The position numbers were made by a program, and so were the translations under genes. A DNA stretch of 37,752 nucleotides. Origin: Deltaproteobacteria bacterium TL4. GTDB lineage: Bacteria > SAR324 > NAC60-12. Numbering within the stretch: position 1 is the stretch's first letter; each line of letters begins with the position of its first letter. The stretch is from contig JBBCAX010000133.1 of the NCBI GenBank assembly GCA_051382335.1, forward strand, positions 1 through 37,752, written 5' to 3'. The notes below the pieces were generated by a model. It was not told the origin of the DNA. It did not search any database and saw nothing but the letters and a program-made list of their open reading frames with translations. Below are positions 1-37,752 of this stretch, piece after piece.

Positions 1-352
1 TAACTATCATTTCTTGGATAATTAGTCAAGTTACTCTTTCAATTAATCTAAATTATTTCAGATAGTTAGATGTATTTGCGTTCTCTAGGATAAATAAACA
101 GACTCATTTATCTTTATTTTTTAGCTATAGATTTTTTTAAGGCCCTTATTGAACGGGGGCCTATCAGCTTTTATCTTGCATTTTTACGCGATCAAATCAA
201 ACATGATCTCATGTTCGTTATTGTATCTTTCCTAATACTAGAACTTCAGAAATGATGGCCTTGATTTCAACAGGTTTTTGTTGTTGGAGACGTGTGCTTT
301 GATTTTTTGAACGTTCCTGTAGATTGCTGATTGTATCGAAGGAGAAACTTTT

Positions 353-964
353 ATGAAACACTTGATCCTATTCATTTCTTTACTACTCTTAAACACAAGC
401 CTGATTTTTGCCGAGGCTAAAATACGAGGCGACTATGAAGTTGTCGGTGCGCCTGTGACACTTCATAGTTTGGATAAGGTTGTCTTTGAAGAGTTTATGA
501 ATTTTGGTTGCCCCCATTGTAACCACTTTCGTTTAAAATCCAAAGAGCTTCGTGAAAAATACGCAAAACGTGTAGAGTTTATTGATGTTCCCGTTTTATT
601 TCGAGGCCAAGTCGATGATGTCGCGCGTTTTTTCTACGTAGCGCAGTCTATTGGTAAAGGCGACTTAGTCAAGGACGAGTTGTTTAACGCAAAATTCAAG
701 TATAATGTCGATAATTTTGATCCTGGGATCGTCAACTACTTGGCTCGTTCTCTGGGGTTATGGGAGGTTTATCAAAAAGAAAAACAACAAAGCTGGGTGA
801 CCGATAAAATTAAAGAAACAGAAGCAAAAGCTGAGCGCTATGGAATTCAAAGCACACCAACCGTTGTGTTGGCTCATTCCTTAAAGATGGGGCCTAAGAA
901 TAGTATGGAGGGGTTTATCGAGATGCTTCCTCAAACTTTGGATGATTTACTGAAGCCCCAATGA
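353..964 (+). CDS. dsbA: DsbA-family thiol:disulfide oxidoreductase
   Basis: Signal-peptide-like N-terminus, CPHC active site, cis-Pro motif (STPT), GGAG RBS; stop overlaps uvrC start (ATGA). Confidence 0.8.
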   Translation: MKHLILFISLLLLNTSLIFAEAKIRGDYEVVGAPVTLHSLDKVVFEEFMNFGCPHCNHFRLKSKELREKYAKRVEFIDVPVLFRGQVDDVARFFYVAQSIGKGDLVKDELFNAKFKYNVDNFDPGIVNYLARSLGLWEVYQKEKQQSWVTDKIKETEAKAERYGIQSTPTVVLAHSLKMGPKNSMEGFIEMLPQTLDDLLKPQ

Positions 965-2922
965 ACTCGACATCGGTTTCTGAGAGTTTAGATCCGCTTG
1001 AAAGTAAAGAATCCGAGGTTCCGATTCAGCAAAAATTGGAAACACTCCCGGACTTGCCGGGCGTCTACCTTTTTAAAGGGCGGCAGTCGGATATTTTGTA
1101 TATTGGCAAGTCCAAATCTCTCCGTAAACGTGTTCGTTCTTACTTTCAACCCTCAGCGAATCACAATTTACGTATTGCGGTCATGGTTTCGTTGGCTGTA
1201 GATGTTTCCCTCATTGTTACGGATACGGAAACGGAAGCCCTGATCCTCGAAGAACAGCTCATTAAGACCCACCTACCCCGCTATAATGTCGCTCTCAAGG
1301 ATGACAAATCCTACCCTTATTGCAAATTAACGATTAACGAACTTTATCCCAGATTATTTTTGGTGAGGGAAAAACATGAACAACAGGCCGAATACTTTGG
1401 TCCTTATACCTCCGTCAGAGATGCCCGGTATGTTCTGGAACTTGTGGATCGGTATTTTCCTTTGCGTAAAAGTAAAATGGAATTGGATGGCAGAAAAACC
1501 TATCGCCCTTGTCTCAATTTTCAGCTTAAACGATGCCTAGGGCCTTGTCAGGGCACCCTTTCTGTGGAAACCTATCAAGAAACTGTAAAGCAGGTTCGTT
1601 TATTTCTTCAGGGACGAGACCGTGAGTTGATTCGTCTTTTGGAACAGCAGATGCATCACGCCTCAGAGTGTCTGGCGTTTGAAAAAGCTGCCGAGAAAAG
1701 GGATCAAATCCGAGCCATTCAACATATTTTTGAGAAACAAAAGGTTCTCACACCTGATGAACACGATCAGGATGTGTTTAATGTTTATCGTGAATCAGAT
1801 TCAGCCGGGGTTCAGGTTTTATTTATTCGAAATGGACGACTGTTAGGAACGGACTTTTTCTTTTTTGAAAAAACAGAAAAAGTTTCTGATGACAATCTGT
1901 TAGGACATGTGTTAAACAGAATATATATGAGTGAAAGTGCGGTTGTTCCTCAAGAAGTCCTGCTGCCTTTTCCTTACTCGGACCAAGACGTTTTTTGTGA
2001 AACCCTGACACAAAAAATCAATCGGAAAGTTTCGGTGCTGGTCCCGCAAAAAGGGCACAAAAAAGCGTTGATCAGCATGGCTCACCGCAATGCGCAAGTG
2101 AACTTGGCTGATAAACGGAACCGCACTTTGGACGACAGCCAGGTGTTACAGCAAGTACAGCAAAAGTTACATTTAAAACGATTACCGCAAACGGTTGAAG
2201 CTTTTGATATTTCGCACTTGTCGGGGACAAACACCGTCGCGTCTTTGATTTGTTGGAAAAACAATCAACCTTATAAGGAGGGGTATCGCAAATATAAAAT
2301 ACAACATGATGCGGGATCAGACGATTTTGCAAGCATGCACGAAGTCCTGACCCGACGTTACGTCAGGAGCCTCAGCGGAGAATTCCCGTTGCCCGATTTG
2401 ATCCTGGTTGATGGAGGCAAAGGACAGTTGAATACAGCCTTACAGGTTTTTGAGGAGATTGGGATTTCTTTGGATAAGGTTGATGTCGTCGGTTTTGCCA
2501 AAGGACGGAGTGAAAAAAGGCTGAAGCATACACGGCCTGATCATGAGGATTATGAGTATGTGTTGAAACCTAAGCAAAAAAATGAAATCCGCTTGGATCG
2601 AAATTCCGCAGTTCTTTATTTTTTGAAAAACATACGAGATGAATCCCATCGTTTTGCGGTTACCTTTCAACGAACGCTGAAACGAAAGGAAGATTTACAC
2701 TCGATTTTGGATGATATCCCAGGTGTGGGTCCCAAGCGTAAGCGGGCTTTGCTCCAATACTTTGGGAGTTTAAAAAGGTTGAAAGGATCAAATCCGGAAG
2801 AAATTGAAAAGGTTGAGGGGATTTCCCAGCCATTGGCTCATACCATTTACGAATCTTTAAACTCAGATCTTGAAAATCATCCAGTCATGGGGGAACCTCC
2901 AAAACAAACAGGGGCTACATGA
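961..2922 (+). CDS. uvrC: Excinuclease ABC subunit C
   Basis: GIY-YIG N-terminus (PGVYLF..YIGKSKSLRKRVRSYF), DDKSYPY, FDISH, DGGKGQL, RDESHRFA, C-terminal HhH (IPGVGPKR). Confidence 0.97.
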   Translation: MNSTSVSESLDPLESKESEVPIQQKLETLPDLPGVYLFKGRQSDILYIGKSKSLRKRVRSYFQPSANHNLRIAVMVSLAVDVSLIVTDTETEALILEEQLIKTHLPRYNVALKDDKSYPYCKLTINELYPRLFLVREKHEQQAEYFGPYTSVRDARYVLELVDRYFPLRKSKMELDGRKTYRPCLNFQLKRCLGPCQGTLSVETYQETVKQVRLFLQGRDRELIRLLEQQMHHASECLAFEKAAEKRDQIRAIQHIFEKQKVLTPDEHDQDVFNVYRESDSAGVQVLFIRNGRLLGTDFFFFEKTEKVSDDNLLGHVLNRIYMSESAVVPQEVLLPFPYSDQDVFCETLTQKINRKVSVLVPQKGHKKALISMAHRNAQVNLADKRNRTLDDSQVLQQVQQKLHLKRLPQTVEAFDISHLSGTNTVASLICWKNNQPYKEGYRKYKIQHDAGSDDFASMHEVLTRRYVRSLSGEFPLPDLILVDGGKGQLNTALQVFEEIGISLDKVDVVGFAKGRSEKRLKHTRPDHEDYEYVLKPKQKNEIRLDRNSAVLYFLKNIRDESHRFAVTFQRTLKRKEDLHSILDDIPGVGPKRKRALLQYFGSLKRLKGSNPEEIEKVEGISQPLAHTIYESLNSDLENHPVMGEPPKQTGAT

Positions 2923-3815
2923 GAATATTAGTTGCCGATGATGAAACGTTGCTATGTAAAGCGATCCATCAAGGACTTATCCGTAAAGGACATGAGGTCC
3001 AAACCGCAGAGAATGGACAGCAGGCGTGGGATCTGTTCTCCGAACAGCAAAGCCATTGGGATGTCATCATTACAGATATTAAAATGCCGGTTTTGGATGG
3101 ATTGCAACTGTTGAAAAAAATTCGGCAAGAGGATTATGAAATACCCGTTATTGTGATTACAGGGCATGGCGATCTTGGGGCATCTGCAGAAGCGCTACGG
3201 CTCAACGCATTTGATTTTGTGTTAAAGCCGTTTCGTCTGGAACAAATTTATAGTATTTTAAACAAGCTGGAGTCCATTCAAGGGACTCAGAAAAGTTACT
3301 CGGAAACCATTGCGGTAATGCACGGAGAGATGCGCCTTACCGTACCGAGTAAGACCTTACATATCAATAACCTCGTTACTTATTTCAAAAAACTGATTAA
3401 ACCCTTTTGTCATGTTCATTCCATTGACTTAAATAAACTGTCCTTATGCTTGCGGGAATCTTTCTCAAATGCGATTATTCATGGAAATCTCAATGTTTCC
3501 TCTTCTATTCGAGAGAATGATTTGGAGAGCTTCTACCGGATGATCAATGAGCGAGAACAGCAACCTGAATACGCTGAACGAAATATGGCAGTGTTGGTAA
3601 TGATCTCTCCTGAAAAACTGATCATAGAAGTGCAGGACGAAGGGAAAGGCTTTAAACATAGTGAACTCCCTGACCCTAATGATCCAGAAACTTTACTCAG
3701 CAGTGGTCGAGGAATACTGATCATCAGAGCGTTTATGGATGAAGTAGTTTGGAATGAAAAGGGCAATTGTGTCAAAATGGTAAAACTCACCACTCCGCCT
3801 CAATTCGATGAATAA
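2919..3815 (+). CDS. Response regulator receiver fused to RsbW-like HATPase (anti-sigma/Ser kinase-like) domain
   Basis: Receiver (ADDE, TDIKMP, KP) then N-box SNAIIHGN, DEGKGF, SSGRGILII. Confidence 0.85.
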   Translation: MRILVADDETLLCKAIHQGLIRKGHEVQTAENGQQAWDLFSEQQSHWDVIITDIKMPVLDGLQLLKKIRQEDYEIPVIVITGHGDLGASAEALRLNAFDFVLKPFRLEQIYSILNKLESIQGTQKSYSETIAVMHGEMRLTVPSKTLHINNLVTYFKKLIKPFCHVHSIDLNKLSLCLRESFSNAIIHGNLNVSSSIRENDLESFYRMINEREQQPEYAERNMAVLVMISPEKLIIEVQDEGKGFKHSELPDPNDPETLLSSGRGILIIRAFMDEVVWNEKGNCVKMVKLTTPPQFDE

Positions 3816-3992
3816 GCCTTTCGCTTCACAAACGGATATTACACCTCCTTTTCCCTCTCAACGCAGGGGAACCCTTTGTGAAATTTCGGTATTTATTTTT
3901 TGAACGTTACCAAGAACTAAAACTGTAGTTGAAAACCGATAATTCTTGAGCATATTTGAATGAATTTTGTTAGGGAACGATAATTCTTAGGG

Positions 3993-4523
3993 GTGTTAAA
4001 GAACATGGGACGACTGAGCGATTTACTAGGACAGAAAGGGTTGCTTGACGGTGATTTTTCTGAGAGGCCAGGGCAGAAAAAAAATACGGATCTTTGGGAA
4101 AATCAGGATGAAAAAGCACCAGTTCAGGCACTTTCTGACGCGTTCTCTAAATCGGACATCACGTTGAAAGTCAGAGCTGCGCTTAAAGAAGCGTCAAAGC
4201 ATCCTTTAGGTAAAAAATATATTTTCAAGAGTCTGCCCTCACTGGGCGAATTCTATATCCCGTCGTCCATGAATGGCCGTGTGATTCAGTGCTCTGAATC
4301 TACTTTTACGGAGGCGAAGGGGAATGCTCTCGTTGTCCTTGCCAAAGTCTATGCTTTTAACGGACATCAGGTACAATATTTGTACTATGACTCCGCTGAT
4401 GGGACTATTCAGCGTGGTCAATTCAATGAGTTTCCCTGTGATGCGTTAGGCCATAAAATGGGACGTGTTGGACTAATTAATGGGGTTCTCTGTTGGAAAT
4501 CTCAGTTTTCCGTAGTACGTTAA
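3993..4523 (+). CDS. Hypothetical protein (start may be ATG 4005)
   Basis: 176-aa ORF filling the gap between same-strand genes; no motif recognised. Confidence 0.6.
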   Translation: MLKNMGRLSDLLGQKGLLDGDFSERPGQKKNTDLWENQDEKAPVQALSDAFSKSDITLKVRAALKEASKHPLGKKYIFKSLPSLGEFYIPSSMNGRVIQCSESTFTEAKGNALVVLAKVYAFNGHQVQYLYYDSADGTIQRGQFNEFPCDALGHKMGRVGLINGVLCWKSQFSVVR

Positions 4524-4549
4524 AAACTGTAAACGCACTTTATTAACTT

Positions 4550-6901
4550 ATGAGCAACGCAAGTGTAAATATGGGTTCTACAATTCTTGTTGTCGATGAT
4601 GATCCACAAATTGAAAAAACGTTGCGCCAATGGTTCGATGAATCGATAAAATCACAAAAATTCAACTTCATCTTCATCCCCGATGGGAAAGAGGCTTTGA
4701 CCTATTTCAAGAACCATGAAGAGATCGAGTTGATCTTGACGGATATTGACGTTCCCGGAATGGATGGGCTTTCTTTGCTTGCGAAACTACAAACCGTTGA
4801 CCGGTTGTTTTATACCATTATCATTACAGCCCATAGTGATATGCATACCATTCGTAGAGCCATGAACCGAGGTGCGTTTGATTTTTTAATCAAACCACTT
4901 GATTTTAAAGATATGAAGATCACCATCACTCAGGCGTTTGAAGATTTAAAATTGCTTCAAGATACCATCAAAGCGCGGAATGAGGCAGAGAACTTACTCC
5001 TTAAAAGTATCGAACGTTATCGGATGATTACGGAAACAGCACGAGATGCCATCATTACCATTGATGAAGAGAACAATATTTTATTTGCCAATAGTGCCGC
5101 CGAGGAGATTTTTGGGTATAAAGTCTCAGAATTATATGATCAAAAGATAACTATGCTTATGCCGGATTCTTTGAGAAATACGCATCAGACTGCGTTAAAA
5201 GACTATATTTTAAACTCTAAAAAACATATGTCGTGGGAAACGATTGAGTTTCCGGGACACCATAAAGAGGGGCATGAGATTTCGGTTGAGGTTTCATTTG
5301 GGGAATTTATTGAAGAAGGGAAACATCTTTTCACAGGAGTCATTCGAGATATTTCAGAACGAAAGCGGGCGGAAGAGCAGTATATTCGGCTGGCGACAGC
5401 AATTGAACAGGCGGCGGAATCCATTGTAATTACAGATGCGGAAGGAATCATTCAATACGTCAATCCTGCTTTTGAACGAGTAAGTCAATATTCGAATGCT
5501 GAGGTTCTTAACAAGAACGCAAAAATTGTAAAAAGTGGGAAGCATGATAAAATTTTTTATAAAAACATGTGGGCTCATTTAGTTGAAGGAAAAGTTTGGA
5601 GCGGACGAATCACAAATAAACGTAAAGATGGTTCTTTGTATGAAGAAGAGGCGACGATTTCACCTATTCGTAACGCAGCCAACAAAATTGTCAGTTACGT
5701 GGCCGTTAAGCGTGATATTACCCGTGAAGGAGAGCTTGAAAAACAATTACGTCATTCTCAAAAAATGGAGGCCATAGGAACTCTCGCAGGGGGAATTGCT
5801 CATGATTTTAATAACATCCTCTTTGCGGTTCTAGGATACCTTGCCCTTGCTAAAGAAGGCGTAGCTCCAGACACTTTAGTCCATAAAGATCTGGAAGAAG
5901 CCCTTTTGGCAGGAAACCGCGCGCGCGACTTGGTTCGTCAAATTTTATCCTTCAGCCGTCAAGAAGAAAGTGAGCTGCAACCTTTTGAAATTACGCCAAT
6001 TCTCAAAGAAGTCCTCAAACTGTTACGCTCAACCACGTCCACGACGATTGAAATACGGCAAGAGCTTACCTCCGAGAAACTGACCCTGATTGCTGATCCG
6101 ACACAAGTTCATCAAGTGATTATGAATCTTTGTACTAACGCGATATACGCCATGAGAGATCAGGAAGGCGTCCTTGAAGTCAGGTTGGAAAAGGCTGAGG
6201 TTGATGAAGAATTTGCAAAAAATCACATGATTTCCGAAGGTCCCTACGTAAAGTTAGTGATTCGGGATACAGGAAGTGGTATTCCCGCACATTTAATGGA
6301 CCGTATCTTTGAACCTTTTTTCACTACCAAACCTGTAGGTGAAGGAACAGGCCTGGGGCTTTCTGTAGTTCATGGGATCGTACAAAATCATAAGGGAGCC
6401 ATCACCGTTTCAAGTAAGGAAGGTGACGGCAGTATGTTTACGGTTTATTTCCCTGTAATCAGCAAAACGCTTACGGTACCGCCTAAACTCGAAAGTGTTT
6501 ATCATCCCGGAAAGGGAAGAATTTTAATTGTAGATGATGAGCAAATGCTGGTCGAGTTAGAAAAACGGATTCTTGAACGTTGTGGTTATGAGGTGGTTAC
6601 CTTCACCAGCAGTCTGGATGTCTTAAGTCTGATCAGGGCTCAACCCAACGCCTTTGACTTGGTTCTGACCGATCAGTCCATGCCTAAAATGACAGGACTT
6701 CAACTAGCGAAAGCCCTTCGTCAAATCAATCCTGACCTTCCTGTTATTTTGATTACAGGTCACCCCAAGGAAGTAACCGCCAAACAGGCCATTGGATCAG
6801 GAGTTCGAGAGCACGTGATTAAACCTATTGACGCTTCAGAACTGAGTCAGGTTGTCGCCCGTGTGCTTGAAAAATCGTCGAAAAACTTTGTAGAAGATTG
6901 A
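4550..6901 (+). CDS. Hybrid sensor histidine kinase (REC-PAS-PAS-HisKA-HATPase-REC)
   Basis: N- and C-terminal receiver domains, two PAS/PAC domains, H-box AGGIAHDFNN, NLCTNA, DTGSG, FFTTK, GTGLGL. Confidence 0.93.
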   Translation: MSNASVNMGSTILVVDDDPQIEKTLRQWFDESIKSQKFNFIFIPDGKEALTYFKNHEEIELILTDIDVPGMDGLSLLAKLQTVDRLFYTIIITAHSDMHTIRRAMNRGAFDFLIKPLDFKDMKITITQAFEDLKLLQDTIKARNEAENLLLKSIERYRMITETARDAIITIDEENNILFANSAAEEIFGYKVSELYDQKITMLMPDSLRNTHQTALKDYILNSKKHMSWETIEFPGHHKEGHEISVEVSFGEFIEEGKHLFTGVIRDISERKRAEEQYIRLATAIEQAAESIVITDAEGIIQYVNPAFERVSQYSNAEVLNKNAKIVKSGKHDKIFYKNMWAHLVEGKVWSGRITNKRKDGSLYEEEATISPIRNAANKIVSYVAVKRDITREGELEKQLRHSQKMEAIGTLAGGIAHDFNNILFAVLGYLALAKEGVAPDTLVHKDLEEALLAGNRARDLVRQILSFSRQEESELQPFEITPILKEVLKLLRSTTSTTIEIRQELTSEKLTLIADPTQVHQVIMNLCTNAIYAMRDQEGVLEVRLEKAEVDEEFAKNHMISEGPYVKLVIRDTGSGIPAHLMDRIFEPFFTTKPVGEGTGLGLSVVHGIVQNHKGAITVSSKEGDGSMFTVYFPVISKTLTVPPKLESVYHPGKGRILIVDDEQMLVELEKRILERCGYEVVTFTSSLDVLSLIRAQPNAFDLVLTDQSMPKMTGLQLAKALRQINPDLPVILITGHPKEVTAKQAIGSGVREHVIKPIDASELSQVVARVLEKSSKNFVED

Positions 6902-6902
6902 C

Positions 6903-8231
6903 ATGAAAAAAAAGAAAGCTTTAACCACTGTAACCCGCTTAATGGAATTTCTCTATCAATCCCCAACGCCCTTCCATGCCGTAGAGAACGTGATTACGAT
7001 GCTGAAGTCAAAAGGCTTTGAGGAGCAAAAAGAAGAAAATGTTTGGCAGGTGACGCCTGGGGGGCTCTACTACGCTGTTCGTAGCGATGCTTCCATAATC
7101 GCCTGGATTCAAGGACAAAAGACACCCGCACAAAGCGGTTTTAAAATTTTAGGCGCTCACACGGATAGTCCTCATTTGAGGATTAAACCTAAGGCCGCAA
7201 TGGCACAGCATCAATATTGCCAACTGGGAGTGGAGGTCTATGGAGGTGTGTTGTTATCCAGTTGGGCCGATCGTGATCTTTCCCTCGCGGGTCAGGTTTT
7301 TGTGAAAAATTCAGGCTCTGGCCTAGACAAACATTTAATAAAAATGACGCATCCTGTTTTAAGGATTCCCTTACTGGCAATTCACTTGGAGCCAGACGTC
7401 AATACCAAAGGCTTGATCCTGGACAAACAAAAACATCTACCCCCAATATTGGGATTGACACCAGTTGGGGAGTCTTCAGATTCTGAGCCATTATTGACGT
7501 TACTCTCTCAAACCTTAGGCGTTGAAGCGGAACGAATATTGAGTCATGAGCTCAGTCTTTATGATCTCCAGAAACCTGAGTTATTGGGGATGAATCAAGA
7601 ATTTATTTCAGGTTCCCGGATTGATAACTTGTTTTGCTGTTTCTGTGCTATGGAGGCCTTGCTGGCGCAAGTGGAATCACAGTCTGAGTCAACCTGTGTT
7701 GTTGCCTGTTTCGATAATGAAGAGATTGGGAGTGTAACCACTCAAGGCGCACGATCGTCTTTTCTTAAAAACATGATTCGTCGTTTGTCGAACCAAACGA
7801 ATGAACTCCAGGCCTTCGAACGGGCCTTGGCCCGCTCCTTTTTTGTTTCAGGGGATATGGCTCATGCCGTTCATCCCAATTATCCTGAAAAACATGATCC
7901 TCAACATTTTCCTCATATCAACCAGGGACCTGTCATTAAAACTAACGCCCAAGGACGTTATGCAACCAGTGGAAACTCAAGTGCCCTCTTTGAATTAATT
8001 TGTCAAGAACTCGAAATTCCTGTGCAAAAATTTGTTAATCGTACCGACTTGTCCTGTGGCAGTACAATTGGACCTCTTATCGCGGGAGCGCTCGGAATTC
8101 CAACCGTTGATGTCGGTGCCGCAATGCTTTCAATGCACTCCATCAGAGAAATGTGCGGCAGTCAGGATCCCGACTACTTGATTCAGGCATTTAAAGGCGT
8201 TTTTCAACATCACTTCAAAATACAAGCATAG
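6903..8231 (+). CDS. apeB: M18 family (aspartyl) aminopeptidase
   Basis: SPTPFHAV, GAHTDSP, DNEEIGS, DMAHAVHPNY, CGSTIGP, MHSIRE. Confidence 0.92.
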   Translation: MKKKKALTTVTRLMEFLYQSPTPFHAVENVITMLKSKGFEEQKEENVWQVTPGGLYYAVRSDASIIAWIQGQKTPAQSGFKILGAHTDSPHLRIKPKAAMAQHQYCQLGVEVYGGVLLSSWADRDLSLAGQVFVKNSGSGLDKHLIKMTHPVLRIPLLAIHLEPDVNTKGLILDKQKHLPPILGLTPVGESSDSEPLLTLLSQTLGVEAERILSHELSLYDLQKPELLGMNQEFISGSRIDNLFCCFCAMEALLAQVESQSESTCVVACFDNEEIGSVTTQGARSSFLKNMIRRLSNQTNELQAFERALARSFFVSGDMAHAVHPNYPEKHDPQHFPHINQGPVIKTNAQGRYATSGNSSALFELICQELEIPVQKFVNRTDLSCGSTIGPLIAGALGIPTVDVGAAMLSMHSIREMCGSQDPDYLIQAFKGVFQHHFKIQA

Positions 8232-8240
8232 GGAAATGGA

Positions 8241-9128
8241 ATGCAGCGTCCTCAATCCACACGGAGGGGGCTCCTCTTGGCAGGAACCGCCATGTTTACA
8301 GCAGGCTTGACGGCAATCCCTCATCGCATTGCGCTTGAAAGCATTGCGCCCCTGAATGTAGTGTTTGGAATGTTTCTTTGTGGGTTGGGTTATACTTTGC
8401 TTGGCATCTTTCTGCAACGGATTCGGCTTTCCTTTGACCCCAATTTAATTTTCAGCATCCTCAGTATTGCCATACTGGGTGTTTGTGGAAATTATGCGAT
8501 CTGTAATGCCTTGATTGGTATTTCTCCAACCCTGGCAATTACTGTTCAACGTAGTGACATCATCATTGCGATGATACTGAGCTGGATCGTGTTAAAGGAA
8601 AGGGTAACGCCACGTCTATGGGTGGGAGTCGGATTGGCCTCAGGCGGAATTGTCTTGATGAAAAAGGGCAGTGTTTCCATTTCCATGGAGAGCTGGCTCC
8701 CCATTTTATGGGCAGTGGCTTCAGCATTCTGTTTTGCCATCATGCAGATCATCATTAAAAAAATTGTAAAACGTATTGATCCTCAAGTCTTGAATGCATG
8801 GCGTCTGGCCATTGCCCTTGGAATCCTTAGTTTTGTTCCCGGACAGATCGAAACGATGCAGAAAATGAGTTCCCAAGAATGGCGTATGATTCTGCTTGCC
8901 GCATTTTTAGGACCCTTTTTATCAAGAATCACCTATACCCACGCACTCAGACACATTCCTGTCTCTTTAGCTGTATTATTGAGTACGTTTGCTCCTGTAT
9001 CTACCCTGATCGCGGAATATTTTTTCCTGGGAAATCTCTTAACGTGGTATGAAGCGTTGGGAAGTCTGTTTATTTTGGTAGGGATTGTTTGGCCTTTGTT
9101 GCCCAAACGGAACGATCCCCTATTGTAA
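8241..9128 (+). CDS. DMT/EamA family transporter
   Basis: 295 aa with about 10 hydrophobic segments in two repeats, LKERV motif. Confidence 0.85.
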   Translation: MQRPQSTRRGLLLAGTAMFTAGLTAIPHRIALESIAPLNVVFGMFLCGLGYTLLGIFLQRIRLSFDPNLIFSILSIAILGVCGNYAICNALIGISPTLAITVQRSDIIIAMILSWIVLKERVTPRLWVGVGLASGGIVLMKKGSVSISMESWLPILWAVASAFCFAIMQIIIKKIVKRIDPQVLNAWRLAIALGILSFVPGQIETMQKMSSQEWRMILLAAFLGPFLSRITYTHALRHIPVSLAVLLSTFAPVSTLIAEYFFLGNLLTWYEALGSLFILVGIVWPLLPKRNDPLL

Positions 9129-9231
9129 ACAATCCGTCACAAGCATAAAAAAATAATCTCATCTCCCTAAAAACCGACTGATCTCACAAACTCCGCATGA
9201 CATGCCTTCTCAATTAAAGGAGTTTCAAAAA

Positions 9232-9693
9232 CTACAGTTGTTTTAGGAGGTTCGCCATTTCTATAGCACAGACGGTTGCTTCCCGTCCTTTATTACCCGC
9301 TTTGGTTCCTGCGCGTTCGATAGCCTGTTCAATAGAATCAGTAGTCAGCAACCCTAAGGAAATAGGGATCTGATGTTCCATGGAAAGGGAGGCAATACCA
9401 CTGGAGGCATTGGAGCAGACATAATCAAAGTGAGGCGTCGCGCCTCTGATCACAGCGCCTAAACACACAATCGCGTCATACTTTTGAGACAAGGCCAGTT
9501 TTTTTGCGGCAAGAGGAAGTTCGAAGGCGCCTGGGACTTTAACCACGGTGATGTTTTCGTGGTTTCCCCCATGCCTGACGAATGAATCCACTGCGCCTTG
9601 CAAAAGGCTTTCTGTAATGAATTCGTTAAAGCGTGAAACAACAAAAGCGAAGTTGAGATCAGTTGCTACCAACTGTCCTTCGATGGTTTTCAT
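9232..9693 (-). CDS. ribH: 6,7-dimethyl-8-ribityllumazine synthase
   Basis: [39 protein letters not shown]. Confidence 0.97.
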
Positions 9694-9731
9694 GGAACCT
9701 CATAACTATTGAGAAATAAAGGAACAGAAAT

Positions 9732-11072
9732 TTAAGAAACGTTGATGCTGGAAAATACTTCTAACGCCCGATCACCGTAGACATCATAGTGATCCAGATC
9801 TTTATCAATGCGGATGGTTTGTTCTTCCTGCAAATCAATCAATGAATTGTTCTGCACCTCGGTACCATCGGGGCTTCGTACAATAACGACCTTGGGACGT
9901 TCTAAATCATGAACTGGAACGCTTACAACAAAGGCCAGTGAGCCCTCATTCAACCGGACAAGTGTCCCAACAGGGTAACGTCCCATGACCCATAAAAAAT
10001 CCTCCCAGACAACTGGATCGAATTCAACACCGGAAAGTGCGTCTATAAACCGAATCGTTGCGGCTGGGGGCCATGATTTTTTATAACTCCTTCTACCTAT
10101 CAAGGCTTGGTAAACATCGACAATAGAGGCTAAACGGGTTTCCATCAACACCTTCTCAAAGGCTACTCCCGCAGGATAGCTGGAATTGAGGGAGGAGTCC
10201 ATTTTTACATGATGGTAATGAGCGATATTGACGACATACTTGGACATTTGCATCTCTGTTAAGATTTCAGCCCCAAAAACAGGGTGAGACTGCAATAGAT
10301 GCATTTCCCGGCTTTCACGCTCAAAACGTACGGTACTGTCCAGGATATCCTGAGGAATCTTGGATTTTCCGCAGTCGTGCATGAATCCGGCAAACAGTGC
10401 CATACGAGGATCTTCAAAGACGCCAGGTTCTTTCCGACGTTCTTTAATCGCATAATAAGTGCTTTGATAGATTGCGGCGGCATCAACACAATGAGCATAA
10501 GTTTGGTCACTGCTTTTGAGTCCGGCAATGGCTTTTATGGCTTCCGCAGAGTTAGTTTCTGCGATATTATCAATGTAATTCTTGATTTCAACCGTATCCA
10601 TTTTTCCTACACGAGCGCTATCCATCATACTTTTAATCGCCTCAGACGCCTTGGCCCGTGTCACAATATTCTGTTTGACTTGATGAACGAACTCTTGCGT
10701 TTGCTGGACTGACTGTAGGTGTTGAGCTGATTTTGTGGTAGTTTTGGGAGGGAGCAGTTCCACTTCAAACTCGTGAAATCCTCGGGGCTTGAGTTCGTGA
10801 ATTAAAACCCGTGTGACTGTGACGATTTTTTGAAGTTTCGAAGGGATCTGATCAATTCTGACAATATGATCTCCGATTTTAACTTTTTCAGCCAGACATT
10901 GAACTTCGCGACCGTTGCGCATCACTGTAGTGGTGGCACCGACAAAGTTAAGCTGGATAAACTTACATTTCTGTTCATCGAGAGGACGATATTGTTTGGC
11001 AAAGCGTACAAAAGCCAAAATGCGCATATTTTCTGTTAACTGGTCCACAGTTACTTTTTTAACTTCGGGCAT
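9732..11072 (-). CDS. HD-GYP domain protein (putative cyclic dinucleotide phosphodiesterase)
   Basis: HDCGK, HPVFG, HH, SYP in place of GYP, DVYQAL..RRSYK, YPVGTLVRL C-terminal extension. Confidence 0.85.
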   Translation of the reverse strand: MPEVKKVTVDQLTENMRILAFVRFAKQYRPLDEQKCKFIQLNFVGATTTVMRNGREVQCLAEKVKIGDHIVRIDQIPSKLQKIVTVTRVLIHELKPRGFHEFEVELLPPKTTTKSAQHLQSVQQTQEFVHQVKQNIVTRAKASEAIKSMMDSARVGKMDTVEIKNYIDNIAETNSAEAIKAIAGLKSSDQTYAHCVDAAAIYQSTYYAIKERRKEPGVFEDPRMALFAGFMHDCGKSKIPQDILDSTVRFERESREMHLLQSHPVFGAEILTEMQMSKYVVNIAHYHHVKMDSSLNSSYPAGVAFEKVLMETRLASIVDVYQALIGRRSYKKSWPPAATIRFIDALSGVEFDPVVWEDFLWVMGRYPVGTLVRLNEGSLAFVVSVPVHDLERPKVVIVRSPDGTEVQNNSLIDLQEEQTIRIDKDLDHYDVYGDRALEVFSSINVS

Positions 11073-11111
11073 TTTTACTGTCTCAAAGAGTTAAAATTAG
11101 AATCGATACGG

Positions 11112-11444
11112 TCATGGAGCCCTATTTGGTTGACAAAGTAAACAATGGCAAAGTTCTCTCAATTTCTTAAACGGGTAGATGCCAGCATCATGATTATCAC
11201 TCCAGCGGAGGTACAGTGCATAATTGCCTACGTACCTGGAGGATACCACATGAATATCCCTGGGAATGCTGCTAGAGTCCAGCTTTTTTTCCCCGCTGAG
11301 TTCGTCCACGCAATGAGCACAGGGACAAGCATCCCGTAATTCAAAAAGGTTTAAATGACTTTCGTGTCCATCCTTCCACAAGAGATAAAGATCCTCTCCA
11401 ATTAATATTTTTTCTGGCTTTCGACGTTTAACGGCATGTGTCAT
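11112..11444 (-). CDS. DUF971 / gamma-butyrobetaine hydroxylase-like N-terminal domain protein
   Basis: WKDGHES, LRDACPCAHC, VGNYAL, WSDNHDAGIY. Confidence 0.85.
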   Translation of the reverse strand: MTHAVKRRKPEKILIGEDLYLLWKDGHESHLNLFELRDACPCAHCVDELSGEKKLDSSSIPRDIHVVSSRYVGNYALYLRWSDNHDAGIYPFKKLRELCHCLLCQPNRAP

Positions 11445-11711
11445 AATTCACGTTGATAGTGGTGCTGTCAAGGAACAATTTTCTGTTTTTTCAATGAATA
11501 CAAAGACGCGAACGCTCCAAAAATAAGCTGAGGTTGACGTCTCCTTGTAACCAATAACATAGAAATCCGCAATAATTTTGCTTTAGCTTTGAGGAAAAAC
11601 TCGATAATAAGAAAAGAGTATCAGACTCAGATAAGAGAAATTACACTAGATTGAATAACAATTCAAGCATTCGTTCAATGGGTTGAGTCCTCTATTTTGA
11701 TAACAACGGCG

Positions 11712-12329
11712 ATGATGGATCAAAAACGTCAACTCCATGACTTTTGGAGGAAGCATAACGTGGTTCAGCAAGAAGCCTTATTGTCCGCTTTCTTGAAAAT
11801 TCCACGGGAAGATTATATTCCAGAGAAGCTTAGAAATGAGGCCTATGCGGATCATCCCCTGCCTATAGGCCAAGGACAGACCATCTCTCAGCCGACCACG
11901 GTCATGATGATGTTAGAGTTGTTGAAAATTGAATCTTCACAAAAAGTTCTTGAGATTGGCGCTGGTAGCGGATACAACGCAGCATTGATGTCTTGTCTTG
12001 CGGCTGAGGTATACTCTGTTGAAACCATACCTAACCTCGTTGAGTTTGCAAAAGAAAATCTCTCTCGTACAAAAATCGGAAAGGTTACTGTGATTTGGGG
12101 TGATGGCAAGCAGGGTTATCCCCCTCAAGCGCCTTACGATCGCATTATAGTAACAGCCGCCGCGGAAAAGGTTCCAAACGCATTGTGTGAGCAATTAAAA
12201 ATTGGTGGATACTTGGTCTTACCTGTAGGAGAACCCTATCGTTGTGAAATGACAAAAATTTATAAAATTGACAAAGAGCGCTTCAAGACAACCCATCATG
12301 GTTTGTTTTCTTTTGTGCCATTGGTGTAA
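11712..12329 (+). CDS. pcm: Protein-L-isoaspartate O-methyltransferase (start uncertain, 11697-11715)
   Basis: AYADHPLPIGQGQTISQP, VLEIGAGSGY, GDG, APYDRIIVTAA, FSFVPL. Confidence 0.93.
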   Translation: MMDQKRQLHDFWRKHNVVQQEALLSAFLKIPREDYIPEKLRNEAYADHPLPIGQGQTISQPTTVMMMLELLKIESSQKVLEIGAGSGYNAALMSCLAAEVYSVETIPNLVEFAKENLSRTKIGKVTVIWGDGKQGYPPQAPYDRIIVTAAAEKVPNALCEQLKIGGYLVLPVGEPYRCEMTKIYKIDKERFKTTHHGLFSFVPLV

Positions 12330-12356
12330 TCACATGAATTCTAAACAAGGAGCTAC

Positions 12357-13235
12357 ATGAAAGGCGTAATACTTGCCGCAGGATATGCAACTCGATTCCT
12401 TCCCGCATCGAAAACTCTTCCCAAGGAAATGTTTCCCCTCATTGACCGTCCCGTTATTGATTTTATTGTACAAGAAATGGTCGATTCTGGCATTCAGGAT
12501 ATTCTTTTGGTGACCTCACGTCGAAAAAAAGTCATGGAGGATTACTTTGACCGGGAGTTTGAGCTTTCAACGGTGCTTGAACAAAAAAACTCTTATGAAA
12601 ATCTGGCTAAAGTGAAACCCGCGGAGGCGAATATTTTTACCACAAGGCAGCAGTCCATGCTGGGTACCGCAAATGCCCTCCTGTTAGTGGAACCCTTTGC
12701 GAAGGGCGAACCTTTTATTGTCGCGTATCCCGATGACATCGTTGTGGGAACGCCTCCCCTGAGTCAACAGATGATTGCCGCCTATGAGAAAACACATAAA
12801 ACGATTCTTGCTGTAGAAGAGTTACTTGATGAAGATGTTTCCCGATATGGCGTGATTGGTCACGGTGATGTCGATGCTGATGGAATTATGGCTGTCCATA
12901 AAATGACCGAAAAACCCGCTCAAGGGACCGAACCGAGTCGCATGGTTTCCTACGGCCGATATTTATACACTCCTGAAATTTTTGACGCATTAAGAGCGAG
13001 TAAGAAAGACAGAATTCCAGCGATTGAGTTCACTCAAACCGATGCGATCAACCAATTAGCAGAGCAGGGAAAAGTCGCGGCTTTGCAGTTTAAGGGCAGA
13101 CGCTACGATGTTGGCGAACCTTTGGGCTATGTGATGACTACCATTCAAATGGCGTTGCAACGGGCAGATATGCGTGATCCGATGTTGACATTTCTTACCG
13201 ATTTACTAAAACAGGAAAAAAAGCATGAAAATTGA
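12357..13235 (+). CDS. galU: UTP--glucose-1-phosphate uridylyltransferase
   Basis: AAGYATRFLPASKTLPKEMFP, EKP, GRYL, TDAI, RYDVG; AGGAG RBS. Confidence 0.85.
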   Translation: MKGVILAAGYATRFLPASKTLPKEMFPLIDRPVIDFIVQEMVDSGIQDILLVTSRRKKVMEDYFDREFELSTVLEQKNSYENLAKVKPAEANIFTTRQQSMLGTANALLLVEPFAKGEPFIVAYPDDIVVGTPPLSQQMIAAYEKTHKTILAVEELLDEDVSRYGVIGHGDVDADGIMAVHKMTEKPAQGTEPSRMVSYGRYLYTPEIFDALRASKKDRIPAIEFTQTDAINQLAEQGKVAALQFKGRRYDVGEPLGYVMTTIQMALQRADMRDPMLTFLTDLLKQEKKHEN

Positions 13236-14181
13236 GTCAATCCCTGAGTATACAAAACTCTCTTTCAGTTACTCCCGTCATGGCAAAGAGCCAGAATTAT
13301 TACTCGATTTTTTGGCCAGGCGTTTTTGTTATTTCAGCCAACAAAAATGGGAAGAAAGTATCCATGAAGGTCGAATTTTTATAGACTCTATGGAAGCCGG
13401 CGCAGATCAAGTTCTTAAAAACGCGCAGATTATCACCTATTTGCGCCCAGACCATCTGGAGCCTCTGATTGATCCTTGGTTCGAAATCATCTATGAAGAC
13501 GATTCCCTCATTGGTCTTAATAAATCAGGAAATTTGCCAACGTCTCCATCAGGGCGCTATTTTAAGAATACCTTACTCCATCAGGTTAAAATTCATAAAA
13601 ACTGGGAACAGCTCTACACCATTCATCGTTTGGATCGGGAAACCAGTGGTGTCGTCCTCTTTGCGAAGACTCTTGAAATGGCGCAGCACATGGCAAAATT
13701 ATTTCAGTCCAAACAAATTAGAAAGAAATATACCGCGATTCTTTCCAAACCATTACCCAGTCGCGAAGTCTTTCTTTCCATCCCTATTGGCAGATCCCCT
13801 GATAGTGACGTTCGGATCAAGCAGTCGGTCAGTCCGGAAGGTAAACTGAGCCAAACCTATTTCAGACAGCAAGAACGTCTGGGCCCCTATTATAAAACAG
13901 AAGTTGAACCCTTAACCGGACGAACGCATCAGATCCGCGTTCACGCGGCTTACATGGGAAATCCGATTGTGGGCGATAAAGTCTACGCCTTAGCGGAAGG
14001 AGCTTTTCTTCAGTGGTTGGCGGAGGGAGAGTCCTTTTTAGAAAAACACCATTTACCAACCCATCGACACTTGCTTCATGCTTCGGAGATTCGTTTTGTG
14101 CATCCCCTCACACAAAAATTCACGGTCATCCACGCAGGAGATCAGTTGATGATGCAATACATTGAGCTCAACACGAATTAG
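13225..14181 (+). CDS. RluA family pseudouridine synthase
   Basis: NKSGNLP, HRLDRETSG (catalytic Asp), TGRTHQIRVH, PIVGDKVY, LLHA. Confidence 0.93.
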   Translation: MKIESIPEYTKLSFSYSRHGKEPELLLDFLARRFCYFSQQKWEESIHEGRIFIDSMEAGADQVLKNAQIITYLRPDHLEPLIDPWFEIIYEDDSLIGLNKSGNLPTSPSGRYFKNTLLHQVKIHKNWEQLYTIHRLDRETSGVVLFAKTLEMAQHMAKLFQSKQIRKKYTAILSKPLPSREVFLSIPIGRSPDSDVRIKQSVSPEGKLSQTYFRQQERLGPYYKTEVEPLTGRTHQIRVHAAYMGNPIVGDKVYALAEGAFLQWLAEGESFLEKHHLPTHRHLLHASEIRFVHPLTQKFTVIHAGDQLMMQYIELNTN

Positions 14182-14218
14182 GGAATGCGTATAAAATACT
14201 TGAGATAAATCGTTTAGG

Positions 14219-14246
14219 TATTCCCACGCCAAAACGTGGGAACGAT
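14219..14246. repeat. REP-like palindrome (TTCCCACG-N6-CGTGGGAA family)
   Basis: Intergenic hairpin; related hairpin at 22226-22256. Confidence 0.55.
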
Positions 14247-14314
14247 GAATGGCGAACGAGAAAAAGTCTAAGGACTCACTTCTCGTTCCAAACTTTTATA
14301 ATCAGTGGAGAATT

Positions 14315-16039
14315 ATGGATATGACGATTGAAGAAAAGGCTAAATTGTGGGCGACAGATTCCTATTTTGATGAATCCACACGTAAAGAAGTTCAAGCCTT
14401 AATAGCTCAACAAAACACACGAGAGTTACAAGAACGTTTTGGGCAAATGTTAGAATTTGGGACAGGGGGGTTGCGGGGGATTATGGGCGCGGGTATCAAT
14501 CGTATGAACCGCTATACCATCCGGCTCGCAACAGAGGGACTCGCCCGTTATATAGAAAAACATGCGACAAAAGGTAAGATTCCCTGGGTGGTTATTGGCT
14601 ATGATTCCCGTAATCATTCTCTCGAATTTTCTAAAAGCGCGGCTGAAGTCCTGGCGGCTCATGGCGTTTCTGTTTATTTGTTTCAAACGCTTGCTCCTAC
14701 CCCTTTGGTTTCTTGTGAGGTCATCAGAAAAGGCGCTATTGCCGGTATTGTTGTCACCGCGAGTCATAACCCTCCAGAGTATAATGGCTATAAAGTTTAC
14801 TGGAAAAATGGAGGTCAAGTCATTCCTCCAGAAGATGAAGATATCATTGAAGAAGTGCGGAAGGTTGAACAAATCACCTCAATCCCGACCATTCCTTTTG
14901 AAAAAGCGCTGAACAAAGGGCAGATTCAATGGCTCACCAGTGAATCGGATCAGTATTTCTATGAGGCGGTAATAAAGCTTGCGTTAGGGAAACCTGAAAA
15001 CAATCAAAATCTGGGAGTGGTCTATACGCCTTTGCATGGAACAGGAGGTCGGCTGGTTCCAGAATTATTGAAACGACGAGGTTTTAAAAATTTTTTAATG
15101 GTTCCAGAACAAGGAAAGCCCGATGGCAACTTTTCCACCATCCGCTCTCCAAATCCTGAAGATCCCAGAGCCTTGGAAATGGCCGTATCGGTGTCTTCTC
15201 CGGAGCATGATGTGATTTTGGCCAATGATCCCGATGCCGATCGTTTGGGCGTCATGATTCGACACCCTGACCAAGGCTGGTACCGTCTGAATGGAAATCA
15301 AATTGGAGCGTTACTGTTAAACTTCCAACTTCAACAACTTCAGCATCAAAACAAAATCCCTGCCAATGGGGCCTTAGTGGTCAGTCTTGTCACCTCCCCC
15401 CTACCCTCCGCCATTGCGCGTTCTTATGGCTTACAAGTTGTGGAAACACTGACAGGGTTTAAATGGATATGGGCTGCGGCTAAAGAGATGGAACGAACAG
15501 GCTCGGGGTCCTTTATTTTTGGAATGGAAGAAAGTCATGGTTACTTGGCAGGAAACCACTCCGGAGATAAAGACGGAATCTGGGCGGCAATGGCCTTCGC
15601 GGAAATGGCCGCATCCTTGAAAGCCTCAGGAATCCGCGTGTGGGATTTCTTACAGCAAATTTATGATCAGTTCGGATTCTATTTGGATGCTCTGGAAACG
15701 ATTACGCTTCCCGGACTGGAAGGCCTTGAACAAATACGTTCCATGATGGAACGTTTTCGCCGTAATCCCCCTCAAACTCTGGGCGGTCAACCCTTAGTTC
15801 GTGTGACCGACTTACAAAATAATCAGGTGAAACATCTGGCTAAAAACGAAATCACCTCAGGCCCTAATTTGTCTCCATCGAATGTGTTGATTTTTGAATT
15901 AGCCGATCAGTCGAGAGTCATCGTCCGCCCTTCTGGAACAGAACCTAAAATCAAGTTCTATTTCAATCTCAGGGGTACGGAGGAACAGGCACTACAGCAG
16001 CAGTTAGCCGCCATTAAGAAAGATATGGTCCCCAGTTAG
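14315..16039 (+). CDS. pgm: Phosphoglucomutase/phosphomannomutase family protein
   Basis: FGTGGLRG, TASHNP phosphoserine motif, DPDADR, EESHG, RPSGTEPKIK. Start moved to ATG 14315, which has a GGAG RBS; the longer ORF start runs through REP-like DNA. Confidence 0.92.
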   Translation: MDMTIEEKAKLWATDSYFDESTRKEVQALIAQQNTRELQERFGQMLEFGTGGLRGIMGAGINRMNRYTIRLATEGLARYIEKHATKGKIPWVVIGYDSRNHSLEFSKSAAEVLAAHGVSVYLFQTLAPTPLVSCEVIRKGAIAGIVVTASHNPPEYNGYKVYWKNGGQVIPPEDEDIIEEVRKVEQITSIPTIPFEKALNKGQIQWLTSESDQYFYEAVIKLALGKPENNQNLGVVYTPLHGTGGRLVPELLKRRGFKNFLMVPEQGKPDGNFSTIRSPNPEDPRALEMAVSVSSPEHDVILANDPDADRLGVMIRHPDQGWYRLNGNQIGALLLNFQLQQLQHQNKIPANGALVVSLVTSPLPSAIARSYGLQVVETLTGFKWIWAAAKEMERTGSGSFIFGMEESHGYLAGNHSGDKDGIWAAMAFAEMAASLKASGIRVWDFLQQIYDQFGFYLDALETITLPGLEGLEQIRSMMERFRRNPPQTLGGQPLVRVTDLQNNQVKHLAKNEITSGPNLSPSNVLIFELADQSRVIVRPSGTEPKIKFYFNLRGTEEQALQQQLAAIKKDMVPS

Positions 16040-16161
16040 GGGGCTGGTACTGGGATGACGAAAACAAGGGGCAACTAGCTTTCTTAAATTGTTCCTGTGT
16101 TACTTCTTGGATTTCGTGTTCGTGTTTCGTATTCGGATAGATGTCCAGAAAAGTTCTGTCT

Positions 16162-16213
16162 CGGGGAGAAGGCATCTCATCCTCCGGTGAGGGCAAGATG
16201 CCCTCGTTCCCAG
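16162..16213. repeat. Degenerate REP-like inverted repeat
   Basis: GGCATCT..CCTC / GAGGGCAAGATGCC arms ending in TCCCAG. Confidence 0.45.
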
Positions 16214-16417
16214 AAAAAAACTTATCTGGAATACTCATAGGTGTTCGGGATTTTTATTATTTATAATCAGTTGGTTAAAATCCAGATTTTTGGGGTGTCC
16301 GTAAATGCCCGTTAAACAAGGATAAAAAATATTCGTGAATTACCGGTTTTAGAGACAATTATGAGGCGTCTCTCTAAGTACATGATTAAAAAGAGAAAAA
16401 ATTCAGAACACCTATGA

Positions 16418-16947
16418 GTTGAGGCTCAGGATCAGCTTTTACAAGATTTAAAAAAGTTAGCTGAAGAACGAAGGCAGTTGATTAATGACCAGGATCAGCT
16501 TTCACAAGAACGCATTCAATTTTTAAAAGACCAGGAACAATTCAGTAACACTCAGGCAGTCTTGATCCAGGAGCAGAAAAATTTGATGGAGTCCCAGGAG
16601 CAACTAAAACAGAGTCAGAAAGAATGGGATGATGAACTGAAAACTCTTAAAAAAGATCAAAGTGCTTTGCAAAAAAAACAGATGCTTTAACTAAAAAAGA
16701 AGATTCTTTAAAAATTCAAGAAATGGATTTGAAAAAGCTTCAAACTCAATTGGACAAAAGAACAAATTCACTGAATGACCTAGAAAAATCCTTAAAAGAC
16801 AGGATTAAAAAGTTAGGAGAAGATGGGAAAGGCTTTTTTGCTGGACTTGTGGAAGATACTAAAGATGGCTTGGAGCATATAGGAGAGCAGATCGGGGTTG
16901 TTAAACGTTCATCTGGAAAAAATAAAACCTCTAGTAAAGTGGAGTAA
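16418..16947 (+). pseudogene. Coiled-coil protein split by a frameshift at an A8 run (ORFs 16478-16690 and 16723-16947)
   Basis: One extra A at 16671-16678 gives continuous QKKTDALTKKEDSLKIQEMDLKK; 5' end is also broken by an in-frame TGA. Confidence 0.6.
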
Positions 16948-16950
16948 TTA

Positions 16951-17184
16951 ATGGCTACAGAATATCTCAGTGAAGATGATCTGACTCAAGCTGTTTTGTT
17001 TGAATATACAAATGCGATTGAAGCAATCAATCCTGATATCATTCTAAACACTATTAATTCTGTTTGTAGGGAAATTGATGAATTGCTTGAATGGAACTAC
17101 CGCATTCCACTGAAAACGATTCCTCAAGTAGGCCTTGAAAAACTTAGGGGACAGACCCTTTTTCATTTCTTGATTGCTTTTTAG
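16951..17184 (+). pseudogene. Truncated Mu-like phage gp36 (DUF1320)-like gene
   Basis: Pattern Y..xxDL...I...I.....EID..L..NY.IPL..IP matches my recollection of the gp36 N-terminal half; similarity stops after about 59 aa. Confidence 0.5.
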
Positions 17185-17272
17185 GTTGGTTTTAAGGTAA
17201 AATGTAAACATTCGTTTGGAAAATAGCACACTGAAGAACGCAGAAACCTTGAATTTTATATTTGGTAAACAT

Positions 17273-17530
17273 ATGGAAGTTTCTGTAGAAATACCGGACC
17301 AATACTTGAACCATAAAGTACCACAGTTGATAAAGCAACTAAAGCTCAACACAGCTATCGAGATGTATAGGAGTGATGAGCTTTCAGCAGGAGCAGCCTG
17401 CGAATTCGCAGGAACAGATCGCTTTGAATTTTTGGTAGAGTGCCGTAAAAGAGGGATCGAAATTCGCACCTATGAAGATGAGCAAGAACTGAAAGACGAA
17501 GTCTCCATGTTAAAAAGGATGTTTGAATGA
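17273..17530 (+). CDS. UPF0175 family putative antitoxin
   Basis: AIEMYRSDELSAGAACEFAG..RFEF...C..RGI pattern; overlaps the PIN gene (ATGA). ATG 17273 preferred over TTG 17216. Confidence 0.8.
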   Translation: MEVSVEIPDQYLNHKVPQLIKQLKLNTAIEMYRSDELSAGAACEFAGTDRFEFLVECRKRGIEIRTYEDEQELKDEVSMLKRMFE

Positions 17531-18012
17531 TCGTAGTTGCTGATTCTTCTCCCCTGATTGCCTTGGCCACATGTGAGGCTTTGGAACTTCTGTGTCTTCT
17601 TTTTCAAGATATTAGAATACCAAGAGCTGTATATCAAGAAGTAACCATTTTAGACAAACCCCACTCATCAATCCTCAAAAAATACTTTCAAGAAAAAGTC
17701 GAAGATGTAAAATTGGACGATTATGTTATTCATGTTCCAGGGTTAAACAGGGGGGAATTGGAAGCGATGGCAGTTTATAAACATCTTAAGGCTGACTTAC
17801 TTTTGATCGATGAACAGAAAGCCAGAAAAATCGCCAGGCGTAATAATATTCAGGTAACAGGAAGTCTTGGTGTGCTCATCATGGCAAAGGAAAAAGGACT
17901 GATTTCAGAAATAGCTCCTTTCATCAAAAAACTACGATCCTCGGACATATTTTACAGTATAGAAATACTAGAAGCTGCCCTTTTAATTGCCTCTGAAGAA
18001 AATCCTATTTAA
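17527..18012 (+). CDS. DUF3368 PIN-domain (VapC-like) putative toxin
   Basis: MIVVADSSPLIAL, IPRAVYQEV, GELEA, LLLIDE..AR, GSLGVL..AKEKGLI. Confidence 0.88.
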   Translation: MIVVADSSPLIALATCEALELLCLLFQDIRIPRAVYQEVTILDKPHSSILKKYFQEKVEDVKLDDYVIHVPGLNRGELEAMAVYKHLKADLLLIDEQKARKIARRNNIQVTGSLGVLIMAKEKGLISEIAPFIKKLRSSDIFYSIEILEAALLIASEENPI

Positions 18013-18064
18013 CAGTTTATGAATCAGGAGAAATTTCGTTATTACAGGCTTCTGACAGGAAAAT

Positions 18065-18286
18065 ATGATTACGATAGAACCGATTAAAACTGAAGCTGAC
18101 TATGATAAGACCTTAGCAAGAATTGAGAAATTGATGGATGCTGAAGCAGATACGCCTGAAGGGGATGAGCTGGATGTTTTAGTAACTCTGGTTGAAGATT
18201 ATGAGAAGAAGCATTCTCCTATCGCTTCTCCTGACCCAGTGGAAGCCATTAAATTTCGTACTTCTGACAGTGTTTCAAATAATTGA
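18065..18286 (+). pseudogene. higA: N-terminal fragment of a HigA-type antitoxin, HTH missing
   Basis: PIKTEADY..TPEGDELDVLVTLVEDYE..PDPVEAIKFR, then a stop where the HTH domain normally follows. Confidence 0.7.
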
Positions 18287-18294
18287 ATTTTTCA

Positions 18295-18370
18295 GGAGTG
18301 TCAAAGCTTGCTTTGACCAGAAAGGCGAAAGCCTTTGTTTGGATTTGGCCAAAGCAAGCTTTGACACTCC
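18295..18370. repeat. REP doublet (REPIN-like) inverted repeat
   Basis: 25-bp arms 18295-18319 and 18346-18370 with one mismatch; each arm is internally palindromic; inner AAAGGC-GAAA-GCCTTT hairpin. Confidence 0.8.
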
Positions 18371-18626
18371 GATTTACATTCCGCATTGAAAGACACCAAC
18401 CATTTCATTCAAGTGTATTGGGCTTGAAATTCCCGTCCAAAGTCATTTAACTTCAATGATCATCCATCCTGTGAGCAAGGCAATCAGTTCTTTTGCGATT
18501 TGGGAATGTTGTTCAAACTCATCCCAATAAGTATGTTTTTCCAAGAAAGAAACATAATCTTTTTTTTGATGTTCATACTTTGTTTTGAGTGCAGTCATTG
18601 ATTGCTGAAAAGTGGTATTTAAAGCT

Positions 18627-20264
18627 TCATGTTCGGAATTTGGCCTTTCTGCCAATTTTGATTTGTTTAAGTTTTGCCAAGGTCTGAAGACCATAGAGAT
18701 TAGGCGCCTTATCCATTGCTTTTTCTAACTTATTGATATGCTCTTGTGATGTTGTTACCACTTTATAAGATTCAACATAGCCATAATAAGACTCGACCCA
18801 GGGAATGAAAAGCCTCCAGCTAATTATGAATAAAACCACATGAGGGAAAAAATCGAAAACCATAAATTTTCCACAAAGTTTTTGGGGTTGGACGTCGAGC
18901 AAAGGAGAGTTCAACAGCGCTTGCGAGGCGGATTGCTTTTGATAGATGAGGAATAAGCTCAGCCCCATAAAGGTATAGACAGGAAGTTTGACTACAATCA
19001 TTCTGGACGCAAGGGTGAAATTACTGTGAAGCAAATAAGCTATAAAACCGCAGAACATACCAATGGCAAGCATACGGTAGAAATAATCCTCATGTTTATG
19101 AATAATAATTTTGAATAACCCTCTAAAGAGGAAAATCCACATGCACAACCATGACGACAGGGCCAGGATGCCTCCTTCCTGCATCAATTCAAGTACCTCG
19201 TTATGAGCATGGTTATATCTCCGGAAATCAAGATGAAGACGGACATCAGGAGACACAAATTTATAAAAGAGGTCATAAGAACTGCCAGGACCGTATCCCA
19301 ACCATGGTGATGCCTGAATCGAAGCCCAAGCGGTTTTCCAGGGAACCAAACGTTCCTCCCATTCACTTAAACGACTAAGTTCAGAAAACCTTTGTAGTAT
19401 CGTGTCCCTCTGTTCAAGGACAACCATCACTCCAATAGCTCCAAAAATGAGCAGGCAAATTCCCAGGTGAAACCACACTTTCCGCTGAGTTATTTTGAAT
19501 TGCATCAAAAGATAGAGAATCAAAAATAAGCATAAACTGACGACTAAACTCACCAATGCCGCACGACTCATCGCAAAACCTAGGGTTTTCATACCTATAC
19601 TGAACACGATTAAATAAAAAATATTCGCTATACTGAGATGAAGTCGTTTGAAGAACGGTTTATCCGAATGGTATTGAGGAATACCCATGGCAAATAATAC
19701 GGGAAGGATAACGACCATAAATCCAGAAAAATAATTGGTATTGCCATGAGTAATTTTTACTCGAATTGTAGGGGTGCCATCATGTGGAAGCCTCCCTGAC
19801 CTTTCCAATAAGGCCCAATAAAAACAATAAAGAACGGTCAGCGCTATAAAAAAAAGAAGGATTTTGATGTCCAGAGTTCCCCTTGCCCCTTTGAATAAAA
19901 TCCCTGCCCACATTAATAAAACAAGCGATGATGTAACCTCAATAGGCAGGTAATAATTGAACTGTCCCTGATAAGCGAGCAACCCGGGAATCGTTCCAAT
20001 CAAGGGTAAGGCTATAATAAATAGAGATTTCCAATAACCATACAAGGGAATGAATTTATCCGGTTTCCGAAATTGAATCACGGAATTGATCAAAAACAGT
20101 AGAGAAACTCCAAGGATCAAGATTAAGAGTTTATAAGTGTTGACATGGTAAAAACGGTAGCTCGTCGACCAATTTAGTGCGATAAACAAGACACCTGGAA
20201 GCAATAATATTGAAAAAATGATATTTTTAAAAATTATCTTTGAAACATGCCCTTCCATCATCAT
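18627..20264 (-). CDS. O-antigen ligase (Wzy_C/WaaL-like) family membrane protein, possibly 3'-truncated or frameshifted
   Basis: Multi-TM protein with GNTNY, SRAA, R..W...W..I..SPWLGYGPG and HAHNEVLE motifs. Confidence 0.8.
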   Translation of the reverse strand: MMMEGHVSKIIFKNIIFSILLLPGVLFIALNWSTSYRFYHVNTYKLLILILGVSLLFLINSVIQFRKPDKFIPLYGYWKSLFIIALPLIGTIPGLLAYQGQFNYYLPIEVTSSLVLLMWAGILFKGARGTLDIKILLFFIALTVLYCFYWALLERSGRLPHDGTPTIRVKITHGNTNYFSGFMVVILPVLFAMGIPQYHSDKPFFKRLHLSIANIFYLIVFSIGMKTLGFAMSRAALVSLVVSLCLFLILYLLMQFKITQRKVWFHLGICLLIFGAIGVMVVLEQRDTILQRFSELSRLSEWEERLVPWKTAWASIQASPWLGYGPGSSYDLFYKFVSPDVRLHLDFRRYNHAHNEVLELMQEGGILALSSWLCMWIFLFRGLFKIIIHKHEDYFYRMLAIGMFCGFIAYLLHSNFTLASRMIVVKLPVYTFMGLSLFLIYQKQSASQALLNSPLLDVQPQKLCGKFMVFDFFPHVVLFIISWRLFIPWVESYYGYVESYKVVTTSQEHINKLEKAMDKAPNLYGLQTLAKLKQIKIGRKAKFRT

Positions 20265-20313
20265 CGGTTCTCCAGGATTCGTATAGCATTTATTGGCAAT
20301 TTTTACTCCGGAT

Positions 20314-22170
20314 TTACTGATTAAAGGTGGAATATTGTTTAAGCAGATTACCGGAATTTAAAATCACAAGGAAGGCGCCTCCATTGTGAAGGATGGCTGC
20401 TGAAATGGGGGAAAAAAAGCCCAGGGCTGAAAGGGTTAATAAGGAAGCTCCCCAGATTATCGCAATCAGAAAGTTGATGTTGATCGTTTGGATTGTTTTT
20501 TTGGAAAGCTCGATTAACATCGGTAAACGGTCCAGGTTATTACTCATGAACGCGATATCAGCCGCTTTGATGGCAATGTCGCTGCCGCCTTTTCCCATGG
20601 CGATGCTGATGTCCCCTGCCGCCAAAGCCAGTGAATCATTGGTTCCATCACCCACCATACAGACAACTCGCTCTGCTGATTTTTCGATTGCAATTCGATC
20701 TAATTTTTCATGAGGCAAGTGATCCGCGAAAAACTCATCAAAGTTCAGTTCCTGGGCAATCTTTGCTGTAATTTCTTTTCGATCACCTGAGACCAGGATT
20801 AATCTTTCGACACCAATCGTTCTCAAGCGTTCCAAAATGTTTTTTACGTTAGGTCGAGGCGTATCAACGAAGATAAATCTTGCTAAAAAGGTTTTATTTT
20901 CTGCCAGCAAGACTTCTGTGTCAGGAGATGATTCCGGAAGCTCCGTTACTCCCATTTCCTCGAGCCAGCTTCGTCTTCCCATGATGAGGGCTTCCGCCAT
21001 CATGCCTTTGGCCTGTTGTTCTTTAACTCCCTCTAATTTCGCGGGGGAAACCTGATTTTTTTCACAATAGGCGATAATCGCCCGGCTGGCAGGATGTTTG
21101 GAATTATTGGCAAGACAGTAAGCCAGGGATAAAATTTTCTTCTGGTCCTTCGCTTCATTAAAATCAACAGACACCACCGAAAGCGCTCCATAGGTGACTG
21201 TCCCTGTTTTATCAAAAACAATCGTATCGATTTGAGAGGCCAGTTCTAAAAATTTTGTATCTTTAATCAGAATACCTAATCTGGAGAGAACCGCCAGGGA
21301 AGCGATTACCGCGCTGGAAGGTGCCAGTACAAAAGCGCAAGGGCAGGCAAAGATCAAAATGGTAATGGCCCTGATCATGTCATTAGTGTAATACCAGACA
21401 ATGACGCTCAGCATTAAAACCAAAGGCAGATACAATTTGGCATAACGATCAAAAATCTTCATGAGGGGCGACTTGGTTTTTTCCGCTTCCAGAAAAAGCG
21501 CTTCAATTTTTCCAAGAGCTGTTTCTTTGCCAAGCTTGGAAACCTTGGCCTTAAGGACTCCTGACAGGTTGGAGGTTCCCGCGAATATCGTTTTTCCTGG
21601 TGAGACATCAACAGGCAATGATTCCCCTGTAATCGTGGCCTGATTTAGGGTGGAGACGCCTTCTATGACTTCACCATCACAAGGAATCAGATCTCCAGGC
21701 ATGAGGAGAATCGTTTCGCCCACTTGTAATTGCTCCACATTCACCGTAATTTGCTGATCGCCTTCTATTTTAATCACCGTTTTGGCAGAGAGTTTTTTTA
21801 AGCCTTCAATCGCTTCACGGGCTCCGACAATACTCTTTTCCTCCAGAGCGTGGCTGAGGGTCATGGCAATGGGAACAATGGCCGCCGCCAGATAATCTTC
21901 AATCGCAATGGCGGCAATGACGGCCAGAAAAATGAGCGCTTCTGAATACTGAGGCACCTCCTGGGCCATGAAGGAATAGATGGCTCTGATAAAGATCGGA
22001 AACGATAGCATAAGAATGGATAGGAAAATCGCGAATAAGCCTATTTGCTGTTGGTCAGGATTGAAGTAATTAAACAGGTATCCATTGATTAAAAGACCCG
22101 TCCCCATAAAGGCCGTGGTCACGCGAATACTGATGTACTTGGGTTGTTGGGTGAATAAATCTAAATTCAT
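20314..22170 (-). CDS. P1B heavy-metal-translocating P-type ATPase without N-terminal metal-binding domain
   Basis: TGES, CPC, DKTGT, SKHP, GDGTND. Confidence 0.92.
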   Translation of the reverse strand: MNLDLFTQQPKYISIRVTTAFMGTGLLINGYLFNYFNPDQQQIGLFAIFLSILMLSFPIFIRAIYSFMAQEVPQYSEALIFLAVIAAIAIEDYLAAAIVPIAMTLSHALEEKSIVGAREAIEGLKKLSAKTVIKIEGDQQITVNVEQLQVGETILLMPGDLIPCDGEVIEGVSTLNQATITGESLPVDVSPGKTIFAGTSNLSGVLKAKVSKLGKETALGKIEALFLEAEKTKSPLMKIFDRYAKLYLPLVLMLSVIVWYYTNDMIRAITILIFACPCAFVLAPSSAVIASLAVLSRLGILIKDTKFLELASQIDTIVFDKTGTVTYGALSVVSVDFNEAKDQKKILSLAYCLANNSKHPASRAIIAYCEKNQVSPAKLEGVKEQQAKGMMAEALIMGRRSWLEEMGVTELPESSPDTEVLLAENKTFLARFIFVDTPRPNVKNILERLRTIGVERLILVSGDRKEITAKIAQELNFDEFFADHLPHEKLDRIAIEKSAERVVCMVGDGTNDSLALAAGDISIAMGKGGSDIAIKAADIAFMSNNLDRLPMLIELSKKTIQTININFLIAIIWGASLLTLSALGFFSPISAAILHNGGAFLVILNSGNLLKQYSTFNQ

Positions 22171-22225
22171 TTTTTTACGCGATAGATGTTGAGGATTGCG
22201 AAAAGAATAAGTAGTAAACCTTTGC

Positions 22226-22256
22226 TCTCGTTCCCAAGCTGGAGCTTGGGAACGAG
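22226..22256. repeat. REP-like palindrome TCTCGTTCCCAAGCT-GG-AGCTTGGGAACGAG(A)
   Basis: Perfect stem of about 14 bp in the spacer between the hflK-like gene and the ATPase. Confidence 0.7.
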
Positions 22257-22319
22257 AAGTTTTAAAAGTTATTCTTTTGTCGTTCCTTAGGAATGCGTTA
22301 TTGCCTGTCCCTTCCCCAA

Positions 22320-23294
22320 CTACTTCTGAGGTAGGATCTTGGGCGCCGCAGAAAAAACCCCTAAAAAGAGTCTAATCTTTGTCTGTTTTTCACTGGGTAC
22401 AAATATTTTATGATCCACATTACTGAAGATTTCCTGTATCGCATCGTAGTAAACCTGATCCAAAATCACCACAGGGCTTTTCTTCCATTCCTGGTAAATG
22501 GAAAAGAAAGCGGTTGTTTCCGAGTTTGCTTCTTGTAAAATGGTGTTTGCATACTGTTTGGCTTCTGAAAGCGTGTCGTTGGCTTGGACCTGAGCCTCCC
22601 GCAAGATCTTTTCCTCAAACGTTCGTGCTTCTTTGATCAGGGTTTGTTTTTGAATAGTGGCATCCTGTACTTTGGCAAAATCCCGAATTAAATTAAGCGG
22701 GGGAACAATTTCACGTAATTCCACACTAAGGACTTGGACACCAAGTTCCAATTGATCAATAATAATATTTGTTCTTTGCTTCACTAACTGGGTGAGTTGC
22801 TGCTTGGACGTGGATAACAACGAATCAATCTCAAAAGTGGCGATGGCTTTGATGAGTTCAGAACTGACAATATCTGTTACTAATTGTTGAAGATCTCCGG
22901 ATTTAAGGCGGAACAACACATTTTGTGGATTCGTAATCCTAAGTTTCACAATCGTCCTGGGCCGCACAAAGTATTGATCCTGTGTAATGCAGAAATCCTC
23001 TGAATTTTTCCAAAAAGACTGAATATCCAGTTCTATGATTTTTTTGACAGGAATCTTATAGATTTCATCAATGGGAGGTGGCAACGCGAAATGCATTCCG
23101 GCAGAAAAGGCGGTTGTGGTTGGAGACGACTCAACCAGGTTTCCAAAGCGGGAAATAAACCCCACTTCATCAGCTTCCACCGTAAAAATGCCACTCAAGG
23201 CATAGAGGGTTAAAATGATGCTGGTGATGATAGTGATGAGTCTTAATCCCAGTTGGATGCTTTCTATGATAAGGGGCGAAGTGGTTTTTCTCAT
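22320..23294 (-). CDS. HflK-like SPFH/Band 7 protein
   Basis: Single N-terminal TM, GIFTV..DEVG...RFG, GMHFALPPPIDE, coiled-coil with EA repeats. Confidence 0.82.
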   Translation of the reverse strand: MRKTTSPLIIESIQLGLRLITIITSIILTLYALSGIFTVEADEVGFISRFGNLVESSPTTTAFSAGMHFALPPPIDEIYKIPVKKIIELDIQSFWKNSEDFCITQDQYFVRPRTIVKLRITNPQNVLFRLKSGDLQQLVTDIVSSELIKAIATFEIDSLLSTSKQQLTQLVKQRTNIIIDQLELGVQVLSVELREIVPPLNLIRDFAKVQDATIQKQTLIKEARTFEEKILREAQVQANDTLSEAKQYANTILQEANSETTAFFSIYQEWKKSPVVILDQVYYDAIQEIFSNVDHKIFVPSEKQTKIRLFLGVFSAAPKILPQK

Positions 23295-23296
23295 GA

Positions 23297-24205
23297 CTAG
23301 GGTTGTGGCAAAATTTTAGGTTTACTTTGCAATAATTGAAATGGCGGTGAATCCGTTCTTAAGATGATGGAGGTTTTATTGGTCGTGATTTTTTTAAGGG
23401 ATTCCAGGGAACGGATCATTTCGTAAAACTCTGGAGATTTTTCATAAGCCTGAGCATAAATCCTGGAGGTTTCCGCTTCAGCGTTTCCCTTGAGGATGGC
23501 GGCTTCTTTATTAGCTTCCGTCACGATCTCCGAGCCTTTTAATTTGGCTTGAGTGCGTATTTTTTCAGCTTCGACCCTCCCCTCTTCAATATATTTGCTC
23601 ACCACAATTGAACGGTCGGCTTGCATCTGCCGAAAGACAGAAGCGATGTTTTCTTCGGGGACGGACAAGCGTTTGATGCCAATATATTTGATCTGAACTC
23701 CGTAAAGCGCCATTGCTTTTTCCTTAACCAGGGAATAGATATTCTCTTCCAGTTGACCCAATTTGTTATTTTCTCTTTCCGCAATGAAAAGTTCCGTAAA
23801 CATATAATTACCCAAGACCACGTTTTTGGTGTTGTTGACCAAACTATCCAGCTTCGTGAGAAAGGTGTTCACATCTCCCCGGACTGTTGTGTAAAATTTC
23901 AGCGCGTCTTCGATTTGCCATGCGACAAAAGTCAGGAGGATGATGTTTTTTTGATCCTTGGTCAGAAGTTCCGTTTTCTGTGTGTCATAGACCTGAACAC
24001 GGCTGGTGAACGTAATAAATTTATCAATAGGGTAAGGAAACTTAAAATAAAGCCCTGGTTGTTCGATCACATTAATGACTTTGCCAAAACGGGAAACCAC
24101 CACCAATTCCGACTGGTTGACGATTTTTGTACAGACTGTGGATAAAATAACCACGATGATTCCGATTCCCAAAAACAGTTTTAAAAATTTTGTTAAGTTT
24201 TTCAT
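23297..24205 (-). CDS. HflC-like SPFH protein
   Basis: VVSRFGK, PGLYFKFPYPI, LTKDQKN, IKR, M.ADR, AY.KSPEFY..RSLE. Confidence 0.88.
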   Translation of the reverse strand: MKNLTKFLKLFLGIGIIVVILSTVCTKIVNQSELVVVSRFGKVINVIEQPGLYFKFPYPIDKFITFTSRVQVYDTQKTELLTKDQKNIILLTFVAWQIEDALKFYTTVRGDVNTFLTKLDSLVNNTKNVVLGNYMFTELFIAERENNKLGQLEENIYSLVKEKAMALYGVQIKYIGIKRLSVPEENIASVFRQMQADRSIVVSKYIEEGRVEAEKIRTQAKLKGSEIVTEANKEAAILKGNAEAETSRIYAQAYEKSPEFYEMIRSLESLKKITTNKTSIILRTDSPPFQLLQSKPKILPQP

Positions 24206-24217
24206 GATTTCTTTTCC

Positions 24218-25978
24218 TCAAAATTCATTTAAATTAAGCCAGATCTCTTCATCTTCTTTTTGGGTCAGAATGGTATGATCAATGATCGTGATTTTTGCCT
24301 TGGAAAACGCTTCTTGAAGGGTAGTGAGCAGTAACCGTCTCTCAAATAAATGGGGAGAAATTTTATAGGCATGATAGCGCAGCAAATAACTTTCGACCTT
24401 TCCTCTCGCCAGGGAAATTTTATGGTACCCCTCGCTTTTTTGTTGATCAACGATATTGTAGGAAGCCATCGTGGCTTGGGCAATGGTCCGGATTGCGTCT
24501 GATTTCGCTTCCAGTTTAAGGGTGGACGCTTTTATTTTAGCGGAAATCACTTGATGATAGCTGGCAGCCAAAGACGCGGGAGGATGCATTTCATTAATGG
24601 AAATATCGACGATCTTTACGCCCAATTGCACGGCTGTGGCCTTTTTTTGAATCTCTTGGGCGATCTGCTCCGCAAATTCATTTCGGTTTAACGTTAAGAG
24701 TTCCTCTATATTTCTGAACGCCGTTTGTTCGACTACGGTCTTAGAGCTGAGATTGAGCAAATAGTTTTCCGGGTCATGGTGCTGATAATGATACTGAAAC
24801 AGATCATCAATCTTATAATTGACATCCATATTGATCATCAGCAGTTCTTTTCCGTCTCCCAGCAAAAACTGATGATATTCCGTCCCCTTGTGAAGCGTAC
24901 CCCAGAGTAAATCCCTGACATCCGCACTCCCTTTGTAGCCTACAACCTGATGTTTAATCGCATCCGTATTGTAGACGATAATTTTTTCAAACGGAAACGG
25001 CCACTTAAAATAAAGTCCTGACGAAAGCGTAGCGGAAACAGGTCGGCCCAGTTGTTCCCGTATCCCCTGTTCTCCCTGATTGATTACAACCAGACACGTC
25101 ATGGACCAAAATAAAATCAGTTGCAATACGAAGAGGGGAAAGGCTACGGCTTTAATGAATGAAAAGAACCAAAGATGATCCAGGTTTATCCCAAATTGTT
25201 CTTTGATCCGATCCACAAACCTTAACTTAGATAGTTCACTACGAAATACGGAGGGCAAGATAATGCTGCTGAATAATGATGTTACCTGAAAGGGATAGGT
25301 TTTTAGCCGATAAACACTAAAGAGGGTATTCAGGGAATATTCAATAAGCATAACAAAAATAATAACAAGGACACTGTATTTTAAGAGGAGCGATAAACGA
25401 ACGATGCCCAAATCACCTAAAAGCAGAAAAATCGCCTGAAATGAAACGACCGTAAGCAGTAGTCTGAGATAAGGAAAAATCGAAAAGAGAGCGGTTTGTT
25501 CCATAGCCTTTGCAGCCAACAAGAGAAATCGGTTGAGAATATAGATTCCGAAGACAAAGCAGAGTAACACACCCGCGTAAATTTTGGAAAACGGTAAGTC
25601 TGGTTTTATGTCTGTTTTCTGACCCCAAAGATAAATGAAAAAAGTCCAGGCCATCCATAAGGTGAGCGTTGCGATTAACGGTGTGATTCGAAAGACATAA
25701 GAACTCAGTTGATAGTCCTGTGTATTTTCAAAAGGCAACGCTTCGGCCTCGTTTTTTTCGAGCTGAGTTCTTCTGTATATCTCAACTAAAAGCTCATTCT
25801 GGAAAACGATAAGCAGCACAACGGAATATAAAATGAACAGATAATGGAAAAGCAGCGTCTGATAATAGATTCCAAGAAATTGATTGAAAATGACCAAGCT
25901 TGTGAGGAAACCAAGCAGAACTAATTGCAGTCTGGAAAATTTTGCAAAGGAGTCATTTATTGAAATCGGAGTGTCCAC
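24218..25978 (-). CDS. HflK-like SPFH protein with a long multi-TM N-terminal domain
   Basis: About 290 aa of hydrophobic N-terminus, then GEQGIREQLG, GLYFKWPFP, LLGDG, HPP..A.SY..V.SA. Confidence 0.78.
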   Translation of the reverse strand: MDTPISINDSFAKFSRLQLVLLGFLTSLVIFNQFLGIYYQTLLFHYLFILYSVVLLIVFQNELLVEIYRRTQLEKNEAEALPFENTQDYQLSSYVFRITPLIATLTLWMAWTFFIYLWGQKTDIKPDLPFSKIYAGVLLCFVFGIYILNRFLLLAAKAMEQTALFSIFPYLRLLLTVVSFQAIFLLLGDLGIVRLSLLLKYSVLVIIFVMLIEYSLNTLFSVYRLKTYPFQVTSLFSSIILPSVFRSELSKLRFVDRIKEQFGINLDHLWFFSFIKAVAFPLFVLQLILFWSMTCLVVINQGEQGIREQLGRPVSATLSSGLYFKWPFPFEKIIVYNTDAIKHQVVGYKGSADVRDLLWGTLHKGTEYHQFLLGDGKELLMINMDVNYKIDDLFQYHYQHHDPENYLLNLSSKTVVEQTAFRNIEELLTLNRNEFAEQIAQEIQKKATAVQLGVKIVDISINEMHPPASLAASYHQVISAKIKASTLKLEAKSDAIRTIAQATMASYNIVDQQKSEGYHKISLARGKVESYLLRYHAYKISPHLFERRLLLTTLQEAFSKAKITIIDHTILTQKEDEEIWLNLNEF

Positions 25979-26002
25979 GGTTTGTCTTTTCCTGTTGTAA
26001 GG

Positions 26003-26635
26003 TCAAAATCGTTGTTTAAGATCCTGCCATAAACGCTTGAATCGATTTTCAAATAAGGACGCCTCAAAAGGGAGGAGGCCTTCGGCTACGGTTTTGTCTA
26101 ACGGAAACACCACCAACGTTCCGACTTCAGTGATTTGCTCGATTGAAACCGGAAGCTCGAATTGTGCCTTATCCGTTAACAGAGTCGCTGGATACAAGAG
26201 AGGTGTTCCTTCCCCCTCTATTTTCACCAGACCCCTGTAAGCGTCTTGCCCTGAAGAATAGATCCCTGTTTTGTGAAAGAGGTTTCTCTGGTCATAGAAC
26301 ATTTGGCCTTGTTGTTTCAACATTTTAAGTCTTACGCTAAAATAAATAAAACAAATTCCAATAGTTATGCCCAAGATTATAAAAATGGACAAGGGCTTGG
26401 CCACAAAGTCAAAAAAATAGATGACGGCCCCCAGTGAGCTCAGGAAAAACAGTAATTCATAGAGGTATCTCTTGACGATAGCTTTAAGAACCCTTTTATA
26501 GTTTCGTGTCTTTTTGCAAAAATAGAAATCTATGCTTATATTCCTGACGTAAAGAGGATCAAACGCTACCAGGAAGACCAGACTTAGCATACAGAGGAAA
26601 AAAAATGAAAAAGAAAGGGGAACTCCAAAAAACAT
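26003..26635 (-). CDS. Membrane protein, possibly short NfeD-like
   Basis: Three hydrophobic segments, then a beta-rich G.V..EGE..Y.A...V.I.....TLVV.P region resembling the NfeD OB fold; adjacent to SPFH genes. Confidence 0.5.
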   Translation of the reverse strand: MFFGVPLSFSFFFLCMLSLVFLVAFDPLYVRNISIDFYFCKKTRNYKRVLKAIVKRYLYELLFFLSSLGAVIYFFDFVAKPLSIFIILGITIGICFIYFSVRLKMLKQQGQMFYDQRNLFHKTGIYSSGQDAYRGLVKIEGEGTPLLYPATLLTDKAQFELPVSIEQITEVGTLVVFPLDKTVAEGLLPFEASLFENRFKRLWQDLKQRF

Positions 26636-26772
26636 AGGCTCTCTAAATCTAACTGGGGCGACTCATTTAAAGCTGAACAGAACGTAAGGTGGAACAAACG
26701 AACACTTGAACTCCTGCGTTTTTAAGCTTGGGGGGTCTGACGTGCGTCGTGTAGATAGAAACGCTGGTTTAA

Positions 26773-28251
26773 TCATGATTTGAGTTCTGCACCGGGTTGA
26801 GGAAGTCCCATTACCTGGGCATGGATAGATCTGGCGGCTTTGCGGCCTCCTCCCATGGCTTCAATGACAGTGGCACCCGCAACAATATCACCTCCAGCCC
26901 AAACGTTGGGGACACTGGTTTTCATGTTTTCATCGGTTTCGATATTTCCCCACTTGTTGAGTTTAAGATCTTTCATGGTCGAAATGAGGACAGGATTAGC
27001 ACTGGTTCCGATGGACATGATCACTTGGTCCGTTTCCATGATGAATTCCGAACCTTCAACCTCAACGGGCCGACGACGTCCACTGGAATCAGGTTCCCCA
27101 AGTTCCATACGGATGCACTCTATGGCTTTAACACGTCCCTTTTCACCCAGGATCCTGAGTGGATTATTCAAAAGTTTCAACACCACGCCTTCCTCCTCCG
27201 CATGGTGGATTTCCTCCGCACGGCATGGCATCTGCTCTCTGGCCCGTCGATAAACGATGGTGACTTCCGCTCCGAGGCGTCTTGCCGTTCGAGCAGCATC
27301 CATGGCTACGTTTCCACCCCCAACGACAACGACATGCTTTCCTGAAGGAAGCGGCGTGTCATACTCGGGAAAAAGGTAGCCCTTCATCAGGTTGGAACGG
27401 GTTAGATATTCGTTAGCAGAGAAAACGCCATTGAGATCCTCTCCCTCGATTTTCATGAATACAGGCAACCCCGCGCCGACACCAATGTAGATCGCTTCAA
27501 AACCCTCCTCAAACAATTCTTCAATGGTATAGGTCATCCCTATCACCGTATCGAGTTCGAAGGTCACTCCCTGTTTTTTCAGATATTCCACTTCGGCTTT
27601 GACGATACTTTTGGGAAGTCGAAACTCTGGAATTCCGTAGATCAAGACACCACCTGCTTCCTGCAACGCTTCAAAAATCGTGATTTCATGTCCCAGCAGT
27701 ACAAGATCGCCGGCAACGGTCAAGGAAGAAGGTCCGGATCCAATACAGGCTATTTTTTTCCCCGTGGGTTTTGCCCTTGGTGGAATTTCCACCAGACCAT
27801 GCTCTCGTTCATAATCCGCGACGAAGCGCTCCATCCTGCCTATTGCCACAGACTCAAATTTCTTGGTTAAAGTGCATCTTCCTTCACACTGGGATTCCTG
27901 AGGGCAAACTCTACCGCAAATCGCCGGGAGGACGTTGGTTTCCTTGATTTTTCGAGCGGCTTCAGCAAACCGTCCTTCCGCCACCAAGTTGACAAATTCA
28001 GGAATATTCACCCCTACAGGACATCCCTCCATGCAGGGTTTTTTCTTACATTGAAGACATCTGAGGGCTTCCTGCATTGCGGTTTCTTCAGAAAACCCCA
28101 AGGGAACCTCCAGGAAGTTATTAGCCCGAATGCTTGGGTTCTGTTCAGGCATTTTATGGCGGGGAATCTGCATCCTCTCTTTCTGCGAGAGCGTATTTTT
28201 CTTCAGCGATTCCACAGGGGATCCTTCTGATTGTTTTTTTTCTTCGGTCAT
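26773..28251 (-). CDS. nfnB: NfnB / GltD-like large subunit of NADH-dependent ferredoxin:NADP+ oxidoreductase
   Basis: RCLQC..PC..GCPV, CGRVCPQESQCE, GSGPS, YGIPEFRLPK, GGGNVAMDAAR, YRR, AGGD; follows nfnA. Confidence 0.85.
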   Translation of the reverse strand: MTEEKKQSEGSPVESLKKNTLSQKERMQIPRHKMPEQNPSIRANNFLEVPLGFSEETAMQEALRCLQCKKKPCMEGCPVGVNIPEFVNLVAEGRFAEAARKIKETNVLPAICGRVCPQESQCEGRCTLTKKFESVAIGRMERFVADYEREHGLVEIPPRAKPTGKKIACIGSGPSSLTVAGDLVLLGHEITIFEALQEAGGVLIYGIPEFRLPKSIVKAEVEYLKKQGVTFELDTVIGMTYTIEELFEEGFEAIYIGVGAGLPVFMKIEGEDLNGVFSANEYLTRSNLMKGYLFPEYDTPLPSGKHVVVVGGGNVAMDAARTARRLGAEVTIVYRRAREQMPCRAEEIHHAEEEGVVLKLLNNPLRILGEKGRVKAIECIRMELGEPDSSGRRRPVEVEGSEFIMETDQVIMSIGTSANPVLISTMKDLKLNKWGNIETDENMKTSVPNVWAGGDIVAGATVIEAMGGGRKAARSIHAQVMGLPQPGAELKS

Positions 28252-28253
28252 AA

Positions 28254-29099
28254 CTAGTTTTCAGTTCCTCCAAGTTTACACTTATGGAATTGATAAGAGA
28301 TACTTTCATCAGTGATATACGCGCCTTTTCTGTTAAACAAAACATCCCAGTTGACCTGATGTCCATCAAAGTCAGGCCCATCTACACAAGCGTATTTGAC
28401 AGAGTCCTGAGTCACCACCCTGCAACCTCCGCACATTCCTGTGCCGTCAACCATCAGGGTATTCAGACTGACCACCGTTTTTATTTTCTGGGCGCGTGTG
28501 GATTCAGAACACATCATCATCATGAACGCGCAACCGACAAAGTAAGCGTAATCGATTTGTTCTCCTTTTTCGATAAGCTGTCCCACGACTTTCCAGGCAT
28601 GACCCCGTGTTCCTTCAGAACCATCAGAGGTGCATAAAATCACTTCATCCGCAACGTCTTTCAGTTTTTCCTCATTATAGAGCAAATAGGAAGTTCGTGC
28701 TTCAATGATCGCGATGACTCGGTTGCCCCAATTTTTTAGGGATCTTGCCAAGGGGTAAATGGCTCCACAACCATAACATCCTCCAGCCAGTACCACTGTT
28801 CCAAAATGATTCAGTTCGGTTGGTTTTCCTAACGGACCAACCAGCGAATACAGTTGATCACCTGGTTTCAGTTTGGTCATTTTCATGGTGGTCACACCCG
28901 CTTCAAGATAGAAGATGGTAATTGTTTTGGCCTCAGGATCCCAGTCAGCAATGGTGAAAGGGACTCGTTCCCCTTCGGGAGTTGGTATGGTTAATATAAA
29001 TTGACCCGGTTTTGCTTTTTGAGAAATTCTGGGAGCCTCAATCACCATGCGATAGACGTTGGGTACGATCGGCTCATTGACCAGGATCTGTCCTTTCAC
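28254..29099 (-). CDS. nfnA: NfnA (SudB/PyrK-like) small subunit
   Basis: PGQF, GERVPFTIAD, VGPLG, MVDGTGMCGGCRV, ACVDGPDFDGH. Confidence 0.88.
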   Translation of the reverse strand: MKGQILVNEPIVPNVYRMVIEAPRISQKAKPGQFILTIPTPEGERVPFTIADWDPEAKTITIFYLEAGVTTMKMTKLKPGDQLYSLVGPLGKPTELNHFGTVVLAGGCYGCGAIYPLARSLKNWGNRVIAIIEARTSYLLYNEEKLKDVADEVILCTSDGSEGTRGHAWKVVGQLIEKGEQIDYAYFVGCAFMMMMCSESTRAQKIKTVVSLNTLMVDGTGMCGGCRVVTQDSVKYACVDGPDFDGHQVNWDVLFNRKGAYITDESISYQFHKCKLGGTEN

Positions 29100-31255
29100 G
29101 TCACCTCCTTTACTGGGTTATTCTTCATCTTTGCCGCTTCGGTAAGTTTTTCAATAAGGTCATTCAACGATGCTGTCGCCAACTTCCGCTCTCTGGTTTT
29201 CAGATTCTGGATTAACCTGTCCAAATCAGGAATCCGTTCAGCCATGACGGCTCCTCGATATATCGGATTCCAGGTTTTGCCAAGTACCTTCTGACTGGCC
29301 TTGACACTGGATATGGCTTCCCTTCCGGCGTTCTCGAGATCTTTCAAGATGGCTTCAGTGCTCTGATAATCAAATTGTCCCAGTTGTCGTCCTATCTCCG
29401 CCAAGATCGTCCAATCCTGGCGTGCGTTTCCCGGAGGCTTGGACGCAGAAACCAGAGATAGCTTTTTCCCTTCCAAATTAAAAACAGTGCCGGAGTCCTC
29501 GGTAAAACTGGCCGCGGGCAGGATCACGGTCGCTTTGTCAATCCACAGGGAAGGATAAGGCGTTTGGTAGATCACATCAGGTACGTTTTCGAATCCTTCA
29601 AGGGCCACAGATCCATCGGTGATGTAAAGGAGATCAATTTTTCCTTCCTTTGCTGCTTGACGCAAAGCCTCCATATCGGATCCCGCTCTTGGAAAACAAC
29701 CCGCCTCAACCATCCCAACTTCATTACCCTGAGCAAAAAGAGGGATCCATTTTGCGTTCAGTTGGTTCAAAGTCTTGATTACAGCGACAGGGTCTTTGGC
29801 AGCAAGGATACCGGAACCCATTAAGACGCATCCTTCACCTTTCAACAGAGGCGCGACGTCTTGATCTTTTCCATCGATGATGCTTTCCAGAAAGGAAACA
29901 AGGTTTTCAGGATTTGTATCTTTTTGAACAGAGGCCCAGCGAAGCAGATTGACACCCACCTCTCCCAACACGATCAGCGGCGCACCGGTTTTGACAGCGG
30001 TATAGCAAGATTTGGCCACCACCTGGTGAGAGACAAGAAAATCTCCGCCGACAGACAGGATCCACTTTGCCTGCTCCAGTTCTTTGAGACTTCCCAAAGA
30101 AGCGCGGTCCATGTTTCCAAAAATTAAACTGGAGAAGTCAGAGCCGACAAAGTCGAGATAGGAAACGTTGGTGTCTGGCCTCCTGGCAAGCTTCTTATAA
30201 AGATAGGCTGCTTCAGAGGTGAGCTGCGGTCCTGCGATGAAACCCGTCTTTTCTGCCGAAGTTTTCCGTAACAGTTCGACGGCTTTAGCTATTGCGTCGT
30301 TCCATGAGACTGGAACGATCCCATTATCAATTCGAATTTTAGGTTTCTTAATTCTATCAGGTGCATTGACTAGCGTGGGAATACAGAATTTTCCGAGAGC
30401 ACAAAGATGACCGTTGTTGACACTCTTCTCATCGCAAGAGGCACGGGAGGCCATGACTTTATCCCATTTGACATCCAGGACCACACGACATCCTGTGGCG
30501 CAAAGAAGACAGGTTGTTTCTACTTGGGAATCCGGCTTCCCATGCCATTTTGTCATTTTCGGTGAGAGGGAGCCGGTAGGACAAACATCGAGGCAAGCGC
30601 CACAAAACCAACAGCCACTCTCGAGGTGAGAACAACCAAAGGCGGTTGAAACTCTGGTTTCGTGTCCCCGTTTTGTTAAACAAATCGCTTCAGTTCCACG
30701 TGTATTAGCACAGATTCTGACACATTTTCCGCACAGAACACAGAGATTGTAGTCTCTATCAAAGAAAGGGTCCTCTCGCTCCACCGGAATTTCCTGATAC
30801 ACAGGAACAAACCGGATGTTATCAAATTTTAGAAAACTGGCTATTTTCCGAAGAGGACAACCTTCCAGATTAGGGCAAGTGGTACATCCGGTCACCTTTC
30901 CCGCTTTGTGGGGTTCCGGGCGATATTTATGACACATATCCCAGGTTTCACAGACGAGACAACCGCTGGGATGTTCCACCATCAGCAATTCGAAAATGTT
31001 TCGTTTCAGTTTCAGCAGATCCTCACTGTTGGTGGTGATCTTCATGCCTTCTGTCGCTGTGGTAGTGCAAGCGGCTGGGAATCCCCGCAGGCCTTCAATC
31101 TTGACCAAACACAGTCGACACCCGCCATAGGGGTGAAGCTCAGGGTGTTCGCAGAGAGTTGGAATATAAACTCCGGCTGCCCGTGCAACCTCCAATACGG
31201 ATTGGCGTTCTTCGCCCAATTCGATCTTTTTTCCATCCAGGGTCAAGCTTTGCAT
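29096..31255 (-). CDS. NuoG/FdhA-like multi-FeS subunit with degenerate molybdopterin domain
   Basis: 2Fe-2S (IPTLC..GGCRLC..AC), HxxxCxxC, CVLCGKCVRIC, CWFCGACLDVCP, TCLLCATGC..LC; no H-cluster motifs. Confidence 0.82.
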   Translation of the reverse strand: MQSLTLDGKKIELGEERQSVLEVARAAGVYIPTLCEHPELHPYGGCRLCLVKIEGLRGFPAACTTTATEGMKITTNSEDLLKLKRNIFELLMVEHPSGCLVCETWDMCHKYRPEPHKAGKVTGCTTCPNLEGCPLRKIASFLKFDNIRFVPVYQEIPVEREDPFFDRDYNLCVLCGKCVRICANTRGTEAICLTKRGHETRVSTAFGCSHLESGCWFCGACLDVCPTGSLSPKMTKWHGKPDSQVETTCLLCATGCRVVLDVKWDKVMASRASCDEKSVNNGHLCALGKFCIPTLVNAPDRIKKPKIRIDNGIVPVSWNDAIAKAVELLRKTSAEKTGFIAGPQLTSEAAYLYKKLARRPDTNVSYLDFVGSDFSSLIFGNMDRASLGSLKELEQAKWILSVGGDFLVSHQVVAKSCYTAVKTGAPLIVLGEVGVNLLRWASVQKDTNPENLVSFLESIIDGKDQDVAPLLKGEGCVLMGSGILAAKDPVAVIKTLNQLNAKWIPLFAQGNEVGMVEAGCFPRAGSDMEALRQAAKEGKIDLLYITDGSVALEGFENVPDVIYQTPYPSLWIDKATVILPAASFTEDSGTVFNLEGKKLSLVSASKPPGNARQDWTILAEIGRQLGQFDYQSTEAILKDLENAGREAISSVKASQKVLGKTWNPIYRGAVMAERIPDLDRLIQNLKTRERKLATASLNDLIEKLTEAAKMKNNPVKEVT

Positions 31256-31315
31256 TGTCTCCTTACCTTCTCATGTCATCTCAATTCTGGTTGCTTTGCT
31301 TAACAAAAACGCACG

Positions 31316-33184
31316 CTAATATAAGTTTGTCAGTCTGATCGCGCTTTTACTGGCCGGACAAACTTGATAACAGGCCCCACATTTGACACAGGTTTCTTCC
31401 CTGATGAGGTGTCTGTCCTTCTTTTCACCGCTGATGGCTCCGGCAGGGCATATTTTCTTACAGGCTCCGCAACCGTCGCAATTATCTGGTAAGATCACAT
31501 ATTTGATCAAATCATGGCAAACCAGAGCCGCACATTTTTTTTCTTTGATATGTGCTTCGTATTCATTTCGGAAATAGCGCAGGGTTGTCCGCACGGGATT
31601 AGGCGCGGATTGACCTAAGCCACAGAGGGATCCGTTAGTAATCGTGCCAGACAGTTCTTCAAGAACCTCAAGGTCTTTCATCTCGCCCTGACCTGAACGA
31701 ATCTTGGTCAGGATGTCTTTCATCAGTTTTGTGCCTATGCGGCAAGGTGGACATTTTCCACAAGATTCGTAGCCGGTAAAACTAAGGAAGTAGTGCGCCA
31801 CGTCCACCATACAGGTATTTTTATCCATGACCACCAATCCCCCAGAACCCATGATGGATCCGGCTCGGGTCAACGCTTCATAATCAACACCCAGTTCTAT
31901 CATGTCAGCAGGAATACATCCGCCGGAAGGGCCTCCGGTCTGGATGGCTTTAAAGGCTTTATCTTCCAAGATGCCTCCTCCAATATCATAAACGATCTGC
32001 CGGATTGAGGTTCCCAAGGGAACTTCAATCAAACCGGTTCGCTTGATTTTTCCAACCAACGCAAACGTCTTTGTGCCCTTGGCCGCCTCACTGCCATATC
32101 CGGAATACCATGCGGATCCGTTTCGAATGATGCTTGCTATGGTTCCCAATGTTTCCACATTGTTGATCGTGGTGGGATAGCCCCACAAGCCTTTTTCAGC
32201 GGGGAACGGGGGACGGGGCCGCGGCATACCGCGTTCACCTTCAATAGACGCAATGAGTGCGGTTTCCTCTCCACACACGAAGGCTCCCGCACCCTCCTTA
32301 ATTCGGATTTCGAAGGAAAACGAGGAACCCAGAATGTTGGTTCCGGTAAGATGATATTGCTTCATTTGAGCAATGGCTGTTTTCAATCGCTCAATGGCCA
32401 AGGGATATTCAGCACGGATGTAAATGTATCCAACGCTGGCACCAATGGCATAACCGGCAATGGTGAGTCCTTCCAACATTGCGTGAGGATCGCTTTCGAG
32501 GAGAGAGCGGTTCATAAACGCCCCGGGGTCTCCCTCATCAGCGTTGCAGATCATGTATTTCTTGTCAGCCTGGTTGTTACGACAAAAGCTCCATTTCAGG
32601 CCTGTGGGAAAACCTGCCCCGCCTCGACCTCGGATTCCCGATTTTTTTATTTCCTCAATCACGGCTTCCGGTTCCAGGCCCAACGCTTTCTGCAGTCCCC
32701 GATAACCCTCATTGGCGACATAATGCTCAATCAGGTTTGGAGCAATGATTCCACAATTTCTCAGCACAATTCGGGTTTGCGGTTTCAACATCGGGTGTTC
32801 TGTGATGTTTGGAATCCCCTCAATCTCTGAACCCAAGGTGCCCAGAAGGTTTCTGTGAACATATTTTTTGTTTTGGAGAACCTCCTTCAACAAGACAGGG
32901 ACCTCTCTCTCGCTAACATTGCCATAGATTGCGGGAGGGTTTCCATGCGCCTGGATATAGAGCATGGGTTCATAACAGCACATTCCAAGACAGCCAACCT
33001 CAACAATATCCACAGATTGGTTTTCGGATTCCAAGTATTTTTTGATTGCGGCTATAACTTTATCCACACCCGCGGCCTTGCCGCAGGATGCGGTTCCCAC
33101 GTAAAGCACCGGATGTTTGCTCTTCAGCTCGGTTAAGCGTTGATGCGATCGTTTCTGTAGTTCAGTGAATGGCGTTGTATTCAC
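31316..33184 (-). CDS. NuoF/HydB-like NADH-binding flavoprotein
   Basis: GRGGAGFPTGLKW, NADEGDPGAFM, GAFVCGEETAL, GGPSGGC, ESCGKCPPCR, C-terminal 2x[4Fe-4S]. Confidence 0.93.
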   Translation of the reverse strand: MNTTPFTELQKRSHQRLTELKSKHPVLYVGTASCGKAAGVDKVIAAIKKYLESENQSVDIVEVGCLGMCCYEPMLYIQAHGNPPAIYGNVSEREVPVLLKEVLQNKKYVHRNLLGTLGSEIEGIPNITEHPMLKPQTRIVLRNCGIIAPNLIEHYVANEGYRGLQKALGLEPEAVIEEIKKSGIRGRGGAGFPTGLKWSFCRNNQADKKYMICNADEGDPGAFMNRSLLESDPHAMLEGLTIAGYAIGASVGYIYIRAEYPLAIERLKTAIAQMKQYHLTGTNILGSSFSFEIRIKEGAGAFVCGEETALIASIEGERGMPRPRPPFPAEKGLWGYPTTINNVETLGTIASIIRNGSAWYSGYGSEAAKGTKTFALVGKIKRTGLIEVPLGTSIRQIVYDIGGGILEDKAFKAIQTGGPSGGCIPADMIELGVDYEALTRAGSIMGSGGLVVMDKNTCMVDVAHYFLSFTGYESCGKCPPCRIGTKLMKDILTKIRSGQGEMKDLEVLEELSGTITNGSLCGLGQSAPNPVRTTLRYFRNEYEAHIKEKKCAALVCHDLIKYVILPDNCDGCGACKKICPAGAISGEKKDRHLIREETCVKCGACYQVCPASKSAIRLTNLY

Positions 33185-33223
33185 TTCTCCTCTCTTTATT
33201 GATTATTGGGGGTTCCTACTCCA

Positions 33224-33673
33224 TCAACTGGTTTCGGTGGAAGTCTTATACTTTTTTAAAGTCCGTTTGATGCTTGTCTGGGATACCTTCCCATAGAGAT
33301 CATCAGCAACAACCATGACAGGAGCCACGGCACAGCAACCAAGACAGGCGACCCGTTCCAGACCGAATTCACCGTCAGAAGTGGTTTCCCCCGTTTTCAC
33401 ACCGAGTTCCTGCTCCAGAATATTAAGCAGGTTTTCACCACCCCCTACATGACAGGCCGTTCCCAGACAAACCTTTATCTGATGTTTCCCTGGTCTGTTC
33501 AGTCTAAACTGGGAATAAAAAGTAGCAACCCCGAAGATCCTCTGTTTGCTGACCTTCAGTTTGTCCGCCAGCCAATCGACAGCCGCAGGATGAATGTAAC
33601 CTAATTTTTCCTGAATTTCCTGAAGCAGGGGAATAATTTCTGCTGTGGAAACCCCTTCTGTTTGCTTACTCAT
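33224..33673 (-). CDS. NuoE/HydC-like 2Fe-2S subunit
   Basis: GVATFYSQF, VCLGTACHV, ACLGCC..APV. Confidence 0.92.
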   Translation of the reverse strand: MSKQTEGVSTAEIIPLLQEIQEKLGYIHPAAVDWLADKLKVSKQRIFGVATFYSQFRLNRPGKHQIKVCLGTACHVGGGENLLNILEQELGVKTGETTSDGEFGLERVACLGCCAVAPVMVVADDLYGKVSQTSIKRTLKKYKTSTETS

Positions 33674-33825
33674 GCGTTTTTTCTCAATTCAAATTTAAAC
33701 TAAGGAATAACGGTTTGGATGACCAGAACTCTCTCAACATATCAGATCTCTGTGGTACTCTTCAAGGTTTTTAGAGATCCTCCGTTTTTTTATGAAAGTT
33801 GGGCATTGAGATCATCGAATCTTTT

Positions 33826-33855
33826 AACATAAAATTGCACTGCTTCTTCTGTCAA
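33826..33855 (-). promoter_or_regulatory. Candidate sigma70 promoter for the nuoEFG-like/nfnAB operon
   Basis: TTGACA-N18-TATGTT on the minus strand, about 150 bp upstream of the first gene. Confidence 0.35.
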
Positions 33856-33958
33856 GACACCCATTCAGCTTTTCCCACACCTCATATTTGAGTTTTCCTG
33901 CTAAGTGGAATTTTAGATATGTAATCAGTGAATTAAAAAATAAAGACAACCAATGGAG

Positions 33959-35107
33959 TCACAATTTGGATTTTTCAATTACGGTATTGGCCAGGTGCTC
34001 CAGGATTTGTACTGCATAGATCAAACTCGCGAAACGCTTATCTTTGGTTTGTCCATGGAAGTAGCGGTAATAAATTTGTTGAGCAATTCCTGCTAAACGA
34101 AAAAGACCAAAGGTGTAATAGAAATCAAAGTTGTCGATGGCTATTCCTGATTTTTTCGCATAAGAGTCTATGACTTCCTGACGAGTCATGGCACCCTCTT
34201 CCGCAGTCGGCAACCTGCGAATCATTTGCATCGGACTGGAATCATTCTTCTCAATCCAATAGCCGAGGGAACTCCCCAGATCCATCAAGGGATCACCGAT
34301 TGTTGTCATTTCCCAATCTAAAACACCTATAATTTGGGTAGGATTGTTTTCATCCAAAACCACATTATCGAACTTATAATCATTGTGGATGAGGGTCGCT
34401 TTGGGTGAGTTGAAAGGAATATGATCGTTCAGCCATTGTATGATGGACTCAAAGGTAGGAGCATCTTGTGTGCGTGCCGTCGTATAGCGTTCACTCCAAC
34501 CTTCGATTTGTCGTTGAACATAACCCTCAGGATGCCCCAAATCCTCCAGACCTGCCGCTTGATAATCAATCGAGTGCAAAGCCACATGGACATCAATCAG
34601 ATTTTCGCATAATTGCCTCATCGCCGTAGGTGAGTAGGATAAACCCTTGGGAAGATCTTTTCTTAAAATGATTCCATTGATTCGTTCCATAACGTAAAAG
34701 GGCGCGCCGATGATGGACTCATCTTCAGCGTAAACCAAGGGTTTGGGGCAATACTTAAATACCTTTCCAATACCGTTTAAAATCTTATATTCTCGTCCCA
34801 TATCATGCGCCGTTTTCGCCTTTCTGCCAAAGGGCGGACGTCTTAAAACGAAATCTTTGTTTCCGATACGAATAAGGTAAGTCAGGTTGGAGTAGCCTGA
34901 AGGAAACTGCTGTACAGAGAGTTTGCCTTCCGTTCCGGGAATACTGTCTTTGAGGAATAGTTCCAATTGATTTAAATCCAGTTCTTCTCCAGTTCTAACT
35001 TCTGTTGGGTTATCAATAAGAATCTCGGAAGACGATTCAGCGTGAGTCCTTGGCGTTGGGGCTTTAGGTTTTATTGATTGTATAGGCTCTGGTATCTCAA
35101 AATTCAT
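33959..35107 (-). CDS. APH/choline-kinase-like phosphotransferase (ACAD10/11 N-terminal type)
   Basis: GYSNLTY, VLRRPP, AHDMGRE, HNDYKFDN, LDWEM..GDPL.DLG; AGGAG RBS. Confidence 0.9.
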   Translation of the reverse strand: MNFEIPEPIQSIKPKAPTPRTHAESSSEILIDNPTEVRTGEELDLNQLELFLKDSIPGTEGKLSVQQFPSGYSNLTYLIRIGNKDFVLRRPPFGRKAKTAHDMGREYKILNGIGKVFKYCPKPLVYAEDESIIGAPFYVMERINGIILRKDLPKGLSYSPTAMRQLCENLIDVHVALHSIDYQAAGLEDLGHPEGYVQRQIEGWSERYTTARTQDAPTFESIIQWLNDHIPFNSPKATLIHNDYKFDNVVLDENNPTQIIGVLDWEMTTIGDPLMDLGSSLGYWIEKNDSSPMQMIRRLPTAEEGAMTRQEVIDSYAKKSGIAIDNFDFYYTFGLFRLAGIAQQIYYRYFHGQTKDKRFASLIYAVQILEHLANTVIEKSKL

Positions 35108-35230
35108 AATAGTCTCCTGACAAAAGGGGATTGCAATTTACGGCTTGGACCATAACTCAATCAGAAACTCAAAGGAATAGACATCTTTCCTAAATAAACG
35201 CTGGATTTTAGCGGGTTTGCAGGAACCCTG

Positions 35231-35567
35231 GCAGGGTGCCACTTAAGCGAAGCAAGCGCGCCACTCAAGGTAGGGTGCCGCTTAAGCGAAGCGAGCGCAC
35301 CACTCAAGGTAGGGTGCCCAAGGTAGGGTGCCGCTTAAGCGAAGCGAGTGCACCACTCAAGGTAGGGGCCGCTTAAGCGAAGCGAGCGCACCACTCAAGG
35401 TAGGGTGCCCAAGGTAGGGTGCCGCTTAAGCGAAGCGAGCGCACCAGAAAGCCGCCATCCCCTTATTTATGGTGCGCTCGCTTCGCTTAAGCGGCACCCT
35501 ACTGGTCAACTCTTATCGACAGCGGCTGGATTTATGGTGCGCTCGCTTCGCTTAAGCGGCACCCTAC
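35231..35567. repeat. GTAG-type REP array: five direct copies, two partial copies and two inverted copies of GTAGGGTGCCGCTTAAGCGAAGCGAGCGCACCA
   Basis: Copies start at 35231, 35270, 35323, 35362 and 35414; inverted copies at 35470-35502 and 35535-35567. Confidence 0.88.
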
Positions 35568-35607
35568 TTATGCTTATCACCTATTCTCGGAGAGCCACTT
35601 GGACGAG

Positions 35608-36651
35608 TTAATTGAAAACCTCTTCGATTTTTGTCGCGGTTATAATACGTTCCAATAAGAGTTCAATTTCTTCTAAACGACACTGATTGAGTTGACTTTG
35701 ATATAAATTATATGCTTGATCTCCAAACTTTTTCCGTAATAGCCGACCCAATAAAATAATTTCTCCTTCTTCTCGGCCTTTTTCAATGCCTTTTTCAATG
35801 CCTTTTTCAATGCCTTTTTCAATGCCTTTTTCAATGCCTTTTTCAATGCCTTTTTCAATGCCTTCTTCTCGGCCTTCTTCTCGGCCTTCTTCTCGGCCTT
35901 TTTCGATGCCTTCTTCCCTGCCTTTTTCGATGCCTTTTGCCAAGGCTTCATAATAGATTTTGGGGAAAAGTAAGGCGGATACCGATTGAACATCGGGATT
36001 ATCCCTTAAAAAATCTGCTTTGGTATACATATTCGACTCCATGATTCCATAATACTCGATTAAACGGTAAAGGTATCTGCTGATCTCTTCAAACAGTCCA
36101 CGCTCCTGATAAAACTCTGGAAACTGGGTTAACACTTTTTCACGATCATTGGAAAACAAGGTTAACAGCGGATGCTGACTTTGTTGGGTGATTATAAACC
36201 GGACCGGACTCATTGTCGATAGCTTAAGATCATAAATCTCATTTTTTCGGATTTCTACCAGGGACTCCGTTCCTCTAAACGATTTCAACAGTTGAACCGG
36301 TTCATGATGGACCAGCGCGTACAGATTTACTTGCTGTTGAGCCAGTTGATGCTTTTTACGATAATTGGACGCGTGACCATATAATTCTTCTAAAGACACC
36401 CCGATAAACGACTCCCGGTGCGATTTGAAAGAAATCAGATTATGGTCATTCAACGGTTCAAAGGGGTGAAGGTATTCAGCGGGAAGAGTGCCCATCTGAG
36501 GGGAAGAAGAAGTCTTACGAACCACAGTCAAATCGATCAACTGCTTTTTGAACGATAAGTCCACCTCAACTTCGGTTTCATAGCCAAACCGTTCAAACAT
36601 CGGTTGAAGGATCAAGCCCATCAAACGATGCCAATCTATTTTCTTGCTCAT
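35608..36651 (-). CDS. Rpn-like / PD-(D/E)XK-type hypothetical protein with DUF4351-like tail
   Basis: Start MSKKIDWH with AGGAG RBS; ID..V and SFKS putative nuclease-fold motifs; (GIEK/GREE)n; C-terminal L.KKFG...LE.I.......EEVF. Confidence 0.65.
   Translation of the reverse strand: MSKKIDWHRLMGLILQPMFERFGYETEVEVDLSFKKQLIDLTVVRKTSSSPQMGTLPAEYLHPFEPLNDHNLISFKSHRESFIGVSLEELYGHASNYRKKHQLAQQQVNLYALVHHEPVQLLKSFRGTESLVEIRKNEIYDLKLSTMSPVRFIITQQSQHPLLTLFSNDREKVLTQFPEFYQERGLFEEISRYLYRLIEYYGIMESNMYTKADFLRDNPDVQSVSALLFPKIYYEALAKGIEKGREEGIEKGREEGREEGREEGIEKGIEKGIEKGIEKGIEKGIEKGIEKGREEGEIILLGRLLRKKFGDQAYNLYQSQLNQCRLEEIELLLERIITATKIEEVFN
35764..35937 (-). repeat. In-frame 12-bp tandem repeat encoding GIEK/GREE/GREK-type tetrapeptides
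   Basis: Seven consecutive near-identical GGCATTGAAAAA units plus flanking variants. Confidence 0.9.
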
Positions 36652-36770
36652 TTGAAACTCCTTAGGTTTTGGCGCATTACGTTCGCAACATGCATTAACC
36701 ACCCTACGTTTGTCCCTCCTTAAGCGGGTAGACGAGTGTCCGGATTGGTTTAAATGAGAAAGGAAGGGAT

Positions 36771-36917
36771 CACCACGACCTTCCCGTTTAGGTACCAGCC
36801 GTGGTGAATAAAAAAACTATTCGTCCGCTACTGCGGCACAGGATGAACCAGAAGCGGTTCGGGGCATGGGTACAGAGCAGGTATCCGTAAACACCTGCCA
36901 TCAGACAAACGCTCCGG
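36771..36917 (-). ncRNA. Putative DGR spacer RNA, 3' of the template repeat
   Basis: Hairpin GCAGGTGT-TTACGG-ATACCTGC (36877-36898) and stem CACCACGGC...GTCGTGGTG (36771-36806). Confidence 0.55.
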
Positions 36918-37043
36918 GCTGCACAAGCGGGCACCGAGGTTGTTGTTGGTATTGGACGGCGTATTGTTGTTACGCTTCGCCGACCGCACATTCGCGGCGT
37001 CATTGTTGAAACTGCCGCCACGATTCACACGGTTCGAGCCTGA
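36918..37043 (-). ncRNA. DGR template repeat (TR) for a CLec/FGE-sulfatase-fold target
   Basis: Reads SGSNRVNRGGSFNNDAANVRSAKRNNNTPSNTNNNLGARLCS with 12 AAY codons; lies 25 bp downstream of the RT stop. Confidence 0.92.
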
Positions 37044-37068
37044 ATACTCCTGTCACCCTCTTTCCTTC

Positions 37069-37631
37069 TTAAAGCAAATCAAAGCGTTCTTCAAGCGTCT
37101 TGTTAAAAAACTTTTGCCTGAGATGAAAGGTATTGGCCCATTTCAGGGATTCTTGCAGACCATTGACTGACTGGAAAAAATGTTCCTCAGAAAGCGCTCC
37201 TTGTCGCCATTGATGTTCTCGCTCTCTCAGTTTTTGTTCAAAGCGGCGCCATCGCTGTTTTTGCAGACGGATCGTCCCTCGAAAAATCCTGACGCCCAGA
37301 TAATCAATACCCTCTGAAACAGGAGCCAGCCTTGTGGCTTTGGGTTTGAGCGTTAACGCCAGTCGCTCTGTTAGAAACTGCTGGAGTTCAAAATGCAACT
37401 CTTGGAGCTGAGCTTTGCTTTTCGCAAAACACAGCAGGTCATCCATGTAGCGTACATACCCTTTAACGCTCAGTTCGCTCTTGATGAATTGATCCGCCTC
37501 ACTCAAATACAAATTTGCGAAATGCTGGCTGGTCAGATTCCCGATAGGAACACCCTTGCCTTGAGACGCGGAAGCGGGCAGCGGATGATCAATAATCTTG
37601 TCCAATAATTTTAGTAAAAAAAATCCCCGTG
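37069..37631 (-). CDS. DGR reverse transcriptase, C-terminal portion (3' exon or fragment)
   Basis: LLDKIIDH..GKGVPIGNLTSQHFANLYL (DGR-type SQ motif), YVRYMDD, GIDYLG; N-terminal RT subdomains absent. Confidence 0.9.
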
Positions 37632-37752
37632 ATTGAGTAGGAGGAGCCAAAGGCTCCGTCCTCTCACAGAACCGTGCGTACGGGTCTCGTACACGGCTCT
37701 TCATGCCAAACGTATCCATGCGTTTAAGGGTTTCCAGTGATCTAATTGCTGA
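37632..37752 (-). mobile_element. 3' end of a group II intron (domains V and VI), running off the window edge
   Basis: DV GAGCCGTG-TACG-AGACC-CGTA-CG-CACGGTTC with AGC triad and 2-nt bulge; DVI GAGAGGACGGAGCC-TTT-GGCTCCTCCT-A-CTC with bulged A 7 nt before the terminal AAT. Confidence 0.9.

Follow-up and report, generated by a model that had tools for sequence, protein, structure and literature searches.

A group II intron end next to half a DGR reverse transcriptase gene, likely the wreckage of a decayed cassette

Does a group II intron in the sense strand of a DGR reverse transcriptase (RT) gene make hypermutation dependent on splicing, or does it lie in the remains of a broken gene? The question is raised by the window, that is, the whole stretch of 37,752 nt that we analysed, which is the entire contig C133 of a 6.6-Mb assembly in 445 contigs and so leaves no sequence past its end to add. 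A first-pass annotation had read a 216-aa ORF at its end as intron RNA running into a DGR RT and had proposed that hypermutation is either gated by splicing or switched off, with the target variant frozen. Based on our findings, the junction is real, and it likely marks what is left of a cassette in decay, in a genome rich in introns, and not a switch worked by splicing. As found, it adds one more decay route for a spare DGR cassette; were the RT in fact restored by splicing, the locus would be a naturally occurring link between hypermutation and the removal of an intron. The features are collected in Table 1.

Table 1. Features at the intron-RT junction and downstream of it, in window coordinates
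Feature	Position	Strand	Basis or remark
Intron domain IV end, with the final 16 codons and the stop codon of the intron-encoded protein	37701..37752	-	Translation fits the C-terminus of the C237 copy; contig terminates here
Group II intron domain V, short form, AGC triad 37698-37696	37668..37700	-	RF00029, 47.9 bits; fold
Domain VI, bulged A 37638 (-7), 3' end 37632; A at -3	37632..37666	-	RF00029, fold, sister-copy comparison
14-nt junction segment, in-frame x-R-G-F-F, not RT-like	37618..37631	-	Residue counts 0, 0, 0, 1, 0 of 120 homologues
C-terminal half of DGR RT, without stop or frameshift; GNLTSQ 37542-37525, YMDD 37449-37438	37069..37617	-	Homology
Template repeat (TR)	36919..37045	-	12 AAC/AAT codons of 38
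Non-coding segment 3' of TR	36700..36918	-	Common to other DGR cassettes here, 77-82% over ~230-250 nt including TR
364-aa ORF, EKG-type repeats, weak DUF4351 match	35608..36702	-	Multicopy; also after TR on C156
Palindromic REP/MITE-like repeat array	35220..35567	.	Many copies across genome

The intron end and its family

The N-terminus of the 216-aa ORF had been taken for domains V and VI of a group II intron ending at 37632, and both an Rfam match (RF00029, 37701-37632 on the minus strand; 47.9 bits against a gathering score of 40, E 1.3e-7) and the fold confirm this: from these 70 nt a domain V forms, followed by a domain VI whose bulged A lies at -7, with a z score of -6.1 against 200 shuffles. 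Domain V carries the catalytic triad, domain VI has its bulged A and an AY-type end (AT), and the 51 nt on the 5' side of the match encode the final 16 residues and the stop codon of an intron-encoded protein. The same 121-nt intron end also occurs on C405, C431 and C237 at 96-99% identity; since the 3' flanks of these three sister copies differ, the boundary is fixed at 37632. Together with the RT homology described below, the match, the fold and the sister copies bear out a sense-strand intron end adjoining a DGR RT. The start ATG of the 216-aa ORF lies within intron sequence, and the automatic call is a warning: the ORF begins in intron RNA. The C133 copy holds 121 nt only; the GUGYG 5' end and domains I-IV are present in the sister copies on C120 and C431. 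Its base at position -3 is A, as opposed to G in the three sister copies; IIC introns mostly have G there, which improves branching (PMC4748821). Rfam miRNA matches proved to be REP palindromes, and a promoter and terminator scan gave nothing informative.

The intron subclass had been considered unassignable from 120 nt. Through the sister copies it can be assigned as class C-like (IIC-type), judged from best matches rather than from a phylogeny. Pieces of the family lie on 9 contigs, in 6 of which they are truncated or deleted inside the contig. C120 carries the intron 5' end and the greater part of the intron protein, whose N-terminal part is intact and whose best PDB match is the GsI-IIC RT (E 1e-81); the sister copies show RVT_1 and GIIM without HNH, and the C-terminal part on C237 has the maturase domain and no HNH endonuclease. 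A CGC triad is typical of class C introns and is carried by the C-type family that is most frequent in this genome, whereas the triad here is AGC; we therefore file the intron as class C-like only. The class C triad is given as "AGC or CGC" in PMC4424553, and the intron may belong to a C-adjacent lineage (g6, U1 and U2 of PMC8919778). At least 51 intron 3' ends were counted across the genome, 38 of them above the Rfam cut-off, with 150 of 470 candidates scored. Nested or tandem class C-type introns, with 3' ends running straight into another 5' end, are seen at C177:102, C217:475, C400:1514 and C152:165.

Class C introns insert downstream of terminator or attC stem-loops (PMC4424553, PMC8919778). 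All five sister sites of the family have a hairpin ending 4-6 nt 5' of the insertion, compared with 98 of 4000 random positions; the 5' flank of the C133 copy is unassembled. Three of these sites are direct (C120, C431, and C69/C183/C365 counted once), and two were reconstructed: that of C237 via an intron-free paralogue, and that of C405 via a tandem repeat unit, the examined slice being one base short of the site. Judged from the paralogue, the C237 copy lies 5 nt behind its hairpin within an ORF; the 5' half of this intron and the 5' exon of its host gene are both gone. The two intron flanks on C431 do not match each other as one locus. The domain I loop GCUU is complementary to the C431 flank and a sister family carries the matching change, which makes this loop a candidate EBS1. 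The family is further represented by 103-nt 5' stubs (C69:1116-1218, C183:97-199, C365:389-287), which lie within a REP hairpin of the spacer after a DGR target (VR seen on C69); C226 has the intron-free form of the stub site, running on into HRDC. Beside the 5'-truncated copy on C237 lies a long CRISPR-like array (C237:11590-15300) with a period of ~75 nt.

The reverse transcriptase half and the junction

The best PDB match of the RT half is 8ub7 (a 328-aa RT, E 7e-19), which we take to be the Bordetella DGR RT, and the half is 58% identical to the intact RT of C153. Both DGR RT motifs, GxxxSQ (PMC3521204) and YxDD, are present. The RT is not full-length: ~155 N-terminal residues are absent from the assembly. 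What is there is free of stop codons and retains 33 of the 35 columns conserved at >=95%, so any decay would be recent. Codon changes relative to an RT scrap on C60 (12 synonymous and 13 non-synonymous among 76 codons) are uninformative.

RT sequence had been read as resuming within a few codons of the intron, just before GxPIGNLTSQ. Homology does restart close to the intron, at 37617, 14 nt past its end, but 21 codons ahead of that motif. At the junction, 120 full-length homologues have a hydrophobic residue followed by K (116/120) and D (115/120). Read in frame, x being S, P, T or A, four of the five junction codons carry residues absent from all 120, the near-invariant Lys-Asp positions included; the rest of the RT half has 4 never-seen residues in 175 positions. 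The alternative frame, H-G-D-F-F (counts 0, 3, 115, 1 and 0 of 120), is out of frame with the RT. Judged by the homologues, the joining of exons here would in either frame likely yield an abnormal or frameshifted enzyme. The G-rich segment with its T-run resembles half a hairpin or a terminator. A search against the repeat families of the genome matched none, and its placement in a REP family was rejected accordingly; also rejected was the junction as an RT3 motif followed by a 20-codon deletion, a MAFFT placement that scored 3.2 bits and ranked fifth.

We sought a DGR-RT 5' exon in the assembly, and an intronless allele. No N-terminal RT half fitting as the 5' exon was found with tblastn (six relatives) or HMMER (P0001), the N-half profile gave no candidate among 258,305 six-frame segments, and no contig of the assembly terminates in the first bases of the intron. 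No intron-free allele was found either: the best full-length relative reaches 59%, and the best shorter ones, this ORF aside, 54-59%. Taken alone, the absent 5' exon is weak evidence, since contigs below 1 kb were dropped (the smallest has 1008 nt) and the RTs of C68 and C156 likewise lose their N-halves at contig edges.

The dropping of short contigs leaves room for a complete intron with an unassembled 5' exon, the splicing of which would restore a divergent but active RT and make hypermutation splicing-dependent. The frame is open over the junction, the catalytic motifs and domains V-VI are intact, and the N-terminal part of the intron protein is encoded intact on C120, all of which would suit such a gate. 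The in-frame reading, however, loses the near-invariant Lys-Asp; no VR, Avd or 5' exon was found for C133; and the private A at -3 stands in place of the G that most IIC introns have and that improves branching (PMC4748821). With no 5' exon found and junction codons that misfit the family, the splicing gate of the first-pass annotation is not supported: we regard the gate as improbable, and are just as doubtful that the intron at 37632 makes the RT splicing-dependent.

We propose instead that a mobile class C-like intron reverse-spliced behind a DNA hairpin at a break of the DGR RT gene. The gene was probably already being dismantled when the intron arrived, its 5' part would have been lost, and removal of the intron by splicing would likely not restore a working enzyme. 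The intron would be riding along in a spare DGR cassette, one among several, with an intact cassette of the same type on C153. The open frame across the junction and the intact look of domains V and VI are points against decay; we consider the explanation as a whole moderately probable.

The order of events might have been the reverse: the intron may have entered an intact RT gene at a chance coding hairpin and so inactivated it, the junction bases having slipped later. A boundary at the exact intron end in sense orientation and a well-preserved C-half would agree with a direct hit, as would the C237 copy 5 nt behind a hairpin in an ORF and the 42 of 973 positions of the C153 RT gene that follow such a hairpin. 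The frame H-G-D-F-F would even retain the conserved Asp, but it is still out of the RT frame with rare or unseen residues at the other four positions; the C153 gene lacks such a hairpin at the equivalent place, and the 5' exon was not found in the assembly. We consider this course rather unlikely.

Could the junction be a misassembly at a multicopy intron? The assembly is fragmented and has four near-identical intron ends, and the contig ends 121 nt beyond 37632, inside the repeat. The join, however, falls at the exact intron end with no spanning repeat, overlaps between contigs indicate k=127, and the C133 copy has its private base at -3. Contigs in this assembly often stop inside a repeat after <127 nt of it, as do 27 of 40 ends at another repeat, and we rejected the 121-nt contig end as meaningful on this ground. 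A misassembly is highly improbable.

The cassette and its relatives

At 36977-36975 the TR of C133 has AAG, at a position occupied by AAT in six other TRs; the same six have G-F-R where it reads G-A-R. The AAG codon is convertible to a stop codon by adenine mutagenesis; in one of the six others a stop-risk codon occurs at another place. As signs of decay these features are weak. No cognate VR for this TR was found in the (incomplete) assembly: the best ungapped matches have at least 23 non-A mismatches, compared with 2 for the C153 pair, and a search in 50-nt windows allowing <=3 non-adenine mismatches recovered only the TR itself. Avd was found in the assembly on C153 and C387 only, and neither an Avd nor a target gene is linked to C133. 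Of the proposed fates of this DGR, a switched-off RT copy is probable; the freezing of its target cannot be shown because no cognate VR is in the assembly. The multicopy 364-aa ORF (35608-36702) has an overlapping antisense frame and is found after the TR in two DGR cassettes.

The cassette on C153 is intact (FGE-sulfatase-type target, HRDC, Avd, RT and TR), and of the differences between its TR and VR, 22 fall on adenines and 2 on other bases. RT pieces broken within contigs are found on C387, C208, C58, C60, C414 and C216. C54 and C60 match the TR of C156 with 4-6 non-adenine mismatches, which suggests a multi-target DGR that may act in trans. At least five target ends (C54, C60, C69, C166 and C226) have one common VR tail. 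A DGR of a second type lies at C135:17600-20700; its RT frame has 517 aa, and besides a TR there are two VRs, one per side.

The arrangement did not recur elsewhere. Scans limited to their best 80 matches gave 86 related cellular loci, of which 72 have a continuous RT and none an intron match in the RT or cassette (the sole match, at L011, lies outside the cassette), and 80 viral loci, of which 79 have both RT halves in one frame and one is a short fragment. With no second case among the best 80 matches per scan, nothing suggests selection for the arrangement, a further point against splicing-dependent hypermutation. In one viral locus (L154:4062-4132, minus strand), also among the best 80 matches, the RT stop codon is followed after ~13 nt by a class C-type intron end in antisense orientation. 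A close DGR RT occurs in only 1 of 63 genomes of order-level relatives, uninterrupted. DGR RTs broken by insertion elements have been published, and over half of the candidate DGRs in PMC5758913 were discarded as broken or incomplete. We found no report of an intron in a DGR gene, or of a group II intron as the breaker, in the accessible literature searched, which included PMC4143802, PMC11318856, PMC8632793 and PMC8144416. The C133 junction likely has an ordinary cause.

Introns at the variable-repeat boundary and known systems

A stronger lead than the C133 junction lies outside the window. A second intron family has its 3' end just short of the stop codon of a DGR target at C304:403-495 (minus strand) and C387:140-232 (plus strand), at the exact VR 3' boundary in 2 of 8 DGR target ends. 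This intron has a 639-aa frame encoding an HNH protein closest to LtrA. Its flanks start where VR tails part from TRs in other cassettes, and C387 runs on past the intron into HRDC, Avd, RT and TR. A 15-nt motif occurs eight times in the genome, six times behind the stop codon or tail of a DGR target and twice after an intron 3' end (C304, C387); for 51 intron ends, 0.001 such occurrences would be expected. Since the 5' exons on C304 and C387 are unassembled, homing to the VR boundary is something that we infer. No viral contig showed the pattern, nor did any of 87 other genomes from the phylum, and the LtrA-like protein has no close relatives in viral contigs or plasmids.

The DGR of BPP-1 requires a downstream hairpin for efficient homing, which longer spacers reduce (PMC3240598); a multi-kilobase intron at the VR boundary would therefore likely freeze the variant. 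The scheme in which the LtrA-like intron homes to the VR 3' boundary, severs the homing signals and locks the variant, while splicing leaves the protein whole, seems to us evenly balanced between right and wrong. It is likelier than splicing dependence of the RT; that group II introns brake DGRs here in both ways jointly is unlikely. A natural intron that targets a DGR integration boundary would offer a direct test of whether blocking the boundary freezes a chosen variant, and in this respect matters more.

One REP unit occurs only on C304 and C414, so C304 probably joins C414. The C304 end and C414:21215-22600 would then probably be one continuous decayed cassette. It comprises the intron, a VR tail, REP arrays round a transposase that we take to be RAYT-like, and, on C414, an RT scrap (about residues 79-123) that carries a frameshift and is joined to a trpB-like fragment. 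We tentatively suggest, by elimination, that it could be the missing 5' part of the C133 cassette, a proposal that falls somewhat short of an even chance.

The C133 family shares with class C/IIC introns (GsI-IIC; PMC4424553, PMC8919778) a GsI-IIC-like protein, a maturase without HNH, a short domain V and, at its five sister sites, insertion behind stem-loops; it differs in its AGC triad and in its sites, which are REP hairpins and one ORF. As a retroelement inside a retroelement, the junction recalls bacterial twintrons (PMC4424553), which this genome also has, as intron ends followed by intron starts; the host at C133, however, is a DGR RT gene and not an intron. The layout of target, HRDC, Avd, RT and TR on C153 is that of the HRDC-containing DGRs of Architecture C (PMC5758913), whereas C133 holds the RT C-half and TR only. 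The closest likeness in state is to Acaryochloris marina, with an IS-disrupted DGR RT (PMC3521204), and to Thiohalocapsa PB-PSB1, with degenerate DGR loci (DGR 3, 4, 5 and 7) in which transposons have split the RTs or MITE arrays have taken their place (PMC10907252): there as here, several cassettes, intact and degenerate, are broken by mobile DNA amid MITE-like repeats. The breaker there is an IS, a transposon or a MITE array, whereas here it is a group II intron, in principle spliceable.
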